In this document: piece after piece, positions 1 to 64,000 of the stretch | How the letters are laid out: each line of letters opens with the position of its first letter | Position numbering within the stretch: position 1 is the stretch's first letter | Assembly (NCBI RefSeq): GCF_056712565.1 | Contig: NZ_CM160072.1 | Strand: one strand, 5' to 3' | DNA length: 64,000 nt | The notes under the pieces: model-generated | The model's input: the letters and a program-made list of their open reading frames with translations, nothing else | What the model was told of the DNA's origin: nothing | The model's database searches: none | Program-made: the position numbers and the translations under genes

Positions 1-435
1 TTCCTGTTTGCGGGCGAGAAAATTCTGGCATTTCTTAGCCTGCGGGCAGAAACCGTCTCCATTTCTGGCGGCATCATTCTGTTTCTGATCGCCATTAAGA
101 TGATTTTCCCCAGCGCTTCAGGAAATAGCAGCGGGCTTCCGGCAGGTGAAGAGCCATTTATCGTGCCGTTGGCAATTCCGCTGGTCGCCGGGCCGACTAT
201 TCTCGCCACGCTGATGTTGTTGTCTCATCAGTACCCGAATCAGATGGGACATCTGGTGATTGCTCTGCTGCTGGCCTGGGGCGGCACCTTTGTCATCCTG
301 CTACAGTCTTCGCTATTTTTACGTCTGCTGGGCGAGAAAGGGGTGAACGCACTTGAACGCCTGATGGGATTGATTCTGGTGATGATGGCAACTCAGATGT
401 TCCTCGACGGCATTCGAATGTGGATGAAGGGGTAA
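1..435 (+). CDS. yhgN: MarC-family inner membrane protein, C-terminal part; gene begins upstream of the window
   Basis: Frame is open from base 1 to the stop at 433-435; hydrophobic translation matches the YhgN C-terminus as I recall it. The ATG at 100 is internal. Confidence 0.8.
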   Translation, partial: FLFAGEKILAFLSLRAETVSISGGIILFLIAIKMIFPSASGNSSGLPAGEEPFIVPLAIPLVAGPTILATLMLLSHQYPNQMGHLVIALLLAWGGTFVILLQSSLFLRLLGEKGVNALERLMGLILVMMATQMFLDGIRMWMKG

Positions 436-458
436 CAAGGAGAGTTTTTCGAAAAGAG

Positions 459-482
459 CCCGGTAGCGTCAGAACTACCGGG
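459..482 (-). terminator. Hairpin cccggtag/ctaccggg between convergent yhgN and gntU; U-rich tail on the minus-strand transcript
   Basis: 8-bp perfect inverted repeat seen in sequence, followed on the minus strand by a U-rich run (448-458). Confidence 0.5.
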
Positions 483-491
483 TAAACAAAC

Positions 492-1832
492 TTAACTCAA
501 CAGCTGGAACGCAATCATCCCAACGATGGCACCGACAGTGCCGAGGATGGTTTCCATCATGGTCCAGGTTTTAAGCGTTTCGGCTTCGGTCGCGCCGGTA
601 AATTTACCGAACAACCAGAAACCCGCGTCGTTAACGTGGCTGACAACAATCGAACCACCGGCGATACAAATCGACAGCGCCGCCATTTGCGCACCGGAGT
701 AGTTCAGTTGTTCAATGACCGGCATCACCAGTCCCACCGCCGTTAAACAGGCAACGGTGGCAGAACCCTGAATGATGCGCACTGCAGCTGCCAGCACGAA
801 GCAGGTGATGGCAATCGGCAGGCCCATGCCGGTTAACGCTTCGCCCAGTGCCGGACCGACACCAGAGTCAACCAGCACCTGTTTGAACACGCCGCCCGCA
901 CCAATCACCAGCAGAATGATCCCCGCCGGTTGCAGCGCGTGACCGCAAATCTCCATCACTTTGTCTTTTGGCATACCCTGACGCATTGCCAGACCGTAAA
1001 TCGCCACCAGGCAAGCAACCAGAATCGCGGTAAACGGATGGCCGATAAACTCAAACCATTCGTAAGCGGTAGAACCTTCTGGCACAAAACGCGCGGCAAT
1101 GGTTTTCAGCCCCACCAGCACCAGTGGCAACAGGATCAGCGACAGGCTGAATCCGAAGGACGGCATTTTGCCTTCGCCGAGATGCGGTTCGCTGATGTCG
1201 TCAGGAATATGCAACTCCACGTAGCGGCTGATGAAATTACCCCACAGCGGCCCGGCAATAATCATTCCCGGAATTGCCGCGCACAGGCCAATCAGGATCA
1301 TCCAGCCAAAGTCGGCGTTCATCTGCGATGCCAGCAGCATTGGCGCTGGCCCAGGCACCAGGAACGCAGCCGCTGCCGCCACGCCTGCAAATAATGGGAT
1401 TACCAGCTTCACCAGGTTCGTGCCGGTGTGGCGCGCCATTGAGAAAGCAACGCTAATCAGCAGAACAATCGCCACTTCAAAGAACAGCGGTAGCGCACAA
1501 ACCAGCCCCGCAAGGCCGATAGCATAATGCACGCGGCTGTGACCGAAGGATTTGAGCATTTTGACGGCAATCTGATCGACCGCGCCGGTTTCATGTAAGA
1601 TCTTACCAAACATGGCTCCCAGGGCGACAACCACCGCCAGGAAGCCGAGGGTGCCTCCCATCCCTTTTTCCATCGTCGCTGCGATTTTATCGAGCGGCAT
1701 ACCAGAAAAAAGGCCAGCCCCCATGGACACCACCATTAAAGCCAGGAAAGCGTGCATACGCGCCTTCATGACTAAAAACAGCAGCAGTAAAACAGACCCT
1801 ACTGCTGTTAAAACAAGCGTTAATGTAGTCAC
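492..1832 (-). CDS. gntU: Gluconate:H+ symporter (GntP family), low-affinity gluconate transporter
   Basis: 446-aa polytopic membrane ORF; length and sequence match GntU; sits directly downstream of gntK as in the gntRKU locus. Confidence 0.9.
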   Translation of the reverse strand: MTTLTLVLTAVGSVLLLLFLVMKARMHAFLALMVVSMGAGLFSGMPLDKIAATMEKGMGGTLGFLAVVVALGAMFGKILHETGAVDQIAVKMLKSFGHSRVHYAIGLAGLVCALPLFFEVAIVLLISVAFSMARHTGTNLVKLVIPLFAGVAAAAAFLVPGPAPMLLASQMNADFGWMILIGLCAAIPGMIIAGPLWGNFISRYVELHIPDDISEPHLGEGKMPSFGFSLSLILLPLVLVGLKTIAARFVPEGSTAYEWFEFIGHPFTAILVACLVAIYGLAMRQGMPKDKVMEICGHALQPAGIILLVIGAGGVFKQVLVDSGVGPALGEALTGMGLPIAITCFVLAAAVRIIQGSATVACLTAVGLVMPVIEQLNYSGAQMAALSICIAGGSIVVSHVNDAGFWLFGKFTGATEAETLKTWTMMETILGTVGAIVGMIAFQLLS

Positions 1833-1835
1833 TAC

Positions 1836-2363
1836 TTATTTGCCTTTTTTAATAACCTCAATGGTGCTTGCCACAACACCTTCCAGCGGTTGATCAATAT
1901 CCACCACCAGTACATCGGTTTCGTCCGCACCCGGCTCCTGCAGCGTTTCAAACTGCGTCACCAGCATTTGGGTTTTAAAGAAATGGCCTTTGCGCGCTTT
2001 CAGGCGGCTTTCAATCACATCAAAATCGCCTTTCAGGTAGATGAAAGAGAGATTAGGATTACCTTCACGCAGCAAGTCGCGATAGTGTTTTTTCAGTGCA
2101 GAACAGACGATCAGCGATACTTTATTGGTGCGCTGCATAGCAAACGCGGCGTCGTTCAGCGCCTGCAACCACGGTTTGCGATCGTCGTCATTCAGCGGTT
2201 CGCCAGACGCCATTTTTTCGATATTGCAGCGCGGATGGAGGAAATCGCCATCAAGAAACGCGGCATGAAGTTGATGCGCCACTTCACTGGCGACCGCAGA
2301 TTTGCCGCTGCCCGATACGCCCATCAAGACGTAAATGTGGTGATCATGGTTAGTCGTGCTCAA
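1836..2363 (-). CDS. gntK: Gluconokinase (thermoresistant)
   Basis: P-loop GVSGSGKS; translation matches GntK. The ORF track extends to ~2384 from an upstream TTG; the likely native start gives 175 aa beginning STTNHDHH. Confidence 0.9.
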   Translation of the reverse strand: MSTTNHDHHIYVLMGVSGSGKSAVASEVAHQLHAAFLDGDFLHPRCNIEKMASGEPLNDDDRKPWLQALNDAAFAMQRTNKVSLIVCSALKKHYRDLLREGNPNLSFIYLKGDFDVIESRLKARKGHFFKTQMLVTQFETLQEPGADETDVLVVDIDQPLEGVVASTIEVIKKGK

Positions 2364-2394
2364 AGTGGTGCCCCCACAATACAAGAATTAAAAA

Positions 2395-2423
2395 TGTTAC
2401 GGGTAACTGTTATCGGTAACATT
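2395..2423 (-). promoter_or_regulatory. Putative GntR operator pair in the gntK promoter (atgttacgggtaac / gttatcggtaacat)
   Basis: Two overlapping imperfect palindromes resembling the GntR operator consensus ATGTTACCGGTAACAT, directly upstream of gntK. Confidence 0.5.
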
Positions 2424-2501
2424 GTCCAGCCGGACAATATCAGAAGCAATATCCATCCGTGCCTTAAGTGTATAAGTGTGAGCTACTTCAAATTTGTAGG
2501 C

Positions 2502-3497
2502 TTAAATAGATCCGCCCGGTGACAAGGTGAAACCTAAATCTAACATTTTCGGTATCACAGATTCGCCACGAATACGCGCCAGCAGGCGCTCAGCGCCAAT
2601 GCTGCCCATCCGCTCACGCGGCGTCAGCACACTCGCTAGCCGTGGCTCCATCACCTGACCAATGTCATGACCGTGGAAACCGGCAATCGCCATATCGTCA
2701 GGAACTTTCAACCCCAAACGCTGACATTCAAACGCCGCGCCGACCGCCAGGTCATCATTAGTACAGAACACGCCATCCAGCTGCGGATATTCCCGCCGCG
2801 CCTGGCGAATCAGTTCAATACCGGAAGAGTAAGAAGAAGATTGCTCAACCATCACGCTATACGGCACCAGGCCTGCATCCAGCATCGCCTGTTCGTATCC
2901 CTTCTGTTTGATGATAGTACGTTCGTCGAGGCGTGCGCCGAGATAGGCAATGTGACGATGCCCGCGAGCAATAATGGCGGTGGTCATCTGGCGTGCCGCT
3001 TCAAAGTTATCAAAACCGACGGCGATATCGAGGCACGGCGACTTACTGTCCATCAACTCCACCACCGGAATCCCCGCCACTTCAATCATCTTTAAGGTAC
3101 GCGGCGTGTGGGTACGTTCGGTGAGGATCAGGCCGTCGATATTCCATGAGAGCATTGATTCGAGGCGTTCTTGCTCCATTTCCGGTTTATAACCGTAGTG
3201 CGCCAGCATGGTTTGATAACCGTGCGCGTCGGTGACGCTTTCGATTCCGCGTAATACTTCCGCGAAAACCTGGTTGGTGAGAGAAGGTAACAGGACGCCA
3301 ATCGCCCGGCTGGTAGCGTTAGAGAGTATATCGGGCGCGCGATTGGGAATATAACCCAGTTCATCAAGAGCGGCGGCAATCTTGCCGCGTAGAGCGACGG
3401 AAACCTGCTCCGGGTTGCGTAAAAAACGGCTGACCGTCATTTTGGTCACGCCTACACGGTCAGCCACATCCTGAAGTACGGGTCTTTTCTTTTTCAT
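2502..3497 (-). CDS. gntR: LacI-family gluconate repressor
   Basis: 331 aa; N-terminal HTH (VTKMTVSRFLRN) plus periplasmic-binding-protein-like domain; matches GntR. Confidence 0.9.
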   Translation of the reverse strand: MKKKRPVLQDVADRVGVTKMTVSRFLRNPEQVSVALRGKIAAALDELGYIPNRAPDILSNATSRAIGVLLPSLTNQVFAEVLRGIESVTDAHGYQTMLAHYGYKPEMEQERLESMLSWNIDGLILTERTHTPRTLKMIEVAGIPVVELMDSKSPCLDIAVGFDNFEAARQMTTAIIARGHRHIAYLGARLDERTIIKQKGYEQAMLDAGLVPYSVMVEQSSSYSSGIELIRQARREYPQLDGVFCTNDDLAVGAAFECQRLGLKVPDDMAIAGFHGHDIGQVMEPRLASVLTPRERMGSIGAERLLARIRGESVIPKMLDLGFTLSPGGSI

Positions 3498-3589
3498 CGT
3501 CCTGAAGGTACAAAAGAGATAGATTCTCTTAGTTTAACACGGACGCATCAGAACCTTCCCGATTCCTCAGGAAGGTTTGTGAGATAAAT

Positions 3590-4285
3590 TTAGACTGGCG
3601 GTAAATCGAACAGCAGGATTTCACTGTCGCTATCAGCATGGATGGAAATCGCCTGCTCATCCCAGATTGCCAGGCCATCGCTGGTCGAGGCTTTCACGCC
3701 GTTAATGGTGACATTGCCTTTCACCACCTGGATCCAGACGCGGCGTTCAGCGGCAATCTGATGCACCGACTGCTCATCTTTCACCAGCGCCCAACGATAC
3801 AGTTCCATATCCTGATGCACTTTCAATGAACCATCACGCGCATCCGGCGAAAGCACCAGTTGTTTGCCCTGCACGGCATCGAAGCGACGCTGTTCATAAC
3901 GCGGCGTAATGCCGTTTTCTTCAGGCATGATCCAGATCTGATACAGATGCAGACGCTCGGTGCTGCTTGGGTTGTACTCTGAGTGACGAATACCCGTACC
4001 CGCACTCATAATCTGGAACTCGCCCGCCGGAACCTGCTCTTTATTGCCCATGCTGTCCTGATGCTCAACAGTACCTTCCAGCACGTAGGTCAAAATTTCC
4101 ATATCTTTATGCGGGTGAGTGCCGAAGCCCTGCCCTGCTTCAATCACGTCGTCGTTAATCACGCGCAGCGCAGAGAAGCCCATAAAATTCGGATCGTAAT
4201 AGTTGGCAAAAGAGAAAGTATGCCAGGAGTCCAGCCAGCCATGATTTGCATGACCGCGTTCATTTGCTTTGCGTAAGTAGATCAT
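3590..4285 (-). CDS. yhhW: Pirin-like cupin, quercetin 2,3-dioxygenase
   Basis: 231 aa; cupin His motifs (HPHKDMEI); matches YhhW. Confidence 0.9.
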   Translation of the reverse strand: MIYLRKANERGHANHGWLDSWHTFSFANYYDPNFMGFSALRVINDDVIEAGQGFGTHPHKDMEILTYVLEGTVEHQDSMGNKEQVPAGEFQIMSAGTGIRHSEYNPSSTERLHLYQIWIMPEENGITPRYEQRRFDAVQGKQLVLSPDARDGSLKVHQDMELYRWALVKDEQSVHQIAAERRVWIQVVKGNVTINGVKASTSDGLAIWDEQAISIHADSDSEILLFDLPPV

Positions 4286-4407
4286 TTGTATTCGCCCCCT
4301 GAATGATTTCGATGGGCTTAGTGTGGACCCGATCCGCCTGGGATGATAGAGGGTGAAAATTGACCCCTCTGTTCAAAAAAATTGAACTATTCGAGGGGCC
4401 ATCAAAC

Positions 4408-5445
4408 TTACCTCGCGAGAGTCACTGCGGAGGGAGAAGATTGCTCAAAACCGCGTTCAAGGATTTCCAGATTCGTAAGAACTTCAGATTCCTTGACGTA
4501 ATTTGGCGCACCGTTGGTGATGGTTTGATACAACGCATCATAAACGCGCCCATAATCGCCCATCTCTGGCTTCATCTCTTCTCTTACCGTCACGCCCTCG
4601 TCATTGACATACTCCAGCACACCGACCGAATCATCCGCTGCGAATCCTGGTTCGCCCGGCATAATATTAGCCTTCAGGCTGGTTTCCTGCTGGTCGATAC
4701 CGTATTTAATAAACGAACCTTTCTTACCGTGAACGATAAATTTCGGATAATCGATTTTCACCAGATGGCTGGTTTTGACGATGGCTTTTAGATCGCCATA
4801 AAACAGCTGCGCTTCAAAGGTGTCGTCCGGATTGGCTTTATTACGCAGGCTGCGGATGTCATAAGCGACGTGATCCGGGCGACCGAACAGAGAAATAATC
4901 TGGTCCATCGTATGCACACCAAGGCCATAGAACGCGCCATCCTGCGGCAGCCCCGGTTTGGTTTCTGCCACCGGGCGGTAATAGTCAAAATGGCTTTCCA
5001 CTTCGACAATCTCTCCCAGCTTGCCGCTTTCAATCGCTTTTTTCGCTGTCAGGAAGCAGGAATCAAAGCGACGATTCTGATACGGCGTAACGATCAGCCC
5101 TTTGCTTTTCGCCAGTGCAAACAGCTCTTTCGCCTGCGCAATTGTCGGAGTGAACGGTTTTTCGACCAGCACATTTTTCCCGGCTTCCAGCGCGCGCTTC
5201 GCGTACTCGAAGTGGCTGTCCGCGTGGGTGCAGACGACAACCAGCTTAACATCGGGATCGTTTAGCACTTCGTCGAGATCGCTGGTGAAATGGATATGGG
5301 AATAAATGGGGGCCTGTTCTTCCGGCTTCGCATGGCGGCGAAAAATATGCGCGACATGCCAGCTATCCTTGCGGTTAAGTACATACGGCAGATGGTAACG
5401 GGTGGTGCTTTTGCCGAAGCCAATAAAGGCGCAGTTAATGACCAT
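4408..5445 (-). CDS. yhhX: Gfo/Idh/MocA-family NAD(P)-dependent oxidoreductase
   Basis: 345 aa; N-terminal Rossmann GFGKS motif; matches YhhX. Confidence 0.9.
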   Translation of the reverse strand: MVINCAFIGFGKSTTRYHLPYVLNRKDSWHVAHIFRRHAKPEEQAPIYSHIHFTSDLDEVLNDPDVKLVVVCTHADSHFEYAKRALEAGKNVLVEKPFTPTIAQAKELFALAKSKGLIVTPYQNRRFDSCFLTAKKAIESGKLGEIVEVESHFDYYRPVAETKPGLPQDGAFYGLGVHTMDQIISLFGRPDHVAYDIRSLRNKANPDDTFEAQLFYGDLKAIVKTSHLVKIDYPKFIVHGKKGSFIKYGIDQQETSLKANIMPGEPGFAADDSVGVLEYVNDEGVTVREEMKPEMGDYGRVYDALYQTITNGAPNYVKESEVLTNLEILERGFEQSSPSAVTLAR

Positions 5446-5566
5446 GATTTCGTCCTTTTTAAGGTGGTTATTTACACCTTAGCGCAAAGCGGACGTGGTT
5501 CCTACTGGAGTGCGCATAACGAACACAAGCACTTCCCGAGGATAAATTGAGAACGAAAGGTCAAAA

Positions 5567-5657
5567 AAAAAGCCAGCACCCGGCTGGCTAAGTAATACTG
5601 GAAGCAATGTGAGCAATGTCGTGCTTTCAGGTTCTCCGCGAGGGTCTTCCTGATCGC
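5567..5657 (-). ncRNA. ryhB: RyhB small RNA (iron-sparing, Fur-repressed, Hfq-dependent)
   Basis: Minus-strand sequence gcgatcaggaagaccctcgcggagaacctgaaagcacgacattgctcacattgcttccagtattacttagccagccgggtgctggctttt matches RyhB, including its terminator hairpin and U-tail; lies in the yhhX-yhhY intergenic region as in K-12. Confidence 0.92.
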
Positions 5658-5659
5658 GA

Positions 5660-5680
5660 GACAATAATAATCATTCTCAT
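5660..5680 (-). promoter_or_regulatory. Fur box overlapping the ryhB promoter
   Basis: Sequence aataataatcattctc matches the Fur consensus (GATAATGATAATCATTATC) at about 13 of 15 positions, immediately upstream of the ryhB 5' end. Confidence 0.6.
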
Positions 5681-5778
5681 TCGCACTTGTCCAACACTTT
5701 TTGCAAAAAAATGCATTTGACTCGCATTTGAAAGTCAATGATGTTGAAAGGGACATTTACCCCAAAGAGGACAAAGGA

Positions 5779-6267
5779 ATGAGTGAGATAGTAATACGCC
5801 ACGCAGAAACACGCGATCACGAAGCCATCAGGCAGATTCACGCCCAGCCGGAGGTGTATTACAACACGCTACAGGTGCCTCATCCTTCAGAACAAATGTG
5901 GCTGGAACGACTCACCGCTCGCCCTGGCATCAAGCAGTTAGTCGCCTGTATTGATGGAATCGTCGTAGGCCATCTCACCATTGACGTGCAACAACGCCCA
6001 CGCCGCAGTCATGTTGCCGATTTTGGTATCTGTGTCGACTCTCGCTGGAAGAACCGCGGCGTCGCCAGCGCCCTGATGCGCGAAATGATTGATATGTGCG
6101 ACAACTGGTTGCGGGTAGATCGCATCGAGCTAACGGTGTTCGTCGCTAACGCGCCAGCAATTAAGGTCTATAAAAAATTCGGCTTTGAGATTGAAGGGAC
6201 TGGCAAAAAGTACGCATTACGTAATGGTGAATATGTCGATGCGTATTATATGGCGCGGGTGAAGTAA
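5779..6267 (+). CDS. yhhY: GNAT-family N-acetyltransferase
   Basis: Internal ATG gives 162 aa beginning MSEIVIRHAETRDHE; GNAT motifs (RGVASALM); matches YhhY. The ORF track start at 5701 is an upstream extension. Confidence 0.85.
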   Translation: MSEIVIRHAETRDHEAIRQIHAQPEVYYNTLQVPHPSEQMWLERLTARPGIKQLVACIDGIVVGHLTIDVQQRPRRSHVADFGICVDSRWKNRGVASALMREMIDMCDNWLRVDRIELTVFVANAPAIKVYKKFGFEIEGTGKKYALRNGEYVDAYYMARVK

Positions 6268-6274
6268 GATAGTG

Positions 6275-6299
6275 CCCTTTTTCTGAGATGGAAAAAGGG
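6275..6299 (+). terminator. Hairpin ccctttttc/gaaaaaggg downstream of yhhY
   Basis: 9-bp perfect inverted repeat 8 nt after the yhhY stop; the following U-tract is weak. Confidence 0.4.
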
Positions 6300-6502
6300 T
6301 GTCATTCAAAATCGGCATACCTTCCTTTAATGTATTTATTTTCCCAATAAATATATGAGATTTACCTCATAATTACTTCCTAAAGTGTAATATTTTATTT
6401 TTTAATATATACGCCTACAATTTCCTGGAGTAAATAAATAACAATTAACAAGCATAATATTGCCATTGATAAAATAGCATGCCATAAAAGGACTTTTCAG
6501 GG

Positions 6503-7681
6503 ATGAGTAATATTGTTTATCTGACAGTAACGGGAGAACAACAAGGAAGCATCTCCGCAGGTTGTGGGACTACTGAATCTATAGGTAATCGCTGGCAGAG
6601 CGGTCATGAGGATGAAATATTTACATTCTCACTCTTAAATAGTATTACTAATACGGGGCTTGGTTCACAGTTCCATGGTATAACATTTTGTAAATTAATT
6701 GATAAAAGCACTCCATTATTTATTAATTCCATTAACAATAATGAACAATTATTTATGGAATTTGACTTCTATCGAATAAATAGATTTGGTAGATGGGAAA
6801 AGTATTATTATATACAACTAAGAGGCGCTTTTTTATCGGCTATTCATCACCAGATCTTTGAAAACCAACTGGATACAGAAACAATAACTGTTAGTTATGA
6901 ATTTATCCTCTGCCAACATCTTATCACTAACACCGAGTTCAGCTATTTGGCACTCCCTGAAAATTATAACCGCTTGTTTTTACCAAATTCAAAAAACAAA
7001 ACAAATAATGGTTTAAAAACGTTAAACAGCGAAGCTGTTGGCAGGCTACTTGCTGCTGGTGGCGTATACAATGGGAACATTGAAGGATTCAGAGATACTG
7101 CGGAAAAACTGGGTGGAGATGCAATCAAAGGCTATGATCAAATACTAAATGAAAAAACAGCGGGCATAGCGATAGCAACAGCATCTATTCTTTTAACAAA
7201 GCGTTCTAATGTTGATACATATACAGAAATAAATAGTTACTTAGGCAAACTTAGAGGCCAACAAAAACTTCTTGATAGTATAGACATAATAGAAATAATA
7301 TAAATTAAGAGACCTTCAAAAGACTTAGCTAACTTACGAAAGGAGTTTAATAAAAATGTAAGAAAAAATTTTCTTATCAAACTTGCAAAAACCTCCGAAG
7401 CATCTGGAAGATTCAACGCCGAAGACCTTTTAAGAATGAGAAAGGGCAATGTTCCTCTAAATTATAATGTACACCATAAACTATCTCTAGATGATGGTGG
7501 TACTAATGATTTGGAAAATTTAGTATTAATCGAAAACGAACCATATCATAAGGTTTTTACTAACATGCAATCACGAATAGCTAAGGGAATATTAGTGGGT
7601 GAAAGCAAAATCACTCCCTGGGCCATTCCATCTGGCTCAATTTATCCTCCCATGAAAAATATTATGGAACCCACAAAATGA
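6503..7681 (+). pseudogene. yhhZ: yhhZ-like Hcp-domain polymorphic toxin with C-terminal HNH nuclease domain, interrupted by an in-frame TAA at 7301-7303
   Basis: ORFs 6503-7303 and 7436-7681 share one reading frame; codons after the TAA continue open (IKRPSKDLANLRKEF...) into an HNH motif (HHKLSLDDGGTNDLENLVLIENEPYHKVF). 266+1+125 codons equals the 392-aa K-12 YhhZ length as I recall it. Confidence 0.65.
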
Positions 7682-8172
7682 TGACTAAAACCCAAATAAA
7701 TAAATTAAAAAAAATGATGAATGATTTAGACTATCCATTTGAAGCACCGCTCAAGGAATCATTTATTGAAAGTATAATCCAAATAAAATTTAATTCTAAC
7801 TCAACTAATTGCCTGGAGAAGTTATGTAATGAAGTTAGTATTCTCTTTAATAATCAACCTGATTATCTTACTTTTTTAAGAGCAATGGATGGATTCGAAG
7901 TTAATGGATTACGATTATTTAGCCTCTCGATTCCAGAACCTTCAGTTAAAAACCTTTTTGCCGTAAATGAATTTTATAGAGATAATGATGATTTCATAAA
8001 TCCTGACTTACAAGAACGGTTAGTGATCGGGAATGATAGCATTTCAATATTTACTTATGACATTAAAAGTAACTTTTTTGAAATTAGAGATAATATTGGC
8101 ACAGAAAATATATTCAGTTCGTTTAGTGATTTCTCTTCATTCTTAAACGAAATCATGGACAGTTGTTCATAA
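7678..8172 (+). CDS. yrhA: Putative immunity protein for the YhhZ nuclease; intact here
   Basis: 164-aa ORF overlapping the yhhZ stop by 4 bp (ATGA), typical toxin-immunity coupling; AT-rich. In K-12 I recall yrhA being split by IS1; no IS1 sequence is present here. Confidence 0.65.
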   Translation: MMTKTQINKLKKMMNDLDYPFEAPLKESFIESIIQIKFNSNSTNCLEKLCNEVSILFNNQPDYLTFLRAMDGFEVNGLRLFSLSIPEPSVKNLFAVNEFYRDNDDFINPDLQERLVIGNDSISIFTYDIKSNFFEIRDNIGTENIFSSFSDFSSFLNEIMDSCS

Positions 8173-8621
8173 TAATAAAAAGGTAACCAAAATCATTGTA
8201 AACCATGCCATCTTTTTAGAGTTTACCAGCAGTAAATTTCTTGATCGAAATTTATCAATACAAGCTATAGAAAAACTTACAACGGAACTACACTCCTTAA
8301 GTGAGATGGACCGAAGACATGTAGTCGCTATTTAAACTGAAATAGCTAATGGCGATGATGATCTTAGTGACATGTTGATTTGGTTAGAATTTTACCCGAA
8401 TCATAAGATTCTGATATCTTAAATGAGCAAATCCGGTTCGACGTTCTGGAAAATAAATCACAAAATATTAGCAGATACTTATTTTGTGACTATACCTTAT
8501 CCGATGAACTCTTTTCAAAACCAGCATTTAATAATATCTTTGACGAAGATGAACGCGTCTTTGCTCAATGTATAACGCAGGAATAATAATATAACGCTAA
8601 ACAATAATATTTATTATAATT

Positions 8622-8906
8622 ATGATTACTTATCACGACGCATTCGCGAAAGCGAACAATTACCTTGATGATGCAAATCTCCCGGTCGTCATTACTCTAC
8701 ATGGACGCTTTAGCCAGGGCTGGTATTTCTGTTTCGAAGCACGAGAATTTCTCGAAACTGGAGATGAGGCCGCGCGCTTAGCTGGTAACGCACCTTTTAT
8801 TGTTGATAAAGGCAGTGGTGAAATTCATTCTCTGGGAACGGCAAAGCCACTGGAAGAATATCTACAGGATTATGAAATAAAAAAGGCTACCTTCGGCTTG
8901 CCCTGA
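8622..8906 (+). CDS. yrhB: Small heat-stable chaperone-like protein
   Basis: 94-aa ORF; translation matches YrhB. Confidence 0.8.
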   Translation: MITYHDAFAKANNYLDDANLPVVITLHGRFSQGWYFCFEAREFLETGDEAARLAGNAPFIVDKGSGEIHSLGTAKPLEEYLQDYEIKKATFGLP

Positions 8907-8943
8907 CAATACGGCCCTCTTCCCACTAAGAGGGCCGCTAACC

Positions 8944-21834: not shown

Positions 21835-22218
21835 ATGAAGCTGACCATCATTCGATTAGAAAACTTTAGCGACCAGGACCGGATTGACCTGCAAAAGATC
21901 TGGCCGGAGTATTCCCCTTCCTCTTTACAGGTTGACGATAACCACCGTATCTACGCCGCGCGTTTTAACGAGCGCCTTCTCGCGGCCGTGCGGGTAACCT
22001 TAAGCGGCACCGAGGGGGCACTGGATTCCCTGCGTGTGAGGGAAGTCACCCGCCGTCGCGGTGTGGGGCAATATCTGCTGGAAGAGGTTTTGCGTAACAA
22101 TCCTGGCGTTTCATGTTGGTGGATGGCGGATGCTGGCGTGGAAGATCGCGGCGTGATGACGGCGTTTATGCGAGCACTGGGATTTACGGCACAACAGGGT
22201 GGCTGGGAGAAGCGTTAA
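21835..22218 (+). CDS. panM: PanD maturation factor, GNAT-like
   Basis: 127 aa; translation matches PanM/YhhK; sits between livK and livJ. Confidence 0.85.
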   Translation: MKLTIIRLENFSDQDRIDLQKIWPEYSPSSLQVDDNHRIYAARFNERLLAAVRVTLSGTEGALDSLRVREVTRRRGVGQYLLEEVLRNNPGVSCWWMADAGVEDRGVMTAFMRALGFTAQQGGWEKR

Positions 22219-22246
22219 TCGTCAAGTTTGATTTCACAAGTGATAT

Positions 22247-22348
<102 letters not shown>

Positions 22349-22405
22349 GAAGCAACGTACTCGATATTAGCAATTTGGCGGCAACCCAAAGTTGCCGATT
22401 AATGA

Positions 22406-23509
22406 TTACTTCGCATCAGTCGCCGTGCCGTTGGCGTGCCAGTCAAACACACCGAACTCAAAGCCTTTCAGATCGCCTTTCTCATCCCAGGTCAGCGGCC
22501 CCATCACCGTATCAACCGAGTTCGCTTTCAGGTATTTAGCGATCTCCGCCGGATCGTCAGACTGATTCAGGCCCGCTTGCAAAGATTGCAGCGCGGCGTA
22601 GGTGGTCCAGACGAACGCGCCGCTTGGGTCCTGTTTTTTCGCTTTGATCGCGTCAACAATCGGTTTGTTCGCCGGAACCTGATCGTAGTTCTTCGGCTTG
22701 GTCACCAGCAGCCCTTCCGCTGATTCGCCCGCAATGTTAGACAGCGAGACGTTAGCCACGCCTTCTGGCCCCATAAACTGAGTTTTCAGCCCTGCCGCGC
22801 GTGCCTGACGCAGGATTTGCCCCATTTCCGGGTGATAACCGCCGTAGTAAACGAAATCGATATTCTCTTTCTTCAAACGCGCCACCAGGGTAGAGAAATC
22901 TTTTTCCCCGGCGGTGATGCCATCAAAGAACACCACGTTAGCATTGCCTTTCTTCAGGCCGTCCTGCACTGCACGCGCCAGACCTTCGCCGTACTGCTGT
23001 TTGTCGTGAACGATAGCAATGCGTTGCGGTTTCACTTTCTCAAGTATATATTTCGCCGCCGTCGGCCCCTGGTCTGAGTCCAGGCCGGTGGTGCGCAGGA
23101 TCAGCTGATAGCCACGGGCGGTCAGCTCTGGTGCGGTTGCCGCTGGGGTGATCATTAAAATGCCTTCGTCTTCGTAGATGTCAGACGCTGGCTGCGTTGA
23201 TGAAGAGCAGAGGTGACCAATCACGTATTTAATGCCGTCGTTAACGACTTTGTTCGCCACCGCAACCGCCTGTTTCGGGTCACAGGCATCGTCATATTTT
23301 ACGATTTGCAGTTTGTTGCCTTTGATACCACCTTTAGCATTGATATCCGCAACCGCCTGCTCTGCGCCAGTAAACTCCTGGTCACCGTACTGCGCCACCG
23401 GACCGGACATTGCGCCTACGACGGCGACTTTAATATCTTCTGCCAGAGCCATATTGCTGAATGCCAGCGCGATACATCCTGCCAGTAACGCTTTACCCTT
23501 TATGTTCAT
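22406..23509 (-). CDS. livJ: Leu/Ile/Val periplasmic binding protein
   Basis: Native start [11 protein letters not shown] gives 367 aa with signal peptide; matches LivJ. Confidence 0.9.
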
Positions 23510-24443
23510 CCTGAGAATCCCCACTCTTCTGGTTATTACGTGTGTTGTGATGTTGTTGTGCAGCACTTTATTTCGTTTTATACGTAGCTACCCGTGCTTT
23601 AGCAGCATACTCTGCTAAAACATACCCCATTTTTATGATATTGGAATAGCTATTTTGACAGTTTATTAACAATCTGCGGGACAGTTGGCTTTTTCTACAA
23701 GAAGAAATTCACCTAAACAAGCGTTGGGGTAAAAATAGCCTGGTACATCAAATGATGATGCCATCACGCATACCTCAAACCTGAGCACGATAAAGCTTAC
23801 CGAGCAAAATACATCACAATTCCCGTAATCAAATAAACAAAGTAATGGCAATAAACATTGCTGATAACTAGCCTGTACTCAGTTTTGGAATGGACCTCCC
23901 TTGAGCATTTTTCCTGATATGTTGTCTGGTTTCAAATATTCCTCATACCCCCCAAATGTTGCTCTATAGCATTTAATCTATTAGTAGAAACGGCTATAGC
24001 TCAATTGTGTTTTTCCAGATTGAGCATATCCCTTTTCCCATCCTGAAATTTAAAACAAGCATTAAATATATATAATTAGCATAAAGTCTATCTTCTTTAA
24101 GCGTAATACGTCCTCTTTTTATATATAATTCTTATAAATCATAAGTGTTGATTTATTTACTCGACGTATTTTTGGTTCACTGGAATATATTCATTAAATA
24201 AATATAAAAGTATTCAATTATCATTAATTATGATGAACAGCACATCATAAGCCCTGTTTTTTATTACAAACAATTTATTAGCAATTTTAGCTAATGCTAT
24301 CAACTGTGATCTTGCTAACATTATCGCCAAATAAAAACAATATAATCAAAGGCCAAAGGTTACCTTGCTGAAAGCTAAAAACATTCATGTGTTGAATATT
24401 ATTTATTATCTATCCTCTGTACATATTAAAAGGAATTTATCAT

Positions 24444-24845
24444 TTGAACCAGTTCAATATTATAATTCTGACACACGGTGAGGCAGGGAATGCTTTACTC
24501 GCCAGTAGCGAAATGATTGTAGGTAAAACACCGCATACTACAGCTATTTCTCTGATGCCGGGAATGTCACCTGAAGCACTTATGCAACAAGTAAAAACCA
24601 TACTCAATCCTGATGTAGAAACAATCATATTTACGGATATTTATGGCGGCACACCTTCAAATATCGCCTACCTTCTTTCACGAGAATTTCCCATTCGCTG
24701 CATCAGCGGTGTCAATCTGGCAATGTTAATTGAAGCCAACATGTTACAGGATTCTGACGAAGAACAGTCCTTTGATGAATATATTCAGCATATACATGAT
24801 GCTGGTAAAGAGATGATTCAAACTTATTGTTTTAATAAAGGATGA
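24444..24845 (+). CDS. PTS mannose/sorbose-family EIIA component (accessory)
   Basis: 133 aa; aligns with the ManX IIA domain (IIILTHGEAGNALL vs IVIGTHGWAAEQLL; TDIYGGTPSN vs VDTWGGSPFN; GVNLAMLIE). TTG start with an AAGGAA RBS. Confidence 0.8.
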   Translation: MNQFNIIILTHGEAGNALLASSEMIVGKTPHTTAISLMPGMSPEALMQQVKTILNPDVETIIFTDIYGGTPSNIAYLLSREFPIRCISGVNLAMLIEANMLQDSDEEQSFDEYIQHIHDAGKEMIQTYCFNKG

Positions 24846-24851
24846 TAAACT

Positions 24852-25337
24852 ATGAGTATAGTACATGCCCGTATTGATTACCGTTTAATTCATGGACAAG
24901 TCATAACAAAATGGCTAAAAAGGAGTGATGCAAATAAAATAATTGTTATTGATGATCCCTTGTCACGCGATCCTTTCCTGGCTGAAGTCTATAAGATGGC
25001 AGCGCCAAGTGGTGTTGAAGTCATAATGACCTCCATTGAAGATACGTTACAACGCTGGAACAGCAATAGTTTCTATGAAGGTAAATTACTAATTCTTTTC
25101 AAATCGATCGATTCTGCATTAAAAACTATACAAGGTGGTTTGATGTTAGAGGAATTACAAGTCGGTGGTGTTGAAAATACTCCGGGAAGAAAAATTGTCT
25201 TTAACCAAATATCACTCAACCACGAAGATGCCGACAAACTTCAAATCATCGAAGATAAGAATATCAAAGTTTATTTCCAAACTATTCCTGAAGAAGATCC
25301 TGCCAGCCTACAAAAAATCAAAAATAAGTTACCTTAA
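24852..25337 (+). CDS. PTS mannose/sorbose-family EIIB component
   Basis: 161 aa; conserved phospho-His motif ARIDYRLIHGQV as in ManX-IIB and LevE. Confidence 0.8.
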   Translation: MSIVHARIDYRLIHGQVITKWLKRSDANKIIVIDDPLSRDPFLAEVYKMAAPSGVEVIMTSIEDTLQRWNSNSFYEGKLLILFKSIDSALKTIQGGLMLEELQVGGVENTPGRKIVFNQISLNHEDADKLQIIEDKNIKVYFQTIPEEDPASLQKIKNKLP

Positions 25338-25353
25338 TTAAGGAGAGGAGCTT

Positions 25354-26100
25354 ATGTCTATTTTTACAGCAGCAATGATTGCCCTGGTATATTGGATATC
25401 CCAAGCAAAAGTATGGTACGGCTTTTCTATTATGCGTATGCCATTATCGATAGCACCTATTATGGGACTCATCTTTAATGATATGCCAACTGCTTTATCT
25501 GTTGGGGCCACCTTACAGATGATCTATATCGGGAGTATTGCCCCGGGAGGAAATCCTCCTGCAGATGAAGGTCTAGCCTCGTGTATAGCAATTCCAATTG
25601 CACTTACCGCAGGTATTAAACCAGAAATTGCTATCTCTTTGGCTATTCCACTGGGATTGCTCGGCGTTGTTCTGGAAAACGTACGTAAAACACTGAATAC
25701 CACATTTATCCACATGGCTGATCGCTACGCAGAAAAAGGTGATATAAAAGGCATCCAACGCGCAGCCACAATATATCCTCTCCTGTTAGCCTTTCCGATG
25801 CGTTTTGTACCGGTATTCATCGCCTGCCTGTATGGCCCGGATGCCATTGCCTCTTTTGTAAACCTGCTTCCCGCCTGGTCGACGAATGGCCTGGCAATTG
25901 CCGGTAATATTCTGCCTGCACTCGGTTTTGCGATAACCATAATTGTTATCGGTAAGAAACAATACATCCCTCTGTTCATTATTGGCTTTTTCCTCGTGAC
26001 CTATTCAGGCTTGAATACCATTGGCATCTCTATTTTTGGACTCTGTGCCGTCCTCTTATATATGCAGTCACAAAATACAAAAGGAACTAAAAATGGATAA
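25354..26100 (+). CDS. PTS mannose/sorbose-family EIIC membrane component
   Basis: 248-aa polytopic membrane ORF between IIB and IID; size and position typical of Man-family IIC. Confidence 0.75.
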   Translation: MSIFTAAMIALVYWISQAKVWYGFSIMRMPLSIAPIMGLIFNDMPTALSVGATLQMIYIGSIAPGGNPPADEGLASCIAIPIALTAGIKPEIAISLAIPLGLLGVVLENVRKTLNTTFIHMADRYAEKGDIKGIQRAATIYPLLLAFPMRFVPVFIACLYGPDAIASFVNLLPAWSTNGLAIAGNILPALGFAITIIVIGKKQYIPLFIIGFFLVTYSGLNTIGISIFGLCAVLLYMQSQNTKGTKNG

Positions 26101-26947
26101 TATAATTGAGTCAGGATACTCAGAATCCTCCCCTATTACGAAAAGAGACGTTCAGATTGTTTGGCTAAAATGGCACGCGTTCTCTGAAACATCATTGAAC
26201 TTTGAACGTTTACAAGCACTGGCATTTTGCAATGCAATGACAGGCGTATTGGCGAAGCTATACCCAGATGAAAAAGATCTCGCCAAAGCCTTACAGCGCC
26301 ATTTAACCATGTTCAACACACAGGCTAACTGGGGCTCGGTTATCGCTGGTATTAGTATTGCACTGGAGGAAAAAGCCGCCCAGGAATCAGAAGAACAACG
26401 TGAATCAACAACACAACTTGTTACGGGTTTAAAAACTGGTCTTATGGGGCCTGTATCGGGTATTGGTGACACGTTAGACTTTGGTACATTGCGTCCCATT
26501 GTTATTGGTGTCTGTATCCCGTTTGTTATTCAGGGATATGTTATTGCTGCACTTCTCCCCCTGATTTACCAGGTTAGTTATATGTTCTTCGCCAGTCGAT
26601 TTGCTCTTAATATCGGCTATAAAAAAGGGAAAGAGTCAATTCTGGAAATCTTGCATTCCGGGAGCATACATCGAATTATCGAAGGTGCTGGAATGTTCGG
26701 GCTGTTGATGATGGGGGCGCTTTCAGCAACGTATGTAAAAATTAAGACGCCATTGCATATTACAACCGGCGGTGGCAATACCATTGTCTTACAGGATATG
26801 CTAGATAAAATTGTCCCTAACATGTTGCCACTTATTGCCGTGTTGGGTATTTATTTTTACATACAAAAATGTGGCCCTCATTTCTTACGTATTCTGGTCA
26901 CTATTCTTGTTTTGAGTCTTGCATTTTCTTTCTTTGGCCTTTTATAA
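26093..26947 (+). CDS. PTS mannose/sorbose-family EIID membrane component
   Basis: ATG at 26093 with RBS AAGGAA, overlapping the IIC stop by 8 bp; 284 aa with hydrophilic N-terminus then TM segments. The ORF track start at 26021 is an extension. Confidence 0.75.
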   Translation: MDNIIESGYSESSPITKRDVQIVWLKWHAFSETSLNFERLQALAFCNAMTGVLAKLYPDEKDLAKALQRHLTMFNTQANWGSVIAGISIALEEKAAQESEEQRESTTQLVTGLKTGLMGPVSGIGDTLDFGTLRPIVIGVCIPFVIQGYVIAALLPLIYQVSYMFFASRFALNIGYKKGKESILEILHSGSIHRIIEGAGMFGLLMMGALSATYVKIKTPLHITTGGGNTIVLQDMLDKIVPNMLPLIAVLGIYFYIQKCGPHFLRILVTILVLSLAFSFFGLL

Positions 26948-26948
26948 A

Positions 26949-27869
26949 ATGAAAAAGATAATTATCACTCCCCGGCCTTTTGTGGGTAAAGGCAAGGTCT
27001 ATATTGATAAGTTAAAATCCGCAGGTTATCAAGTTGAATGTAATAACAGTGGAGGTCGATATAGCAAGGAAGAACTCATCGAGAAAATTAAAGACGCGAA
27101 TGCCATTATCACCGGAAACGATCCTCTGAGCAGAGAAGTTATTGATCAGGCAAAAAACCTGAAGGTTATTTCAAAATATGGCGTAGGGTTAGATAACATA
27201 GATGTCGATTACGCAAATAGTAAAGACATCGTGGTACATAAAGCTCTTAATGCTAACTCTATTTCTGTTGCAGAAATGACCATTCTGATGATGCTCTCCA
27301 GTTCCCGAAAATATGTTGAAATCGAGAGTCAGGCAAGAAATGGTAAGGACATCAGGCTTGTCGGGTATGAGCTATATCAAAAAAATCTGGGATTAATTGG
27401 ACTTGGTGCAATTGGTCAACATGTTGCTCATATTGCTCATTCTATGGGAATGACGATTACTGCTCATGATCCTCATATTGATAAAAGCAAGGTTCCATCC
27501 TATATAGAACTTAAATCACCTGATGAAATATATCAGTACAGCGATGTAATTTCTCTGCATTTACCTTTACTGGACAGTACTCGCAATATAATTAACGACT
27601 CTGTATTTGAGAAAATGAAATCTTCGGCTATTTTAATCAATACAGCCAGGGGTGGATTGGTCGATGAGAAAAGTTTATATACCGCACTTAGCAATCAGAA
27701 AATTGCTTTTGCCAGTGAAGATATTGAACTGAGAGAACGTTCAAAAGAACTCACCGAACTTAAAAATTATTCTATTACCCCTCATGCCGCTTCATTTACC
27801 GATGAGGCCGACCATAACACAATGCAAATTTCTATTAAAAACGTATTACAGGAACTGGAGAAAGAGTAA
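26949..27869 (+). CDS. D-isomer-specific 2-hydroxyacid dehydrogenase family, NAD-dependent
   Basis: 306 aa; Rossmann GLIGLGAIGQ and catalytic-region motifs (INTARGGLVDE, PHAA); start overlaps the IID stop region. Confidence 0.75.
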   Translation: MKKIIITPRPFVGKGKVYIDKLKSAGYQVECNNSGGRYSKEELIEKIKDANAIITGNDPLSREVIDQAKNLKVISKYGVGLDNIDVDYANSKDIVVHKALNANSISVAEMTILMMLSSSRKYVEIESQARNGKDIRLVGYELYQKNLGLIGLGAIGQHVAHIAHSMGMTITAHDPHIDKSKVPSYIELKSPDEIYQYSDVISLHLPLLDSTRNIINDSVFEKMKSSAILINTARGGLVDEKSLYTALSNQKIAFASEDIELRERSKELTELKNYSITPHAASFTDEADHNTMQISIKNVLQELEKE

Positions 27870-28753
27870 TGAAAGAGCTCAAAGGGATTATTACCGCAAT
27901 GGTAACGCCTTTCGATGAAACGGAAAAAATGGATATCACTGCGGCGAAAAAAATGGCGCGCTGGTTAGTAGATAATGGTGTTCATGGTTTATTCATTTGC
28001 GGAACTAATGGTGAATTCCATTTGCTTTCCGATGACGAAAAAGTTGAGTTAACAAAAGCCGTCGTTGAAGAGGTCGGTAATGAAGTTACCATTTGTGCAG
28101 GTGCTGGGTGCTGCAGCACAAAACAAACCATCGAATTGACTAAACGGTTAGTTGATGCGGGTGCCGATTATATTTCTGTTGTCACGCCGTACTATCTGGT
28201 ACCAAATCAGGAAGATTTATACCGTCACTATTACGATATTGCCTTTAGCACAACAGCCCCCATCATTCTCTATAACCTGCCGGGCCAGACAGGATTAAGC
28301 ATCGAATACGAAACGGCAAATCGTTTAGCCGATATCAAAAATATCGTAGCGATAAAAGACAGTAGCGGTAAATTCGAAGTCCAGAAACAGTATCTGGAAA
28401 TCGCTAAACATAAAAACTTTAAGGTATTAAACGGCTCTGACTCGTTAATGCTGGATGCATTTAAAGAAGGTTCTGTGGCTGCTGTCGCTGCAACGTCGAA
28501 TGTTCTGCCTACGATTGAAGTCGATTTATATAATTACTTCATGGCCGGTGAAATGGAGAAGGCGCAGGAAGAGCGTAATAAAATGGATGCACTGCGCATG
28601 ACGATCAAGAAAATGACCGCGCCTGCAGTAATGAAGGAAGCATTAAACCTGATGGGTGTGAAGGCAGGTATTACACGTAGACCAATTCATATGCCAAACG
28701 ACGCGATCGTTGAAGACATCAAGGAAATGTTGAAAGGCTATAATTTCCTGTAA
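27869..28753 (+). CDS. DapA/NanA-family class I aldolase or lyase (Schiff-base lysine)
   Basis: 294 aa; motifs GTNGEF, YNLPGQTG and AIKDSSG (Schiff-base Lys) as in dihydrodipicolinate synthase and N-acetylneuraminate lyase; TAATG overlap with the dehydrogenase. Confidence 0.75.
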   Translation: MKELKGIITAMVTPFDETEKMDITAAKKMARWLVDNGVHGLFICGTNGEFHLLSDDEKVELTKAVVEEVGNEVTICAGAGCCSTKQTIELTKRLVDAGADYISVVTPYYLVPNQEDLYRHYYDIAFSTTAPIILYNLPGQTGLSIEYETANRLADIKNIVAIKDSSGKFEVQKQYLEIAKHKNFKVLNGSDSLMLDAFKEGSVAAVAATSNVLPTIEVDLYNYFMAGEMEKAQEERNKMDALRMTIKKMTAPAVMKEALNLMGVKAGITRRPIHMPNDAIVEDIKEMLKGYNFL

Positions 28754-28796
28754 AGGACAAATGCCGGATGTATCTCTTGTCCTACAAGATAGCGTA

Positions 28797-28826
28797 AACA
28801 AAAACCCCCGGACTCAAATCCAGGGG
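28797..28826 (-). terminator. Rho-independent terminator of rpoH; also closes the convergent PTS island
   Basis: Minus-strand RNA cccctgga-loop-tccggggg followed by UUUUU, 30-60 nt after the rpoH stop. Confidence 0.6.
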
Positions 28827-28856
28827 TTATCTGTGGCAACTTAACGCGCTGCGCGA

Positions 28857-29711
28857 TTACGCTTCAATAGCAGCGCGAAGTTTTTTCATCGCGTTCTTTT
28901 CCAGCTGGCGCACACGCTCAGCGGAAACACCGTAACGGTCAGCCAGTTCCTGCAACGTGGACTTATTGTCTTCGTCCAGCCAGCGCGCGCGGATGATATC
29001 CTGGCTACGCTCGTCCAGACCTTGCATCGCGTCGGTCAGACGGTTTGCTGCCTGCTCTTCCCAGTTATCATCTTCAATGCCGTCGGCAAAGTTAGATGAT
29101 TTATCCTGCAGATAGAGCACCGGAGCCATCGGCTGGCTGTCGGAATCGTCGTCGGAAGACAGGTCAAAGGTCATGTCCTGTGCTGCCATACGTGATTCCA
29201 TCTCACGTACGTCTTTACTGGTTACGCCCAGTTCACGGGCCACCATTTCGACTTCATCCTGGTTAAACCAGCCCAGACGCTGCTTGGTTTTACGCAGGTT
29301 AAAGAACAGTTTGCGCTGCGCTTTGGTGGTCGCAACTTTGACGATACGCCAGTTACGCAGAACGTATTCGTGGATCTCTGCTTTGATCCAGTGGACGGCG
29401 AAGGAGACCAGGCGCACACCCACTTCCGGGTTAAAACGGCGCACTGCTTTCATCAGGCCGATGTTACCTTCCTGAATCAAATCCGCCTGTGGCAGGCCAT
29501 AGCCCGCATAATTACGAGCAATATGAACAACAAACCGCAGGTGAGACAGGATCAGCGTTTTAGCTGCTTCCAGATCGCCATGGTAATGCAGCTTTTCAGC
29601 CAGCGCCCGCTCCTCGTCAGCCGACAACATCGGCCACGCGTTAGCTGCCCGGATGTAGGAATCCAGGTTGCCAACTGGGGCTAAAGCTAAACTTTGCATT
29701 TTGTCAGTCAT
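28857..29711 (-). CDS. rpoH: RNA polymerase sigma-32 (heat-shock sigma factor)
   Basis: 284 aa; translation matches RpoH, including the RpoH box region. Confidence 0.95.
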
Positions 29712-29799
29712 TCAAATCCTCTCAATCGATATCTTCTGGCGCTTTAGTGGTAGCAACAACTGTGCCAGAGCTTAAGAGCAACGAGGTTATCATTCACTG

Positions 29800-29831
29800 T
29801 TTTATCAGACCGTGATTTTATCCACAAGTTC
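29800..29831 (-). promoter_or_regulatory. rpoH P3 sigma-E-dependent promoter (-35 GAACTT, -10 TCTGA)
   Basis: Minus strand reads gaacttgtggataaaatcacggtctgataaaacag, matching the rpoH P3 sigma-E promoter as I recall it. Confidence 0.5.
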
Positions 29832-29955
29832 AATGCAAGCTTGTGAATAAATTACGCACAAAATGTGACATAGAGATGAAATACCGGGAAGAGACAACGG
29901 GGTCTCTTTCCCTGCTACGGAACCCATTGCAGGGAAAGAGTATAACACGCTTTTA

Positions 29956-31014
29956 TTATTCCGGCGTAAAGTGGCGTAAATGTTGTACCGTGGCAAGCCA
30001 CGCTGCCACCCAACCAATCATCGAGCATACCAGCAGCAATAGCAGGCATTCATCGAACGATAAGCCATTGATATCAAACTTCGTTCCGAAAACCTGTGCC
30101 ACTTCTGCAACCGCCGATGACAAACGCAGTACCAGAATTTCTGACAAAATTAGTGACAACAATGCGCCAGAAAATCCCAGCAATGCGCCACCGTACAGGA
30201 ACGGACGCAGGATGAAACCATCCGTCGCACCAATCAGTTTCTGCACGTTAATGGAGTCACGGCGAGCAAAGATACTCAGGCGCACACTGTTACCGATGAC
30301 GAGGAACACTGCCGCCACCATCAACACGCCGATCATCGCGGAAACGCGCCCGACCAGCCCGGTTAACGCCGCCAGACGGGCAAACCAGCTGTCATCCATC
30401 CGCACTTCGTCAATGCCGTTGATCTGGGTGATACGATCACGCAGCGTATTCAGTGATTCCGTCCCCTGAAAATCGAGTTTCGGGATCACCACCGCCACTG
30501 CCGGAAGCGGGTTTTCTTCCAGCATATCCAGCGCACCACCAAAACCAGACCAGTTACGGAACTCGCCCAGTGCGTCTTCACGAGAAAGATAATTCACTTT
30601 CTCTACGCCTTGCTCGGCCTGTAACTGTGCCACCACACCCGCAGCGGCGTCATCATCCAGCGTTTTTTGCAGATAAACAGTGATTTGCGGTGACGGATAA
30701 TACTGCGTCGCCGCCTGGTTAACGTTTTTGTACACCATATAACAGACGCTGGGCAGCGTCAGGGAGATGGCGATAACCATCACCGTTAAAAACGTGGCGA
30801 ACGGTTTGCTTTTCAGATCCTGCAATGCGCCGTGGAAGGCATAGCGCACCTGTTCGTTGAAAACGTTGGTTTTGCGATTTACCGGTTTTGGCGAGGATTT
30901 CGCCCGTTTTGGCGCGTTACGACCGCCGTCGCCAGAGCCGCCGACCGATTTACGGAAGCGATCCAGACGCCCGCCAAACTGCCGAATATGATTGATTGCA
31001 TCGCGCTTATTCAT
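29956..31014 (-). CDS. ftsX: Cell-division ABC-transporter-like permease
   Basis: Native start [15 protein letters not shown] gives 352 aa. The ORF track start at 31041 is an extension. Confidence 0.9.
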
Positions 31015-31675
31015 GGCCCACGCCTCCATGCAAGTGACCATCGCTCAGGGTGAGCATGCGATAGGAACGCCGCGAGATCAGGTTGATGTCGTGCGTTGCC
31101 ATCAATACGGTTACCCCAACGCGGTTAAACTCTTCAAACAGACGTAAAATGCCTTCCGACAACGCGTCGTCCAGGTTACCGGTCGGTTCATCCGCCAGCA
31201 GTACCGCGGGCTTGTTCACCACCGCGCGGGCAATGCCAACACGCTGTTGTTCACCGCCGGAAAGCTGAATAGGGAAGTTCTTCGCTTTGTCCAGTAGCCC
31301 GACTTTATCCAGCGCCGCCGACACCCGGCGACGAATGTCATCACCGCTGGCACCGGCGATAATCAGCGGGATCGCCACGTTATCATAGACAGTACGGTCC
31401 ATCAGTAGATGGTGATCCTGGAAAATCATGCCAATCTGGCGGCGCAGAAACGGAACTTCACGGTTTTTCAGACGCGTGATGTCATGGCCGCTAAACCAGA
31501 TTTTCCCGGCGCTGGGCCGCTCAATCCCACAGATCAGCTTCAGGAGGGTACTTTTCCCTGCGCCGGAATGACCGGTCAGAAACGCCATCTCACCCGGCTG
31601 CATATGGAACGTAACGCCCTGCAGCGCCTGTCTCCCACCGAGATAAGCCTTGCTGACATGTTCAAAGCGAATCAT
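31007..31675 (-). CDS. ftsE: Cell-division ATP-binding protein
   Basis: 222 aa; Walker [10 protein letters not shown] and signature LSGGEQQR; matches FtsE. Confidence 0.95.
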
Positions 31676-31677
31676 TG

Positions 31678-33174
31678 TTAATCCTCTCGGGCAAAAAGTG
31701 CCTCTATAAAGTCGTCCGCCTTAAACGGACGCAAATCCTCAATACGTTCGCCGACACCAATGTAGCGGATAGGGATACCAAACTGGTCAGCCACCGAGAA
31801 AATTACCCCGCCTTTCGCCGTGCCGTCCAGTTTCGTTAGCGTGATGCCGGTTAAGCCAACGGCTTCGTGGAACAGTTTGGCCTGGCTTACCCCATTCTGC
31901 CCGGTGCTGGCATCAATAGTCAGCATAACTTCATGCGGAGCTTCAACGTCGAGTTTCTTCATCACGCGGACGATTTTCTTCAACTCTTCCATCAGGTGCG
32001 ATTTGTTCTGCAGGCGTCCGGCGGTATCGGCAATCAGGACGTCGATGTTACGCGCTTTAGCGGCCTGAATGGCGTCGAAGATAACAGAAGCGGAATCCGC
32101 ACCGGTATGCTGGGCAATCACCGGAATATTGTTGCGCTGCCCCCAGACCTGAAGCTGTTCAACCGCTGCCGCACGGAAAGTATCGCCTGCCGCCAGCATC
32201 ACCGATTTACCCTGCTGCTCAAACTGACGCGCCAGCTTACCAATCGTCGTGGTTTTACCCACACCGTTGACGCCCACCATCAGGATCACGAACGGCGTTT
32301 TACCTTCAACATTCAGCGGCTCATCGACTTTCGCCAGAATCTCGCCCATCTCTTCTTTCAGCAGGCCATAGAGCGCCTCGGCATCACGAAGCTGCTTGCG
32401 GGATGCGCCTTCCGTCAGATTGGTGATAATTTTACGAGTGGTTTCCACGCCCACATCGGCGATCAACAGCTGTTCTTCCAGCTCTTCAAACAGATCATCG
32501 TCGATTTTTTTACCGCGGAACAGGCTGATAAATCCGGAACCGAGATTTTCTTTGGTTTTTAACAGGCTGCGTTTCAGGCGCGCGAAGAAACCTTCTTTGG
32601 TCGGTTTTTCCTGCTCCTGAGCGATTTCTTCCACCGGCTGCTCTTCTTCTGCCGGAGAAACCACCATTACCGCCTCTTCTGCCACTTCGGCAGCCAGCGC
32701 CTGTGCCTCCGGCTCTTCGTCGGTGATTTCTTCTTTAGCCGCTTCTTCTTCCGCCGCTTCGACAATCTCTACGGTTTCCGCTTCGGCCTGCCACTCTTCT
32801 GGCGAAACCGCTTCGGCGTTGACGTCTTCCGGCAACGGCAGTTCTTCACGTTCGATAGCCACTGGCTCCGGCGTTTCTTCTACGACCGATTCCGGCTGTG
32901 CAACGACTTCCGCTTCAGGCTGCGCTTTTTCACTTTCAGCAACCTGTTCAGTAACTTCCACAACGTTGGCAGCAAAAGTTCCCGCCTCGGCTTCAGTATG
33001 CGCCTGCGGCTGCTCTTCAACGGCGTGTTCAGAAGCCTTCACAGGCTCTTGCGCCTGAACGATTTCTTCTACAACTGGTTGTTCATTCTGAACTTCTGTC
33101 TCTTTTTCCGGGGTCTGCTCTTTTTGACCAAAGCCCAGCCAGGAAAAAAAGCCACGTTTTTTTTCTTTCGCCAT
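31678..33174 (-). CDS. ftsY: Signal recognition particle receptor
   Basis: 498 aa; acidic repetitive N-terminal domain plus C-terminal SRP GTPase domain (GVNGVGKTTT, DTAGR). Confidence 0.95.
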   Translation of the reverse strand: MAKEKKRGFFSWLGFGQKEQTPEKETEVQNEQPVVEEIVQAQEPVKASEHAVEEQPQAHTEAEAGTFAANVVEVTEQVAESEKAQPEAEVVAQPESVVEETPEPVAIEREELPLPEDVNAEAVSPEEWQAEAETVEIVEAAEEEAAKEEITDEEPEAQALAAEVAEEAVMVVSPAEEEQPVEEIAQEQEKPTKEGFFARLKRSLLKTKENLGSGFISLFRGKKIDDDLFEELEEQLLIADVGVETTRKIITNLTEGASRKQLRDAEALYGLLKEEMGEILAKVDEPLNVEGKTPFVILMVGVNGVGKTTTIGKLARQFEQQGKSVMLAAGDTFRAAAVEQLQVWGQRNNIPVIAQHTGADSASVIFDAIQAAKARNIDVLIADTAGRLQNKSHLMEELKKIVRVMKKLDVEAPHEVMLTIDASTGQNGVSQAKLFHEAVGLTGITLTKLDGTAKGGVIFSVADQFGIPIRYIGVGERIEDLRPFKADDFIEALFARED

Positions 33175-33323
33175 TTGCGACTACACTCCTCGCTGTTGCT
33201 TCATGGCACAGCGTTAACGCTATGTACATAGCAGCTAAAAAAATGATGAAATAGTCTATCACTTAACTTAATTCACATCACCGCCTGCAAGTATGTGTTA
33301 TCTGGCGGATTGAGCAATTTATC

Positions 33324-33920
33324 ATGAAAAAACCGAATCATTCCGGCAGCGGCCAAATCCGCATTATTGGCGGGCAGTGGCGAGGCCGTAAACTCCCGGT
33401 TCCTGATAGTCCAGGTCTGCGCCCCACCACCGACCGCGTACGCGAAACGTTGTTTAACTGGCTGGCTCCGGTCATTGTTGACGCCCAATGTCTGGATTGC
33501 TTCGCCGGGAGCGGCGCGCTGGGGCTGGAAGCGTTATCGCGCTACGCTGCGGGGGCCACGTTGATTGAGATGGATCGTGCGGTTTCTCAGCAGTTAATTA
33601 AGAATCTGGCGACACTAAAAGCAGGCAATGCACGCGTGGTGAACAGCAACGCGATGTCATTCCTGGCGCAAAAAGGCACACCGCATAATATCGTGTTTGT
33701 CGATCCACCGTTCCGCCGTGGCTTGTTAGAAGAGACGATAAATTTACTGGAAGATAACGGCTGGCTGGCTGACGAAGCCCTGATTTATGTCGAAAGCGAA
33801 GTCGAAAACGGTCTGCCCACTGTTCCGGCAAACTGGTCATTACATCGGGAAAAAGTGGCGGGTCAGGTGGCTTATCGGCTGTATCAACGCGAAGCACAAG
33901 GAGAAAGTGATGCTGATTAA
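33324..33920 (+). CDS. rsmD: 16S rRNA m2G966 methyltransferase
   Basis: 198 aa; SAM-methyltransferase motifs (LDCFAGSGALGLEA, VFVDPPF). Confidence 0.9.
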   Translation: MKKPNHSGSGQIRIIGGQWRGRKLPVPDSPGLRPTTDRVRETLFNWLAPVIVDAQCLDCFAGSGALGLEALSRYAAGATLIEMDRAVSQQLIKNLATLKAGNARVVNSNAMSFLAQKGTPHNIVFVDPPFRRGLLEETINLLEDNGWLADEALIYVESEVENGLPTVPANWSLHREKVAGQVAYRLYQREAQGESDAD

Positions 33921-34179
33921 TATTGGTCGTTTGTTAATGCTCTGTGTTTGGGGATTTTTAATCCTCAACCTGGTGCATCCCTTCCCACGCCCGCTGAATA
34001 TTTTCGTTAACGTGGCGCTGATTTTTACCGTGCTGATGCATGGTATGCAGCTGGCGCTATTGAAATCCACTTTACCGAAAGATGGCCCGCAGATGACCAC
34101 CGCCGAAAAGGTGCGGATTTTCCTTTTCGGCGTGTTTGAACTGCTGGTCTGGCAGAAGAAATTTAAAGTTAAAAAATAA
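33910..34179 (+). CDS. yhhL: Small inner membrane protein (DUF1145)
   Basis: Internal ATG gives 89 aa beginning MLINIGRLLML, overlapping the rsmD stop by 11 nt. The ORF track start at 33787 lies inside rsmD. Confidence 0.75.
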   Translation: MLINIGRLLMLCVWGFLILNLVHPFPRPLNIFVNVALIFTVLMHGMQLALLKSTLPKDGPQMTTAEKVRIFLFGVFELLVWQKKFKVKK

Positions 34180-34181
34180 CC

Positions 34182-34541
34182 TTATTGTTCGCCTACAAAG
34201 CTGACAAAGCGCGTTCCTTTATAGCTCAGCGTACCTTTATCACCCACTGTCAGGGCGTGGTACTGCTGGGCGTCGAGGCGAAACGTCTGCTCCATTCCTC
34301 CGCTTTGCGGTTTGAAGCTTGCCTCATAGCGCATACTGGTGCCTGCCGGAGTCACTTCCTGCTGGCGCGAACGGCGATCGTTAATCGGTTTTTCCCGCTT
34401 GTTGCTCACCACCACCAGCTTTTGCTGGAGCGGTGCCATATCATTATCAGCTTTTTCCCGTCGTTGTTGCATAAAACGAAACGATGCGGCGACGATGATT
34501 AAGCCAATGATAACAATAAAGAAAAGAGGTGGTTTACTCAT
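34182..34541 (-). CDS. yhhM: Membrane-anchored DUF2500 protein
   Basis: 119 aa with one N-terminal TM segment; matches YhhM. Confidence 0.8.
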   Translation of the reverse strand: MSKPPLFFIVIIGLIIVAASFRFMQQRREKADNDMAPLQQKLVVVSNKREKPINDRRSRQQEVTPAGTSMRYEASFKPQSGGMEQTFRLDAQQYHALTVGDKGTLSYKGTRFVSFVGEQ

Positions 34542-34681
34542 CTTTATCCCTCATCGGAAAATGCGGAAATAAGCATACCCTGCCAGTTATGGTGTTGTCA
34601 TCCGTCCACCCTCGCCACTAAACTGGAAGCAAGACCGTAGGCATTCCGCTTACGAAAAAATAACGAATTCAAGGAACTAAG

Positions 34682-35308
34682 ATGCTTTGGTCGTTTATCG
34701 CTGTCTGTCTTTCCGCATGGCTATCTGTGGATGCATCGTATCGTGGGCCAACCTGGCAACGCTGGGTGTTTAAACCGTTAACCCTTCTTCTCCTGCTGTT
34801 GCTGGCCTGGCAAGCGCCGATGTTCGACGCCATTAGCTATCTGGTGCTGGCGGGGCTGTGTGCCTCACTGCTGGGCGATACGCTAACCCTGTTGCCACGT
34901 CAACGTCTGATGTACGCCATCGGCGCGTTTTTCCTCTCGCACCTGCTGTACACCATCTATTTCGCCAGTCAGATGACGCTCTCCTTCTTCTGGCCTCTGC
35001 CGTTGGTGCTGCTGGTTCTGGGCGCGCTGTTACTGGCGATTATCTGGACGCGTCTGGAAGAGTATCGTTGGCCTATCTGCACGTTTATCGGCATGACGCT
35101 GGTGATGGTGTGGCTGGCAGGTGAACTGTGGTTCTTCCGTCCGACCGCTCCGGCGCTCTCTGCGTTTGTCGGCGCTTCGTTGCTGTTTATCAGTAACTTT
35201 GTCTGGCTGGGTAGTCACTATCGCCGACGCTTCCGTGCGGATAACGCCATTGCCGCGGCCTGCTACTTTGCTGGTCACTTCCTCATCGTCCGCTCGCTGT
35301 ATCTCTGA
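34682..35308 (+). CDS. yhhN: YhhN-family (TMEM86-like) integral membrane protein
   Basis: 208-aa polytopic membrane ORF; matches YhhN. Confidence 0.85.
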
Positions 35309-35314
35309 TAAAAC

Positions 35315-35346
35315 TTGACTCTGGAGTCGACTCCAGAGTGTATCCT
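35315..35346 (+). promoter_or_regulatory. zntA promoter with ZntR (MerR-family) operator: -35 TTGACT, 22-bp perfect palindrome, 20-bp spacer
   Basis: Perfect palindrome actctggagtcgactccagagt at 35318-35339 between ttgact (35315-35320) and tatcct (35341-35346); a long-spacer promoter architecture typical of MerR-type regulation. Confidence 0.65.
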
Positions 35347-35381
35347 TCGGTTAATGAGAAAAAACTTAACCGGAGGATGCC

Positions 35382-37580
35382 ATGTCGACTCCTGACAATC
35401 ACGGCAAGAAAGCCCCTCAATTTGCTGCGTTCAAACCGCTAACTACGGTACAGAACACCAACGACTGTTGCTGCGACGGCGCATGTTCCAGCACGCCAAC
35501 TCTCTCTGAAAACGTCTCCGGCACCCGCTATAGCTGGAAAGTCAGCGGTATGGACTGCGCCGCCTGTGCGCGCAAAGTGGAAAATGCCGTGCGCCAGCTT
35601 GCAGGCGTGAATCAGGTACAGGTGTTGTTCGCCACCGAAAAACTGGTGGTGGATGCCGACAATGACATCCGGGCACAAGTTGAATCTGCGGTGCAAAAAG
35701 CGGGCTATTCCCTGCGCGATGAACAGGCCTCCGACGAACCACAAGAATCACGCCTGAAAGAGAATCTGCCGCTGATTACGCTTATCGTGATGATGGCAAT
35801 CAGTTGGGGGCTGGAGCAGTTCAATCATCCGTTTGGTCAACTGGCGTTTATCGCGACCACGCTGGTTGGGCTGTACCCAATTGCTCGTCAGGCATTACGG
35901 CTGATCAAATCTGGCAGCTACTTCGCCATTGAAACCTTAATGAGCATAGCCGCTATTGGTGCACTGTTTATTGGCGCAACGGCTGAAGCTGCGATGGTGT
36001 TGCTGCTGTTTTTGATTGGTGAACGACTGGAAGGCTGGGCCGCCAGCCGCGCGCGTCAGGGCGTTAGCGCGTTAATGGCGCTGAAACCAGAAACCGCCAC
36101 GCGCCTGCGTAACGGTGAGCGTGAAGAGGTGGCGATTAACAGCCTGCGCCCTGGCGATGTGATTGAAGTCGCCGCAGGTGGACGTTTGCCTGCCGACGGT
36201 AAACTGCTCTCACCGTTTGCCAGTTTTGATGAAAGCGCCCTGACCGGCGAATCCATTCCGGTGGAGCGCGCAACGGGCGATAAAGTCCCTGCTGGTGCCA
36301 CCAGCGTAGACCGTCTGGTAACGCTGGAAGTGCTGTCAGAACCGGGTGCCAGCGCCATTGACCGGATTCTGAAACTGATCGAAGAAGCCGAAGAGCGTCG
36401 CGCACCCATTGAGCGGTTTATCGACCGTTTCAGCCGTATCTATACGCCCGCGATTATGGCCGTCGCTCTGCTGGTGACGCTGGTGCCACCACTGCTGTTT
36501 GCCGCCAGCTGGCAGGAGTGGATTTATAAAGGGCTGACGCTGCTGCTGATTGGCTGCCCGTGTGCGTTAGTTATCTCCACGCCCGCGGCGATTACCTCCG
36601 GGCTGGCGGCAGCAGCGCGTCGTGGGGCGTTGATTAAAGGCGGCGCGGCGCTGGAGCAGCTGGGTCGTGTTACCCAGGTGGCGTTTGATAAAACCGGTAC
36701 GCTGACCGTCGGTAAACCGCGCGTTACCGCGATTCATCCGGCAACGGGTATTAGTGAATCTGAACTGCTGACACTGGCGGCGGCGGTCGAGCAAGGCGCG
36801 ACGCATCCACTGGCACAGGCCATTGTGCGCGAAGCACAGGTTGCTGAACTCGCCATTCCCACCGCCCAATCACAGCGGGCGCTGGTCGGGTCTGGCATTG
36901 AAGCGCAGGTTAACGGTGAGCGCGTGTTGATATGCGCTGCCGGAAAACATCCTGCTGATGCATTTGCTGGTTTGATTAATGAACTGGAAAGCGCCGGGCA
37001 AACGGTAGTGCTGGTAGTACGTAATGATGACGTGCTGGGTGTCATTGCGTTGCAGGATACCTTGCGCGCCGATGCTGCAACTGCTATCAGTGAACTGAAC
37101 GCGCTGGGTGTCAAAGGGGTGATCCTCACCGGCGATAATCCACGCGCAGCAGCGGCAATCGCCGGGGAACTGGGGCTGGAATTTAAAGCGGGCCTCTTGC
37201 CGGAAGATAAAGTTAAAGCGGTGACCGAGCTGAATCAACATGCGCCGCTGGCGATGGTCGGCGACGGTATTAACGACGCGCCAGCGATGAAAGCTGCCGC
37301 CATCGGGATTGCAATGGGCAGTGGCACGGACGTGGCCCTGGAAACCGCAGATGCAGCATTAACCCATAACCACCTGCGCGGCCTGGTGCAAATGATTGAA
37401 CTGGCACGCGCCACTCACGCCAATATCCGCCAGAACATCACCATTGCGCTGGGGCTGAAAGGCGTTTTCCTCGTCACCACGCTGTTAGGGATGACCGGAC
37501 TATGGCTGGCAGTGCTGGCAGATACGGGTGCGACGGTGCTGGTGACGGCGAATGCGTTACGGTTATTGCGCAGGAAATAA
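35382..37580 (+). CDS. zntA: Zn/Cd/Pb-exporting P1B-type ATPase
   Basis: 732 aa; N-terminal metal-binding GMDCAACARKVE, membrane CPC motif, DKTGTLT phosphorylation site, GDGINDAPA. Confidence 0.95.
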   Translation: MSTPDNHGKKAPQFAAFKPLTTVQNTNDCCCDGACSSTPTLSENVSGTRYSWKVSGMDCAACARKVENAVRQLAGVNQVQVLFATEKLVVDADNDIRAQVESAVQKAGYSLRDEQASDEPQESRLKENLPLITLIVMMAISWGLEQFNHPFGQLAFIATTLVGLYPIARQALRLIKSGSYFAIETLMSIAAIGALFIGATAEAAMVLLLFLIGERLEGWAASRARQGVSALMALKPETATRLRNGEREEVAINSLRPGDVIEVAAGGRLPADGKLLSPFASFDESALTGESIPVERATGDKVPAGATSVDRLVTLEVLSEPGASAIDRILKLIEEAEERRAPIERFIDRFSRIYTPAIMAVALLVTLVPPLLFAASWQEWIYKGLTLLLIGCPCALVISTPAAITSGLAAAARRGALIKGGAALEQLGRVTQVAFDKTGTLTVGKPRVTAIHPATGISESELLTLAAAVEQGATHPLAQAIVREAQVAELAIPTAQSQRALVGSGIEAQVNGERVLICAAGKHPADAFAGLINELESAGQTVVLVVRNDDVLGVIALQDTLRADAATAISELNALGVKGVILTGDNPRAAAAIAGELGLEFKAGLLPEDKVKAVTELNQHAPLAMVGDGINDAPAMKAAAIGIAMGSGTDVALETADAALTHNHLRGLVQMIELARATHANIRQNITIALGLKGVFLVTTLLGMTGLWLAVLADTGATVLVTANALRLLRRK

Positions 37581-37606
37581 AGAGGCTATCAGTCTACGGT
37601 CCAACA

Positions 37607-37745
37607 ATGCCGGATGCGGCGTGAACACCTTATCCGGCCTACACAGAGCATCGAACTCGTAGGCATGATAAGACGCGACAGCGTCGCATCAGGCATTGTG
37701 CACCGTATCGCCAGATGCAGCTTGAACGCCTTATCCGGCCTACAA
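37607..37745. repeat. REP/BIME cluster between zntA and tusA
   Basis: Three REP-like units (gccggatgcggcgtgaacaccttatccggcctaca; aggcatgataagacgcgacagcgtcgcatcaggca; cgccttatccggcctaca). Confidence 0.8.
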
Positions 37746-37848
37746 ACCGGTTTCAAGCAGCAACATTGAGCGCGATCGGTCCCCTCGCTCCTCTGGGGAG
37801 AGGGTTAGGGTGAGGGCAAAAGGCGGCATCGAAGCCAATCTTCCCCCA

Positions 37849-38094
37849 TCAACCGCCTTTACGAATCAAATAACGATAAGGCAGTCCATCGGTCTCTTTC
37901 GCAACCAGTTCGTGTTCCATAAAGGTACAAAACCCAGGAATATCGCGTGTCGTCGCCGGATCGTCAGCAATAATCAGCAACGTTTCACCTGGCTGCATAT
38001 TGCGCACAGTTTTGCGCACCATCATTACTGGTTCCGGGCAGCGCAGGCCAAGCGCGTCGAGTGTGTGGTCAGGGCTGGAAAAGAGATCGGTCAT
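37849..38094 (-). CDS. tusA: Sulfur carrier protein for tRNA 2-thiouridine synthesis
   Basis: 81 aa; CPxP motif (LRCPEPV); matches TusA. Confidence 0.9.
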
Positions 38095-38314
38095 TTTCTT
38101 CTCATCACATAAAAAAACGGCGCTAGTTTACGCCCTGTGAGTCCGTAAGCAAACCAGGTTAACGATTGCGTGAAAATTAACCATTGCATTGTCAACGTAA
38201 AGCAGTATCATGCGGCGGCTCGAAAAAAGGGTCAGCACGTTATTATGTTAAGGTAACAGACGTGTCGTACGTATTGGGTTCCCTCACCCCAATGGTTAAT
38301 CAAAAAGGTACAAT

Positions 38315-38980
38315 ATGAACGTTTTCTCGCAAACGCAACGCTATAAGGCGTTGTTCTGGTTATCGTTATTTCATCTTCTGGTGATCACCTCCAGTAACTA
38401 TCTGGTTCAGCTTCCGGTCTCCATTTTTGGTTTTCATACCACCTGGGGCGCGTTTAGCTTTCCGTTTATCTTTCTCGCTACTGACCTGACCGTGCGTATT
38501 TTTGGCGCGCCGCTGGCTCGTCGCATCATCTTTGCGGTAATGATCCCCGCATTGCTGATCTCCTACGTCATCTCATCGCTGTTTTATATGGGGTCATGGC
38601 AAGGATTCGGCGCGCTCGCCCACTTCAACCTGTTTGTCGCCCGTATCGCCACCGCCAGTTTCATGGCCTACGCGCTGGGGCAGATCCTCGACGTGCACGT
38701 TTTTAACCGCCTGCGTCAGAGTCGTCACTGGTGGCTGGCACCGACAGCGTCCACACTGTTCGGTAACGTCAGCGACACGCTGGCCTTCTTCTTCATTGCC
38801 TTCTGGCGTAGCCCGGATGCCTTTATGGCTGAACACTGGATGGAAATCGCGCTGGTCGATTACTGTTTCAAAGTGTTAATCAGTATCGTTTTCTTCCTGC
38901 CAATGTATGGCGTACTACTCAATATGCTGTTGAAAAGACTGGCAGATAAATCCGAAATCAACGCTTTGCAGGCGAGTTAA
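38315..38980 (+). CDS. yhhQ: Queuosine precursor transporter (DUF165)
   Basis: 221-aa membrane ORF; matches YhhQ. Confidence 0.85.
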   Translation: MNVFSQTQRYKALFWLSLFHLLVITSSNYLVQLPVSIFGFHTTWGAFSFPFIFLATDLTVRIFGAPLARRIIFAVMIPALLISYVISSLFYMGSWQGFGALAHFNLFVARIATASFMAYALGQILDVHVFNRLRQSRHWWLAPTASTLFGNVSDTLAFFFIAFWRSPDAFMAEHWMEIALVDYCFKVLISIVFFLPMYGVLLNMLLKRLADKSEINALQAS

Positions 38981-39052
38981 AGGTTCGTTATCAGAGTTGT
39001 GATAAGATGGATGAATGAGCCGTTATGGCCGTTTATCGAAAGGAAGAAGTCA

Positions 39053-39610
39053 ATGCGCAATCTGGTTAAATATGTCGGAATTGGCCTGCTGGTTATGGGG
39101 CTTGCGGCCTGTGATGATAAAGACACTAACGCTACGGCGCAGGGTTCGGTCGCAGAAAGTAACGCGACCGGGAATCCCGTCAACCTGCTTGATGGCAAGT
39201 TAAGTTTCTCGCTGCCAGCGGATATGACCGACCAGAGCGGTAAGCTGGGAACGCAGGCCAATAACATGCATGTCTGGTCCGACGCCACCGGGCAGAAAGC
39301 AGTCATCGTCATCATGGGCGATGATCCGAAAGAAGATCTGGCGGTGCTGGCGAAGCGTCTGGAAGATCAGCAACGTAGCCGCGATCCGCAGCTGCAAGTG
39401 GTAACCAATAAAGCCATTGAGCTGAAAGGTCACAAAATGCAGCAGTTAGACAGCATTATCTCCGCGAAAGGCCAGACGGCGTACTCTTCCGTTATTCTGG
39501 GTAACGTGGGTAATCAACTGCTAACCATGCAAATTACGCTGCCCGCTGACAATCAGCAAAAAGCACAGACCACCGCAGAAAACATCATTAATACGCTGGT
39601 TATTCAGTAA
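39053..39610 (+). CDS. dcrB: Periplasmic lipoprotein DcrB
   Basis: Native start [20 protein letters not shown] (lipobox) gives 185 aa. The ORF track start at 38999 is an extension. Confidence 0.85.
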
Positions 39611-39613
39611 GTT

Positions 39614-40831
39614 TTAAGATGATGAGGCGGCCTCAGGTATTTCCACCGGGGGCCGTTTTTTTAATCGCCACGTCAGTAATAACGCGATTGCAACCAGTCC
39701 CGCCGCCGCCAGATAAATCACCGGAACGCCCGCCCAACTCATCACCAGCCCAGCCAGTGGTCCGGTCACGCCAAGCGATAAATCCATAAATACGGTGTAA
39801 GTTGCCAGCGCCGCCCCCTGATTTTGCTGCGGAACCGCTTTTACCGCCACTACGCCCAATGCAGGGAACACCAGCGAAAACCCCGCCCCCGCCAGTAAGA
39901 CGCCGATTTTCGCCATCCACGGCATAGTCGCCACGCCAACCAGTAGCAGGCCGATTATCTCAACGCTAAAGCAAATCATCGCCACGTTTAAGCCGCCGAT
40001 ACGGTTAATGCCGTTAGGGAATAACAAACGCGTACCGACAAACGCACAGCTAAACAGCGTCAGCGCGAAAGCCGCACCGTCCCAACCTTTAGCGTCATAA
40101 AACAGCGTGATAAAGGTGGCGATAACGCCAAATCCGGCGGAAGCCAGTGCCAGCGCCATACCGTACAGCCAGACGCGCCCAAGCACCGCACGAAACGGCA
40201 GCGGTTTGCCTTTACTGGCTTTTACCGTCGGACGCGGGATCGCCAACAAAATGGCTACCAGTGCCACGCCCATAATGATTAACGCTAACGCCTGCAATCC
40301 GCCCCAGTGATAAAACACGACACCTAACGGCGCACCCATCGCCATCGCCCCGTAAGTGACAATACCGTTCCACGAAATCACCCGCCCGATATGTAGCGAA
40401 CCAACCACGCCAACGCCCCACAGGGTCGATCCCGTTCCGGCAAAACTTTGTCCAATCCCAAGGATTACGCGCCCCAGGCACAGTAATAACAGGCTGATGA
40501 CGGGCAGACTGGCGGTTAATCCTGCCGTCAGATATCCCAGACCGCTCAAAAAGCAGCCGCATAAACCGAAGACGACAATCTTTTTGGGTCCCAGCAAATC
40601 GGCGTAACGTCCGGCATGAGGACGGCTCAGCAAGGTGGCGAAATATTGCAGGCTGATAACCAATCCTGCCCAGAAAGCACTAAATCCCATTACATCATGG
40701 ACATAGCCCGGTAATACAGCGAGCGGCAACCCGATGGTGAGGTAGCTGGCGAAGTTAAACATGACAATGGAGACAATGCGCAAATTCAGGCGCAATCCGT
40801 TTAGCGCGGGTTCGGCTACGGGTTCGGGCAT
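39614..40831 (-). CDS. yhhS: MFS transporter
   Basis: Native start MPEPVAEPALNG gives 405 aa; 12-TM MFS-like. Confidence 0.85.
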   Translation of the reverse strand: MPEPVAEPALNGLRLNLRIVSIVMFNFASYLTIGLPLAVLPGYVHDVMGFSAFWAGLVISLQYFATLLSRPHAGRYADLLGPKKIVVFGLCGCFLSGLGYLTAGLTASLPVISLLLLCLGRVILGIGQSFAGTGSTLWGVGVVGSLHIGRVISWNGIVTYGAMAMGAPLGVVFYHWGGLQALALIIMGVALVAILLAIPRPTVKASKGKPLPFRAVLGRVWLYGMALALASAGFGVIATFITLFYDAKGWDGAAFALTLFSCAFVGTRLLFPNGINRIGGLNVAMICFSVEIIGLLLVGVATMPWMAKIGVLLAGAGFSLVFPALGVVAVKAVPQQNQGAALATYTVFMDLSLGVTGPLAGLVMSWAGVPVIYLAAAGLVAIALLLTWRLKKRPPVEIPEAASSS

Positions 40832-40962
40832 GAGGATCACCACATTTTTACAACAGTGTTTCATTTTTACCATGTGCTGACGTGAAAAACAGCAGTAAGA
40901 ATCAGAATATTGCTGGCGTGACTCCCGCTACACTTAATACAAAAAGTCACAAGGAAGCCCCA

Positions 40963-42012
40963 ATGGAAACCCCTCAACCCGATAAAACGGGCATGCACAT
41001 TCTGCTCAAGTTGGCCTCGCTGGTAGTGATCCTCGCGGGCATTCACGCAGCGGCAGATATCATTGTGCAGCTATTACTGGCGCTGTTTTTTGCCATCGTT
41101 CTCAACCCGCTCGTCACCTGGTTTATTCGTCGGGGGGTACAACGCCCCGTTGCCATTACGATTGTGGTTGTGGTGATGCTGATCGCACTCACCGCGCTGG
41201 TCGGCGTACTGGCGGCATCGTTTAACGAATTTATCTCTATGCTGCCGAGGTTTAATAAGGAGCTGACGCGCAAACTTTTTAAATTGCAGGAGATGTTGCC
41301 TTTTCTTAATTTGCATATGTCGCCGGAGCGAATACTACAGCGGATGGACTCGGAAAAAGTGGTTACCTTCACCACGGCGCTAATGACCGGGCTTTCCGGG
41401 GCAATGGCGAGCGTGCTTTTGCTGGTGATGACCGTAGTTTTTATGCTGTTTGAAGTGCGCCACGTCCCTTACAAAATGCGTTTCGCGTTGAATAATCCAC
41501 AGATTCACATCGCCGGACTACACCGCGCACTTAAAGGCGTTTCGCATTATCTGGCGTTAAAGACGCTACTCAGTTTATGGACAGGCATAATCGTCTGGCT
41601 GGGGCTGGAGCTGATGGGGGTGCAGTTTGCGCTGATGTGGGCAGTACTGGCGTTTTTGCTCAACTACGTGCCCAATATCGGTGCGGTAATTTCCGCCGTA
41701 CCGCCAATGATTCAGGTGCTGCTGTTTAATGGTATTTACGAATGTATTCTGGTCGGCGCATTGTTTTTAGTGGTCCATATGGTCATCGGCAATATTTTAG
41801 AACCACGGATGATGGGCCATCGCCTGGGGATGTCCACCATGGTGGTATTTCTTTCATTGTTAATTTGGGGATGGCTGCTCGGCCCGGTAGGGATGCTACT
41901 TTCGGTGCCATTAACCAGCGTGTGTAAAATCTGGATGGAAACCACCAAAGGCGGCAGCAAACTGGCGATTCTACTGGGGCCAGGCAGACCGAAAAGTCGG
42001 TTACCGGGATGA
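40963..42012 (+). CDS. yhhT: AI-2E/PerM-family membrane transporter
   Basis: Native start METPQPDKTG gives 349 aa. The ORF track start at 40882 is an extension. Confidence 0.8.
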   Translation: METPQPDKTGMHILLKLASLVVILAGIHAAADIIVQLLLALFFAIVLNPLVTWFIRRGVQRPVAITIVVVVMLIALTALVGVLAASFNEFISMLPRFNKELTRKLFKLQEMLPFLNLHMSPERILQRMDSEKVVTFTTALMTGLSGAMASVLLLVMTVVFMLFEVRHVPYKMRFALNNPQIHIAGLHRALKGVSHYLALKTLLSLWTGIIVWLGLELMGVQFALMWAVLAFLLNYVPNIGAVISAVPPMIQVLLFNGIYECILVGALFLVVHMVIGNILEPRMMGHRLGMSTMVVFLSLLIWGWLLGPVGMLLSVPLTSVCKIWMETTKGGSKLAILLGPGRPKSRLPG

Positions 42013-42066
42013 GGCGACAAGTGTTACGATACGCACTTTCATTTTCCATTAAACGTTGGCCCTGAT

Positions 42067-42654
42067 ATGTATCGGATAGTTCTGGGGAAAGTTTCGACCT
42101 TAAGCGCAGCTCCTCTGCCACCGGGTTTACGCGAGCAAGCACCGCAAGGTCCACGACGTGAACGCTGGCTGGCGGGGCGTGCATTGCTTTCGCACACGCT
42201 TTCCCCGCTACCGGAGATCATCTATGGCGAACAAGGCAAACCTGCATTCGCGCCGGAAACGCCGCTATGGTTCAACTTAAGCCATAGCGGTGACGATATC
42301 GCCCTGCTGTTGAGCGATGAAGGCGAAGTCGGCTGCGATATCGAAGTGATTCGCCCGCGCGCCAACTGGCGCTGGCTGGCGAACGCCGTATTCAGCCTTG
42401 GGGAACATGCCGAGATGGACGCCGTGCATCCTGATCAGCAACTGGAAATGTTCTGGCGCATCTGGACGCGCAAAGAAGCCATCGTTAAACAGCGTGGCGG
42501 CAGCGCCTGGCAAATCGTCAGCGTAGACAGCACCTATAACTCCTCGCTGTCAGTCAGCCATTGTCAGCTAGAAAATTTAAGCCTGGCGATCTGCACCCCT
42601 ACCCCCTTTACGCTCACCGCCGACAGTGTGCAATGGATCGATTCAGTTAACTGA
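42067..42654 (+). CDS. acpT: 4'-phosphopantetheinyl transferase
   Basis: 195 aa; translation matches AcpT. Confidence 0.85.
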   Translation: MYRIVLGKVSTLSAAPLPPGLREQAPQGPRRERWLAGRALLSHTLSPLPEIIYGEQGKPAFAPETPLWFNLSHSGDDIALLLSDEGEVGCDIEVIRPRANWRWLANAVFSLGEHAEMDAVHPDQQLEMFWRIWTRKEAIVKQRGGSAWQIVSVDSTYNSSLSVSHCQLENLSLAICTPTPFTLTADSVQWIDSVN

Positions 42655-42699
42655 TCCGCCCACCCGACTGCCCATCTATTGATCCAGAACAGGTAATCA

Positions 42700-42727
42700 G
42701 TATGACGAATACTTAAAATCGTCATAC
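42700..42727 (+). promoter_or_regulatory. NikR operator (GTATGA-N16-TCATAC) in the nikA promoter
   Basis: Sequence gtatgacgaatacttaaaatcgtcatac has exact half-sites with 16-bp spacing, about 40 bp upstream of the nikA start. Confidence 0.8.
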
Positions 42728-42764
42728 TTATTTCCGCCATCTATTTTAATCCATTGGGGTTACC

Positions 42765-44339
42765 ATGTTCTCTACACTCCGCCGCACTCTATTTGCGCTG
42801 CTGGCTTGTGCGTCTTTTATCGTCCATGCCGCTGCACCAGATGAAATCACCACCGCCTGGCCGGTGAATGTCGGGCCACTAAACCCGCACCTTTACACGC
42901 CTAACCAAATGTTCGCCCAGAGCATGGTTTATGAACCGCTGGTGAAATATCAGGCAGACGGTTCGGTGATCCCGTGGCTGGCAAAAAGCTGGACTCATTC
43001 AGAAGATGGTAAAACCTGGACCTTCACCCTGCGTGATGACGTGAAATTCTCCAACGGCGAACCGTTTGATGCAGAGGCGGCGGCAGAAAACTTCCGTGCA
43101 GTGCTCGATAACCGTCAACGTCACGCCTGGCTGGAGCTGGCAAACCAGATTGTTGATGTCAAAGCACTCAGCAAAAACGAGCTGCAAATCACCCTGAAAA
43201 GCGCCTACTATCCTTTCCTGCAAGAACTGGCCCTGCCCCGTCCTTTCCGTTTTATCGCACCCTCGCAGTTTAAAAACCACGAAACCATGAACGGAATTAA
43301 AGCGCCGATTGGCACCGGGCCGTGGGTTTTACAGGAATCGAAACTGAATCAGTACGATGTCTTCGTCCGTAACGAAAACTACTGGGGCGAAAAGCCAGCG
43401 ATTAAAAAGATCACCTTTAACGTGATCCCGGACCCGACTACCCGCGCGGTGGCGTTTGAAACTGGCGATATCGACCTGCTGTACGGAAACGAAGGGTTAT
43501 TACCGCTCGATACCTTCGCCCGCTTTAGCCAGAACCCGGCTTACCACACTCAACTGTCACAGCCGATCGAAACCGTGATGCTGGCGCTCAATACCGCCAA
43601 AGCCCCCACCAACGAGCTGGCAGTACGTGAAGCTCTTAATTACGCGGTGAACAAAAAATCGCTGATTGATAACGCGTTGTATGGTACCCAGCAGGTCGCC
43701 GACACCCTGTTTGCCCCTTCTGTGCCCTACGCCAACCTCGGCCTGAAACCGCGCCAGTACGATCCGCAGAAAGCGAAAGCGTTGCTGGAAAAAGCCGGTT
43801 GGACGCTGCCTGCAGGCAAAGACATCCGCGAGAAAAATGGTCAGCCGCTGCGCATTGAACTGTCGTTCATCGGCACCGATGCGTTAAGCAAATCGATGGC
43901 GGAAATCATTCAGGCTGATATGCGCCAGATTGGCGCAGATGTCTCGCTGATTGGCGAAGAAGAGAGCAGTATCTATGCTCGTCAGCGCGACGGTCGTTTT
44001 GGCATGATTTTCCACCGCACCTGGGGCGCGCCATACGATCCACACGCCTTCCTGAGTTCAATGCGCGTACCGTCGCACGCTGACTTCCAGGCACAGCAAG
44101 GTTTAGCCGACAAGCCGCTGATTGATAAAGAGATCGGCGAAGTGCTGGCGACCCATGACGAAACGCAACGTCAGGCGCTGTATCGCGACATTCTGACCCG
44201 TCTGCATGACGAGGCGGTTTATCTGCCTATCAGTTACATCTCAATGATGGTGGTTTCAAAACCGGAACTGGGTAACATCCCCTACGCGCCGATCGCCACC
44301 GAAATCCCGTTCGAACAGATTAAACCGGTGAAACCTTAA
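42765..44339 (+). CDS. nikA: Periplasmic nickel-binding protein
   Basis: 524 aa with signal peptide; matches NikA. Confidence 0.95.
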
Positions 44340-45279
44340 TGTTGCGTTATGTATTACGCCGCTTTCTGCTGCTGATCCCGATGGTGCTCGCCGCCTCGGT
44401 GATCATTTTTTTGATGCTGCGCCTCGGCACCGGCGACCCGGCGCTTGATTATTTGCGTTTATCTAACCTGCCGCCGACGCCGGAGATGCTGGCCTCTACC
44501 CGCACCATGCTGGGGCTGGATCAGCCGCTGTATGTCCAGTACGGCACCTGGTTGTGGAAGGCGCTGCATCTTGACTTTGGTATCTCATTCGCCAGCCAAC
44601 GCCCGGTGCTGGACGATATGCTGAATTTCCTGCCCGCCACGCTGGAACTTGCAGGTGCGGCGCTGGTATTAATTCTGCTCACCTCCGTGCCGCTCGGTAT
44701 CTGGGCGGCGCGCCATCGCGATCGTCTGCCGGATTTCGCCGTCCGTTTCATCGCGTTTCTCGGCGTGTCGATGCCTAACTTCTGGCTGGCGTTTTTACTG
44801 GTGATGGCGTTTTCGGTGTATCTGCAATGGCTACCCGCGATGGGTTACGGCGGCTGGCAGCACATCATTTTGCCTGCGGTATCCATCGCCTTTATGTCGC
44901 TGGCGATTAACGCGCGTTTGCTGCGCGCCAGTATGCTGGGCGTCGCCGGTCAGCGTCACGTCACCTGGGCACGACTGCGTGGTCTGAGCGACAAACAGAC
45001 CGAACGCCGCCATATTCTGCGCAATGCCTCGCTGCCGATGATCACTGCCGTGGGGATGCACATTGGCGAACTGATTGGCGGGACGATGATTATCGAAAAC
45101 ATCTTTGCCTGGCCGGGCGTCGGGCGCTATGCGGTGTCGGCGATTTTTAACCGTGACTATCCGGTGATCCAATGCTTTACGCTGATGATGGTGGTGGTTT
45201 TTGTGGTCTGTAATTTGATTGTCGATTTGCTCAACGCCGCGCTGGACCCGCGTATTCGTCGTCATGAAGGAGCGCACGC

Positions 45280-45283
<4 letters not shown>
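44339..45283 (+). CDS. nikB: Nickel ABC transporter permease
   Basis: 314-aa membrane ORF; matches NikB. Confidence 0.9.
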
Positions 45284-48087
<2,804 letters not shown>

Positions 48088-48285
48088 CACCTCCCAACGC
48101 GCCGTTATTTCCTGACGGCGCAGTAGACTTCTGCCAAATATCGACTCACGTCACATTTTGTTGATCACGATTTGGTCCCCTAAAATGTGAGACGCTTCGA
48201 TCCTCTTTTTCGCCTGTTCACCTACTATACGCTTGAAGTTGTCCATGATTGTCCATAGACAACTGTAAATGTTCAGGTGCGCGCC

Positions 48286-49032
48286 ATGAAATCATTGAGT
48301 AAGTCGTCACAAATACCGCTCTATCAACAAGCGGTGGAGTGGATAAGAGAAAGTATTTATACCGGGGATCTGGTGGAAGACGATCGCATTCCTTCGGAAT
48401 ACCAGATTATGGATATGCTGGAAGTGAGCCGGGGAACCGTTAAAAAAGCGGTCGCCCAACTGGTAAAAGAAGGCGTGTTGATACAGGTCCAGGGGAAGGG
48501 AACATTTGTCAAAAAAGAGAACGTGGCATATCCGTTAGGTGAAGGATTATTGTCATTCGCGGAATCGCTGGAAAGCCAGAAAATACATTTTACCACTGAA
48601 GTTATTACGTCACGGATTGAACCGGCTAATCGTTATGTGGCAGAGAAATTAAGAATAACGCCCGGTCAGGATATTCTTTACCTTGAGCGTTTACGTTCAA
48701 TTGGTGATGAAAAAGCGATGCTGATAGAGAACCGTATCAATATTGAGCTATGCCCCGGCATCGTGGAAATCGATTTTAATCAACACAATTTATTTCCAAC
48801 AATAGAAAGTTTGTCGCAAAGAAAAATTCGTTACTCGGAAAGTCGCTATGCCGCGCGATTAATTGGTAATGAACGCGGTCATTTTTTAGATATCAGTGAA
48901 GATGCACCCGTTTTGCATCTGGAGCAGTTAGTCTTTTTCTCCCGAGGATTACCCGTTGAGTTTGGCAACGTCTGGTTAAAAGGAAATAAATACTATCTTG
49001 GCACCGTGCTGCAACGGCGGGAAGTGAGTTAA
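48286..49032 (+). CDS. GntR/HutC-family transcriptional regulator (accessory island)
   Basis: About 248 aa; N-terminal winged HTH (YQIMDMLEVSRGTVKKAVAQLVKEGVLIQVQGKGTFV) and C-terminal UTRA-like domain. The ORF track offers a GTG at 48277. Confidence 0.75.
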   Translation: MKSLSKSSQIPLYQQAVEWIRESIYTGDLVEDDRIPSEYQIMDMLEVSRGTVKKAVAQLVKEGVLIQVQGKGTFVKKENVAYPLGEGLLSFAESLESQKIHFTTEVITSRIEPANRYVAEKLRITPGQDILYLERLRSIGDEKAMLIENRINIELCPGIVEIDFNQHNLFPTIESLSQRKIRYSESRYAARLIGNERGHFLDISEDAPVLHLEQLVFFSRGLPVEFGNVWLKGNKYYLGTVLQRREVS

Positions 49033-49056
49033 GTACACTTTTTTAAGAGGAATAAA

Positions 49057-49530
49057 ATGCAAGGCATACAGTTTCAGGAAAATTTTATTCAACGACTTCC
49101 GGCAGGGTTAAGCGTTGAACAGATCATCCATCAGTTAGCGCAACCGTTGGTTACCGCCGAACTGGTGGTCCCTGATTTTGCCGATCATGTACTGGAACGT
49201 GAGGCGACGTACCCAACGGGACTGCCTACCGAACCACCGTGTGTCGCCATTCCGCACACGGACCATAAACATGTCAGGCACAATGCAATTGCCGTCGGTA
49301 TCCTGCCGGAACCGGTAGTGTTTGCCGATATGGGCGGCGACTCTGATCCCGTACCTGTCAGGGTGATTTTTTTGCTCGCCTTAGGCGAAAGTAATAAACA
49401 ATTAAATGCCCTGGGCTGGATTATGGAGATGATTCAGGATACGCCCTTTATGCGCGCCCTGCTTACGATGGAAACAACAGAAATACACACAGCAATCTTA
49501 AACAAAATGAAAGAACGAGGTGAAATATGA
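49057..49530 (+). CDS. PTS EIIA component, fructose/mannitol/galactitol/ascorbate-type (PTS_EIIA_2)
   Basis: 157 aa; size and position immediately before EIIB and EIIC fit a GatA/UlaC-like IIA. Confidence 0.65.
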   Translation: MQGIQFQENFIQRLPAGLSVEQIIHQLAQPLVTAELVVPDFADHVLEREATYPTGLPTEPPCVAIPHTDHKHVRHNAIAVGILPEPVVFADMGGDSDPVPVRVIFLLALGESNKQLNALGWIMEMIQDTPFMRALLTMETTEIHTAILNKMKERGEI

Positions 49531-49808
49531 GTCAAACCATTTTATTTGTCTGCGCCACGGGTATTGCCACATCCACGGCAGTAACAGAAAAAGTCATGGA
49601 ATATTGTAAAGAGCACGGTCTTAACGTCAATTATTCCCAAACCAACGTTGCCTCTTTACCTGGAAATACTGACGGCGTAGCACTGGTAGTCTCAACGACT
49701 AAAGTGCCTTATGAACTCGACGTCCCGGTGGTTAACGGCTTGCCGATTATTACCGGTATTGGCGAAGAGAAAGTACTGGCGCAAATTGTTTCGATCCTTA
49801 AAAAGTAA
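49527..49808 (+). CDS. PTS EIIB component, GatB/UlaB-like
   Basis: 93 aa; N-terminal phospho-cysteine motif ILFVCATGIATS (Cys about position 9); ATGA overlap with the IIA gene. Confidence 0.75.
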   Translation: MSQTILFVCATGIATSTAVTEKVMEYCKEHGLNVNYSQTNVASLPGNTDGVALVVSTTKVPYELDVPVVNGLPIITGIGEEKVLAQIVSILKK

Positions 49809-49884
49809 TTAATAATAATTAATTTCAACCCACTCCATCAGGCGCTAACGCGAGGTGCGCTCTCGCCTGAAAAAGAGGTTTATT

Positions 49885-51243
49885 ATGAACGATATCGCGC
49901 ATACCCTCTATAATATTGTGCAATATATATTGGGATTTGGTCCCACGGTAATGTTGCCGTTGGTGTTATTTATTCTTGCTCTCTTTTTTAAAGTAAAACC
50001 CGCTAAAGCCTTACGTTCGTCATTAACGGTCGGCATTGGTTTTGTCGGTATTTATGCCATTTTCGATATTCTTACCAGCAATGTCGGGCCAGCGGCCCAG
50101 GCGATGGTTGAACGCACCGGAATTAATTTACCGGTGGTGGATTTAGGCTGGCCGCCGCTTTCCGCTATTACATGGGGTTCGCCAATTGCCCCGTTTGTTA
50201 TTCCCCTGACTATTCTGATTAACGTGGCGATGCTGGCGTTAAATAAAACCCGCACCGTTGACGTAGATATGTGGAACTACTGGCATTTTGCCCTTGCCGG
50301 TACGCTGGTTTATTACAGCACCGGCAGCCTGTTCTTTGGTTTGCTGGCAGCGGCGATTGCTGCGGTGGTAGTACTTAAACTCGCCGACTGGTCTGCGCCA
50401 CTGGTACAAAAATACTTTGGCCTGGAAGGGATCTCTTTGCCGACGCTCTCTTCGGTGGTGTTCTTTCCGGTCGGTCTGTTGGTCGACAAAATCATCGACC
50501 ATATCCCCGGCCTCAATCGTATTCATATCGATCCGGAAACCGTACAGAAAAAGTTTGGCATATTCGGCGAACCGATGATGGTTGGTACTATTCTGGGCAT
50601 TCTGCTCGGCGTAATTGCCGGATACGATTTCAAAAAAGTCTTGCTGCTTGGCATCAGCATTGGCGGTGTGATGTTCATCCTGCCACGCATGGTTCGCATT
50701 CTGATGGAAGGTTTATTACCGCTGTCTGAAGCCATTAAAAAGTATCTCAATGCCAAATACCCTGACCGTGACGATCTCTATATCGGCCTGGATATCGCCG
50801 TTGCCGTAGGTAACCCGGCGATTATCTCCACCGCCCTGCTGCTGACGCCAATCTCGGTCTTTATCGCGTTTGTCCTTCCGGGTAATGAAGTCCTGCCGCT
50901 TGGGGACCTTGCCAACCTGGCGGTAATGGCGTCGATGATTGCTTTAGCCAGCCGTGGCAACATTTTCCGCACCGTTCTGGCGGCGATTCCGGTGATTATT
51001 GCCGATCTGTGGATTGCGACTAAAATCGCGCCGTTTATTACCGGAATGGCGAAAGACGTTAATTTCAAATTTGCCGAAGGCTCCAGCGGCCAGGTCTCCA
51101 GTTTCCTTGATGGCGGTAACCCGTTCCGCTTCTGGCTGCTGGAAATCTTCAACGGCAATCTCATCGCCATTGGTCTGGTGCCGGTTATCGCCCTGGTACT
51201 GTATGGTATTTTCCGAATGACGCGGAGCACGGTTTATGCCTGA
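49885..51243 (+). CDS. PTS EIIC permease, galactitol/ascorbate-type
   Basis: About 452-aa polytopic membrane protein; ATG at 49885 preceded by RBS AAGAGG. The ORF track start at 49855 is an extension. Confidence 0.75.
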   Translation: MNDIAHTLYNIVQYILGFGPTVMLPLVLFILALFFKVKPAKALRSSLTVGIGFVGIYAIFDILTSNVGPAAQAMVERTGINLPVVDLGWPPLSAITWGSPIAPFVIPLTILINVAMLALNKTRTVDVDMWNYWHFALAGTLVYYSTGSLFFGLLAAAIAAVVVLKLADWSAPLVQKYFGLEGISLPTLSSVVFFPVGLLVDKIIDHIPGLNRIHIDPETVQKKFGIFGEPMMVGTILGILLGVIAGYDFKKVLLLGISIGGVMFILPRMVRILMEGLLPLSEAIKKYLNAKYPDRDDLYIGLDIAVAVGNPAIISTALLLTPISVFIAFVLPGNEVLPLGDLANLAVMASMIALASRGNIFRTVLAAIPVIIADLWIATKIAPFITGMAKDVNFKFAEGSSGQVSSFLDGGNPFRFWLLEIFNGNLIAIGLVPVIALVLYGIFRMTRSTVYA

Positions 51244-52744
51244 TAACAGCGCAGCTATCGTTATCGATATTGGCACCACCAATTGCAAAGTCACCTGCTT
51301 TTCCTGCCTGGACGCAACGACGTTGGGCGCGCATAAATTCGTGACGGCAAAACAGATCTCCCCACAGGGCAATGTCGATTTCGATATCGACGCCCTCTGG
51401 CAGGAGGTCCGCCAGGCGATAGCGCAACTGAACGCCGCTTCGCCGCTGCCAGTCAGGCGGATCAGCATTGCCAGTTTTGGCGAGTCAGGGGTGTTTCTTG
51501 ACAAACATGGCGAGATTCTGACGCCAATGCTGGCATGGTATGACCGTCGCGGTGAAGAGTATCTGGCAACGCTTAGCGAGGCAGACAGTGCGGCACTTTA
51601 TGACATTTGCGGGTTACCACTGCACAGCAATTACTCTGCCTTCAAAATGCGTTGGTTGCTGGAGCATTATCCGCTGCGCAATCGTCGCGGCCTGCGCTGG
51701 CTACATGCACCGGAAGTGCTGCTCTGGCGGCTGACTGGCGAACAGCGAACGGATATCACCTTAGCCAGCCGTACACTGTGTCTGGACGTGCGCAAAGGCG
51801 AATGGTCAGCGAAAGCGGCGGCGTTGTTACACGTTCCCTGTTCAGCATTTGCGCCATTGTTGCAGCCAGGTGAGCACGCCGGATGGGTCAGTGAGTCGCT
51901 CTGCAAAACGCTTGGGTTCTCGCAATCGGTCAGCGTGACGCTGGCCGGACATGACCATATGGTGGGTGCGCGGGCGTTGCAGATGATGCCGGGCGATATC
52001 CTTAACTCGACGGGCACCACGGAAGGCATTCTGCAACTGGATACACAACCGACGCTGGATGAACAGGCCAAACGTGACAAGCTGGCAAACGGCTGTTACT
52101 CGCTTGCCAACCAGTTCACCCTGTTTGCTTCTCTGCCCGTGGGCGGTTTCGCGCTGGAGTGGCTGCGTAACACGTTCCGGCTAACCGATGAGGAGATCGC
52201 CGTGTCGCTCAATCGTGGGTATGCGGATTACCTGGCGGGGAACTGGTCGCTCGATGACATTCCCGTTTTTATTCCGCATCTTCGCGGTTCGGGTTCGCCC
52301 TATAAAAATCGCCATACCCGAGGATTATTTTATGGGCTTGGCGATACGTTAAATATCGATATGTTAATTGCCAGCGTCTCACTGGGATTAACCATGGAAT
52401 TTGCCAACTGCTTCGCCTGTTTTAATGTGCCCGGCACCAGCGCGTTAAAAGTGATAGGTCCGGCAACCCATAATCCCCTTTGGCTGCAATTAAAGGCGGA
52501 TATTTTACAGCGTCCGGTTGAAGCAATTGCATTTAACGAGGCGGTTTCTGTCGGAGCATTATTAACCGCCGCACCGGATATTCCACCGCCGCAAGTCACC
52601 ATAGCCCAACGTTTGTTACCGAATCGGGCGAGATACCATCAATTACAGCGTTATCAGCACAAATGGAAAAGCTGGTATCAGTTGAAATTACAGCAAGAAG
52701 GCGTGATGCCATTACATCATCGGGAGGAGCACTATGTTGAGTAA
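51236..52744 (+). CDS. FGGY-family carbohydrate kinase
   Basis: 502 aa; N-terminal FGGY motif AIVIDIGTTNCKV; 8-bp overlap with the IIC gene. Confidence 0.75.
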   Translation: MPDNSAAIVIDIGTTNCKVTCFSCLDATTLGAHKFVTAKQISPQGNVDFDIDALWQEVRQAIAQLNAASPLPVRRISIASFGESGVFLDKHGEILTPMLAWYDRRGEEYLATLSEADSAALYDICGLPLHSNYSAFKMRWLLEHYPLRNRRGLRWLHAPEVLLWRLTGEQRTDITLASRTLCLDVRKGEWSAKAAALLHVPCSAFAPLLQPGEHAGWVSESLCKTLGFSQSVSVTLAGHDHMVGARALQMMPGDILNSTGTTEGILQLDTQPTLDEQAKRDKLANGCYSLANQFTLFASLPVGGFALEWLRNTFRLTDEEIAVSLNRGYADYLAGNWSLDDIPVFIPHLRGSGSPYKNRHTRGLFYGLGDTLNIDMLIASVSLGLTMEFANCFACFNVPGTSALKVIGPATHNPLWLQLKADILQRPVEAIAFNEAVSVGALLTAAPDIPPPQVTIAQRLLPNRARYHQLQRYQHKWKSWYQLKLQQEGVMPLHHREEHYVE

Positions 52745-53003
52745 AACCGTGGAAGTCAGAAACAGTACTGGCCTGCATGCACGTCCGGCGGCCTGTCTGG
52801 CGAAAGCCGCCAAAAAATATAGCTGTAAAGTGACGCTGCACTATGAAGGTAATGATATTAATGCCACCAGCATGATGAATATTATGCGCGCCGGAATAAA
52901 AGGCGGAAAAACGGTGGAAATACGCTGCGAAGGTGATGATGAAAACGAGGCAATACAAACTCTCACTACCTTATTTCGCGACCGCTTCGGTGAAGCTGAA
53001 TAA
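52734..53003 (+). CDS. HPr-family phosphocarrier protein paralogue
   Basis: 89 aa; active-site motif GLHARPA (His-15 equivalent) and a Ser-46-like region (ATSMMNIM). Confidence 0.8.
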   Translation: MLSKTVEVRNSTGLHARPAACLAKAAKKYSCKVTLHYEGNDINATSMMNIMRAGIKGGKTVEIRCEGDDENEAIQTLTTLFRDRFGEAE

Positions 53004-53034
53004 TTAACTGATATTAAAAGATGAGGTTTTCAAT

Positions 53035-53886
53035 ATGCCATTAGTTAATGGACGGATACTGCTCGACCGCATTCAGGAAAAACGGGTATTAGCGGGCGCA
53101 TTTAATACCACCAATCTGGAGACAACGATTTCAATTTTAAACGCCATTGAGCGTTCAGGATTACCCAACTTCATTCAGATTGCGCCCACCAATGCACAAC
53201 TGTCGGGATACGATTACATTTATGAAATCGTGAAACGTCACGCTGATAAAATGGATGTTCCGGTCAGTCTTCATCTTGATCACGGGAAAACTCAGGAGGA
53301 TGTTAAACAGGCGGTGCGCGCGGGCTTTACCTCGGTCATGATTGACGGTGCCGCATTCTCTTTTGAAGAGAATATCGCTTTCACCCAGGAAGCTGTCGAT
53401 TTCTGTAAATCCTATGGCGTACCGGTTGAAGCGGAGCTGGGGGCGATTCTCGGCAAAGAAGACGATCACGTCAGCGAAGCCGATTGCAAAACGGAACCGG
53501 AAAAGGTGAAGACCTTTGTCGAACGCACCGGTTGCGACATGCTGGCAGTTTCTATTGGTAACGTTCATGGCCTGGACGATATACCGCGGATCGATATCCC
53601 CCTGCTGAAGCGCATTGCCGAAGTCAGCCCGGTGCCGCTGGTTATTCACGGCGGCTCCGGTATCGCCCCGGAGATATTACGCAGTTTCGTTAATTATCGC
53701 GTCGCTAAAGTGAATATCGCCAGCGATCTGCGCAAAGCGTTTATCACCGCAGTCGGCAAAGCGTATGTGAATAATCACAACGAGGCGAATCTGGCACGGG
53801 TGATGGCATCAGCAAAAAACGCCGTCGAGGAAGATGTGTATAGCAAAATCCTGATGATGAATGAGGGGCATCGGTTGGGTAAGTAA
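53035..53886 (+). CDS. Class II (metal-dependent) ketose-bisphosphate aldolase, GatY/KbaY/FbaA family
   Basis: 283 aa; motifs LHLDHG, VIHGGSG and overall resemblance to tagatose-1,6-bisphosphate aldolases. Confidence 0.8.
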   Translation: MPLVNGRILLDRIQEKRVLAGAFNTTNLETTISILNAIERSGLPNFIQIAPTNAQLSGYDYIYEIVKRHADKMDVPVSLHLDHGKTQEDVKQAVRAGFTSVMIDGAAFSFEENIAFTQEAVDFCKSYGVPVEAELGAILGKEDDHVSEADCKTEPEKVKTFVERTGCDMLAVSIGNVHGLDDIPRIDIPLLKRIAEVSPVPLVIHGGSGIAPEILRSFVNYRVAKVNIASDLRKAFITAVGKAYVNNHNEANLARVMASAKNAVEEDVYSKILMMNEGHRLGK

Positions 53887-53891
53887 ATCTT

Positions 53892-53926
53892 CGCCGGATG
53901 CGGCGTGACGCCTTATCCGGCCTACA
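53892..53926. repeat. REP element at the right edge of the nikR-yhhJ island
   Basis: Sequence gccggatgcggcgtgacgccttatccggcctaca. Confidence 0.7.
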
Positions 53927-53995
53927 AAACCACTAAAATTCAATAAATTGCACCAATGCGTAGACCCTATAAGCTTACGCATCGGGCAACTGTAA

Positions 53996-55123
53996 TTACG
54001 CCATTGTCCCAATTGTCTTCCTGAATCTCAGCAGTGCGATGGTGAAAAACGCGCCGCCAATTGCCATCAGTGTCAGGAACTGCGGCCAGACGATTTCGAA
54101 TCCGGCACCACGGTAGAGGATGGCCTGCGCGAGGCTAACAAAGTGTGTCGTCGGCATGGTCAGCATAATGTCCTGCACCATCTGCGGCATACTTTCGCGC
54201 GGCGTGGAACCACCGGAAAGCATTTGCAGCGGCAGCAGCACCAGAATCACCAGCAGCCCCAGTTGCGGCATTGAACGCGCTATCGTCCCCATAAAAATGC
54301 CGATTGACGTGGTGGCAAACAAACTGAGCGCCACGCCCAGCATAAACAGCGGGATCGAGCCTTCAATCGGTACGCCCAGCACGCCTTTCACCATCAGCAC
54401 CAGCGATAATCCCGACACCACCAGCACCACCAGCCCCATCGACCAGACCTTTGCCATCATGATCTCAAACGGCGTTATCGGCATCACCAGTAAGTGTTCC
54501 ACCGTGCCGTGTTCACGCTCGCGGATCAGTGCCGATCCGGTCAACACAATCGCCAGCATGGTAATGTTGTTGATGATCGCCATCACCCCGCCAAACCACG
54601 CGGGATCGAGGTTCGGGTTAAAGCGCATCCGGGTTTCCAGCGATACCAACGGTTCGCTGTTATCACGGTAGCGCGCGACAAAGCTGTTCACTTCACCGTT
54701 GATAATATTCTGGATATAACCGTTGCCAGTGAATGCCTGGCTCATGCGCGTGGCATCGACGTTCACCTGAATATCCGGCTGGCGTCCGGCGAGGACATCA
54801 CGCTGAAAATTAGGCGGAATATTTATCGCGAAGGTATAACGTCCGGCGTCCAGTCCGGCATCCATCTCATCGGCGGTGATCATCTCCGGTGGCAAAAACC
54901 ACGGGCGATAGAAGCTGTTAACGATCCGGTTCGACAACTGCGATTGATCCATATCGGCTATGGCGATCGGCGCGAGGTTCAACGATCCTGGCGTAACGGT
55001 CGCTGACGAATACACCGACACCGTAAACGAGAAGACAATCAGCGTCAGCATCGCTTTATCACCGAGCAGACTGCGCAACTCTTTGATACCCAGATTAAAA
55101 ATATTGCGTAAATGGCGCATCAT
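53996..55123 (-). CDS. yhhJ: ABC-2 family transporter permease
   Basis: Likely native start MMRHLRNIF gives about 375 aa, overlapping the rbbA stop by 4 bp. The ORF track start at 55204 is an extension. Confidence 0.8.

Positions 55124-64000: not shown

Follow-up and report, generated by a model that had tools for sequence, protein, structure and literature searches.

Organization of the yhhZ locus

The window (the whole stretch of DNA analyzed, 64,000 nucleotides) carries an AT-rich islet composed of yhhZ, yrhA, yrhD and yrhB. Within it, yhhZ spans positions 6503-7681, corresponding to 392 codons, and consists of an open reading frame of 266 aa (6503-7303) that ends in a stop, after which the frame is open again. 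The features of the locus are the following:

6250-8750, no strand: AT-rich islet yhhZ-yrhA-yrhD-yrhB, with 29-35% GC against approximately 51% in the flanks, lying between yhhY and ggt, both core genes
6503-7303, plus strand: truncated yhhZ frame of 266 aa, with Hcp/TssD at residues 1-147 and a linker or pre-toxin region at residues 148-266
7301-7303, plus strand: premature ochre codon TAA, from TAC (Tyr267), by C to A at 7303
7304-7681, plus strand: stranded in-frame remainder of 125 codons, predicted from motif, profile and fold to encode a colicin/pyocin-type HNH DNase
7436-7681, plus strand: mechanical ORF of 81 aa, beginning at the first ATG after the stop in the ORF scan and covering the HNH core only
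7678-8172, plus strand: yrhA, 164 aa, predicted immunity protein of SUKH/SMI1-KNR4 fold, its start overlapping the yhhZ stop (ATGA)
8267-8422, plus strand: yrhD pseudogene, with the start codon lost and an internal TAA, by comparison with the intact 55989 copy
8622-8906, plus strand: yrhB, orphan immunity gene of the Imm35 polymorphic-toxin family (Pfam PF15567)

The islet is flanked by yhhY and ggt, and no type VI secretion system (T6SS) gene is annotated in the matching type-strain stretch across all 64 kb of the window. Orphan Hcp, away from any T6SS cluster, is thus an accurate description of yhhZ, in keeping with the original prediction of an orphan type VI effector locus. The yrhB product matches PF15567 over the full length of the model (positions 1-85 of 85, E = 6.5e-22), NCBIfam has no model for YrhB, and the gene stands here without a partner toxin. 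The yrhD gene, a pseudogene in B2 strains, carries that flag in the records of ATCC 11775, A26, 729, CUVET and ECAMP047. Moreover, approximately 1600 of the 5426 complete E. coli genomes lack part or all of the islet, the yhhZ-yrhA pair itself being absent from approximately 30% of complete genomes, and in strain YZ22PE165 an IS1 occupies the place of yhhZ-yrhA. Scanning positions 6200-9000 for promoters and terminators gave no excess over shuffled sequence (12 vs. 12.7 and 2 vs. 1.5, respectively). The Rfam scan returned RyhB only, which lies outside the feature, at 5564-5628 on the minus strand.

Six SNPs and one single-base deletion distinguish the window, across its full length, from the RefSeq type-strain record. 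Among the genes flanking the islet, ggt has a one-base deletion at approximately position 9301, which shifts its frame from codon 459 of 577 onward, and yhhY has a D123A change at position 6146. Over 5800-9600, each of the best-matching complete genomes differs somewhere from the window, and neither of these two differences was found among them.

Translation of the window places the premature TAA at codon 267 (7301-7303), beyond which the same frame stays open for 125 codons up to a TGA at 7679-7681. Added together, 266 + 1 + 125 codons give 392, which is the length of intact YhhZ in K-12, A26 and 55989, and sequence comparison with these three genes found the window copy to be collinear, with zero indels. 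The K-12 reference copy was that of the K-12-derived NEB5-alpha, in which the gene is annotated as tssD/yhhZ, as it is also in A26 (B2) and in EAEC 55989. The sole inactivating difference is a C to A change at 7303, which converts TAC (Tyr267) into TAA. The original prediction had described two ORFs lying in one frame and split only by this TAA, their codons adding up to the full-length K-12 protein, and had read them as an Hcp-HNH polymorphic toxin cut by a point nonsense mutation; the alignment to yhhZ of K-12 and other E. coli, with TAC in the intact copies, agrees with it on every one of these points.

In an alignment of 19 sequences, Tyr267 belongs to an I-x-Y-x-K-R stretch that is conserved in the toxin module. 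As homologues with unrelated N-termini share sequence from approximately residue 248 onward, the stop falls some 20 residues into this module, ahead of the entire catalytic fold. Judging from the reading frame, translation should end after 266 residues, leaving Hcp plus linker and no nuclease.

Carrier, nuclease and immunity components

We then focused on the identity of the protein domains encoded on either side of the stop. The Hcp domain of the truncated product is recognized by TIGR03344 over residues 1-147, with 121.4 bits against a cutoff of 58.9, and by Pfam T6SS_HCP over residues 18-139 (E = 1.9e-11). In addition, solved Hcp structures (3he1, 6a2v and 5mxn) match the yhhZ product at E-values from 5.6e-13 to 7e-11. 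By the curated threshold, the predicted 266-aa product belongs to the Hcp/TssD family, and the expectation that the carrier domain had been kept is well supported by all three lines of evidence.

The 125-aa toxin part was less readily classified. Pfam matches to it are weak (PF01844 HNH, E = 0.013; PF21431 Col-Pyo_DNase, E = 1.3), and NCBIfam has no model for it. Its catalytic motif, HH324-325 ... N335 ... N339 ... H349 ... N354, is encoded at nucleotides 7472-7564, and residues H324, H325, N335, N339, H349, T353 and N354 (H57, H58, N68, N72, H82, T86 and N87 in the domain numbering of the 19-sequence alignment) do not vary among 19 homologues with identities as low as 45%. When a profile of this alignment was searched against the PDB, it reached the DNase domains of colicins E7 and E2 and of pyocins S2 and AP41 (E = 7e-4 to 3e-3), with the match spanning approximately 65 positions and including the helical region before the motif. 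Moreover, the AlphaFold2 model of the DNase part (pLDDT 80.5) was used in a Foldseek search, in which the top 37 hits were all DNases of pyocins S2, AP41 or S8 or of colicins E2, E7 or E9, most with a probability of 0.99-1.00 (lowest 0.97), E-values down to 2.4e-4 and a TM-score of approximately 0.4. The HNH identity of the predicted domain, weak in Pfam, is therefore confirmed by the combination of profile and fold searches. The HNH/colicin-DNase motif that had been recognized past the stop is borne out by the reach of the profile to ColE7, pyocin S2 and AP41 and by Foldseek; an HMM search of 7304-7681, proposed as a check, succeeded only in part, since Pfam gives HNH at no better than E = 0.013 and it is the homologue-built profile that arrives at the colicin and pyocin enzymes. 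In the published classification of His-Me finger nucleases, YhhZ is the type of HNH group 32, while an older paper described YhhZ as an 'evolved Hcp' whose HNH is 'degenerate'.

YhhZ shares with the DNases of colicins E7 and E9 and pyocins S2 and AP41 its predicted fold and the catalytic HH...N...H arrangement, but sequence identity is just 16-28%, with a TM-score of approximately 0.4. The last metal ligand of ColE7, H573, is apparently replaced in YhhZ homologues by an invariant T-N, as read from the alignment. The two groups also differ in delivery, which for YhhZ would rely on an Hcp carrier and for colicins on receptor and translocation domains, and in the immunity protein, which in its model has a SUKH fold for YhhZ and is of the four-helix Im7/Im9 type for colicins.

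The downstream gene, yrhA, is uninterrupted in the window, and its ATG overlaps the yhhZ TGA as ATGA, as the original prediction had stated. The same prediction described yrhA of K-12 as split by an IS1, and such an element (IS1E) does cut the gene there. YrhA had further been called immunity-like, and a fold search with its model, which displays the SUKH alpha/beta fold, points in the same direction. SUKH proteins are reportedly a common immunity family for nuclease toxins. However, YrhA differs from SUKH (SMI1/KNR4) immunity proteins such as YobK from B. subtilis in that no SUKH or SMI1_KNR4 sequence model in Pfam matches it, no relevant Pfam hit being found at E ≤ 10. The YrhA family is defined solely as NCBIfam NF038335 ('YrhA family'), and some UniRef entries label YrhA homologues as SMI1/KNR4. 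A YrhA-family profile searched against PDB sequences returned chance antibody hits only, and our literature search on yrhA as an immunity gene found nothing relevant.

The ribosome-binding potential of yrhA on its own is weak (-3.3 kcal/mol). Its translation probably depended on the ATGA coupling, which would now be broken 375 nt upstream. Such a loss of coupling may lower yrhA expression, and the intact gene need not be fully functional.

The closest described system is Hcp-ET1/ETI1. According to reviews and a preprint, Hcp-ET1 (Ma et al. 2017, Virulence 8:1189), from STEC004, O104:H4 C227-11 and 55989, is an HNH DNase that degrades target-cell DNA, is delivered by T6SS2 and is neutralized by ETI1, the product of the adjacent downstream gene. 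In strain 55989, the same yhhY-ggt locus holds yrhA and an uninterrupted yhhZ of 392 aa, and within E. coli our search with the toxin domain yielded YhhZ-type sequences only. Based on these two observations, and on what secondary sources relate of Hcp-ET1, we infer that the intact orthologues of the window genes very probably correspond to the Hcp-ET1/ETI1 DNase-immunity pair. Shared with the window are the Hcp domain, the HNH DNase and an immunity gene directly downstream, which here is yrhA, with its ATGA overlap and SUKH-fold model. The pair in 55989 also occupies the same orphan chromosomal site, in a stretch with 52 differences from the window over 1851 nt. In the window, however, codon 267 is a stop, so that a single polypeptide no longer contains both carrier and toxin; the continuous Hcp-toxin frame that characterizes Hcp-ET proteins is found in K-12, A26, CUVET20-PYO2, ECAMP047 and 55989. 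The window gene is therefore a pseudogene of the Hcp-ET1 family rather than a working member.

The YhhZ-YrhA pair of K-12 (b3442 and the yrhA pseudogene) is orthologous to that of the window and collinear with it, has the same flanking genes at the locus and differs at 33 of the 1179 nt of yhhZ. Decay has taken the opposite course in the two, as in K-12 the toxin frame is intact and the IS1 lies in yrhA, whereas the window combines a dead toxin with an intact yrhA.

Distribution of the TAA allele

To place the mutation within the species, the TAA-centered 62-mer was compared with its TAC version: among the 5426 complete E. coli genomes, the former is found exactly in 126 and the latter in 3327. 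Listed TAA carriers are UTI89, S88, IHE3034, APEC O1, UM146, NU14, ATCC 11775, APEC O18, PMV-1, IMT5155 and a strain named ST95-32, which we take to be members of the ST95 complex; a literature search found no paper connecting ATCC 11775 with ST95. Over the 1851 nt that surround the finding, the window matches the RefSeq chromosome of the type strain, ATCC 11775 / DSM 30083, at every position, and the PGAP annotation of that chromosome marks yhhZ as a pseudogene ("internal stop"). Moreover, at least 60 genomes match the window at each of the 1670 nt of yhhZ-yrhA. One synonymous site is the only difference in these two genes among the carrier genomes sampled; the intactness of yrhA among carriers refers to the 60 of the 126 genomes compared in full. 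At least 1000 contigs of mixed origin carry a gene call with exactly this 266-aa product. The pseudogene state is thus not peculiar to this genome, and it is already annotated in RefSeq.

Codon 267 is TAC in K-12, 55989, A26, CUVET20-PYO2 and ECAMP047. The last three are close relatives (B2), with 5-7 differences from the window over 1851 nt, and carry an unflagged 392-aa gene. As TAC is found exactly in 3327 genomes and is present in the closest B2 alleles, it is the ancestral codon, and the TAA is, on the sequences compared, a derived and inherited allele of one clone, in which it is a fixed marker. In the stranded HNH-coding part, the only substitutions relative to the closest intact alleles are changes specific to the latter, and D119N, which restores the family consensus, is the only carrier-specific amino-acid polymorphism in yrhA. 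Product names ('tube protein TssD' vs. 'Hcp1 family effector') were also considered as a proxy for the pseudogene, and discarded because K-12 derivatives with the same sequence bear both.

Probable loss of the toxin activity and persistence of yrhA

Taken together, these results make us confident that yhhZ has here become a pseudogene only recently, by inactivation of an 'evolved Hcp' effector gene of the Hcp-ET1 family, and that recency mainly accounts for the persistence of yrhA. No observation speaks against the pseudogene reading. In its intact form, a single polypeptide would join an Hcp tube-subunit domain, a linker of approximately 100 residues and a colicin/pyocin-type HNH (His-Me finger) DNase, which, as published for Hcp-ET1, would be fired into neighboring bacteria by the T6SS, while the producer would be protected by the co-translated downstream YrhA (ETI1), of SUKH fold. 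A single C to A transversion in the ancestor of one B2 clone, which includes the E. coli type strain, changed Tyr267 from TAC to the ochre codon TAA, and the lineage would thereby have lost the killing activity of the YhhZ toxin. The event appears to be young because the stranded HNH part is unchanged and the sampled carriers are identical but for one synonymous site. The genes yrhA and yrhB, the latter an orphan of the Imm35 family, would then have stayed intact mainly because there has been too little time for decay, and yrhA may be translated less well now that ribosomes would halt 375 nt before its coupled start. After a recent event, yrhA would be expected to be intact, and its intactness therefore provides no evidence of selection for immunity. 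Accordingly, of the 'disarmed toxin, retained immunity gene' proposed originally, the description holds, as the toxin is dead and yrhA intact, but it does not speak for selective retention, since the HNH remnant is equally unchanged.

It is possible, though in our view unlikely, that the nonsense mutation is real and that yrhA (and yrhB) have been selected as defensive orphan immunity against E. coli with an intact YhhZ. Exposure to such strains is plausible, given the 3327 complete genomes with the exact TAC sequence, and the carrier lineage would be a T6SS-proficient competitor in the gut. Indeed, according to the secondary literature, UTI89, itself a TAA carrier, has a further Hcp-ET toxin gene within a T6SS cluster, which suggests that the lineage is not devoid of T6SS. 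Furthermore, a partnerless Imm35 gene lies in the same islet, and polymorphic-toxin loci are known to contain orphan immunity genes. Nevertheless, carriers are essentially identical over this region, and the dead part of the toxin has been preserved as well as yrhA. Immunity is also readily lost elsewhere, by the IS1 in K-12, by deletion of the pair and, overall, in the roughly 30% of genomes that lack it, and the weak ribosome-binding site of yrhA suggests reduced expression once coupling is gone.

Going one step further, the clone-wide loss of the DNase, combined with the maintenance of yrhA and yrhB, could represent an adaptive 'disarm but stay immune' state under selection in this extra-intestinal pathogenic lineage, with the truncated Hcp-plus-linker perhaps re-used as a T6SS tube subunit or cargo carrier; we regard this as improbable.

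We consider it very improbable that the locus still works, either as a split toxin started at ATG 7436 or as a leaky one through readthrough of the TAA, with yrhA kept under selection as its antidote. The 125 downstream codons are indeed undamaged and in frame, the 81-aa ORF holds the full HH..N..H motif, and yrhA is intact; yet an undamaged downstream part is equally expected from recency alone. At ATG 7436, moreover, Shine-Dalgarno-like pairing is very weak (-1.4 kcal/mol), close to zero, and the 81-aa product would be missing the three N-terminal helices (domain residues 5-46) that form the first third of the modeled DNase fold and that align with the ColE7 DNase, as well as the Hcp carrier needed for delivery. 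This ORF is therefore unlikely to rescue function. It is probably not a gene, and other annotation pipelines name it merely 'hypothetical protein'. As for readthrough, no recoding signal is evident near the TAA, and in E. coli TAA is the stop codon at which termination is most efficient.

Finally, even though single-base differences absent from the best-matching complete genomes lie nearby (the 1-bp deletion in ggt and D123A in yhhY), a sequencing or assembly error hiding an intact gene can practically be dismissed, because the TAA is not private to the window but shared with 126 independently sequenced complete genomes, the type-strain record and at least 1000 contigs.

Overall, the finding is an ordinary one, i.e., a young, clone-fixed nonsense pseudogene of a characterized effector family, already flagged in RefSeq. 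It has little importance beyond bookkeeping, opens no long-standing question and would not surprise a specialist. Still, it means that widely studied pathogenic E. coli (the type strain, UTI89, S88, IHE3034 and APEC O1) carry a one-nucleotide knockout of an Hcp-ET1-type toxin, revertible in principle, and interbacterial-killing experiments with carrier strains should not expect the YhhZ toxin to act. In addition, the C/A difference at 7303 provides a simple lineage marker. Moreover, with the IS1 in yrhA of K-12, the IS1-associated loss of the pair and the TAA described here, one polymorphic-toxin islet has decayed by several independent routes.

The nonsense yhhZ allele and its genomic background

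Apart from six SNPs (window positions 6146, 21650, 24969, 32981, 44288 and 47439) and a single deletion in ggt, window 1-64000 is the reverse complement of positions 243896-307895 of NZ_CP033092.2, the record of the E. coli type strain ATCC 11775. The window thus comes either from a strain very closely related to the type strain or from a different assembly of it. The yhhZ allele carrying the TAA codon was also found in the 4.7-Mb genomes of the laboratory strains EV36, KMS2001 and KMS2005 (rows H77-H81 and H120-H124 of the genome match listings), in which a 3.8-kb stretch matches that of the window at 99.9%, as closely as the corresponding stretch of the type strain does. As EV36 is a K-12 x K1 hybrid, its region containing the TAA allele presumably derives from the K1 donor.

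With respect to the encoded protein, the linker that joins the Hcp domain of YhhZ to its DNase domain contains a hydrophobic stretch, TAGIAIATASILLTK (residues ~200-237, window 7100-7215), and alignment of homologues showed that it is kept in the Hcp-linked homologues of other enterobacteria.

Genes surrounding yhhZ-yrhA

The neighbouring features considered here, with their window coordinates, are the following:

5564-5628, minus strand: RyhB small RNA (Rfam RF00057, 83 bits)
8267-8422, plus strand: yrhD pseudogene, with the start codon ATG changed to ATA and an internal TAA
8622-8906, plus strand: yrhB, encoding a polymorphic-toxin immunity protein that matches Pfam Imm35 over the full length (E=6.5e-22)
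8944-10676, minus strand: ggt, with a 1-bp deletion at ~9301 relative to the ATCC 11775 record

RyhB lies in its usual location, the interval between yhhX and yhhY. On the plus strand, the N-acetyltransferase gene yhhY carries a private SNP at 6146 (GAT to GCT, resulting in D123A), which is present neither in the type-strain record nor in the best-matching genomes; in the B2 strains A26 and ECAMP047, by contrast, yhhY is interrupted by an internal stop.

Downstream, the internal TAA of yrhD occupies a position encoding Leu in the enteroaggregative strain 55989, and the pseudogene is also found in other B2 strains. Moreover, yrhB is an orphan immunity gene within the same AT-rich islet as yhhZ-yrhA, and no cognate toxin for it was found nearby.

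In ggt, the deletion converts CGACGACAG of the ATCC 11775 record into CGAC-ACAG. The resulting frameshift begins at codon 459 of 577 and should abolish gamma-glutamyltransferase. Since none of the best-matching complete genomes has this deletion, it is either private to this genome or an artefact of assembly.

Genomes lacking the yhhZ-yrhA pair

The pair is missing in approximately 1600 of 5426 complete genomes. In strain YZ22PE165 (NZ_CP139130.1; positions 5093-5790 of the extracted stretch L006), an IS1 element lies exactly where yhhZ-yrhA would be expected, while yrhD, yrhB and the flanks around it are retained. This looks like an IS1-associated deletion that removed the toxin and immunity genes together.

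What the first reader, a model, noticed from the sequence alone, without database searches (positions are those of the whole stretch)
8173..8621. AT-rich 450-bp non-coding stretch after yrhA, possibly decayed remnants of further toxin or immunity cassettes
No ORF over 60 codons on either strand, very low GC, and short broken reading frames, lying between an immunity-like gene and yrhB. Polymorphic toxin loci commonly carry arrays of orphan immunity or toxin-tip fragments downstream; this region could be such debris or an island boundary.
Basis: inference. Interest (0 to 1): 0.25.

Follow-up and report, generated by a model that had tools for sequence, protein, structure and literature searches.

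The report
Two decayed orphan immunity genes
The AT-rich gap between yrhA and yrhB holds the wrecks of two small toxin-immunity genes, one of which includes what E. coli K-12 annotation calls yrhD. This is ordinary decay in a toxin-swapping locus, but it explains an uncharacterised K-12 gene.

Summary
Window 8173-8621 has 31% GC and no ORF longer than 50 codons. It is not featureless spacer, though: it holds two tandem gene relics on the + strand.

Psi-1 (8174-8422) is a start-less, about 83-codon homologue of an unannotated family of 80-87 aa four-helix proteins. In Citrobacter, Serratia, Xanthomonas, Pectobacterium and Cupriavidus these proteins sit in the immunity position, directly after a conserved CdiA C-terminal toxin domain. 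RefSeq's 51-codon yrhD is the 3' part of this relic. In this strain its ATG is ATA and it carries an in-frame TAA.

Psi-2 (8422-8589) matches the first 54 residues of an intact 86-aa gene. That gene follows an Hcp-toxin fusion in the same yhhY-ggt slot of Citrobacter sp. FP75. In E. coli its start codon and last third are gone.

The stretch diverges about as fast as neighbouring synonymous sites, and psi-1 has dN/dS of about 1. Three E. coli alleles carry different nonsense mutations.

In E. fergusonii, yrhB (Imm35) directly follows an Hcp-glutamine-amidase fusion.

The locus therefore looks like a stack of immunity genes left by successive toxin-end replacements. This is a known kind of feature and of modest interest.

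The parts
6503..7681 (+). yhhZ/tssD, an Hcp-HNH fusion effector (Hcp-ET1 type). In this strain it is a pseudogene with TAA at 7301-7303.
   Evidence: Pfam T6SS_HCP on 6503-7303 and HNH on 7436-7681. 7303 is A here and C in the intact allele. RefSeq marks 'internal stop' in ATCC 11775.
7678..8172 (+). yrhA, an intact gene in the immunity position of the HNH effector. Its start overlaps the yhhZ stop.
   Evidence: NCBIfam NF038335 YrhA family, E 3e-36. dN/dS 0.15-0.22 between alleles.
8085..8114 (+). Promoter-like site TAGAGA-18-TATATT inside the 3' end of yrhA, upstream of the relics.
   Evidence: Consensus scan. The same hexamers are listed as an RpoD genomic-SELEX promoter with an H-NS mark between insB-6 and yrhD in PMC3946193. 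Promoter-like sites in the region as a whole occur at chance level.
8174..8422 (+). Psi-1: a start-less relic of about 83 codons from a CdiI-like four-helix immunity-family gene, in the reading frame of 8174.
   Evidence: phmmer hits to intact 80-85 aa proteins, E 4.5e-5 to 1e-3 in 1.8e9 proteins. Profile search found about 60 intact members of 73-97 aa, mostly 80-87 aa. Alignments A2 and A3. tblastn E 1e-8 to 3e-12 against their loci. There is no ATG/GTG/TTG at the family's start position. dN/dS 1.0-1.2.
8267..8422 (+). The part of psi-1 that RefSeq and K-12 annotate as yrhD (51 codons). Here ATG is ATA (8267-8269).
   Evidence: Annotation transfer. Substitution 8269 A/G.
8333..8335 (+). In-frame TAA that breaks psi-1/yrhD in this allele. 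It is TTA in the K-12-type allele.
   Evidence: 8334 A versus T. Translations.
8422..8589 (+). Psi-2: relic of the 5' two-thirds of an 86-codon immunity-position gene, in the reading frame of 8173. AAT (8422-8424) stands where the Citrobacter homologue has ATG. TAATAA at 8584-8589 cuts it at codon 55.
   Evidence: tblastn 8425-8583 versus L028:4706-4864, 47% identity over 53 aa, E 5e-13. BLASTP E 8e-17. ORF map of L028. The reverse search gave E 9e-11 on the window.
8423..8575 (+). Spurious 50-codon ORF (MSKSGSTFW...) created by substitutions in this allele only.
   Evidence: Listed. The same frame is closed in the K-12, L018 and L019 alleles. It has no homologue.
8590..8621 (+). 32-nt AT-rich spacer before yrhB. 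It takes the place of the missing 3' third of psi-2.
   Evidence: Sequence. Citrobacter continues for 32 more codons at this point.
8622..8906 (+). yrhB, an intact orphan Imm35 immunity gene.
   Evidence: Pfam Imm35, E 5.6e-22. In E. fergusonii it directly follows an Hcp-Gln_amidase fusion. dN/dS 0.07-0.56.

Best explanation
The stretch is genetic debris: two tandem, inactivated orphan immunity genes lying between the current immunity gene (yrhA) and an older, still intact orphan immunity gene (yrhB). All of them sit downstream of the Hcp-HNH effector gene yhhZ.

Inferred mechanism: the 3' toxin-encoding end of the Hcp gene, together with its immunity gene, has been replaced several times by recombination at this yhhY-ggt hot spot. 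Each replacement left earlier immunity genes downstream, as in CDI and Rhs orphan arrays. Immunity genes that still meet their toxin in nature (yrhB) stay under purifying selection. Psi-1 and psi-2 lost theirs, lost their start codons, accumulated nonsense mutations and a 3' deletion, and now drift neutrally.

The annotated small protein YrhD is the last 51 codons of psi-1, which happen to begin with an ATG in K-12-type alleles.

Shown here: homology, genomic position, loss of start codons, independent nonsense mutations, and neutral divergence. Inferred: that both ancestral proteins were immunity proteins (from their position next to toxins only), and the order and mechanism of cassette replacement.
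For: 1. Psi-1 homology. A reconstructed translation of the stretch hit intact 80-85 aa proteins over its residues 1-70. A profile search found about 60 intact members of 73-97 aa (mostly 80-87 aa), and it hit E. coli YrhD at E 1.5e-9 as a partial match. The alignment keeps the family's invariant F, E and E positions in the IFLE and ME motifs.

2. Family context.
- The gene overlaps or abuts the stop of a PT-VENN CdiA-CT in L005-8, L013, L021/22 (Citrobacter) and L023/24 (Serratia).
- The last ~124 aa of those toxins are 62-80% identical to one another.
- Truncated remnants of the same toxin domain lie upstream in L017, L025/26 (Xanthomonas) and L027 (Pectobacterium).
- In Cupriavidus (L009-12) the gene sits inside a CDI orphan array.

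3. Psi-2 homology and synteny with Citrobacter sp. FP75. The order there is yhhY, Hcp fusion, 86-aa gene, yrhB, ggt. A short remnant of the 86-aa gene's C-terminus, EGFVGYVALEKK against EGFVEYIGLERK, lies just upstream of yrhB in the Hcp-less E. coli lineage L054. None of 2000 shuffles reached that score.

4. Decay.
- Neither relic has a start codon at the family's start position.
- Three alleles carry different nonsense mutations: TAA at 8333-8335 in the window type, TGA/TAG after ...DMLI in L018/L019, and TAA in psi-2 in the K-12 type.
- The window and K-12 alleles differ at 33 of 449 sites (7.3%) with no indels. That is about the synonymous divergence of yrhA and yrhB (0.03-0.18).
- Psi-1 dN/dS is 1.0-1.2, against 0.15-0.22 for yrhA. 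An omega of 0.2 is rejected at p = 0.001.
- Nearly invariant family positions (D29, L75, G80) are lost in E. coli.

5. Cassette turnover at the slot.
- E. fergusonii has Hcp-Gln_amidase followed by YrhB.
- E. coli variants are empty, hold a DUF4225 gene, hold yrhB only (233 genomes), or carry the full island (about 3780 of 5426 genomes).
Against: - The immunity function of both families rests on gene position only; none has been tested, and neither has a Pfam, NCBIfam or PDB relative.
- One family member (P0020) lies between housekeeping genes rather than next to a toxin.
- Psi-2 has a single intact homologue.
- No toxin fragment accompanies either relic, unlike many orphan modules.
- In K-12-type alleles (2786 genomes at 99% identity or more) the 83-codon psi-1 frame is still stop-free, which only 2.9% of shuffles achieve. 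Decay there may be recent, or residual expression is not excluded.
- The dN/dS values rest on 8-20 substitutions. For psi-2, omega ranges from 0.17 to 0.91 and is inconclusive.
Confidence: 0.85

Rival explanations
1. YrhD is a real, functional 51-aa protein, a domesticated C-terminal half of the old immunity gene, at least in K-12-type strains. The window strain has simply lost it.
For: An ATG-initiated 51-codon ORF is present and annotated as 'protein YrhD' in most genomes that carry the island: 2786 genomes are at least 99% identical to the K-12 allele. An in-vitro RpoD promoter was reported upstream (PMC3946193).
Against: - dN/dS of the 51 codons is above 1: 9-10 non-synonymous changes against 1 synonymous.
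- Two of three allele classes break it, by an internal stop plus ATG>ATA or by a premature stop.
- It would contain only about helices 2b-4 of a four-helix bundle.
- No literature on a product or phenotype was found.
Confidence: 0.06
2. The stretch is kept as regulatory DNA: a promoter or leader for yrhB, or an H-NS-bound silencing region. Its coding-like features are incidental history.
For: - yrhB is intact and under purifying selection, and needs a promoter, particularly where IS1 or nonsense mutations interrupt upstream genes.
- An H-NS mark and a SELEX promoter are reported nearby.
- No indels separate the four aligned allele types over 449 bp.
Against: - Promoter- and terminator-like sites occur at chance level: 12 found against 12.7 expected.
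- Divergence of 7.3% equals neutral expectation, with no clearly conserved block beyond short runs.
- In E. fergusonii and in the L054 lineage, yrhB is present without this stretch.
- This reading is compatible with, and is not an alternative to, the pseudogene origin.
Confidence: 0.08
3. The stretch encodes a structured non-coding RNA.
For: Folding energy is slightly better than shuffles: z = -1.76, with 3 of 100 shuffles folding as well.
Against: There is no Rfam match above noise; the best is snoZ5 at E 0.62, far below its gathering score. Substitutions between alleles are frequent and show no sign of constraint. The protein homology fully accounts for the sequence.
Confidence: 0.01

Closest known systems
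Orphan cdiA-CT/cdiI modules downstream of CDI loci and orphan rhs-CT/rhsI arrays (general knowledge: Poole et al. 2011; Koskiniemi et al. 2014)
   Same: Immunity genes are stacked downstream of a polymorphic toxin gene in the same orientation and are attributed to displacement by newly acquired toxin-end/immunity cassettes. The psi-1 family itself occurs in exactly such CDI arrays.
   Different: The carrier here is an Hcp-fusion T6SS effector, not CdiA or Rhs. No toxin-CT fragment precedes the relics. Both relics are pseudogenes rather than intact, expressible orphans.
Hcp-ET polymorphic T6SS effectors with downstream immunity genes (Ma et al. 2017, as summarised in PMC6730261)
   Same: [quoted passage not shown] The same slot holds Hcp fusions with other toxin ends: Gln_amidase in E. 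fergusonii and an unknown CT in Citrobacter.
   Different: In the text I read (PMC6730261), the review describes cognate and duplicated immunity genes, and does not mention decayed non-cognate immunity relics. In this strain the effector itself is a pseudogene.
E. coli K-12 yrhD (RefSeq 'protein YrhD', 51 aa, uncharacterised)
   Same: Same locus and same reading frame. Window 8267-8422 is its allele.
   Different: Here it is read as the 3' 51 codons of a start-less, about 83-codon relic, not as a gene of its own. In the window allele it lacks the ATG and has an internal stop.
Small helical nuclease-immunity proteins such as colicin E-type Im proteins (general knowledge)
   Same: The intact psi-1 family is predicted to be a compact four-helix protein of about 83 aa (pLDDT 96). 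It is encoded next to a toxin whose model weakly resembles PD-(D/E)xK nucleases.
   Different: No sequence or fold match to any solved structure: best Foldseek E 0.46 with TM below 0.46, and hmmsearch against PDB gave only noise. Membership is not supported.

Membership tests
Orphan immunity array of a polymorphic toxin locus | Lies downstream of, and co-oriented with, a toxin gene and its cognate immunity gene | tested here: met
   The order is yhhZ (Hcp-HNH), yrhA, psi-1, psi-2, yrhB, all on the + strand.
Orphan immunity array of a polymorphic toxin locus | Each element is homologous to a gene that elsewhere sits immediately after a toxin domain | tested here: met
   Psi-1: 8 or more loci with the same CdiA-CT domain upstream. 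Psi-2: one locus, after an Hcp fusion. yrhB: after Hcp-Gln_amidase.
Orphan immunity array of a polymorphic toxin locus | Elements are intact ORFs able to give protection | tested here: not met
   Both relics lack start codons. Psi-1 has an internal TAA, and psi-2 lacks its last 32 codons. They are relics of array members, not functioning ones.
Orphan immunity array of a polymorphic toxin locus | Orphan toxin-CT fragment precedes the orphan immunity gene (common, but not obligatory) | tested here: not met
   tblastn of the paired CdiA-CT domain and of the Citrobacter Hcp CT against the window gave nothing below E 1.
CdiI-like four-helix family (unnamed; alignment A3) | About 80-87 aa with the conserved core ...AIFLEF...D.D.A(I/V)..ME(Q/K)...EL..L... 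| tested here: met
   The window frame reads KIIVNHAIFLEFTSSKFLDRNLSIQAIEKLTTELHSLSE. The invariant F, E and E positions are kept.
CdiI-like four-helix family (unnamed; alignment A3) | Conserved C-terminal LPE.LGL motif and the D of LDPD/LDED | tested here: not met
   E. coli has YPNHKILIS and LDRN/LVRN at these positions, consistent with decay.
CdiI-like four-helix family (unnamed; alignment A3) | The protein neutralises the adjacent CdiA-CT toxin | not testable with these tools
   Inferred only from adjacency and start/stop overlap in several genera.
RefSeq 'protein YrhD' | ATG-initiated uninterrupted 51-codon ORF | tested here: not met
   ATA at 8267-8269 and TAA at 8333-8335. RefSeq flags 'internal stop' in identical alleles.
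Pfam/NCBIfam immunity families (Imm*, CdiI, SMI1_KNR4, Colicin_immun) | Match to a curated profile above its cut-off | tested here: not met
   No family hit for psi-1, for its intact relatives, for psi-2 or for the Citrobacter 86-aa protein. Only yrhB matches Imm35.

The most novel reading that the evidence does not exclude
In K-12-type alleles the still-open 83-codon psi-1 frame might be translated at a low level. This could start from a non-canonical start (ATC/ATT, 7 nt after an AAGGA Shine-Dalgarno-like motif at the position equivalent to window ~8182-8199), or arise by a +1 shift at the end of yrhA, since the frame is open from 8147. The product would be a near-full-length four-helix protein that still protects against a CdiA-CT nuclease-like toxin circulating in Citrobacter and Serratia. 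On that reading it would be a cryptic, not dead, immunity gene in most E. coli.
Probability: 0.04. Interest if true: 0.5.

Novelty: new member of a known kind. Interest (0 to 1): 0.3.

Why it matters
- It gives a concrete origin for an uncharacterised K-12 gene. yrhD is best treated as a fragment of a pseudogenised orphan immunity gene, so it should not be counted among candidate small proteins without expression evidence.
- It documents toxin-end and immunity turnover at an Hcp-fusion effector locus. The same yhhY-ggt slot carries Hcp-HNH, Hcp-Gln_amidase, an Hcp fusion with an unknown toxin end, only yrhB, or nothing.
- It shows that YrhB/Imm35 pairs with an Hcp-glutamine-amidase toxin in E. 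fergusonii.
- As a by-product it points to an unannotated toxin/immunity pair in CDI loci of several genera that could be tested directly: a ~124-aa CdiA-CT with a D..D.K motif, plus an ~83-aa four-helix protein.

None of this changes the current picture of polymorphic toxin loci.

Tried and rejected
1. My first working idea was that the whole stretch is one ~139-codon gene with a -1 frameshift near 8410. I rejected it. The family homologous to the 5' part ends where yrhD ends, and the 3' part matches the N-terminus of a different 86-aa protein.
2. Pfam and NCBIfam scans of all frames, of the intact relatives and of the paired toxin domain gave no family.
3. A PDB sequence search and Foldseek of the AlphaFold models gave nothing significant. 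For the toxin there were only weak hints of a PD-(D/E)xK fold: NucS at E 0.02, and the T6SS effector PA3907 complex at TM 0.53.
4. Rfam, the promoter/terminator scan and RNA folding gave nothing above background.
5. tblastn for toxin-CT remnants in the window found none.
6. DNA-level searches of the Citrobacter 86-aa gene and of the E. fergusonii Gln_amidase end in 5426 E. coli genomes found no match.
7. A search for relics in the O157:H7 (DUF4225) and empty versions of the slot found none.
8. The word-indexed protein search with the reconstructed protein returned only E. coli fragments and assembly fusions. The exhaustive HMMER search was needed to reach the intact family.

Full report
**Setting**

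The window around the finding is the E. coli yhhY-ggt region. The genes in order are:

- yhhY (5701-6267).
- yhhZ/tssD, an Hcp-HNH fusion (6503-7681).
- yrhA (7678-8172).
- The finding (8173-8621).
- yrhB (8622-8906).
- ggt on the minus strand.

Pfam confirms T6SS_HCP and HNH on yhhZ and Imm35 on YrhB. NCBIfam places YrhA in the YrhA/YPO0640 family. Over 6.9 kb the window is almost identical to E. coli ATCC 11775.

**Observation**

The description is accurate.

- GC is 0.314, against 0.51 for the window.
- The longest ORF in the stretch is 50 codons.
- The low GC belongs to the whole 2.3-kb island (0.32).
- A 59-codon stop-free run is what shuffled sequence gives 31% of the time, so composition and broken frames alone prove nothing.
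- RefSeq annotates a pseudogene 'protein YrhD, internal stop' at window 8267-8422 in identical alleles, and an intact 51-aa yrhD in K-12-type genomes.
- The K-12 IS1 is inside yrhA, not in this stretch.

**5' half: psi-1 (8174-8422)**

The frame of 8174 reads NKKVTKIIVNHAIFLEFTSSKFLDRNLSIQAIEKLTTELHSLSEMDRRHVVAI*TEIANGDDDLSDMLIWLEFYPNHKILIS*.

- A word-indexed search found only E. coli fragments and fusion artefacts.
- An exhaustive phmmer search of 1.8 billion representatives found intact 80-85 aa proteins aligned over query residues 1-70, at E 4.5e-5 to 1e-3.
- A profile built from these hits recovered about 60 intact members of 73-97 aa (mostly 80-87 aa). They come from Xanthomonas, Cupriavidus, Citrobacter, Rahnella, Serratia, Ewingella, Salmonella enterica subsp. 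indica, Pectobacterium, Pantoea and Labrys. All are 'hypothetical' and none has a Pfam domain.
- The same profile hit E. coli YrhD as a partial match at E 1.5e-9.
- In the alignment, E. coli keeps the invariant F, E and E positions (IFLE, ME). It has lost the nearly invariant D of LDPD and the C-terminal LPE.LGL motif.
- AlphaFold2 predicts a compact four-helix protein for an intact member (pLDDT 96), with no relative in the PDB by fold or by sequence.
- The full-length gene corresponds to about 83 codons, starting at or just inside the yrhA stop codons. No ATG, GTG or TTG is present there in any E. coli allele.

yrhD is therefore the last 51 codons of this relic.

**What the psi-1 family is**

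In metagenomic loci L005-8 and L013, in Citrobacter sp. Awk 4 (L021/22) and in Serratia proteamaculans (L023/24), the gene overlaps the stop codon of a PT-VENN-containing CdiA or orphan CdiA-CT.

- The last ~124 residues of those toxins are mutually 62-80% identical (KV.WVDENA.MS..A..YNDSA.GARSN...GQAP...VRFDG.DG.VM.DRK.SVV..KAKDQA.RQS.AL..NG.TGRWEV...).
- In L017, in Xanthomonas sacchari (L025/26) and in Pectobacterium punjabense (L027), truncated remnants of that same toxin domain lie just upstream.
- In Cupriavidus (L009-12) the gene sits at the end of a CDI orphan array, next to ImmE5 and CdiI genes.
- One member lies between an AMP-binding enzyme gene and a fumarase gene.
- The toxin domain has no Pfam or PDB sequence match. 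Its model (pLDDT 88) only weakly resembles PD-(D/E)xK nucleases and a T6SS effector.

That the family is the cognate immunity of this toxin is an inference from repeated adjacency. It has not been tested.

**3' half: psi-2 (8422-8589)**

The frame of 8173 reads ...LNEQIRFDVLENKSQNISRYLFCDYTLSDELFSKPAFNNIFDEDERVFAQCITQE**. It had no hit in the large searches.

To test it in a small, relevant database I collected YrhB homologues, aligned them and fetched their loci from one genome per species.

- tblastn then hit Citrobacter sp. FP75 at L028:4706-4864, with 47% identity over 53 aa and E 5e-13. BLASTP gave E 8e-17.
- The hit is the N-terminal 54 residues of an intact 86-aa ORF (L028:4703-4963).
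- That ORF starts 2 nt after an Hcp-fusion gene and ends 37 nt before the yrhB homologue, in the same yhhY...ggt slot.
- In E. coli the position of its ATG is AAT (8422-8424).
- The match runs to 8583, and TAATAA follows where Citrobacter continues for 32 codons. Only 32 nt separate that point from yrhB.
- The K-12-type allele has an additional TAA inside psi-2.
- A short but well-placed remnant of the missing C-terminus (EGFVGYVALEKK against EGFVEYIGLERK) lies just upstream of yrhB in an E. coli lineage that lacks the Hcp island. None of 2000 shuffles scored as well.

**Selection**

The window-type and K-12-type alleles differ at 33 of 449 positions (7.3%) without indels.

| Region | dN/dS between alleles |
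|---|---|
| yrhA | 0.15-0.22 |
| yrhB | 0.07-0.56 |
| psi-1 frame | 1.0-1.2 |
| the 51 yrhD codons | above 2 |
| psi-2 frame | 0.17-0.91 |

- Total divergence of psi-1 is 8%, equal to the synonymous divergence of the neighbouring genes.
- An omega of 0.2 is rejected for psi-1 (p = 0.001). Psi-2 has too few changes to decide.
- Three allele classes carry different disabling mutations.
- Among 5426 complete E. coli genomes, about 3780 carry the stretch. Of these, 2786 are at least 99% identical to the K-12 type, 410 to the window type and 318 to the L018 type.

**The slot is a cassette hot spot**

- E. fergusonii has an Hcp-Gln_amidase fusion whose stop overlaps the yrhB start, followed by ggt. 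YrhB/Imm35 is therefore in the cognate position for that toxin.
- Other E. coli have yhhY-yrhB-ggt (233 genomes), a DUF4225 gene (O157:H7) or nothing.
- The Gln_amidase end is absent from all complete E. coli genomes.
- Hcp fusions with varied toxin ends are a described class, Hcp-ET (PMC6730261).

The simplest reading is repeated replacement of the Hcp toxin end plus immunity gene, which stacks older immunity genes downstream. yrhB survives, while psi-1 and psi-2 decay. The order and mechanism of these events are inferred.

**Other readings**

- Rfam gives nothing.
- The folding z-score is -1.76.
- Promoter-like sites occur at chance level.
- A published RpoD SELEX promoter with an H-NS mark (TAGAGA-18-TATATT, PMC3946193) maps to 8085-8114 inside yrhA.
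- A regulatory by-function is not excluded, but nothing requires it.
- A functional 51-aa YrhD is unlikely given omega above 1 and the two broken allele classes.

**Verdict**

It is not supported for toxin tips or for an island boundary. This is a new instance of a known phenomenon. Its useful consequences are a re-reading of yrhD and a pointer to an unannotated CDI toxin/immunity pair.

Noticed in passing
window 7301-7303 (within yhhZ 6503-7681): The Hcp-HNH effector gene carries a nonsense codon (TAA; TAC in the otherwise near-identical strain FDAARGOS_536). The toxin is therefore dead in this lineage while its immunity gene yrhA is intact. RefSeq flags the same 'internal stop' in ATCC 11775.
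   Followed up: partly
window ~9301 (ggt, minus strand 8944-10703): A 1-nt deletion relative to ATCC 11775 and FDAARGOS_536 splits ggt into two ORFs (8944-9303 and 9198-10703). It is either a real frameshift or an assembly error. It is one of only two differences from ATCC 11775 in 6.9 kb.
   Followed up: partly
L052:499-1934 (E. fergusonii): An Hcp-Gln_amidase (PF15644) fusion is immediately followed by YrhB (Imm35). This suggests YrhB is the cognate immunity protein of a glutamine-amidase Hcp effector that no complete E. coli genome carries.
   Followed up: partly
L005:1841-2233, L013:1112-1501, L021:6634-7008, L023:6640-7014: A conserved ~124-aa CdiA C-terminal toxin domain with no Pfam or PDB sequence match and an FDG.DG.VM.DRK motif. 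Its AlphaFold model (pLDDT 88) weakly resembles PD-(D/E)xK nucleases. It is always paired with the ~83-aa four-helix family.
   Followed up: partly
L028:3448-4701 (Citrobacter sp. FP75): The Hcp fusion with an unknown C-terminal domain has an in-frame stop at 3691-3693, where E. coli has a Gln codon, while the downstream 86-aa gene is intact. This is another case of a dead toxin next to a live immunity-position gene. An extra 83-aa ORF (5302-5553) lies between yrhB and ggt.
   Followed up: no
yhhY-ggt slot: L054, L056, L057 versus window 6268-8943: The slot is highly polymorphic in E. coli. It is empty (60 nt) in some genomes, holds a DUF4225 gene plus ~730 bp of unannotated DNA in O157:H7, holds yrhB only in others, or carries the full Hcp-HNH island.
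   Followed up: partly
P0008, P0009, P0010 (database proteins of 234-246 aa); window 8147-8422: Public assemblies contain YrhA-YrhD fusion proteins created by 1-nt changes at the yrhA stop. The psi-1 frame is open from 8147, overlapping the last 8 codons of yrhA.
   Followed up: no
P0003 (227 aa, JGI metagenome, 1.4-kb contig): A chimeric protein whose unrelated N-terminus joins the psi-1 sequence exactly at ...QKETKIIVN, the start of the homology. It could be a recombination junction or an assembly chimera.
   Followed up: no

Follow-up and report, generated by a model that had tools for sequence, protein, structure and literature searches.

What function is served by the Man-family PTS operon that lies between livJ and rpoH in some strains of E. 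coli, ExPEC among them? In K-12 the two genes are adjacent, with 270 bp between them, and the insert is absent, in line with the gene order given in the original prediction. In the window (the whole stretch of 64,000 nucleotides of E. coli contig NZ_CM160072.1 that was analysed), the livJ-rpoH gap holds six plus-strand open reading frames (24444-28753) encoding, in order, PTS IIA, IIB, IIC and IID, a D-2-hydroxyacid dehydrogenase and a DapA-like Schiff-base lyase. The RefSeq annotation of UTI89 gives the same coordinates for all six genes. IIC and IID overlap by 8 nt, 1 nt separates IID from the dehydrogenase gene, and the latter overlaps the lyase gene by 1 nt; the six genes are translationally coupled. 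The reading frames, the motifs quoted in the prediction and the NCBIfam families agree on a Man-family PTS with two enzymes and, also as predicted, the insert carries no gene for a regulator, EI or HPr.

The GC content of the insert is 28-44%, against 53-57% in its flanks. On the left, the last bases that align locally with the K-12 livJ-rpoH intergenic region (K-12 locus L002) lie at 23679-23694; in 5,250 insert-free genomes, a query starting at 23600 matches over no more than its first 58-95 nt. On the right, K-12-like sequence resumes at about 28796, at the rpoH terminator, a GC-rich hairpin (28803-28828) located by a terminator scan and by alignment with K-12, into which the operon runs head-on. 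The interval first proposed, 23567-28856, thus contains the insert but slightly overstates the extent of the foreign DNA. Neither integrase nor tRNA nor flanking repeats were found at the insert, which therefore lacks the hallmarks of a mobile island.

NCBIfam assigns the four PTS proteins to the Man/Fru/Sor IIA, IIB, IIC and IID families. The IIA gene (24444-24845, plus strand) has a TTG start and matches TIGR00824 (1.1e-18), and the IIB gene (24852-25337, plus) matches TIGR00854 (4.2e-29); their phospho-histidine motifs, ILTHGEAG (His10, in THG) and RLIHGQV (His14), are intact. IIC (25354-26100, plus) resembles AgaW (1e-40) and EII-Sor (2.6e-39), below every equivalog cut-off, and shares 72-79% amino-acid identity with homologues of Gram-positive anaerobes. 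IID (26093-26947, plus) matches TIGR00828 (2.3e-53). In the E. albertii orthologues, IIA, IIB and IID carry PF03610, PF03830 and PF03613, respectively. The man, sor, aga/gam and Salmonella gfr systems share with the operon the four-subunit architecture, the phospho-histidine motifs and the placing of catabolic enzymes alongside the transporter. In contrast, none of the operon's subunits reaches the curated cut-off of a Man, Aga or Gam equivalog model (AgaW, 139.7 versus 300; ManZ-type IID, 153.9 versus 365). The operon encodes neither a SIS deglycase or deaminase nor a tagatose-bisphosphate aldolase nor a sorbose-1-phosphate reductase, and its nearest relatives are found in Gram-positive anaerobes rather than among enterobacterial Man-family operons. 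The partner enzymes do differ, as had been proposed, from those of man, aga, sor, dga and gfr.

The fifth gene (26949-27869, plus) encodes an NAD-type D-2-hydroxyacid dehydrogenase of 306 amino acids, which has the fold and catalytic residues of SerA, PdxB and KguD. Enzymes of this branch act on phosphorylated hydroxy acids, switching C2 between the hydroxyl and the keto form in 3-phosphoglycerate, 4-phosphoerythronate and 2-keto-6-phosphogluconate; for phosphoglycerate dehydrogenase and PdxB the reaction is oxidation of that hydroxyl. However, the operon enzyme consists of the catalytic core only, with no ACT domain found in the NCBIfam profile search, and falls far below every equivalog cut-off. 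The closest named NCBIfam family by score is PGDH (243 bits, cut-off 454), while PdxB is a weak match (89 bits) and the glyoxylate/hydroxypyruvate reductase models give 4e-53 and 2.8e-38. With the best solved relative, the archaeal PGDH 1wwk, the GLGAIG motif and the family's conserved Arg and His align; 1wwk has Arg at two positions ('vrs' and 'ar-ag'), which we take to be substrate-binding, where the operon enzyme reads 'tgn' and 'sk-yg'. The last gene (27869-28753, plus) encodes a class I lyase of the DapA/NanA family. Like DapA, NanA, YagE/YjhH and the archaeal KD(P)G aldolase, it is a TIM-barrel enzyme with the Schiff-base lysine (Lys163) and the Tyr/Thr/Tyr relay (Tyr135, Thr46, Tyr109). 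Its closest solved structures are DapA enzymes (E=2e-51), and it passes the TIGR00674 dapA cut-off (214.7 versus 206.15). However, Gln140 occupies the position of DapA Arg138, which binds aspartate semialdehyde, and this Gln is invariant over 18 aligned clade members. The clade has invariant motifs of its own (GTNGEFHL, YN(I/L)P(G/S)QTG, IKDS, NGSDS), and its members always have a PTS or an acid-sugar kinase as genomic neighbour, in no case lysine biosynthesis genes. Because the lyase lacks the DapA substrate arginine and the dehydrogenase is far below the SerA cut-off, the RefSeq names "dapA" and "phosphoglycerate dehydrogenase" are probably wrong.

We give roughly even credence to the view that the operon is an anciently acquired, foreign and still functional unit for the catabolism of an acid sugar. 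The EIIABCD complex, fed by host EI and HPr, would import the substrate and phosphorylate it, presumably at a terminal hydroxyl. The dehydrogenase would then convert the phospho-acid, by oxidation at its C2 hydroxyl, into a 2-keto acid, which the lyase, forming a Schiff base on Lys163, would split into pyruvate and a phosphorylated aldehyde. With a 3-deoxy-hexonate, the simplest case, the aldehyde would be glyceraldehyde-3-phosphate. Should C3 bear a hydroxyl, hydroxypyruvate would replace pyruvate; we know of no class I DapA-family aldolase that releases or uses hydroxypyruvate, which counts against the scheme. Intact phospho-histidine and catalytic motifs, tight gene coupling, a recurring gene order, CdaR-type neighbours, added keto-deoxy-acid aldolases, the kinase-linked clusters of distant lyase relatives, the likeness of the dehydrogenase to PGDH, purifying selection and a conserved promoter spacing all favour this scheme. 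The original prediction had suggested a keto-deoxy or amino sugar acid; the sugar-acid idea holds up, but the amino-sugar option is without support since there is no deaminase or deacetylase. The scheme recalls Salmonella dgaABCDEF, whose Man-family EIIABCD serves D-glucosaminate and whose 2-keto-3-deoxy phospho-acid product yields pyruvate and glyceraldehyde-3-phosphate. In both, an acid sugar would be imported and phosphorylated by a Man-family PTS and carried to cleavage by operon-encoded enzymes. However, dga relies on a PLP-dependent ammonia-lyase (DgaE), an Eda-type aldolase (DgaF) and sigma-54 with DgaR, whereas the livJ-rpoH operon has a 2-hydroxyacid dehydrogenase and a DapA-family lyase, with neither a linked regulator nor a sigma-54 promoter upstream. 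A literature search, with the protein accessions and UTI89 locus tags among the queries, found no paper assigning the six-gene cluster, which agrees with the claim that its substrate and pathway are undescribed.

The closest relatives, which share the six-gene order, belong to Gram-positive gut, oral and fermentation anaerobes. Erysipelotrichaceae (C. innocuum), Olsenella, Sporolactobacillus and fermentation-metagenome contigs all show this order, with lyase identities of 54-71%, so that the cassette is a self-contained unit. Among 14 fetched loci (lyase at least 54% identical, IID-lyase junction covered), 13 have the dehydrogenase between IID and the lyase. In L018, whose contig ends inside the lyase gene, the lyase directly follows the PTS. 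An imported 2-keto-3-deoxy acid would need no dehydrogenase, and L018 is an example that counts against the preferred scheme. Two loci add an HpcH/GarL-type 2-keto-3-deoxy-acid aldolase and a second 2-hydroxyacid dehydrogenase. In L008, the closest non-Escherichia relative, Zn- and Fe-alcohol dehydrogenases follow the lyase, and an Fe-alcohol dehydrogenase always does so in distant lyase relatives; such neighbours hint at an aldehyde product other than a central metabolite, which also weighs against the scheme. Nor do the KpsF-like isomerase and Eda genes of Negativicutes and Lactobacillales variants fit it simply: KpsF/GutQ-like (arabinose-5-phosphate isomerase-type) SIS proteins stand beside the lyase in Pelosinus, Propionispora, Massilibacillus, Lactobacillales and Marinilactibacillus variants, and Eda adjoins distant lyase relatives. 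Lyases of 40-46% identity adjoin DUF1537 acid-sugar kinases (D-threonate-kinase model, 6.5e-84), and 10 of these loci also have a 2-hydroxyacid dehydrogenase and an MFS acid-sugar transporter; phospho-furanose (pentonolactone-5-phosphate) lactonases occur in such kinase-type clusters. These loci represent a kinase-based form of the same logic (transport, phosphorylate, oxidise, split), except that in the window the PTS replaces both transporter and kinase. Published DUF1537-kinase pathways for the four-carbon acid sugars threonate and erythronate use PdxA2 or LtnD/OtnI/OtnC, not a DapA-like lyase.

How is the operon controlled? A comparison of neighbourhoods found regulators adjacent to the Gram-positive operons, either a CdaR-like protein accompanied by an additional IIB or else a LevR-like sigma-54 activator, and none linked in Escherichia, where the regulator must thus have been lost or never transferred. 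At five loci (L016 via tblastn) the sugar-diacid (CdaR) sensor domain is present in the neighbouring regulator; members of this family respond to glycerate and sugar diacids in E. coli. No remnant of a regulator is detectable in the 934-bp spacer upstream of the operon. This includes an AT-rich segment of 356 bp (23695-24050, GC 0.28-0.38) that occurs once each in exactly the 175 insert-bearing E. coli genomes and is absent from E. albertii and the orthologous locus L013; only short open reading frames, no gene and no Rfam match were found in it. Nearer the operon, the palindrome ATTAGC-N7-GCTAAT (24277-24295, plus) is identical in E. coli and E. albertii and degenerate in L013; it is perhaps the operator of an unlinked regulator. 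A CRP-like site, TGTGATCTTGCTAACA (24305-24320, plus; one mismatch to TGTGA-N6-TCACA), lies in an invariant block, while the rest of the upstream region is 55% identical among the three orthologous sequences. Such matches are not statistically unusual by sequence alone (3 in the window, 1.7 expected). However, a -10 hexamer, TATAAT (24341-24346, plus), begins 36 nt after the start of the site, a class II geometry with CRP centred near -41.5, and the offset is kept in E. albertii (TATAAA) and L013 (TATATA). The most probable start of transcription is a class II CRP-dependent sigma-70 promoter, whose conservation suggests how the operon is controlled. With a dedicated regulator missing, control would rest on cAMP-CRP, perhaps with an unlinked factor at the palindrome, and probably on silencing of the H-NS type acting on the AT-rich leader.

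The insert is found in 175 of 5,426 complete E. coli genomes (about 3%; 80% or more of the insert matched at no less than 99% identity, open reading frame integrity being checked in the fetched records), always at the livJ-rpoH site. Carriers are ST95-type pathogens and the type strain, and include UTI89, APEC O18 and ATCC 11775. E. albertii has the operon at the same site with species-level divergence, which, together with a deletion scar at the insert in E. coli HH97, rules out a recent strain-specific insertion. Between the two species, dN/dS is 0.03-0.12 for all six genes (dS 0.3-1.1), indicating that the operon is old and under purifying selection.

Other substrates or fates can be envisaged. 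The PTS might import a 2-keto-3-deoxy-hexonate of the KDG/KDGal type, the lyase being a KDPG/KDPGal-type aldolase that yields pyruvate and glyceraldehyde-3-phosphate, and the dehydrogenase a side entrance or exit, for example by interconverting the 2-hydroxy congener or by reducing a keto-acid product so as to balance redox. The lyase does match the archaeal KD(P)G aldolase model (4.8e-36), and the HpcH/GarL-type aldolases, the Eda neighbours and L018 agree with this. However, the dehydrogenase is nearly constant in position and under purifying selection (w=0.09), and KDG is already served in E. coli by KdgT, KdgK and Eda; we consider this alternative unlikely. Somewhat less probable is an ordinary aldonate, an unusual hexonate or pentonate epimer, which after phosphorylation and C2 oxidation would be cleaved to hydroxypyruvate and a phospho-aldehyde, the same dehydrogenase reducing hydroxypyruvate to D-glycerate so that the route is redox-neutral. 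The CdaR-type regulators, the reductase-model matches and the lactonases of kinase-type clusters speak for it, but the cassette lacks a glycerate kinase, the route is less parsimonious than pyruvate release, and the lack of a hydroxypyruvate precedent noted above applies here too.

It is improbable that the Escherichia operon is a silent relic, acquired without its activator, never induced and now being lost. This would accord with the missing regulator, its absence from about 97% of complete E. coli genomes, the HH97 scar, an IS1 insertion in the lyase gene of AHB12 and a very AT-rich leader that H-NS would probably target. Nevertheless, the low dN/dS, the near-identity of the 175 copies and the conserved geometry of CRP site and -10 hexamer argue to the contrary. 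We are more doubtful still of an ulosonic acid of 8 or 9 carbons (KDO-, KDN- or sialic-acid-like), the phosphorylated form of which a NanA- or KDO-aldolase-like lyase would split into pyruvate and a pentose or hexose phosphate. The NanA model does match (2.4e-49) and SIS genes adjoin the lyase in several variants, but they are absent from the clade containing the E. coli operon, the dehydrogenase would have no role, NanA scores are far below cut-off (168 versus 281; 134 versus 382), and the Gram-positive hosts have no obvious arabinose-5-phosphate route. Finally, that the last two genes are DapA (lysine, peptidoglycan) and SerA (serine) paralogues that simply adjoin the PTS is very improbable in spite of the dapA score and the RefSeq names, since the substrate arginine is replaced, PGDH similarity is low and without an ACT domain, and both genes are coupled in translation to the PTS and inherited together with it in different phyla.

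Between livJ (22406-23509, minus strand) on the left and rpoH (28857-29711, minus strand) on the right, lie six plus-strand genes, which RefSeq annotates at the same coordinates in UTI89: IIA (24444-24845), IIB (24852-25337), IIC (25354-26100), IID (26093-26947), a D-2-hydroxyacid dehydrogenase (26949-27869) and a DapA-like lyase (27869-28753). The livJ gene of UTI89 bears the locus tag UTI89_C3969 (PMC9241551). The genes of the operon are tightly packed: IIC and IID overlap by 8 nt, a single nt separates IID from the dehydrogenase gene, and the dehydrogenase and lyase genes overlap by 1 nt. The operon meets the rpoH terminator hairpin (28803-28828) head-on. The GC content of the insert is 0.28-0.44, versus 0.53-0.57 in the flanks. 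No integrase, transposase, tRNA or attachment site is found among the insert genes, and the locus therefore does not qualify as a classical mobile genomic island. Direct or inverted repeats bracketing the insert were not found either, only short repeats at chance level, and a search of 23400-29000 for known RNA families returned one sub-threshold chance match, located at the rpoH terminator.

The original prediction held that K-12 does not carry the operon. Indeed, livJ and rpoH are adjacent in the K-12 genome, with 270 bp between them. K-12-like sequence ends near 23679-23694 and picks up again at about 28796, at the rpoH terminator; thus, some 5.1 kb replaces about 35-50 nt. The "empty" site of K-12 has roughly 50 nt of its own, and there is no evidence that they stem from the insert: the best local score is 26, and shuffled sequences average 23 and reach 34. 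Of 5,426 complete E. coli genomes, 175 contain the insert, in every case at least 99% identical, chromosomal and at the livJ-rpoH site, while about 97% of complete genomes are without the operon. Carriers include UTI89, UM146, APEC O18, O1/O2:K1 APEC strains, EV36, NCTC11151 and the E. coli type strain, ATCC 11775.

The same six genes occupy the same livJ-rpoH site in E. albertii. At the nucleotide level, the six genes of E. albertii are 80-93% identical to those of the window, and livJ, rpoH and ftsX 90-97% identical. The insert genes of E. coli and E. albertii have a dS of 0.32-1.10 and, in all six, a dN/dS of 0.03-0.12; dS in the flanks is 0.16-0.53. The shared site, the divergence and the low dN/dS argue that the operon has resided in the genus at least since the split of E. 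coli and E. albertii and that purifying selection has maintained it. A metagenome contig (L013) carries a third version, more diverged, and starts with 30 nt of the livJ promoter region. Strain HH97 presents a different arrangement (L004, 3782-4218): K-12-type intergenic DNA is joined to the last 160 bp or so of the lyase gene and the terminator, this segment being 98% identical to window 28634-28833. HH97 is the sole genome with such a structure among the 5,426, and the structure is a deletion scar: the operon has been lost from a K-12-like background.

NCBIfam places four of the proteins in mannose/fructose/sorbose PTS families (1e-18 to 2e-53), namely EIIA-man, PTSIIB_sorb, EII-Sor and EIID-AGA (TC 4.A.6). 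Their E. albertii orthologues, 83-98% identical, bear PF03610, PF03830, PF03609 and PF03613. The phospho-His motifs that had been quoted for these proteins are found in the translations, the N-terminal THG in IIA and RLIHGQV in IIB (LNQFNIIILTHGEAG and MSIVHARIDYRLIHGQV). All four proteins fall below the curated NCBIfam cut-offs of the Man, Aga and Gam specificity models; examples of equivalog or subfamily scores are 65.5 versus 400, 139.7 versus 300 and 155.3 versus 400. Neither ptsH nor ptsI is encoded in the insert.

The closest solved structures to the lyase are true DapA enzymes (E=2e-51). Its Schiff-base lysine, K163, and the Tyr/Thr/Tyr relay formed by Y135, T46 and Y109 are features of the whole DapA/NanA family and are invariant in the lyase clade. 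When the protein is aligned to the DapA structures of C. glutamicum and B. anthracis, Gln140 stands opposite DapA Arg138 (E. coli numbering), the residue that binds the carboxylate of aspartate semialdehyde. The surrounding motif is YNLPGQTG in the lyase versus Y(D/N)(I/V)PGRS in DapA, and Gln140 is invariant across the 18-member clade alignment. The lyase scores narrowly above the dapA model TIGR00674 (214.7 bits versus a cut-off of 206.15). It does not reach the cut-offs of NanA (168.2 versus 281 for NF003164; 134.4 versus 382 for TIGR00683), nor those of the NCBIfam KdgD and KD(P)G-aldolase models.

The dehydrogenase is a 306-amino-acid catalytic core whose best structure match is 1wwk. The GLGAIG (NAD-binding GxGxxG), NTARGG and TPHA motifs align with this structure, and the catalytic Arg and His are there. 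Orthologues bear PF00389 and PF02826, both domains of the D-isomer-specific 2-hydroxyacid dehydrogenase superfamily. By NCBIfam score, the closest named family is phosphoglycerate dehydrogenase (SerA), the cut-offs of which are not reached (243.3 versus 454 and 154.6 versus 404). The protein spans just positions 16-301 of the 525-position PGDH model, and the C-terminal regulatory domains are absent. The match to PdxB is weak and also below the cut-offs (89.1 versus 434 and 55.4 versus 687). RefSeq names the two products (26949-28753) "phosphoglycerate dehydrogenase" (WP_001332164.1) and "dapA: 4-hydroxy-tetrahydrodipicolinate synthase" (WP_000661262.1). Because the PGDH score lies far under the cut-off and the lyase lacks Arg138, both names are probably wrong here, as over-annotations.

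The nearest relatives outside Escherichia belong to Gram-positive anaerobes of the gut, the mouth and fermentations. They keep the order IIA-IIB-IIC-IID-dehydrogenase-lyase, with IIC identity of up to 79%. Lyase identity is 71% for a fermentation-metagenome contig, 65% for Olsenella uli and Solobacterium, 60% for Clostridium innocuum and 56% for Sporolactobacillus. When 100,044 species were scanned, each represented by one genome, the sole proteobacterium to carry a lyase of this clade was E. albertii. Some C. innocuum strains carry the cassette among resolvase, ISL3 transposase and relaxase-like genes.

A neighbourhood comparison had been proposed as a way to a cognate regulator. Regulators adjoin the cassette in every one of these Gram-positive relatives, and there is none in the insert of the window. 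The accompanying proteins are of three types. Five loci (L005/6, L009, L016, L058 and L059) encode a CdaR/PucR-type regulator that contains a sugar-diacid sensor domain and is coupled to an additional EIIB. In two others, the closest non-Escherichia relative (L008) and L057, the regulator is a LevR-like sigma-54 activator bearing PRD and EIIA domains, and one Erysipelotrichaceae contig has a Mga-type PRD/EIIA regulator. A tblastn search of window 23400-24600 for remnants of the CdaR-like, extra-IIB and LevR-like proteins gave only noise.

The coupling between the CdaR/PucR-type regulator (Diacid_rec plus HTH_30) and the additional EIIB is translational, and this orphan EIIB(Man) retains its phospho-His motif, RIDDRLLHTQ. 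The pairs lie at 4496-6084 of L005, 2962-4597 of L009, about 4650-6240 of L016, 10980-12606 of L058 and 4691-6284 of L059. We know of no such pairing in the literature. It could place a CdaR-family regulator under the control of PTS phosphorylation.

Occasionally, the relatives also encode HpcH/GarL-type 2-keto-3-deoxy-acid aldolases and another 2-hydroxyacid dehydrogenase. More distant relatives of the lyase (40-46% identity) are clustered with a sigma-54 activator, an Fe-ADH and a DUF1537 (D-threonate-kinase-like) acid-sugar kinase; in ten of these DUF1537-kinase loci a 2-hydroxyacid dehydrogenase and an MFS acid-sugar transporter are added. The DUF1537-kinase cluster of L021 (8091-17938) includes two phospho-furanose lactonases, and similar clusters are present in at least 20 loci of Clostridium, Paenibacillus and the Bacillus group (L025-L056). 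A literature search found no described pathway with this set of sigma-54 activator, DapA-like lyase, Fe-ADH and DUF1537 kinase. Alcohol dehydrogenase, KpsF-like isomerase and Eda genes all occur in related clusters. In Negativicutes and Lactobacillales, a 200-amino-acid KpsF/GutQ-like SIS isomerase is encoded 5' or 3' of the lyase relative (L019, L020, L022-L024, L038, L046 and L048), often with an Eda-type aldolase and sometimes with a Man-type or ascorbate-type PTS. These clusters represent a different variant of the lyase module.

The six-gene unit recurs alone across phyla and is therefore self-sufficient. This self-sufficiency, together with the CdaR-type sensors, the HpcH/GarL and dehydrogenase add-ons and the DUF1537-kinase clusters of the distant lyases, points to an acid sugar that would be phosphorylated and then split. 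The PTS would take up and phosphorylate the acid sugar, the dehydrogenase would oxidise the phospho-acid at C2, and the lyase would carry out a Schiff-base aldol cleavage to pyruvate and a phospho-aldehyde; with a 3-deoxy-hexonate as substrate, this aldehyde would be glyceraldehyde-3-phosphate. Such a scheme is the most economical since SerA, the closest family, and PdxB both act on phosphorylated hydroxy acids by oxidising the C2 hydroxyl. A broader and quite tentative proposal, to which we give rather little weight, is that the operon is the Escherichia form of an uncharacterised, patchily distributed phospho-acid-sugar route, with a core of 2-hydroxyacid dehydrogenase and DapA-like lyase fed by either a Man-family PTS or a DUF1537 kinase. 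The substrate would then be a host- or diet-derived acid that is so far not known as a PTS sugar, for example a 3-deoxy-aldonate (from Maillard/3-deoxyglucosone chemistry), an ascorbate-derived tetronate or pentonate, or KDO, and would serve as a private nutrient for ST95-type extraintestinal E. coli and E. albertii.

The 934-bp leader 5' of IIA contains an AT-rich segment of 356 bp (23695-24050) that is restricted to the 175 E. coli genomes carrying the insert; in E. albertii and L013 the locus lacks it. Neither a gene nor an RNA family was detected in it. The segment may be an H-NS silencing target, and silencing through the AT-rich leader is plausible. The leader 3' of this segment has three orthologous sequences, 55% identical overall, which share an invariant block holding TGTGATCTTG(C/G)TAAC, with one mismatch to the CRP consensus. 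Exactly 36 nt past the start of the CRP-like site, each leader has a -10-like hexamer (TATAAT, TATAAA or TATATA). With this geometry CRP would be centred near -41.5, the arrangement typical of class II CRP-dependent promoters, and we infer that the site and the hexamer form a promoter of that class. A sigma-70 scan missed the proposed promoter because it has no -35 hexamer, and returned fewer promoter-like sites than in shuffled sequences. The palindrome ATTAGC-N7-GCTAAT (24277-24295), also in the leader, does not differ between E. coli and E. albertii and is a possible binding site for an unlinked factor. No sigma-54 promoter was found 5' of IIA at up to 3 mismatches (23819-24698). An exact match to the sigma-54 consensus, TGGCACAGTTGTTGCT, lies on the minus strand at 29752-29767, about 40 nt upstream of the rpoH start; presumably, it is the known sigma-54-dependent rpoH promoter.

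No paper on the cluster was found in the open-access literature, and a description in a subscription journal is possible. Among described systems, the nearest are the Salmonella D-glucosaminate PTS operon and other Man-family catabolic operons; the present operon is set apart by its enzyme pair, its Gram-positive ancestry and the absence of a linked regulator. The operon is not surprising in kind, yet it encodes a well-defined orphan pathway, and the pathogen lineage that carries it is an important one. ST95-complex strains (UTI89, APEC O1/O2/O18:K1 and neonatal-meningitis clones) are major extraintestinal pathogens. As a conserved, selected nutrient-uptake operon missing from K-12, it is a candidate niche determinant and lineage marker. 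Identifying its substrate would define a new PTS sugar and a new use of DapA-like and SerA-like enzymes, while correcting a misannotation ("dapA", "phosphoglycerate dehydrogenase") propagated by RefSeq. The locus also offers a clean case of a Gram-positive catabolic cassette that has lost its own regulator and been rewired to a putative CRP promoter.

Individual strains suggest occasional inactivation. In AHB12 (L001, 7520-8217) an IS1A element lies within the lyase gene. In SCU-306 (match H110) the lyase carries no more than a "family protein" annotation and the match is shorter by 1 nt, perhaps because of a frameshift. The gap between panM and livJ is a second variable spot in the livJ-rpoH neighbourhood: it measures only 187 bp in the window, and in some E. 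coli and E. albertii it holds a GNAT-acetyltransferase toxin with a TacA-like antitoxin, or frameshifted remnants of them (L004, 2179-2530; L012, 2000-2800).

Follow-up and report, generated by a model that had tools for sequence, protein, structure and literature searches.

The intergenic gap between livJ and an accessory PTS cassette in Escherichia coli is best described as essentially ordinary: it consists of the livJ control region, lineage-specific filler, and a compact CRP-type promoter of an uncharacterised accessory PTS operon. By comparing the gap with other E. coli genomes and with its counterparts in Escherichia albertii, Escherichia marmotae and Citrobacter—assisted by scans for promoters, terminators, RNA families and protein domains—we consider it probable that the gap is a historical mosaic of livJ control region, orphan filler and conserved promoter module, and not one functional unit. 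The proposed promoter at its cassette end would be a new instance of a well-known regulatory layout; judging from the sequence and its alignment, we read the module as a class II CRP-dependent promoter with an unstructured leader of about 90 nt.

Extent, composition and coding content of the gap

Gene coordinates were taken from the RefSeq annotation of NZ_CP033092.2 (the E. coli ATCC 11775 chromosome), which is 100% identical to the window, that is, to the whole 64-kb stretch of DNA that was analysed. In the annotation of this identical record, livJ and the PTS operon are divergent, as a preliminary description of the window had stated, and the gap between livJ and PTS-IIA runs from 23510 to 24443 (934 bp). 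It had also been called the largest intergenic gap of the window, and it is, the runners-up being yhiM-yhiY (557 bp) and livK-panM (423 bp). Its left edge had been placed at 23567, for a length of about 880 bp, and has to be moved by 57 nt: that position was set by a GTG-extended ORF (22406-23566), whereas the annotated ATG of livJ lies at 23509, is conserved, and opens a conserved signal peptide (as seen by tblastn of the LivJ N-terminus and in the list of ORFs). The right edge stands, since IIA starts with the TTG at 24444, and both this TTG and its AAGGAA Shine-Dalgarno sequence are kept in all relatives. The features of the gap and its borders are as follows.

22406-23509, minus strand: livJ coding sequence, the left border of the gap (RefSeq annotation, tblastn, ORF list).
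23510-23678, minus strand: core DNA with the livJ promoter and leader, matching E. coli Nissle at 100% and found in 5425 of 5426 genomes.
23540-23560, minus strand: C/A-rich stretch CACAACAACAUCACAACACAC in the livJ leader, read directly from the sequence.
23603-23617, unstranded: palindromic Lrp-consensus-like site CAGCATACTCTGCTA, conserved in K-12, E. albertii, E. marmotae and Citrobacter.
23679-23709, unstranded: left junction of diverged core-like DNA (GGACAGTTGGCTTTTTCTACAAGAAGAAATT versus TGGGGATTGGCGTTTTGCCGGAGGGGAAATT in K-12), which would mark arrival with donor flanks.
23710-24044, unstranded: orphan segment of 335 bp, peculiar to the E. coli form of the cassette, with no homologue, ORF or structure, and bounded by imperfect direct repeats.
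24045-24275, unstranded: very AT-rich spacer (about 25% GC), about 65% identical to the E. albertii and E. marmotae cassettes, with no strongly conserved block.
24278-24295, plus strand: conserved repeat TTAGCAATTTTAGCTAAT (TAGC..TTAG), 12 of 18 columns invariant in four lineages (binomial P 2.3e-3); candidate operator centred at about -67.
24305-24320, plus strand: CRP-like site TGTGATCTTGCTAACA, centre 24312.5, agreeing with the CRP core at 9 of 10 positions, with 13 of 16 columns invariant (binomial P 4.8e-5).
24341-24346, plus strand: -10 hexamer TATAAT, recognised in the sequence and in the alignment.
24353-24443, plus strand: predicted 5' UTR (about 90 nt), showing little conservation and no structure, with the Shine-Dalgarno sequence AAGGAA at 24430-24435.
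24444-24845, plus strand: PTS EIIA (Man family), the first of six cassette genes, with a TTG start (RefSeq annotation).

The gap is indeed strongly AT-rich: its GC content is 32.8% (25.2% in 24001-24270), where the window as a whole has 51.0%. It had been said to hold no credible ORF, and this view is borne out: every frame of 23680-24290 carries 10-20 stops, a Pfam search in all frames of the gap region gave no match at E<=1, and no open frame with relatives was found that would point to a protein-coding gene or a pseudogene. The 61-codon ORF on the minus strand (23666-23851) was rightly discounted, for it has no RBS and no homologue, its search against 1.84 billion representative proteins returning only the ORF itself and repetitive Cys-rich noise; relative to one diverged E. 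coli copy it shows two nonsynonymous and no synonymous changes. P0011 and P0012 were considered as diverged homologues of this 61-aa ORF and rejected, being the same ORF read with a shifted frame; of the two contigs concerned, the one that was checked (L017, which carries P0011) differs from the window by single-base gaps only, which we take to be assembly errors.

Mosaic structure and junctions

The gap falls into four parts: core DNA (23510-23678), a junction (23679-23709), the orphan (23710-24044), and cassette upstream DNA (24045-24443). Identity to Nissle is 100% up to 23678 and then decays (GGACAGTTGGCTTTTT versus TGGGGATTGGCGTTTT), with residual homology ending after the GAAATT at 23709. 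Core E. coli identity thus stops at 23678 and the remainder of the gap occurs in only 175 of the 5426 complete genomes, in agreement with the earlier proposal that the region is a junction of acquired DNA. Beyond the cassette, at the right junction, the rpoH terminator is kept but is only 87% identical, with indels; in K-12, TG1 and Nissle, the distance from livJ to the rpoH 3' end is 270 bp. Because diverged core-like sequence is present at both junctions, import would have proceeded by homologous recombination from a diverged donor and not by site-specific insertion, and arrival of the cassette together with diverged donor flanks is the most likely history that the sequences suggest.

The junction DNA is always chromosomal and single-copy in the 175 of 5426 complete E. 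coli genomes that carry it, with no annotation beneath it, and 173 of the copies are at least 99% identical. When the copy of L1PEag1 is set against the ST95-type copies, 12 differences (11 substitutions and one 1-bp insertion) fall in 23694-24211 and none in 24212-24396. No further copy of the island part of the gap (749 bp, 23695-24443) turned up in E. coli genomes, nor did it match any plasmid, and the orphan (23700-24050) gave no match in phages and only chance matches in the rest of the window. A mobile element (IS or MITE) was considered and rejected, as the DNA occupies one place per genome in the 175 genomes, occurs on no plasmid or phage, and lacks both the multiple copies and any reported terminal inverted repeats of such elements.

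In the relatives (E. albertii, E. marmotae and Citrobacter) the gap is shorter, measuring 522, 543 and 529 bp. Positions 1-150 and 536-934 of the E. coli gap align to E. marmotae and E. albertii, and positions 151-535 do not; of the approximately 385 bp of E. coli DNA missing in the relatives, about 50 bp is still K-12-like core and the other 335 bp is the orphan (23710-24044). Since the short forms lack core sequence (about 55 bp) as well, it is more parsimonious to assume a deletion across the junction in a short-form ancestor than an E. coli insertion. The orphan would therefore most likely be leftover spacer that other lineages lost in a junction-spanning deletion, and it has no detectable function. 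It is flanked by imperfect direct repeats, GAAATTCACCTAAACAAGCGTT (23704-23725) and GAAATTTAAAACAAGCATT (24045-24063), whose alignment score is attained in 5% of pairs of windows drawn at random from the region (P about 0.05) and is hence marginal.

The livJ side

The preliminary description had held that both the livJ promoter and the island promoter must lie in the gap, and this is upheld. The livJ promoter must lie within 23510-23678, given that in K-12 livJ and rpoH are just 270 bp apart, with nothing else upstream but the rpoH terminator. The first 169 bp upstream of livJ, including the palindrome and the C/A-rich leader, are the same as in other B2 strains and show about 90% identity to K-12; the difference from the K-12 livJ region begins beyond about -170 from the ATG, where cassette-derived AT-rich DNA stands in place of the rpoH terminator region. 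In one strain, an IS1 is found about 148 bp upstream of livJ. From this strain and the short-form relatives, it follows that the livJ spacer can be rearranged at distances of more than about 140 bp from the ATG.

Two elements of the core region correspond to known regulation of livJ. The gene is a GcvB R1 target (PMC3536696), and CACAACAACAUCACAACACAC at 23540-23560 is likely to be its target element. Lrp occupies the livJ start-site region in vivo (PMC10127797), and would bind at the candidate site CAGCATACTCTGCTA (23603-23617), which lies inside the inverted repeat TGCTTTAGCAG/CTGCTAAAACA (23595-23622).

The PTS cassette and its relatives

The cassette between livJ and rpoH is 5.1 kb long, ends at 28753, and comprises six genes, encoding Man-family PTS EIIA, EIIB, EIIC and EIID, a 2-hydroxyacid dehydrogenase, and a DHDPS/DapA-family enzyme. 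The scores of the four PTS proteins all fall short of the NCBIfam equivalog cut-offs. No gene for a regulator, an antiterminator or an enhancer-binding protein was found in the cassette, nor was one for an enhancer-binding protein found beside it. Literature searches on the cassette and the proteins it encodes, and on transcripts mapped in UTI89/S88-type strains, returned nothing usable.

Carriers among the complete E. coli genomes include UTI89, UM146 and APEC O1:K1:H7 strains, which we take to belong to the ST95 complex. The identical livJ/rpoH site holds the same cassette in E. albertii, in E. marmotae-like contigs and in Citrobacter, with EIIA identities of 82%, 77% and 70%, respectively. 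As the same site is occupied in E. albertii, E. marmotae and Citrobacter, the cassette probably spreads or persists by flank recombination, not as a mobile element. The scan of a genome collection gave one locus and that of metagenomes gave five. A more distant arrangement is seen in a metagenome-assembled genome (MAG) of a Firmicute, in which the gene order is IIA-IIB-IIC-IID-DHDPS as far as the contig runs, without the dehydrogenase and without a regulator upstream.

A proposed compact promoter module upstream of the PTS operon

Conservation was examined in an alignment of four lineages from two genera (E. coli, E. albertii, E. marmotae and Citrobacter). Invariant columns make up 99 of 294 (34%) and are clustered, with peaks of the phylogenetic footprint at 24276-24295, 24301-24320, 24335-24352 and the RBS. 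The only block conserved between Escherichia and Citrobacter is 24276-24352, in which 42 of 77 columns are invariant against a background of 26% (binomial P 1.4e-7). Within it, the -10 area (24338-24352) has 10 of 15 invariant columns (binomial P 6.0e-3), and further downstream the Shine-Dalgarno sequence with the start codon (24424-24443) has 11 of 20 (binomial P 2.9e-2). The stretch between the module and the RBS (24353-24423) is the least conserved part, with 11 of 71 columns invariant.

We propose that the PTS operon is driven by this compact module, located about 90-170 bp upstream of the start codon. Its CRP-like site reads TGTGA-N6-TAACA, close to the consensus TGTGA-N6-TCACA. Matches with at most one mismatch number 3 in the window against 1.7 expected; the site alone is not rarer than chance, and so the case for CRP rests on conservation and geometry. 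The spacing from the CRP-like site to the -10 hexamer is exactly 20 nt in all lineages, the hexamer being TATAAA in E. albertii and TATATA in Citrobacter. The transcription start of the operon is predicted at about 24353-24354, and the centre of the CRP-like site (24312.5), which lies 28.5 bp upstream of 24341, would then be at about -40.5 to -41.5. CRP would accordingly bind some 41 bp upstream of the predicted start, replacing the -35 element, with TATAAT as the -10. A generic two-hexamer scan missed this promoter, as expected for class II, because it has no -35 and a predicted CRP site in its place; what the scan did pick out was a closer consensus match at 24049-24076. Searches of the literature and of available data for transcripts or start sites at the livJ/PTS locus found none.

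The promoters galP1 and melAB are class II CRP-dependent sigma-70 promoters of sugar-catabolic operons. The PTS module resembles class II CRP promoters in having a good -10, no -35, and a CRP-like 16-mer that would overlap the -35 position, centred some 41 bp before the predicted start, and it would likewise drive an operon for sugar uptake and catabolism. It differs from them in the extra conserved repeat at about -67, which suggests a co-regulator that is not encoded locally. This repeat probably binds a second, unlinked regulator, for which Lrp is one candidate; as the cassette contains no regulator gene, such a regulator must be encoded elsewhere. DeoR, GntR, NagC/Mlc and IHF were also considered as binders of the repeat, and in a by-eye comparison with consensus sequences none of them fitted. 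A Cra-like half-site, GCTGAAAGC at 24368-24376, was dropped since it is not conserved in relatives.

Lrp and H-NS

The E. coli Lrp consensus is YAGHAWATTWTDCTR (quoted in PMC5554404). Both TAGCAATTTTAGCTA (24279-24293), at the PTS repeat, and CAGCATACTCTGCTA, at livJ, match it at 13 of 15 positions, and one such match is expected by chance in the AT-rich part (P = 0.43-0.48). Lrp at the conserved PTS repeat is consequently a candidate, to be taken as a lead and not as a finding, as the match is at chance level.

Silencing of the gap by H-NS is plausible from composition alone. Like H-NS-bound xenogeneic DNA, which is similarly AT-rich and accessory, the gap has 25-39% GC against a background of 51% and borders an accessory cassette that about 3% of the complete genomes carry. 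It differs in two respects: the high-affinity H-NS motif TCGATAAATT is not enriched in the gap, where a single match with two mismatches was found, and the cassette is syntenic across Escherichia and Citrobacter and not a recent insertion of a mobile element. The AT-rich DNA between the two promoters would probably be bound by nucleoid proteins such as H-NS as a passive consequence of its composition. A more active role, in which this DNA couples both promoters (by Lrp bridging 23603-23617 and 24279-24293, or by H-NS nucleating across 23710-24275) or the orphan yields a lineage-specific transcript, seems to us quite unlikely. If Lrp/H-NS coupling were true, an acquired sugar PTS would come under amino-acid (feast/famine) control, and livJ regulation would be altered in the ST95-type lineage.

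Alternative readings of the gap

The preliminary description had proposed that the gap could contain a long structured leader or host an sRNA, and neither proposal found support on closer analysis. A scan of 22000-26000 with the Rfam 15 covariance models (E<=10) gave only chance matches to eukaryotic snoRNAs in the gap (E = 8.5-9.5); outside the gap, a match to naRNA4 was noted at 22316-22371. The predicted leader of about 90 nt folds worse than its shuffles (z = +1.82) and its consensus structure amounts to -0.62 kcal/mol (5 pairs, at the RBS only, with no covariation), in keeping with its low conservation; the orphan has z-scores of -0.02 and -0.13 on its two strands. A terminator scan of both strands of the gap found no terminator-like site, and a generic promoter scan of the region found 4 promoter-like sites against 6.0 +/- 2.1 in shuffles. 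These results bear directly on the idea that the PTS operon has a long, structured 5' leader of the riboswitch or antiterminator kind that takes up the entire region and starts at a distal promoter, for example TTTAAA-16-TATAAT at 24049-24076. This plus-strand sequence does match 10 of 12 positions of the sigma-70 consensus, could give a leader of about 360 nt in E. coli, and is separated from the operon by no terminator. Neither E. albertii nor E. marmotae retains it, however, the region has no more promoter-like sites than its shuffles, and RNA-family matches, excess folding and a consensus structure are all lacking; moreover, the relatives manage without about 385 bp of the gap DNA, and the cassette encodes no antiterminator, all of which makes such a leader unlikely. 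Still less probable is an independent sRNA or small protein specific to the ST95-type lineage and located, for example, in the 335-bp orphan. The orphan is lineage-specific and single-copy, and its C/A-rich stretch at 23805-23831 is faintly like the livJ/livK leader elements, but this likeness (in inverted orientation) is at chance level (E = 3.2-8.7), and the absence of terminators on either strand, of Rfam matches and of excess folding speaks against an sRNA. Against a small protein stand the features of the 61-codon ORF described above (no RBS, no homologue, nonsynonymous changes only), and the identity of P0011 and P0012 with that ORF in a shifted frame.

Another possibility is that the orphan and the AT-rich spacer are the remains of a decayed gene, such as a cassette regulator or an integrase, lost after acquisition. 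The GC content of the orphan (38.7% over 23701-24000) is higher than that of the neighbouring spacer (25%), and the cassette has no regulator; on the other side, the numerous stops in every frame, the lack of any Pfam match, the failure of the DNA to match any plasmid, phage or other E. coli sequence, and a longest ORF with no protein relative all weigh against it, as does the fact that relatives, including the Firmicute MAG, have no cassette gene immediately upstream of IIA. We therefore regard a decayed gene as improbable. Several Man-family PTS operons use sigma-54 promoters with LevR/DgaR-type activators, the Salmonella dga and gfr operons among them, and this is the sole precedent for placing the present operon under a -24/-12 promoter. 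The PTS cassette shares with these operons the PTS family and the succession of transporter genes followed by catabolic enzymes, but has neither a -24/-12 element facing the operon nor an enhancer-binding protein gene in or beside it. The preliminary description had reported only a mis-spaced sigma-54 candidate, and a properly spaced scan agreed, finding no good GG-N10-GC match to TGGCACG-N4-TTGCW: the best plus-strand candidate reaches 6 of 12 (23725-23740), away from the operon, and nothing in the gap exceeds 7 of 12. The GG...TTGC at 24351-24368, which could be cited in favour, has a GG-to-GC spacing of 14 or 7 nt where 10 would be required, and the relatives do not retain it. A sigma-54 promoter is accordingly exceedingly unlikely, and we retain the CRP-type module as the probable promoter of the PTS operon.

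Conclusions

With the mosaic reading of the gap, the attractive idea of a long structured leader or an sRNA falls away, which is of modest importance, and a concrete promoter model takes its place, with a CRP site near -41, a conserved site for a co-regulator near -67, and a leader of some 90 nt. The operon is confined to about 3% of complete E. coli genomes, including extraintestinal pathogens of the UTI89, UM146 and APEC O1:K1:H7 type, and work on its substrate or its regulation can focus on 24276-24352.

Distribution of the cassette

The cassette occupies the same position between livJ and rpoH in E. coli, E. albertii, E. marmotae and Citrobacter, and at this site it is carried by 175 of the 5426 E. 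coli genomes. A related gene arrangement (IIA-IID-DHDPS) is found in an Erysipelotrichaceae MAG, and none of the PTS subunits of the cassette reaches the NCBIfam equivalog cut-offs. In the list below, L numbers denote loci of other genomes, each in its own coordinates.

Features of the window and compared loci
Window 24444-28753; also in L004, L006, L007, L012-L016 and L020: cassette of six genes (Man-PTS, dehydrogenase, DapA-like)
L004 5425-6225, L005 3763-4563, L018 557-1357: ataRT pair or matching ORFs in the panM-livJ spacer
Window 48286-53886: second accessory PTS island, flanked by nikR and yhhJ (GntR-family regulator; galactitol-family IIA, IIB and IIC; FGGY kinase; HPr-like protein; class II aldolase)
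Window 6502-7680: pseudogene of tssD (type VI secretion tube protein), with an internal stop, adjoining yrhA
Window ~8266-8421: small pseudogene

Variation on either side of livJ

The panM-livJ spacer is a second variable spot, because its gene content differs among the genomes compared: the E. coli strains L1PEag1 and LD91-1 carry the ataRT toxin-antitoxin pair there, the window lacks it, E. albertii has two unannotated ORFs matching the pair in size and position, and Citrobacter has two different genes, one with a WapI domain. Between panM and the livJ 3' end of the window, an Rfam match to the REP-derived naRNA4 (22316-22371, both strands) scores 40.4 bits, below the gathering score of 59.5, and is probably a REP element.

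In the livJ-rpoH spacer of E. coli strain 23AR0922, an IS1 lies ~148 bp upstream of livJ (L019 2774-3471); insertions are tolerated in this spacer near the position of the short-form cassette junction, that of E. albertii, E. marmotae and Citrobacter. Within the predicted 5' UTR of the PTS genes, L1PEag1 has lost one 7-bp TATTATT repeat unit (window 24397-24403), a deletion compatible with slippage in an unconstrained leader.

The rpoH-side junction

Beside the cassette, the rpoH terminator and 3' flank (window 28796-28857) show 87% identity, with indels, to K-12 and Nissle (GTGGCAACTTAACGCGCTGCGCG versus GCTTAATAGCGGAA), and this divergence suggests that the cassette entered by homologous recombination, with the flanks of its donor included.

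Follow-up and report, generated by a model that had tools for sequence, protein, structure and literature searches.

The ftsYEX operon and rpoH are read from the same strand in Escherichia coli and only 244 bp separate them, which raises the question of how the upstream mRNA comes to an end in so short a spacer, in which rpoH promoters also lie. The 3′ end of ftsYEX has hitherto had the status of an unannotated 'novel TTS' in one dataset. We examined the spacer in a 64-kb stretch of DNA (64,000 nucleotides, hereafter the window, to which positions refer unless given for MG1655), starting from an original prediction, made from the sequence, that pointed to a pair of hairpins behind ftsX. The first of these, hairpin 1, is a real RNA hairpin; it is strongly conserved, marks where the ftsYEX mRNA ends and can form only in RNA derived from ftsYEX. 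We assign a probability of about 0.7 to a fuller reading, in which hairpin 1 is the 3′-terminal stem-loop of ftsYEX and defines or protects the end, Rho terminates transcription shortly beyond it and the rpoH promoter P1 overlaps it; Rho dependence, exonuclease trimming and any role for the fold of P1 RNA are the parts of this reading that we infer.

The ftsX–rpoH spacer

The region corresponds to the ftsX–rpoH spacer of E. coli and is identical across the hairpins to that of K-12 MG1655 (MG1655 coordinate = window position + 3571072); the two positions at which the aligned spacers differ both lie outside the hairpins, so that K-12 data can be transferred directly to the window. A 501-nt query around the repeat returned one match each in 5425 of 5426 complete E. 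coli genomes, annotated with ftsX and rpoH. The hairpin element itself carries no RefSeq annotation. The flanking genes are as follows, with ftsX ending at 29956 as originally stated.

28857–29711, minus strand: rpoH open reading frame (ORF list)
29956–31041, minus strand: ftsX open reading frame (ORF list; annotated as ftsX by RefSeq)
29956–29958, minus strand: ftsX stop codon TAA, followed by a second in-frame TAA

Two overlapping hairpins

Hairpin 1 is formed by two arms, A and B, and a short distal part.

29929–29940, minus strand: arm A (CUCUUUCCCUGC), the 5′ arm of hairpin 1
29916–29928, minus strand: distal part of hairpin 1 (AAUGGGUUCCGUA), with an inner 4-bp stem AUGG/CCGU and a GUU loop (from the fold)
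29904–29915, minus strand: arm B (GCAGGGAAAGAG), which serves hairpin 1 as its 3′ arm and the alternative hairpin 2 as its 5′ arm

On the plus strand the arms read CTCTTTCCCTGC (29904–29915) and GCAGGGAAAGAG (29929–29940) and are perfectly complementary. The inverted repeat had been described as an 11-bp perfect repeat around a 15-nt loop; the repeat is real but its arms are 12 bp long, and the supposed loop is a 13-nt segment with a 4-bp stem of its own (one G.U pair) and a loop of 3 nt. The 64-kb window contains three perfect inverted repeats with arms of 11 bp or more and a loop of 3–20 nt, compared with 0.25 ± 0.62 in 100 dinucleotide shuffles of it. Folding of the minus-strand RNA, a check proposed at the outset, gave a stable hairpin 1 (37 nt, −24.5 kcal/mol, z = −6.96) that none of 200 shuffles equalled. 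When the RNA was cut at the mapped 3′ end (see below) hairpin 1 folded at −25.6 kcal/mol and accounted for 91% of the ensemble (z = −6.55), leaving a tail of 6 nt. The plus strand of E. coli also folds (−21.5 and −15.0 kcal/mol), and folding alone leaves the strand unsettled, but the G.U pairs found across species in both helices fit the strand that is sense for ftsX and rpoH. Rfam 15 covariance models run over 29400–30200 on both strands gave no match at E ≤ 1. A repeated extragenic palindrome (REP) was considered and rejected, the 63-nt element being single copy, with a median of one place per genome (5425 of 5426 E. coli genomes).

The second hairpin uses arm B together with a downstream segment, A′ (29895–29886, minus strand), which is by eye a degenerate direct repeat of arm A (CUCUU-CCC versus CUCUUUCCC).

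29886–29912, minus strand: hairpin 2 in its extended form, GGGAA.GAGAC – CCCGUU – GUCUCUUCCC (from the inverted repeat and the fold)

Its core is AGAGAC/GUCUCU (29907–29902 paired with 29895–29890, minus strand), and the extended form folds at −12.7 kcal/mol (z = −2.9). This small hairpin had been thought to lie within the first one. The AGAGAC/GUCUCU pairing does exist, but it is not nested: it shares the last four nucleotides of arm B and reaches downstream to 29886–29890, past the 29896 at which the element had been taken to begin. A:B and B:A′ are mutually exclusive, with 29912–29904 as their common strand.

Conservation across enterobacteria

A genome scan with RpoH found two named relatives with the same type of spacer, Enterobacter sp. 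Bisph1 and Citrobacter werkmanii, and no E. coli-type spacer in the more distant genera of that scan. A metagenome scan using the conserved sigma-E promoter core yielded 120 stretches. Pooled with the window and the named genomes and reduced to distinct sequences, these comprised 94 upstream regions and 58 hairpin segments. The order of elements is common to 57 of the segments: the ftsX stop codon, an A-rich stretch, TGnTATA(A/C)T, arm A, a variable distal part and arm B, followed by the second hairpin, a (T)nTCAT motif and a conserved TGTCACA...TTATTCACA box. Across the 57 sequences, identity to the E. coli base was 93% for arm A, 95% for arm B and 81% for A′, compared with 57% at third codon positions of ftsX and 50% in the distal part or loop. 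The repeat is thus strongly conserved among enterobacteria, and poor conservation, which together with a lack of nearby transcript ends was to have counted against the element, was not what we found.

The pattern of substitutions also speaks for a helix. RNAalifold independently predicted a 10-bp A:B stem from 54 distinct enterobacterial sequences, with 91% of cells paired compared with 41–60% when the partner was slid. Four pairs show compensatory changes, the recorded ones being T-A to C-G, T-A to A-T and C-G to U-A in three lineages (L002, L112 and L179), and 0 of 500 shuffles reached the observed values; this covariation comes from a few divergent lineages, six of the 12 arm pairs never vary and are hence uninformative, and the aligned sequences are related, so that the shuffle controls overstate significance. 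The arm core CCCTGC/GCAGGG is present in 54 of 54 sequences. The distal part ranges from 12 to 19 nt among lineages and retains an inner stem in most of them, for which comparison with shuffled loops gave modest support (mean z −0.9, range +0.85 to −3.8, 15 of 32 below −1). Arms whose spacing varies and whose changes are compensated are better explained by an RNA helix than by a protein operator. Within E. coli, three variant genomes carry, respectively, a C-G to U.G change, one loop change and a 1-nt deletion in the T-run of arm A.

Pairing of B with A′ was supported in the same alignment of 54 sequences by 80% of cells paired, compared with 50–62% with slid partners. Many of the B:A′ pairs are G.U, which would be A.C mismatches on the other strand, and covariation is weak, with 8 to 32 of 500 shuffles reaching the observed values.

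Transcript ends and the rpoH P1 promoter

The sequence and published long-read data place three features on or beside hairpin 1.

29939–29947, minus strand: rpoH P1 extended −10, TGtTATACT (TG at 29947–29946, hexamer at 29944–29939; from the sequence)
29931 (MG1655 3601003), minus strand: rpoH P1 start site (SMRT-Cappable-seq; ±2 nt)
29898 (MG1655 3600970), minus strand: 3′ end of the full-length primary ftsYEX transcript, 6 nt 3′ of the base of hairpin 1

The final two bases of the P1 extended −10 are the opening two bases of arm A. The element lies 8 nt upstream of the mapped P1 start and has the make-up of a sigma-70 extended −10, a TGn plus a −10 hexamer 6–8 nt upstream of a capped 5′ end; inspection for a −35 at 17-bp spacing found no good one. 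TGnTATA(A/C)T is kept at the P1 position in the related sequences aligned. The mapped start is the tenth base of arm A, a U, and agrees with a P1 start about 220 nt before the rpoH ATG. The hairpins had been placed upstream of the rpoH promoter cluster, which does not hold, as the −10 of P1 overlaps arm A and its start lies inside the arm. RNAs initiated at P1 consequently lack arm A and cannot form hairpin 1. An overlap of an ftsYEX terminator with P1 was reportedly noted in rpoH promoter papers of the 1980s and 1990s. Open-access full texts dealing with rpoH and ftsX contained no description of the hairpin, and older rpoH papers may mention a terminator-like structure at P1.

In Acerihabitans arboris, outside the Enterobacteriaceae-type spacers, an extended −10 (TGTTATAAT) likewise directly follows the ftsX stop codon (L004, 1296–1340) and the hairpin behind it is not significant (z = −0.17). 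Judged from sequence comparison, the position of the P1 promoter seems to be older than the strong hairpin.

The 3′ end was taken from the full-length primary transcripts determined by SMRT-Cappable-seq in rich medium (Yan et al., 2018, Supplementary Data 1), which include an ftsY-ftsE-ftsX transcript running from a TSS at 3604315 to a TTS at 3600970, labelled 'novelTTS' (PMC6131387). Of 633 reads from this TSS, 146 end at 3600970, 43 stop no more than 50 nt beyond it and 69 continue past that point, their median read-through being 70 nt (PMC6131387). The rpoH terminator lies about 1.1 kb beyond the ftsYEX end, and an ftsE-ftsX-rpoH operon variant is also listed, indicating some read-through (PMC6131387). 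The suspected relation of the element to the ends of ftsYEX transcripts is therefore borne out by an end 6 nt past the hairpin. In the curated Term-seq lists of Adams (2021; PMC7815308), which cover three conditions, no 3′ end falls at 36009xx or 36010xx, and the M9 data of Yan et al. (2018) contain no ftsYEX 3′ end at the hairpin, so that the ftsYEX end comes from one long-read dataset and one growth condition. In M9 medium the P1 transcript of rpoH (b3461) runs on the reverse strand from 3601003 to 3599880 (Yan et al., 2018; PMC6131387), and in rich medium the dominant primary 5′ end of rpoH is not P1 but 3600847 (window 29775; PMC6131387). Similar fractions of rpoH reads reach the rpoH terminator from P1 (18/55) and from the downstream promoter (31/75; PMC6131387).

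Formation of the ftsYEX 3′ end

The element had been held not to be a classical intrinsic terminator for want of a U-tract, and we agree: the 9 nt after hairpin 1 are ACCCCGUUG, with only two U residues, and a consensus terminator scan of 29600–30100 on both strands found no terminator-like site (one promoter-like hit was unrelated). The RNA that follows the hairpin is of another kind.

29864–29903, minus strand: C-rich, G-poor tract, a candidate rut-like sequence that contains A′ (from composition; putative function)

The 40 nt 3′ of hairpin 1 contain 35% C and 12% G, and an excess of C over G is seen in 58 of 58 lineages; as a candidate rut-like tract it is short, at about 40 nt. A bicyclomycin-sensitive 'Rho termination region' has been called at 3600870 (window 29798) with a score of 1.92 (p = 1e-11) (Adams 2021, PMC7815308). 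This score is computed over 800-nt windows, is of low resolution and shows a rise in the rpoH:ftsX signal ratio when Rho is blocked (PMC7815308). The score could just as well arise from rpoH promoters being induced by bicyclomycin. The call sits within the rpoH promoter cluster.

Dar and Sorek (2018) described a class of Rho-dependent transcripts whose steady-state ends lie just after stable stem-loops that have no U-tract, with rut-like C-rich sequence downstream, and in which PNPase and RNase II trim the RNA back to the stem. The C-rich tract, the Rho call and the diffuse ends 1–120 nt past the hairpin together match ftsYEX to this class. Like its members, ftsYEX has a stable stem-loop and no U-tract, a 3′ end a few nucleotides after it, an excess of C over G downstream, a nearby region that is called bicyclomycin-sensitive and more diffuse ends further on; unlike them, its hairpin is unusually well conserved and is overlapped by the core promoter of the next gene, and Rho dependence and trimming by PNPase and RNase II, described for the class, are putative here. 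Hairpin 1 is best filed as a well-conserved 3′ stem-loop, lacking a U-tract, that ends a probably Rho-terminated operon, with the added twist that the core promoter of the next gene overlaps it.

On this basis we propose that RNA polymerase arriving from ftsX transcribes arms A and B, upon which hairpin 1 folds. Having met no U-tract, transcription most likely runs on for some tens of nucleotides and would end diffusely downstream, probably through Rho loading on the C-rich, G-poor RNA. Exonucleases acting 3′ to 5′ would then trim the transcript to hairpin 1, giving the end 6 nt after its base. The ftsYEX mRNA would in this way gain a defined and protected 3′ end, and most ftsYEX transcription would be kept out of rpoH. 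In transcripts from P1, which lack arm A, arm B would pair with A′ as hairpin 2, beside a small 5′ hairpin. A review in which ftsYEX and rpoH do not seem to be transcriptionally coupled (PMC8082313) fits this proposal, which would explain both how the essential ftsYEX operon obtains a defined mRNA end in the absence of a classical terminator and how two units so close together act as separate transcription units. It also corrects the local map for engineering, as the main constitutive rpoH promoter is embedded in the terminal hairpin of the upstream operon; P1 and the hairpin share DNA, so that mutating one changes the other.

RNA initiated at P1

When the RNA is started at P1 and arm A is thereby removed, the predicted E. 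coli fold is a small 5′-terminal hairpin, UGC.AUGG...CCGU.GCA, followed directly by B:A′ (−19.4 kcal/mol, z = −2.3). The predicted 5′ hairpin leaves no unpaired 5′ nucleotides; the 5′ 17-nt segment alone, taken without the closing GCA, is weak (−1.2 kcal/mol, z about 0). In nearly all lineages the fold predicted for RNA that lacks arm A likewise joins arm B to a downstream A′, even where A′ differs in sequence or position, as with CUUUUCCUGC in the L082 group, and in the L082 lineage the A:B and B:A′ folds are close in energy. From these models, B:A′ in the P1 mRNA might shield the 5′ end, keep Rho from the C-rich tract, or work as a pause site or terminator.

The conserved (T)nTCAT(C) motif lies at 29875–29883 on the minus strand, some 15 nt before the TGTCACA box. 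Several lineages (L121, L099 and L112) have it as TTTTTCAT directly after B:A′, a combination that on its sequence looks like an intrinsic terminator specific to P1-initiated RNA. In these three lineages B:A′ abuts the U5 run only when arm A is absent, and the predicted P1 RNA of L121 and L099 has 0–1 nt of unpaired tail between B:A′ and UUUUU. A U5 run adjoining B:A′ is found in a minority of lineages only, and the E. coli tail after B:A′ is weak (GGUAUUUCAU).

A more tentative proposal, which we consider rather improbable as it stands, is that A, B and A′ constitute a start-site-dependent switch, that is, a conserved, ligand-free insulator-plus-promoter module that treats two classes of RNA polymerase differently. 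RNA derived from ftsX would fold A:B and leave the C-rich A′ single-stranded, so that Rho would load and transcription would end before rpoH; RNA from P1 would fold B:A′, the tract would be hidden and the 5′ end capped by structure, and transcription would run into rpoH to give a perhaps stabler mRNA. One hint is that ftsYEX read-through has a median of 70 nt compared with 18 of 55 P1 reads continuing to the rpoH terminator, figures that come from different growth media. A second is that, in 57 of 57 lineages, predicted pairing over the 30 nt that follow arm B is lower for read-through RNA than for P1 RNA (unpaired fraction 0.63 versus 0.47), a difference that is partly true by construction. 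If the refolding were functional, the locus would be a compact example of transcript fate that depends on origin.

Alternative explanations

The sharpness of the ftsYEX end (146 reads share one site 6 nt past the stem) and the strength of the hairpin (−24.5 kcal/mol) right after the stop codon would also be expected if hairpin 1 were a non-canonical intrinsic terminator and true termination occurred at 29898 with no part for Rho. Hairpin 1 does resemble an intrinsic terminator, as it is a strong stem-loop that comes straight after the final gene of an operon and has a transcript 3′ end close behind it, but it differs in having no U-tract (ACCCCGUUG, two U only), no upstream A-tract for such a tail to pair with and no hit in the consensus scan. 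Many reads moreover end 1–120 nt further downstream (median +70 nt), and sharp ends after stem-loops without a U-tract typify trimmed Rho-dependent transcripts (Dar and Sorek, 2018), so that we regard termination at 29898 itself as unlikely. The end could instead be made by endonucleolytic processing of longer ftsYEX-rpoH transcripts by RNase E or RNase III. Such read-through transcripts exist (ftsE-ftsX-rpoH), RNase III and PNPase influence the level of rpoH mRNA (PMC9032294), and the end falls in single-stranded CG|UU just past the helix. RNase III substrates are, however, typically longer than a stem of 12 + 4 bp, and the end falls outside the helix; only seven of the termination sites of Yan et al. 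are at RNase III sites (PMC6131387), the RNase III paper on rpoH (PMC9032294) shows no cleavage in this region, and the local match to an RNase E motif is only partial by eye. We therefore hold processing to be very unlikely as the source of the end.

Two further explanations place the function of the repeat at P1. One takes the element as an attenuator in the P1 leader of rpoH, with A:B as the anti-terminator and B:A′ plus a U-rich tail as terminator or pause, the ftsYEX end being a by-product. The conserved three-segment arrangement, the U5 run that B:A′ abuts in L121 and L099 only when arm A is missing, and the near-equal energies of the two folds in the L082 lineage all suit it, and a middle segment that pairs with either neighbour recalls attenuators such as the trp leader and the expression platforms of riboswitches. 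The choice between folds would here depend on the start site, not on a ligand, ribosome or protein, no attenuated product is documented, and the E. coli tail is weak (GGUAUUUCAU) and is not called as a terminator by the scan. Reads from P1 and from the downstream promoter extend to the rpoH terminator at similar rates (18/55 and 31/75), no Term-seq 3′ end lies near 29880 (Adams 2021, PMC7815308), the adjacent U5 is confined to a minority of lineages and the covariation of B:A′ is weak (8 to 32 of 500 shuffles), which makes attenuation in our estimation quite unlikely. The other takes the repeat as a DNA operator for a dimeric regulator of P1, with the RNA fold incidental, in line with the earlier suggestion of a protein-binding element. 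The repeat covers about −9 to +28 of P1 and its arms are near-invariant (CCCTGC/GCAGGG in 54 of 54), beyond what pairing alone requires. An inter-arm distance of 12–19 nt among lineages is nevertheless unlike the fixed geometry of a dimer site, which makes the suggestion improbable; compensatory arm changes occur in L112, L179 and L002, a transcript 3′ end maps right after the stem, and overlap with the P1 discriminator and start, together with the two partners of arm B, accounts for the extra constraint. We consider an operator to be highly improbable.

Comparison with other 5′ structures

The stem-loop in the 5′ UTR of ompA is an example of a 5′-terminal structure that stabilises an mRNA. 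The predicted P1 RNA similarly starts with a hairpin and has no unpaired 5′ nucleotides; it differs in that this hairpin is weak on its own (−1.2 kcal/mol), its start is known to ±2 nt and a stabilising effect is putative. In rpoH itself, as later papers report it, a thermosensor around and downstream of the start codon controls translation (Morita et al., 1999, via PMC7815308, PMC9032294). The hairpins described here share with it the gene and the use of RNA structure, but the element is positioned about 190–230 nt before that codon, and P1 mRNA does not contain hairpin 1.

Neighbouring features

Only two other perfect inverted repeats with arms of 11 bp or more and short loops occur in the window, at 34101–34132 (CGCCGAAAAGG...CCTTTTCGGCG, loop of 10 nt) and 60718–60744 (CAGATAAGGCG...CGCCTTATCTG, loop of 5 nt); these may be terminators or REP-like elements. 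Nearer to rpoH, a very strong Term-seq 3′ end lies on the minus strand at 29730–29732 (MG1655 3600802/3600804), 21 nt upstream of the start codon; it was found in at least two conditions, classed as 'orphan' and annotated as 'RNA thermometer' (Adams 2021, PMC7815308).

At the 3′ end of ftsX the plus strand carries a tandem direct repeat, GGCGTAAA/GGCGTAAA, with 10-bp spacing (29963–29980). Its GTAAA-N5-GTAAA pattern matches the CpxR box consensus and is positioned at about −35 to −49 of rpoH P1; conservation of the repeat is uninformative because it is also coding sequence.

Further into the spacer, an inverted repeat TTTATCCACAAG/CTTGTGAATAAA at 29817–29851 (92% complementary) consists of opposed DnaA-box-like 9-mers, TTATCCACA and TTATTCACA, that flank a sigma-E-type core GAACTT...TCTGA; this block is 96% conserved across the enterobacterial sequences. 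Finally, a match to the sigma-54 promoter consensus, TGGCAC-N5-TTGCT, lies on the minus strand at 29752–29767, between the P3/P4 region and the start codon of rpoH, and a reported RpoN binding peak at the rpoH/ftsX spacer (PMC8743547) is consistent with this site.

Follow-up and report, generated by a model that had tools for sequence, protein, structure and literature searches.

Introduction

Coupling between closely spaced bacterial genes has been reviewed by Brown and Wade (2025; PMC12548453), according to whom coupling is most effective at stop-start spacings of -4 to +3 nt, falls as overlaps become longer and is gone by -25 nt, while the overlap classes that are enriched are those of -4 and -1 nt and, less strongly, -8 nt. 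When five overlapping gene pairs of E. coli were tested by Huber et al. (2019; PMC6728339), four proved to be strictly coupled. Tightly spaced pairs are described by Huber et al. (2023; PMC10666635) as often encoding subunits of a complex.

A second group of described systems consists of rRNA methyltransferase genes that share an operon with the gene for a small putative membrane protein, among which Sergiev et al. (2012; PMC3384335) listed rlmC(rumB)-ybjO. The same authors noted that yhhL "partially overlaps" rsmD and included rsmD-yhhL among the associations worth testing; the question of co-expression of rRNA-modification and membrane protein genes was raised there and left open. Shimada et al. 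(2014; PMC3946193) assigned rsmD and yhhL to a single operon, with TTCACA-18-TGTTAT as its promoter. Here we describe the junction of these two genes, its variation among relatives and what it suggests about their co-expression.

Results

The rsmD-yhhL Locus

The window, by which we mean the whole 64,000-nt stretch of DNA that was analyzed, was 99.99% identical to E. coli ATCC 11775 across its 64 kb, and the rsmD-yhhL region was found in 5425 of 5426 complete E. coli genomes. The features referred to below are as follows, numbered from the first base of the window.

31678-33174, minus strand: ftsY
33272-33301, plus strand: TTCACA-18-TGTTAT, candidate sigma-70 promoter for rsmD-yhhL (published; located by reading)
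33324-33920, plus strand: rsmD coding sequence, 198 aa, 16S rRNA m2G966 methyltransferase (ORF, Pfam, RefSeq WP_000743193.1)
33897-33899, plus strand: rsmD codon 192, CAA here and TAA in some relatives (locus comparison)
33900-33903, plus strand: Shine-Dalgarno sequence GGAG of yhhL (direct reading, column entropy)
33910-33920, plus strand: 11-nt overlap, ATGCTGATTAA (direct reading)
33910-34179, plus strand: yhhL coding sequence, 89 aa, small hydrophobic DUF1145 protein (Pfam, RefSeq WP_001295207.1)
34182-34541, minus strand: yhhM
34682-35308, plus strand: yhhN
from 35382, plus strand: zntA

The product of rsmD matched PF03602 over residues 12-188 (E = 8.9e-64; 214.9 bits against a cutoff of 24) and PDB entry 2FPO, "methylase yhhF", across residues 1-198 (E = 2.6e-132). 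With the RefSeq product name in agreement, these sequence matches identify it as the characterized E. coli RsmD. YhhL is a putative membrane protein according to the literature, and no paper naming the DUF1145 family was found in the literature searched. Residues 1-58 of YhhL matched positions 1-58 of the 58-position PF06611 (DUF1145) profile, covering the whole model (E = 1.6e-26; 92.4 bits against a gathering threshold of 21). The AF2 model of YhhL (pLDDT 92.7) consisted of three helices at residues 2-22, 29-54 and 64-88, and no match with E < 3 was returned when this model was compared with the PDB using Foldseek. In the representative library a 3349-aa protein (P0146) with Pfam matches to DUF7738 and MerB carried 8 weak YhhL-like stretches at 24% identity, and is perhaps a hydrophobic ORF that is repetitive or was called in error.

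Elsewhere in the window, inverted repeats of about 108 nt, 87% identical to each other, were observed at 16410-16516 and 22245-22351. Both are apparently intergenic, between livF and ugpB and between livJ and panM respectively, and they probably represent an intergenic repeat element already described in E. coli.

Geometry of the Junction

The rsmD frame ends CAA GGA GAA AGT GAT GCT GAT TAA, with the stop codon at 33918-33920, while the yhhL frame opens with ATG CTG ATT AAT at 33910, so that the 11 nt of ATGCTGATTAA are common to both genes. The yhhL frame is +1 relative to that of rsmD, as (33910-33324) mod 3 = 1, and yhhL codons M1-L2-I3-N4 contain the rsmD codons (G)AT-GCT-GAT-TAA; rsmD and yhhL are therefore, by definition, a co-directional overlapping gene pair. 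The GGAG at 33900-33903 lies 6 nt before the yhhL ATG, within rsmD codons G193-E194. In the program-made listing of ORFs, rsmD occupied 33324-33920 and the ORF in the yhhL frame extended over 33787-34179, with ATG 33910 internal to it. RefSeq/PGAP annotation of ATCC 11775 places both genes at identical coordinates with the same 11-nt overlap, and the overlap is one already annotated and published, of a common class of operon junction. The window-equivalent annotation contained 18 co-directional overlaps, nine of 4 nt, four of 1 nt, three of 8 nt and two of 11 nt, and the rsmD/yhhL overlap is therefore statistically not unusual. The second overlap of 11 nt, ATGTTGAGTAA at 52734-52744, joins the gene for an FGGY-family sugar kinase to that for an HPr-family phosphocarrier.

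Position of the yhhL Start Codon

A sequence-only reading of the window had proposed that yhhL starts at the ATG at 33910, in a frame different from that of rsmD and with an overlap of 11 nt. This was borne out by direct reading, the RefSeq annotation, the Pfam match, the N-termini of homologues and the conservation of the ATG and Shine-Dalgarno sequence; comparative support was strong and consistent, and ATG 33910 is, from these sequence comparisons, well supported as the genuine yhhL start. A homologue search of 1.84 billion cluster representatives showed DUF1145 to be a small family, with 88 representatives at E <= 1e-3, and the full-length homologues (83-103 aa) had N-termini that, even at 26-35% identity, fell within 0-3 residues of E. 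coli Met1. GTDB species genomes were scanned with a closer 12-sequence alignment as seed, which confirmed 352 loci; the best 80 of these, all from Enterobacterales, were analyzed together with the E. coli reference. Of these 81 loci, 74 had an ATG at the homologous position, and in the remaining 7 (6 Kosakonia-type and 1 Cedecea) the ATG was displaced upstream by two codons. GGAG or a one-base variant of it (GGGG, GGAA) was found at the same distance in 74/81, and in the same Kosakonia-type and Cedecea loci the Shine-Dalgarno sequence lay a few bases further upstream.

Column entropy was calculated over 64 distinct junctions from relatives chosen for having both the ATG and the TAA. It was low at positions -10 to -7 relative to the yhhL ATG, and the positions of the overlap outside the selected ATG and TAA were nearly invariant in these relatives. 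Upstream of the ATG, entropy at rsmD codon positions 1, 2 and 3 was 0.84, 0.76 and 1.35, while downstream of it the values for yhhL codon positions 1, 2 and 3 were 0.53, 0.13 and 1.11; it is therefore at the ATG that the wobble periodicity leaves the rsmD frame and takes up that of yhhL. Residues 1-9 of YhhL (MLINxGRLL) were conserved, with N4, G6 and R7 invariant in the closer alignment A2. Among published start-site data, the supplements of TRAINSPOTTER and of Salmonella riboproteogenomics did not list yhhL, and in INRI-seq it appears only in the PNA off-target list.

Initiation elsewhere, at GTG 33907, ATG 33787 or the Met10 codon at 33937, would leave the true overlap different or absent, and could be argued from the mechanical ORF in the yhhL frame, which begins at 33787, from the position of GTG 33907, which is in frame and adjoins ATG 33910, and from the longer N-termini of some database entries (P0001, 103 aa; P0005, 136 aa). 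We nevertheless consider it very improbable. Positions -3 to -1, which a GTG start would make coding, were among the most variable of the region (entropy 1.2-1.95), and the Shine-Dalgarno spacer for this codon would be only 3 nt. As regards starts further upstream, variation before the ATG peaked at rsmD third positions, which are second positions in the yhhL frame, so that the yhhL frame is non-coding in this stretch. In-frame upstream candidates, ATG 33787 included, differed or were missing among genera, and the open stretch before the ATG ranged from 0 to 98 codons among relatives; its 42 codons in E. coli are unremarkable, since a 79-codon open run occurs elsewhere in rsmD in the same frame. 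The conservation of YhhL residues 1-9 also argues against a start other than ATG 33910.

Transcription of the Locus

The published promoter TTCACA-18-TGTTAT was found by reading at 33272-33301, in the divergent ftsY/rsmD intergenic region. A simple consensus scan missed this site, and the same type of scan, which is insensitive and so a weak test, gave no promoter-like site on the plus strand within rsmD. From the literature, together with the lack of an internal promoter match, we infer co-transcription of rsmD and yhhL.

At the other end of yhhL, its stop codon (34177-34179, plus strand) and that of yhhM (34182-34184, minus strand) converge with a gap of 2 nt, and no terminator-like hairpin was found. 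The transcripts of these two genes must therefore overlap, and yhhL-yhhM is among the E. coli excludons in the ExcludonFinder paper (PMC12288877).

Overlap Length in Relatives and the C-Terminal Tail of RsmD

An overlap of 11 nt was found in 58 of the 81 loci (E. coli and the best 80 of 352), with overlaps of 17 nt in six, 7 nt in five and 1 nt in two; the remaining junctions had 0 nt (one locus), a 1-nt gap (one locus) or a gap of 10-11 nt (eight loci). Nine more distant DUF1145 lineages, sampled one by one, had gaps of 3, 9, 10, 10, 11, 17, 19 and 75 nt and, in one case, a 1-nt overlap. Conservation of the overlap across genera had been named in the sequence-only reading as a check on the junction: the ATG, the Shine-Dalgarno sequence and the adjacency of the genes were indeed kept, but the length of the overlap was labile.

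The difference between overlap and gap could be followed within one genus. Three Citrobacter loci (L013, L018 and L022) had aaaTAAggagaa, where other Citrobacter and E. coli have gcaCAAggagaa. In these three the TAA at rsmD codon 192 yields an RsmD of 191 aa, whose gene stops 10 nt short of the yhhL ATG, and a single transition between CAA and TAA at this codon thus decides whether the two genes overlap by 11 nt or lie 10 nt apart. The extra tail of E. coli RsmD amounts to seven residues, QGESDAD (Q192-D198), and lies beyond the end of the PF03602 domain at residue 188. Solved RsmD homologues other than 2FPO align to about residue 189-191, and residues 194-198 had a pLDDT < 50 and are predicted to be disordered. 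Judged from sequence and model, the tail appears to be free of constraint at the protein level. The rsmD TAA sits inside the conserved yhhL codons Ile3-Asn4 (ATT-AAY), and since these are conserved for YhhL itself while the RsmD tail would be unconstrained, the overlap can be read as a by-product.

Adjacency of rsmD and DUF1145 Genes

The DUF1145 gene immediately followed rsmD, in the same orientation, in each of the 81 Enterobacterales loci (E. coli and the best 80 of 352), and this arrangement was also observed in 9/9 distant representatives, at 26-57% identity, from lineages including Providencia, Vibrio hibernica and Celerinatantimonas diazotrophica. Other neighbours varied in the distant loci, with either a PBP1-type gene or a divergent ftsY upstream of rsmD, and yhhM, MarC, phosphatidylserine decarboxylase, a cytochrome or a beta-helix protein encoded downstream of the DUF1145 gene. 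In two low-GC lineages rsmD itself overlapped the upstream PBP1-type (Transgly/Transpeptidase) gene, by 1 nt (L085, 1874) or 17 nt (L088/L089, 1909-1925), and here rsmD lies in a cell-wall gene context rather than facing ftsY.

The pairing had earlier been described as one with no obvious functional logic. YhhL is indeed without known function, but an arbitrary pairing is contradicted by adjacency in 81/81 and 9/9 loci. DUF1145 could be a dedicated partner of RsmD, for example one that ties m2G966 formation and late 30S maturation, or RsmD itself, to the inner membrane beside the divergently encoded SRP receptor FtsY, although we regard this as decidedly unlikely. If such a partnership exists, it would be what the adjacency reflects, rather than the inheritance of a gene that has not moved. 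The observations also fit a small lineage-specific gene that originated downstream of rsmD, or was inserted there, and has since been retained in the operon. An RsmD-(G4S)6-YhhL chain was modelled with AF2 from a 30-row paired alignment, and gave a pTM of 0.59 and a linker pLDDT of about 30-46; as a single-chain test with a shallow alignment this is a weak one. Within the limits of that test, the pTM is what two parts folding independently would be expected to give, YhhL was predicted with no more confidence than alone, and the outcome leans negative.

Possible Translational Coupling

The geometry of the junction is one in which a terminating ribosome covers the yhhL Shine-Dalgarno sequence and AUG, and the short back-step required makes termination-reinitiation plausible. 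Unfolding of RNA structure by ribosomes translating rsmD, considered as a second route to coupling, was rejected: the 101-nt region 33860-33960 had a minimum free energy of -22.4 kcal/mol against a mean of -21.6 for shuffled sequences (z = -0.27), and no stable structure is predicted over the site. With a good Shine-Dalgarno sequence at optimal spacing and no local RNA structure, independent initiation at yhhL is possible too. The claim of the sequence-only reading that the overlap implies translational coupling was accordingly overstated: the geometry permits coupling, but the 6-nt Shine-Dalgarno spacing, the z-score of -0.27 and the gaps found in relatives do not make it a necessity. On balance we infer that some coupling of yhhL to rsmD by termination-reinitiation, partial in extent, has slightly better than even chances.

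A stronger proposal would be that the overlap has been selected because it makes coupling obligatory, with YhhL produced solely by ribosomes that have just completed RsmD and the stoichiometry of two cooperating proteins thereby fixed. The stop-start distance was short throughout the 81 Enterobacterales loci (-17 to +11 nt, in the best 80 of 352 plus E. coli), rsmD and the DUF1145 gene were adjacent in 90/90 loci examined, and the proposal gains further from the strict coupling of four of the five E. coli overlapping pairs tested (PMC6728339) and from the frequency of complex subunits among tightly spaced pairs (PMC10666635). Against it stand the variation of overlap length, a single-base change being enough to abolish the overlap in several genera, and the gaps of up to 19 nt in distant relatives and of 75 nt in one lineage. 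The conserved Shine-Dalgarno sequence at optimal spacing, free of structure, would allow de novo initiation, coupling declines as overlaps lengthen (PMC12548453), and no confident interface was seen in the linked RsmD-YhhL model (a weak single-chain test on a shallow alignment). Obligatory coupling is therefore unlikely.

Open Reading Frame Upstream of yhhL

In E. coli 42 codons of open yhhL frame precede the ATG, a length that is also the median across relatives. Such an opening would suit programmed +1 frameshifting in the last part of rsmD, with a membrane-anchored RsmD-YhhL fusion as its product, and in one database protein of 254 aa (P0140) part of a PF03602 domain is indeed joined to DUF1145. 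Upstream of the ATG, however, the yhhL frame showed no coding periodicity, variation there following the rsmD frame only, and the open stretch shrank to 0-8 codons in Buttiauxella-type loci, within a range of 0-98 among genera. P0140 covers profile positions 16-139 of 182, so that the final quarter of the RsmD domain is missing, and the conserved Shine-Dalgarno sequence and ATG argue for separate initiation of yhhL. A frameshift fusion is, in our view, extremely improbable.

P0140 was also considered as a true RsmD-DUF1145 fusion in its own right and was rejected; with its truncated domain it is most likely the result of an indel, a frameshift or an assembly artefact. The long open yhhL frame inside rsmD would explain how an artefact of this type can join RsmD to a complete DUF1145.

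Discussion

The rsmD/yhhL boundary is very probably a normal two-gene operon junction, a reading that includes the start at ATG 33910, selection on adjacency rather than on overlap, and possible coupling. In such a junction the promoter ahead of rsmD would transcribe both genes, and yhhL would be translated from ATG 33910 by means of the GGAG at 33900-33903 within the final codons of rsmD. A dispensable C-terminal tail of RsmD would be read past the yhhL ribosome-binding site to the first in-frame stop, which would be the TAA formed by the conserved Ile3-Asn4 codons of yhhL (ATT AAT). Selection would act on the tight juxtaposition and co-expression of the two genes, and the 11-nt overlap as such would not be selected. 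A ribosome terminating at 33918-33920 would cover the yhhL Shine-Dalgarno sequence and AUG, and could reinitiate after a short back-step.

As an example of a gene overlap the junction matters little; it confirms the database annotation, and its 11-nt type occurs twice within a 64-kb window. A useful by-product of the analysis is a strong genomic-context signal, with DUF1145 genes found behind rsmD in 90/90 loci while other neighbours change, and the pair is a clean target for asking why rRNA-modification genes are often co-expressed with membrane proteins. What novelty remains lies in the possibility that DUF1145 is a dedicated partner of RsmD.

When set beside coupled short-overlap pairs, rsmD/yhhL resembles them in having both genes on the same strand, in one operon and in different frames with a short overlap, and in placing the downstream start and Shine-Dalgarno sequence inside the end of the upstream gene. 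It differs in its spacing of -11 nt, where the canonical enriched classes are -4, -1 and, less strongly, -8 nt; a spacing of -11 is expected to couple less well than one of -4, and coupling of rsmD/yhhL may be weak or absent. Nor is a complex of the two products known.

The FGGY kinase/HPr junction of the same window has, like rsmD/yhhL, an 11-nt overlap with the TAA 8 nt after the A of the ATG, and a GGAGG lies ahead of its ATG. That pair belongs to an obvious common pathway (a sugar PTS and kinase cluster), whereas rsmD and yhhL have no known shared pathway. With rlmC(rumB)-ybjO the resemblance is one of content, in that an rRNA modification enzyme is co-expressed with an uncharacterized putative membrane protein; set beside it, the rsmD-DUF1145 pair is present in every lineage sampled. 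In many other bacteria rsmD is paired with coaD, again a second gene without an evident link to rRNA methylation. There, as with yhhL, rsmD leads a small operon but the partner gene differs, and in the DUF1145-bearing Gammaproteobacteria sampled the gene after rsmD was always DUF1145, as opposed to coaD elsewhere.

Follow-up and report, generated by a model that had tools for sequence, protein, structure and literature searches.

What does the seven-gene island between nikR and yhhJ allow its hosts to consume, and by what route? The window analysed here (a stretch of 64,000 nucleotides) carries at positions 48088-53995 seven intact genes on the plus strand between nikR and yhhJ: in order, a GntR/HutC regulator, the Gat-family PTS components IIA, IIB and IIC, an FGGY kinase, an HPr and a zinc-dependent class II aldolase (Table 1). 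It occurs in the best-studied bacteria, Escherichia coli and Salmonella, yet the literature searched assigns it no substrate, and it is intact in nearly one third of complete E. coli genomes. Knowing its sugar would reveal a nutrient niche by which pathogenic and commensal lineages differ from K-12, would correct the annotation "galactitol PTS", and could extend the known substrate range of the FGGY kinases. On sequence evidence we hypothesize, giving the proposal about an even chance, that the island is a self-sufficient catabolic operon, spread by horizontal transfer, for PTS uptake, second phosphorylation and aldol cleavage of a ketose-type carbohydrate; the substrate is most likely a hexulose or a heptulose.

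The window matches E. coli ATCC 11775 (NZ_CP033092.2) letter for letter (100% identity), and for that strain the RefSeq annotation gives the identical seven genes under generic names. An earlier note on this DNA had described a seven-gene plus-strand module that follows nikR where K-12 carries rhsB, and that rejoins the backbone at a REP element before yhhJ. This description holds throughout: all seven open reading frames are intact and have strong family matches, the gene assignments agree with NCBIfam, RefSeq and Pfam (GntR plus UTRA), similarity to K-12 stops exactly at the nikR stop codon, and it returns at about position 53907, within the REP element and ahead of yhhJ. In K-12 the interval from nikR to yhhJ is occupied by rhsB-yhhH-yrhC-yhhI (PMC2935791). 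An Rfam scan of the region revealed neither a riboswitch nor a leader; its one hit, a weak one at 53883-53922, is to the REP-derived RNA naRNA4. Both overlaps reported earlier are present (4 bp, ATGA, between the IIA and IIB genes and 8 bp between the IIC and kinase genes), as is an additional 11-bp overlap of the kinase and HPr genes that had gone unmentioned. The regulator gene starts at a conserved ATG (48286), which is also the RefSeq start; the listed open reading frame begins at a GTG at 48277.

Table 1. Features of the island and its edges, with positions in the window
Feature	Position	Strand	Match or sequence
Distal CRP-like site, degenerate here	48140-48155	+	ATCGACTCACGTCACA; left half gone at island junction
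Proximal CRP-like half-site	48186-48201	+	TGTGAGACGCTTCGAT
Candidate -10 hexamer TACTAT	48223-48228	+	TAT(C/T)AT-like block conserved in orthologue alignment
Candidate operator of HutC-type regulator	48239-48262	+	direct repeat TTGTCCATGA / TTGTCCATAG
GntR/HutC-family transcriptional regulator, 248 aa	48286-49032	+	WP_001332161.1
PTS IIA, PTS_EIIA_2 type, AIPH histidine motif	49057-49530	+	GatA and FruA-IIA NCBIfam matches below cut-offs
PTS IIB, Gat/Lac-type, N-terminal Cys in VCATGIATS	49527-49808	+	NF007643 GatB match
PTS IIC, Gat family, 452 aa	49885-51243	+	TIGR00827 EIIC-GAT, E 1e-142
FGGY-family carbohydrate kinase, 502 aa, AGHDHM subfamily	51236-52744	+	PF00370 + PF02782
Dedicated HPr-family phosphocarrier, 89 aa	52734-53003	+	TIGR01003 103.5 bits, cut-off 47.9
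Class II (Zn) ketose-phosphate aldolase, PF01116, 283 aa	53035-53886	+	NF005943 555 bits, cut-off 364
REP element, island right junction	53893-53925	.	GCCGGATGCGGCGTGACGCCTTATCCGGCCTAC, read from sequence

Among 5426 complete E. coli genomes, 1635 (about 30%) carry the island at full length and 95-100% identity. The nikR-rhsB junction of K-12 is seen in 2111, and the site is empty in at least one, which gives the nikR/yhhJ interval a minimum of three states: cassette, rhsB and empty. Carriers within E. coli include O157:H7 and B2 strains. These natural rhsB and empty-site alleles, together with the compact seven-gene layout and a conserved operator, make the substrate question directly testable. 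Beyond E. coli, we compared 75 species-level loci that have an AGHDH(M/V) kinase. A Gat-type IIC lies beside the kinase in 65 of them and a GntR/HutC regulator is found in 60, and the aldolase family of the island adjoins the kinase in at least 65, a lower bound owing to antisense artefacts of ORF calling in high-GC actinobacterial loci (clusters 14, 35, 49 and 51). Minimal cassettes resembling that of E. coli, with no dehydrogenase, account for 39 of the 75, and in E. coli, Salmonella, Enterococcus and Listeria alike the kinase reading frame opens before that of IIC has ended. The cassette is of old standing and has been transferred widely; it is no E. coli oddity. It is found in E. coli, Salmonella and many gut Firmicutes, and its spread appears to take in oral Firmicutes and Actinobacteria as well.

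The regulator combines GntR (E 3.6e-15) and UTRA (E 3.5e-27) Pfam domains, the pairing that defines the HutC subfamily, and is therefore placed in it; its score against the HutC equivalog is 99 bits (cut-off 220), and it reaches the cut-off of no named NCBIfam equivalog. The PTS proteins are assigned by their sequences to the Gat family (TC 4.A.5): the orthologues carry PF00359 (IIA), PF02302 (IIB) and PF03611 (IIC), and IIA and IIB are separate proteins in which the motifs of the active His (AIPH) and the active Cys (VCATG) are present. The HPr has both His15 (in GLHARPA) and Ser46, and an HPr gene occurs in 31 of the 75 related loci, all of them in Enterobacterales or Bacillales. A special link between HPr and kinase, which the 11-bp overlap might suggest, is unlikely, as Salmonella and most enterobacterial orthologues have the aldolase gene in between; Enterococcus and Listeria cassettes that have no HPr gene also speak against it.

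It is unusual for a PTS transporter to be paired with an FGGY-type kinase. The AlphaFold model of the island kinase (pLDDT 90.4) resembles xylulo- and glycerol kinases (TM 0.8-0.85), and a PDB sequence search and Foldseek returned generic glycerol and xylulose kinases only, with no closer characterised relative. All named NCBIfam models (XylB, GlpK, FucK, RhaB, GntK, LsrK and AraB) score far below their cut-offs, the best being XylB with 146 bits against 380, so that no FGGY specificity can be transferred. The catalytic residues are in place in both the kinase and the aldolase. In the kinase, D11-G13-T14-T15, D240 and G260-T261-T262 align with the reference kinases; D11, G13, T15, D240, G260, T261 and T262 are invariant in a 15-member alignment, T14 is at least 90% conserved, and the GG of the adenine loop becomes GP or GA throughout the family. 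In the aldolase, D82, H83, E134, H178 and H205 (the Zn ligands and the catalytic Asp) are present, and invariant in 72 family members. The aldolase also exceeds the TIGR00167 cut-off (220.7 bits, cut-off 215.6). Its best solved relative is AgaY (1GVF), and a PDB sequence search for it gave AgaY and FBP aldolases only, no closer characterised relative.

The best K-12 FGGY match of the kinase in pairwise comparison is FucK (26% identity, 106 bits). The counterparts of its catalytic loop are AGHDT in FucK and ASHDT in RhaB, and the AGHD and GT-E motifs are common to the three enzymes. FucK and RhaB, which phosphorylate C1 of a ketose ahead of DHAP-forming aldolases, share with the island a kinase paired with an aldolase; the likeness of the catalytic loops suggests that the island kinase, too, acts most likely at C1. 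Identity to FucK and RhaB is only 22-26%, and FucA and RhaD belong to another aldolase family and act on singly phosphorylated substrates that enter by symporters.

In the proposed pathway a phosphoryl group would be relayed from PEP through general enzyme I, the cassette HPr (His15), IIA (His) and IIB (Cys), and IIC would import the sugar, which would be phosphorylated on entry to give a ketose monophosphate. The FGGY kinase would then transfer a second phosphate from ATP, most likely to C1, next to the carbonyl, and the aldolase would cleave the ketose bisphosphate to DHAP and an aldose phosphate; the latter would be glyceraldehyde 3-phosphate if the sugar is a hexulose and erythrose 4-phosphate if it is a heptulose. 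A second phosphorylation is the best explanation for the kinase because the product of the PTS is already phosphorylated and because the gene is paired with both a PTS and a DHAP-type aldolase. The same logic operates in known fructose and D-tagatose PTS pathways: in FruBKA, Klebsiella tagKTH and D-tagatose use by Bacillus licheniformis, the PTS yields a ketose 1-phosphate, and a dedicated kinase converts it to the 1,6-bisphosphate, which is then the substrate of a class II aldolase. The kinases there are PfkB/ribokinase enzymes, that of the island is an FGGY enzyme, and the position phosphorylated at each step may be reversed. We know of no FGGY kinase shown to accept a sugar phosphate. That the AGHDHM kinases are the first FGGY enzymes with a sugar phosphate as physiological substrate, and that they form with their distinct Zn aldolases an undescribed route for a rare ketose, is a tentative proposal to which we give somewhat less than an even chance; the ketose of such a route could be a dietary or plant hexulose or heptulose. 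The sequence of PTS uptake, second phosphorylation and aldol cleavage under HutC-type repression had been put forward in the earlier note and, short of proof, it is the best-supported model after the comparative analysis.

The order of kinase and aldolase could also be the reverse, in the manner of liver aldolase B and triokinase: the PTS would produce a ketose 1-phosphate, the aldolase would split it into DHAP and a free aldose (glyceraldehyde, erythrose or similar), and the FGGY kinase would phosphorylate the aldose. We consider this rather unlikely. In its favour, FGGY kinases normally take unphosphorylated small sugars or polyols, and xylulo- and glycerol kinases are the nearest in fold. 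The distal-phosphate contacts of the aldolase may also speak for this order. The DPR arginine of GatY, AgaY and the Thermus FBP aldolase and the Ser/Thr-x-Gly loop are, we take it, the contacts of the distal phosphate in bisphosphate aldolases. The position of the arginine is R, K, S, G or A in the island aldolase family (the E. coli enzyme has an Arg within one residue of it, where the alignment is ambiguous by one residue), and the loop reads APTN in this family. With two distal-phosphate features of GatY apparently missing from the family, including the canonical Arg motif, the distal group may be no phosphate, or may be bound otherwise. PF01116 enzymes can, moreover, cleave monophosphates: K-12 YdjI, 38% identical to the island aldolase, is annotated in RefSeq as an octuluronate-1-phosphate aldolase. 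The ydj cluster resembles the island in that a PF01116 aldolase (YdjI) follows a dedicated sugar kinase (YdjH) in handling an unusual ketose phosphate. It differs in that putative transporters and two Zn-dependent dehydrogenases stand in place of any PTS gene, and in its substrate, a monophosphorylated uronate; YdjH is a PfkB-family kinase and the transporters are MFS-type.

Some loci dispense with the PTS. Four actinobacterial loci (L058, L065, L071 and L074) have ABC or MFS transporters in its place, and beside the AGHDHM kinase they carry one or two more FGGY kinases, which belong to other subfamilies; an aldolase ORF is called in three of them, L071 having an antisense ORF in its place. 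Their extra kinases again point to two phosphorylations, but they fit the aldolase acting first as well. Two further loci (L047 and L064) consist of kinase, aldolase and ABC transporter only. There, no other neighbour could make the substrate of the aldolase, and this gene content indicates that the kinase acts upstream of it, an argument against the reversed order that is joined by the catalytic loop being closer to FucK and RhaB than to glycerol kinase.

It is improbable that kinase and PTS instead work in parallel, the kinase trapping free intracellular sugar so that both yield the same monophosphate for the aldolase. The free sugar could come from unphosphorylated entry, release from a phosphorylated glycoside, or a phosphatase. 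FGGY kinases do prefer free sugars, and some sister cassettes have phosphatase-like genes (SurE-like in eight loci, histidine-phosphatase-like in Gilliamella), but the minimal E. coli-type cassette holds neither hydrolase nor phosphatase, the strict coupling of IIC and kinase with its conserved overlap argues for sequential action, and the aldehyde product would stay unphosphorylated.

A redundant system for galactitol (or D-tagatose), following the EDL933 annotation "galactitol-specific PTS", is quite improbable as well. The best named NCBIfam matches of IIA, IIB and IIC are indeed GatA, GatB and GatC, the aldolase matches GatY and KbaY, and the gat operon (GatABC, GatD, GatYZ) likewise couples a PTS of the Gat family to a PF01116 Zn aldolase, whose products there are DHAP and glyceraldehyde 3-phosphate. 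Every Gat equivalog model, however, scores below its cut-off: GatA 57.8 (cut-off 139), NF007643 GatB 60.2 bits (cut-off 95) and GatY 239 (cut-off 383). IIC covers 406 of 407 profile positions of TIGR00827, and its 475.7 bits stay under the subfamily cut-off of 542.2. Identities to the K-12 proteins are 27% (GatA), 37% (GatB), about 44% (GatC, a translated pseudogene) and 36% (GatY), and the aldolase has a separate equivalog model of its own, NF005943. The gat operon requires the dehydrogenase GatD and the partner GatZ, and has the DeoR-type GatR and no dedicated kinase or HPr, whereas the island, with proteins 27-44% identical, has an FGGY kinase, an HPr and a HutC regulator and neither a dehydrogenase nor GatZ. 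The second phosphate of the gat pathway comes from the host phosphofructokinase. Known tagatose routes use PfkB-type and not FGGY kinases, which counts against the tagatose variant. The earlier note had argued against galactitol from the missing dehydrogenase and isomerase; neither gene is found within the island among its ORFs or in the RefSeq annotation, and the argument is strengthened by sister cassettes that do have Zn-dependent dehydrogenases. Since such cassettes add these enzymes, as gat does for its polyol, the dehydrogenase-free E. coli type should take the ketose itself.

The island is orthologous to Salmonella STM3779-STM3785 and to Z4874-Z4880 of E. coli O157:H7 EDL933. EDL933 carries the same island (about 96.6% DNA identity); the Salmonella proteins are 89% (IIC; 76% in Enterococcus), 90% (aldolase), 82% (regulator) and 63% (kinase) identical, but the genes run kinase-aldolase-HPr and lie elsewhere in the chromosome, beside uhp. 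The Salmonella cassette was, according to the literature, acquired by S. enterica subspecies I; it is reportedly repressed by H-NS, and it was listed under "unknown carbohydrate utilization" in 2013 (PMC3604774); literature of 2024 still places it under "unknown sugars". Full-text literature searches found transcriptome mentions and comparative notes only, with no paper assigning a substrate and no characterised operon of known substrate to which the cluster corresponds. In EDL933, Z4875-Z4877, treated there as a galactitol transporter, and Z4879 are transcribed, more strongly in bovine digestive contents than in M9-glucose (PMC6199705), a rise that may be mere catabolite derepression, as it was measured against a glucose medium.

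CRP-like sites precede the regulator gene. The motif AAAnTGTGA is kept in all 15 aligned enterobacterial upstream regions at the proximal CRP-like half-site, whose centre would lie near -41.5 if TACTAT serves as the -10 element. A distal site, TGTGA-N6-TCACA, lies 46-47 bp 5' of the proximal one in enterobacterial orthologues (seven with no mismatch, six with one) and has more than two mismatches in E. coli and C. amalonaticus. A consensus sigma-70 scan found no promoter 5' of the regulator, as is expected of an activator-dependent promoter, and counts in a promoter and terminator consensus scan did not exceed those of shuffled sequence. Activation of the operon is probably assisted by cAMP-CRP. 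That the island is cryptic or decaying, its function lost in E. coli, is very improbable, for although the distal CRP-like site is degenerate in E. coli, the Salmonella island is reportedly H-NS repressed (PMC3604774) and the locus is often replaced by rhsB or deleted, the seven ORFs are intact with invariant catalytic residues, are conserved at full length in the 1635 genomes, and are transcribed and regulated in EDL933.

The regulator would repress the operon until an intermediate of the pathway occupies its UTRA domain, and its candidate operator is well conserved. The second repeat copy, TTGTCCATAG, is the left half of a palindrome, TTGTCCATAGACAA; the core TGTC(C/T)ATAGACA is nearly invariant in the alignment of orthologue upstream regions and stands at a fixed distance 5' of the regulator gene in 22 of the 26 enterobacterial loci in which the regulator precedes the cassette. 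The Salmonella cassette has the same palindrome in its T variant, TGTCTATAGACA, and Firmicute cassettes carry TTGTACA repeats at the operator position.

Seven intact genes, all on the plus strand, fill the interval between the stop codon of nikR (48087) and that of yhhJ (53996, minus strand), and across this whole island the window is 100% identical to E. coli ATCC 11775 (NZ_CP033092.2). RefSeq gives all seven only generic names; family matches and intact plus-strand reading frames bear out the identity that an earlier note had assigned to each.

Genes of the island between nikR and yhhJ (window coordinates)
Product	Position	Strand	Supporting feature
GntR/HutC regulator	48286-49032	+	Pfam GntR plus UTRA
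PTS IIA	49057-49530	+	AIPH histidine present
PTS IIB	49527-49808	+	N-terminal cysteine present
Gat-family IIC	49885-51243	+	TIGR00827, E 1e-142
FGGY kinase	51236-52744	+	FGGY fold, catalytic motifs
HPr	52734-53003	+	His15 and Ser46 present
Class II Zn aldolase	53035-53886	+	NF005943, 555 bits vs cut-off 364

Genes overlap at three junctions (IIA/IIB by 4 bp, as ATGA; IIC/kinase by 8 bp; kinase/HPr by 11 bp), and GC content is highest in the kinase (0.54) and stands at 0.44 in the regulator and IIB. The 76-bp spacer between IIB and IIC contains an inverted repeat (CAGGCG...CGCCTG, 49839-49869) directly 5' of the IIC ribosome-binding site, which might tune expression of the soluble versus the membrane part of the PTS. 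The cassette has a full set of catalytic residues: the kinase, whose predicted structure is a confident FGGY fold, has D11, D240 and GTT 260-262, and D82, H83, E134, H178 and H205 of the aldolase are invariant in 72 relatives. The kinase represents a distinct FGGY subfamily, in which AGHDHM, NSTGTTEG and IPH-x-x-G-x-G-x-P are invariant and IGP(A/V)..N..W.Q.KA is conserved; its best K-12 match is FucK (26% identity), and its AGHDH loop lines up with the AGHDT loop of that enzyme and with ASHDT in RhaB.

Far from being a peculiarity of E. coli, the cassette is mobile and widespread as a unit, and it has yet to be characterised. A survey of one genome per species yielded 80 loci, whose open reading frames we called and clustered; among the 75 whose kinase has the AGHDH(M/V) motif, a Gat-type IIC occurs in 65, the same aldolase family in at least 65 (a lower bound), a GntR/HutC regulator in 60, HPr in 31 (all Enterobacterales or Bacillales) and Zn-dependent medium-chain dehydrogenases in 25, and 39 have the minimal, E. 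coli-like gene set. Enterococcus and Listeria cassettes have the order regulator-aldolase-IIA-IIB-IIC-kinase, without HPr, and share 76-77% identity with E. coli in IIC, 68-69% in the aldolase and 35-37% in the kinase; such high identity of IIC and aldolase across phyla points to a common substrate and horizontal spread. The genes evolve at uneven rates, with kinase, IIA and HPr diverging much faster than IIC and aldolase: between E. coli and Salmonella, identity is about 90% for the latter two, 63% for the kinase, 60% for IIA and 47% for HPr. The Salmonella orthologue (STM3779-3785) was still placed under unknown carbohydrate use in papers of 2013 and 2024. In E. coli EDL933 the cassette is Z4874-Z4880, of which Z4875-Z4877 and Z4879 show higher expression in bovine digestive contents than in M9-glucose, in a study that labels them 'galactitol transporter' (PMC6199705).

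In Enterococcus raffinosus, E. malodoratus and E. avium (loci L031-L033), the cassette is immediately followed on its 3' side by a second system, which combines another PF01116 aldolase with a regulator of the PRD type, a Man-family PTS (IIA, IIB, IIC and IID), a Zn-dependent dehydrogenase and an FGGY kinase other than that of the cassette; the combination of a PTS with an FGGY kinase and an aldolase is repeated here, built on a different PTS family. A sister cassette type, presumably a polyol version, is found in Pantoea, Erwinia, Raoultella and Enterobacter (L038, L045, L046, L048, L075, L079, L082 and L084), in the order IIA-IIB-IIC-kinase-dehydrogenase-regulator-aldolase-HPr; it also includes a SurE-like phosphatase and, in most cases, another Zn-dependent dehydrogenase.

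We propose a pathway, to which we give about an even chance, in which the PTS would deliver a ketose phosphate, the FGGY kinase would convert it to a ketose 1,omega-bisphosphate, from which the aldolase would release DHAP and an aldose phosphate; we infer the order of steps, the phosphorylated positions and the substrate. The earlier note had reasoned likewise (uptake by the PTS, second phosphorylation, aldol cleavage), and after the comparative analysis this is still the best available model. Because the product of a PTS is already phosphorylated and the kinase nearly always comes together with both a PTS and a DHAP-type aldolase, its role is most simply explained as adding a second phosphate before cleavage. 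Likeness of its loop to FucK and RhaB, the FGGY enzymes in whose pathways a ketose is phosphorylated at C1 before a DHAP-forming aldolase acts, also favours this role. In four actinobacterial loci without a PTS (an aldolase was called in three), there are transporters of the ABC or MFS type, and the AGHDHM kinase is accompanied by one or two further FGGY kinases from other subfamilies, which again gives two phosphorylations, and two loci containing only AGHDHM kinase, aldolase and ABC transporter suggest that the kinase acts before the aldolase; both support the model. Sister cassettes to which Zn-dependent dehydrogenases have been added look like polyol versions; by analogy with gat, the E. 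coli type, which has no dehydrogenase, should use a ketose as such.

Two points count against this pathway: we know of no FGGY kinase that uses a phosphosugar, and this aldolase family has replaced the Ser/Thr-x-Gly loop and apparently also the DPR arginine, both of which are distal-phosphate contacts in FBP and TBP aldolases. Cleavage might instead come first, a ketose 1-phosphate giving DHAP and a free aldose that the kinase then phosphorylates; PF01116 enzymes, such as YdjI, are able to cleave monophosphates, and we consider this order doubtful but worth keeping in view. A redundant galactitol system is unlikely, as GatD and GatZ are absent from the island, every Gat equivalog model scores below its cut-off, and identities to Gat proteins are 27-44%. 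That the island is dead is likewise unlikely, its reading frames being intact, conserved and expressed. PTS, second kinase and class II aldolase form a known design for fructose and tagatose, in which, however, a PfkB kinase would be expected where the cassette has an FGGY kinase. The proposed PTS-kinase-aldolase route would not astonish a specialist, but the cassette encodes an orphan pathway of model pathogens for which the way to an experimental answer is clear.

A palindrome, TGTC(C/T)ATAGACA (48250-48261), preceded by a repeated TTGTCCATGA half-site, is taken to be the candidate operator: among the 26 enterobacterial loci that have the regulator 5' of the cassette, 22, Salmonella included, show it at a fixed distance before the regulator gene, and it hardly varies when 15 upstream regions are aligned; in cassettes from Firmicutes this position is taken by TTGTACA repeats. 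Upstream is a conserved AAAnTGTGA half-site (48186-48201); with TACTAT (48223-48228) as the presumed -10 element, the centre of the half-site would fall near -41.5. A second CRP-like site, 46-47 bp farther upstream, matches the CRP consensus fully or almost fully in most orthologues; in E. coli and Citrobacter amalonaticus it is truncated or degenerate (48140-48155 in the window), exactly at the join of island and nikR, and catabolite control may be weaker in these lineages.

As the earlier note stated, K-12 carries rhsB at this site, in the order rhsB-yhhH-yrhC-yhhI (PMC2935791). Similarity to K-12 ends exactly at the nikR stop codon and restarts at about 53907, inside a REP element. Out of 5426 complete E. 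coli genomes, 1635 (O157:H7, O103:H2 and O2:H1 strains among them) contain the full-length island, in every case chromosomal and with 95-100% identity; a K-12-type nikR-rhsB junction is present in 2111 genomes. At least one strain, FDAARGOS_1284, which shares identical NikA, NikD, NikE and YhhJ proteins with ATCC 11775, has a cleanly empty site: 8 bp separate nikR from yhhJ, and nothing lies between the two genes. The E. coli site has at least three states: PTS cassette, rhsB or empty (loci L088 and L090). Because Escherichia whittamii and C. amalonaticus have the cassette in the same place, it may be ancient at nikR/yhhJ, and other lineages may have replaced or lost it. In E. coli ETEC1748 (L089), yhhJ adjoins a frameshifted RHS core gene located after yibF, which suggests that a rearrangement between rhs elements deleted the nik side of the locus.

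Follow-up and report, generated by a model that had tools for sequence, protein, structure and literature searches.

HutC-subfamily regulators have mostly been described on sites of the form GT-N4-AC (PMC4494728), of which the TreR box TTGTATATACAA is an example (PMC11356801). For NagR, the half-sites lie at positions -7 to -4 with six nucleotides between them, G-4 is read by Arg48, G-5 by Arg38, and the minor groove by Gly69 (PMC4333415). Close to many palindromes of the GntR family there is also an additional, weaker box (Suvorova et al. 2015, PMC4494728). Here we describe a 28-bp element of E. coli, at 48237-48264, that is an uncharacterised member of this well-known kind of gene switch. 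Its repeated motif, TTGTCCAT, is very probably the DNA docking site of the neighbouring regulator, as judged from sequence comparison, and the three-box site that contains it is likely the means by which that regulator switches off its own seven-gene operon for sugar uptake.

The window, a stretch of 64,000 nucleotides (64 kb) of contig NZ_CM160072.1 (RefSeq assembly GCF_056712565.1) that is 100% identical to the E. coli type strain ATCC 11775, carries an accessory island of seven same-strand genes, opened by the regulator gene and closed at the convergent gene yhhJ. The candidate operator is housed in the 198-bp intergenic gap between nikR (47686-48087) and the regulator gene (48286-49032, plus strand), which is annotated in RefSeq as a GntR family regulator and encodes a protein of 248 aa belonging to the GntR/HutC subfamily. 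The start codon, ATG at 48286, agrees with the RefSeq annotation and is preceded by a Shine-Dalgarno sequence, AGGTG (48275-48279, plus strand), 6 nt ahead of it, which is kept in the closest orthologues (group 1, defined below); an in-frame GTG at 48277 is not conserved (locus L087). After a gap of 24 bp follow the putative regulated structural genes (49057-53886, plus strand), which by NCBIfam matches and RefSeq annotation encode PTS components IIA, IIB and IIC of the galactitol (Gat) family, an FGGY kinase, an HPr paralogue and a class II aldolase. Neither kinase nor transporter reaches a named NCBIfam equivalog, and the only model that the aldolase satisfies is the unnamed "class II aldolase".

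Among 5426 complete E. coli genomes, 1637 (~30%) carry the island, invariably on the chromosome, and the carriers include O157:H7 strains as well as the type strain. Its left boundary is probably near 48136, ~50 bp past the nikR stop codon, where homology to the islands of other genera starts abruptly; nikR itself stands upstream of the island only in Escherichia and Citrobacter loci. Directly past nikR, a perfect 7-bp stem (GCGCCGT-N9-ACGGCGC, 48099-48121) without a T-run may be a weak nikR terminator. At the other end of the island, O157:H7 has a hicAB toxin-antitoxin pair (12858-13489 of locus L002) between the aldolase gene and yhhJ, which the window strain is without.

The regulator combines a GntR winged helix-turn-helix domain (PF00392, residues 12-75, 56.8 bits against a cut-off of 27) with a UTRA effector domain of the chorismate-lyase fold (PF07702, residues 98-236, 95.9 bits against a cut-off of 23.8). 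Residues 79-248 are ~98% identical, with three substitutions (E = 7e-108), to PDB 3HFI, an unannotated structural-genomics entry titled "putative regulator". When the protein was compared with the named HutC equivalogs of NCBIfam (PhnF, TreR, HutC, MngR and LSA1692 type), the best scores were 118, 117 and 101 bits, against cut-offs of 275, 157 and 212 bits, respectively. All of these scores fall below the cut-offs, and the regulator belongs to an unnamed orthologous group.

A preliminary description of this DNA had pointed to tandem TTGTCCAT motifs and an imperfect palindrome at 48239-48262, 25-45 bp upstream of the regulator start. The segment reads TTGTCCATGATTGTCCATAGACAA, exactly as first described: TTGTCCAT occurs twice, at 48239 and 48249, 10 bp apart, and the palindrome TTGTC-CATA-GACAA occupies 48249-48262, where it can also be read as 7+7 arms (TTGTCCA and TAGACAA) with 6 of 7 positions matching. 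Measured from the ATG at 48286 the motif spans -47 to -24, close to the distance then given. The segment is real but falls short of the full unit, which is a composite candidate operator of 28 bp with three boxes, AGTTGTCCAT-GATTGTCCAT-AGACAACT, at 48237-48264. These are framed by a larger inverted repeat of 11 nt, AGTTGTCCATG/CATAGACAACT, at 48237-48247 and 48254-48264, the two arms of which are 91% complementary.

Box 1 (AGTTGTCCAT, 48237-48246, plus strand, with its TTGTCCAT core at 48239-48246) is in direct orientation and scores 15.1 bits with the unit PWM. Box 2 (GATTGTCCAT, 48247-48256, plus strand, core 48249-48256) is the left arm of the inner dyad, at 12.8 bits, and box 3 (48255-48264, AGTTGTCTAT on the minus strand and ATAGACAACT on the plus strand) is the right arm, at 15.4 bits. 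Together, boxes 2 and 3 form TTGTCCATAGACAA at 48249-48262, a dyad of the form TTGT-N6-ACAA. A fourth box, AAATGTTCAG at 48267-48276, was considered and dropped because it scores <8 bits and is missing outside group 1.

The element shares two features with the canonical HutC operator (NyGT(M)TA(K)ACNy), namely a palindrome built on GT...AC and a location in a promoter region that is conserved among orthologues. To this extent the earlier likening of the dyad to HutC sites is borne out, but the spacing differs: GT and AC are 6 nt apart (GT-CCATAG-AC) in all orthologues, rather than the canonical 4 nt with a central TA. A search for a canonical GT-N4-AC dyad hidden inside the 28-mer found none that is conserved. 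The element also contains the at least two direct repeats of ~7-10 bp that mark operators of the FarR/MngR and NagQ type, and relatives have 3-5 phased direct boxes. Operators of that type are described as free of dyad symmetry, whereas here a strong dyad was found.

Taken alone, the sequence is weakly above chance. TTGTCCAT has 5 occurrences in the window against 2.3 expected, the dyad pattern has 3 against 2.1 expected, and exact 8-mers repeated in tandem at 9-12 bp spacing number 18. The window has a single instance of tandem repeat and dyad together, 1 of 20 shuffles of it has the combination as well, and the three-box cluster is the sole triple cluster in the window. As each piece alone is near chance, the significance of the element rests on conservation and not on the single sequence.

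Homologues of the regulator were collected, a graded set was aligned, and 80 genomic loci were fetched. In group 1 (83-100% identity, about 20 genera), the regulator comes first in the order regulator-IIA-IIB-IIC-kinase-(HPr)-aldolase. In group 2 (65-71% identity; Klebsiella, Raoultella, Erwinia, Yersinia and Serratia) the pathway is split into IIA-IIB-IIC-kinase-dehydrogenase and regulator-aldolase-HPr, and in Gilliamella, Enterococcus and lactobacilli the order is regulator-aldolase-IIA-IIB-IIC-kinase. Synteny between the regulator and the structural genes is kept from Enterobacterales to Enterococcus. Negative controls were 24 loci of Collinsella paralogues (~42% identity, no synteny).

Of 36 enterobacterial orthologue loci, drawn from about 25 genera, 35 have, 47-51 nt ahead of the start codon, a 28-mer of the form NNyTGTnCATnnTyGTnnnnnGAnnAnn, whose commonest group-1 forms are AGTTGTACATGATTGTC(C/T)ATAGACAACT. 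Its invariant columns read TTGT.CAT..T(T)GT..A.(A)GA..A. Box 1 is TTGTnCAT in all 35 site-bearing enterobacterial orthologue sites, and no columns of the 28-mer profile are more informative than those of its core. Box 2 follows box 1 at the same 10-bp spacing in all orthologues, and at the position of boxes 2 and 3 a perfect palindrome, TTGTCTATAGACAA, is present in L006, L007, L008, L017, L020 and L087. One syntenic orthologue locus, that of Pantoea sp. BAV 3049 (L022, 71% identity), has no recognisable boxes upstream (3850-4000), which may reflect a loss of regulation or a rearrangement of the region.

In Gilliamella, Enterococcus and Selenomonas the same box forms 10-bp-phased arrays. Across the syntenic loci L003-L053, 47 of 51 have 2-5 boxes in the final 150 nt, at intervals that are multiples of 10 bp, against a background rate of 0.88 boxes per kb, and such boxes stand beside none of the 24 non-syntenic paralogues. 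With a PWM of the 28-mer built from 18 distinct sites, the window site scores 40.0 bits and the runner-up in the 64-kb window 16.4 bits. All matches of at least 14 bits in the 742 kb of fetched loci lie just upstream of a regulator or PTS IIA gene, compared with 1 match in three shuffled copies. Sites outside the training set stand ahead of the regulator in Gilliamella, Enterococcus and Selenomonas (27-33 bits), and ahead of PTS IIA in Klebsiella (GGTTGAACATAGTTGTACATAGACAAGT at L083:4907, 30.2 bits), Erwinia (L085:1898, 34.6 bits) and Yersinia (L086:1902, 36.7 bits).

Three expectations voiced at the outset can be judged from these data. The dyad, whose conservation in orthologous islands had been set as a check, is strongly conserved (35 of the 36 enterobacterial loci). 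Similar sites had been anticipated ahead of the PTS genes; in E. coli there is no second site, either there or elsewhere in the 64-kb window, which has only isolated single boxes at the background rate, but relatives in Klebsiella, Erwinia and Yersinia, whose PTS genes are set apart in an operon of their own upstream, do have a second copy. The autoregulation that had been suggested is still a prediction, and follows from the regulator being the first gene of its operon. In the same three group-2 loci (L083, L085 and L086), the cluster has one or two genes for Zn-dependent alcohol dehydrogenases, and that of L085 also has a SurE-like gene. The dehydrogenases suggest a polyol-phosphate route or polyol variant in group 2; because the E. 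coli island is without such genes, its substrate is more likely a ketose.

Column conservation across 17 genera is 0.94-0.98 over 48236-48265, compared with 0.37-0.41 before 48136 and 0.75-0.93 in coding sequence. The group-1 leader is equally conserved all the way to the ATG, so that the boxes do not stand out by conservation inside group 1 alone. In E. coli, 1626 of the 1637 island-carrying genomes have identical copies of the 70 nt at 48221-48290, whereas the neighbouring 70 nt at 48136-48205 are identical in only 129 of those genomes and detectable in 894. In the 200 nt that precede the start codon, O157 and the window have nine differences, all of them at or before 48215. Strain ESDR8 (L089), one of 11 rare variants, has a 1-nt deletion at 48233, between the probable -10 hexamer and box 1, and its boxes are intact.

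The DNA-binding domain of the regulator aligns to that of NagR without gaps. Its recognition helix (VSRGTVKKA) and wing (QGKGTFV) are conserved in all groups, which matches the conserved TTGT core, and the equivalents of NagR Arg48 and Gly69 are retained as Arg49 and Gly70. The position of NagR Arg38 is taken by Tyr39 in Escherichia, by Phe in most other group-1 loci, and by Asn in group 2, Gilliamella, Enterococcus and Selenomonas. With Tyr39 in place of Arg38, the NagR contact model is not directly transferable. The variable base that follows TTGT does not change consistently with the identity of residue 39 (Tyr, Phe or Asn): L017, for instance, combines Tyr with TTGTACAT, and L037 combines Phe with TTGTCCAT.

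A simple sigma-70 scan called no promoter in 48088-48285, so that the promoter model rests on conservation. The probable -10 hexamer is TACTAT (48223-48228, plus strand), since TAnnAT is kept at the same alignment position in most group-1 orthologues. It ends 8 nt ahead of box 1 and would place the transcription start near 48235. A usable -35 hexamer is missing (ATCCTC at 48200-48205). Two CRP-like sites, to which we assign a putative function in activation of this promoter, lie further upstream. The proximal one, AAATGTGAGACGCTTCGATCCT (48183-48204), reads TGTGA-N6-TCGAT with 7/10 core matches, and its centre at 48193.5 is 29.5 bp before the predicted -10, a spacing consistent with class II CRP geometry. 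Its TGTGA half is invariant in group 1, and the right half is weak in E. coli; equivalent sites with 8-9/10 matches stand 41-43 bp ahead of the operator in L007, L014 and group 2, and the CRP-like sites of Gilliamella have 10/10 matches. The distal one, AATATCGACTCACGTCACATTT (48137-48158, centre 48147.5), has 7/10 matches in E. coli, where its left half has decayed to ATCGA; in 15 other genomes it is a near-perfect TGTGA-N6-TCACA with 8-10/10 matches, centred 88-90 bp before the operator start.

An inverted repeat at 48140-48159 and 48182-48201 consists of the two CRP-like sites facing each other. Between them, at 48162-48179, is a conserved element common to group-1 orthologues, in which TGATC is followed by GGTC or GAAC (TGATCACGATTTGGTCCC).

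In Enterococcus canintestini, E. avium and Selenomonas, complete promoters with 10/12 matches end 3-4 nt ahead of the first box. In every lineage with a readable promoter the boxes thus stand just past the -10 and would cover the transcription start, which is the position of a repressor. The arrays of the Enterococcus avium group (L041 and L043-L047) are ~80 bp long and ~100 nt ahead of the regulator; strong CTTGTACA boxes recur every 20 bp with weaker ones between them, starting 3 nt past a TACAAT -10. A palindrome, CACAGAGGTACCCTGTG, is common to L054, L056 and L057 (Sporolactobacillus, Pediococcus and Lacticaseibacillus), ~60-90 nt before the regulator start, and lies upstream of TTGT boxes with which it is 10-bp-phased.

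The 28-bp element at 48237-48264 probably serves the adjacent GntR/HutC regulator as its operator, and the regulator would repress its operon by occlusion. A regulator dimer would sit on the dyad of boxes 2 and 3, and the upstream direct box 1 would be an accessory half-site, occupied by either another DNA-binding domain or another dimer. Because the site begins ~8 nt past the conserved -10 of a probably CRP-dependent promoter, the bound protein would cover both the transcription start and the early transcribed region. Such occlusion would block the whole operon, that is, the regulator itself, PTS IIA, IIB and IIC, the FGGY kinase, HPr and the class II aldolase. Release of the repressor presumably follows when a phosphorylated sugar, formed by the PTS, binds its UTRA domain.

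A set of three boxes is not easily reconciled with binding by dimers. Tentatively, one winged helix might instead occupy each TTGTnnAT box and, with the boxes on one face of the DNA at 10-bp intervals, a chain of dimers might assemble cooperatively from the -10 to the ribosome-binding site, in a non-canonical mode of HutC recognition. Box number and orientation vary, from three boxes in E. coli to up to eight in the Enterococcus avium group; the half-site G lies 1 bp further out, and Tyr, Phe or Asn stands in place of the second arginine of the family (NagR Arg38).

The same protein on the same site might also activate the operon, or both repress and activate it. Without a usable -35 the E. 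coli promoter does need some activator, but the positions for one are already taken by the CRP-like sites. Moreover, the -10 precedes the site in E. coli and also in three Firmicute loci, the latter with complete 10/12 promoters that need no activator, and the characterised HutC regulators NagR and TreR are repressors (PMC4333415, PMC11356801). We therefore regard activation as unlikely and repression by occlusion as the preferred reading.

Repression by the neighbouring regulator presupposes that this protein, rather than a different transcription factor, binds the boxes. The pairing of protein and DNA is predicted, and the GT-N6-AC spacing is atypical of the HutC subfamily, both of which would suit a foreign factor, with the regulator binding elsewhere. 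Such a factor is decidedly unlikely, however, because the boxes travel with the regulator gene across Proteobacteria, Bacillota and Negativicutes, in differing flanking contexts, and are absent beside paralogues. They also mark a second operon of the same pathway, and the motif is unlike the CRP consensus. We know of no global regulator common to all these hosts.

A role for the outer inverted repeat at the RNA level, as a hairpin of the 5' leader with effects on stability, translation or attenuation, instead of as a DNA site, is very unlikely. The E. coli 28-mer folds at -9.5 kcal/mol (z = -4.7) and would be transcribed if the start is near 48235, but the sites of group 2, the PTS operons, Gilliamella and Enterococcus have z values of -1.5 to +0.5 and differing folds while the boxes persist, and arrays of direct repeats only cannot form the stem. 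There is also no Rfam match in 48050-48350. As the fold is not conserved where the boxes are, we reject this reading. A chance repeat or a scar of island insertion without function, for which the 1 in 20 window shuffles with both tandem repeat and dyad could be cited, is effectively refuted by all of the cross-phylum conservation, and the island's homology boundary, near 48136, is ~100 bp away on the upstream side.

The preferred reading, an operator of the adjacent regulator, concerns an ordinary kind of bacterial gene switch and leaves the general picture of such regulators unchanged. It does supply a defined candidate switch for an accessory carbohydrate island, and we found no publication on the operon, its regulator or PDB 3HFI. 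Together with the solved effector domain in 3HFI, the candidate operator is a handle towards the inducer, and hence the sugar. It is also a natural HutC-type example of TTGT-N6-ACAA with a phased direct box, conserved across phyla, and as such a data point for the rules of GntR recognition.

Compared with described systems, NagR (YvoA) of Bacillus subtilis on its dre site (PDB 4WWC; PMC4333415) is likewise a repressor with GntR winged-helix and UTRA domains and a palindromic operator. It controls a PTS sugar operon, as predicted here, and its effector is a sugar-phosphate. Both operators have 4-nt half-sites (-7 to -4 and +4 to +7) separated by a 6-nt gap, GTGG-N6-CCAC in NagR and TTGT-N6-ACAA here. 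The conserved G is at -5 here and not at -4, making the core GT-N6-AC instead of GT-N4-AC; an extra direct box lies 10 bp upstream; and the N-terminal regions of the two proteins are of low identity (about 54 bits). The Bacillus TreR boxes, TTGTATATACAA and ATGTATATACAA (PMC11356801), have the same TTGT and ACAA arms as the element described here, and two of them stand in the promoter of a PTS sugar operon whose genes include that of the HutC-type repressor. They have 4 central bp rather than 6, and form two separate palindromes in place of a direct box followed by a palindrome.

Neither these box sequences nor the orthologous group were found in the supplement of a survey of GntR motifs (PMC4494728). 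The SdhR site of that survey is similarly composite, a palindrome with added internal repeats (PMC4494728). Unlike the weaker accessory boxes of the GntR family, the accessory box here equals the dyad arms in strength and conservation (15.1 bits versus 12.8 and 15.4 bits). FarR/MngR of E. coli is also a HutC-subfamily regulator of a PTS operon, and its sites are cited in the survey as 10-bp direct repeats, TGTATTAWTT, with a TGT core; with SdhR, it is among the known departures of the subfamily from GT-N4-AC (PMC4494728). These repeats resemble boxes 1 and 2 of the present element and the 3-8-box arrays of Gilliamella and Enterococcus. The FarR sites are described without a dyad, whereas here the last two boxes form a strong palindrome (PMC4494728).
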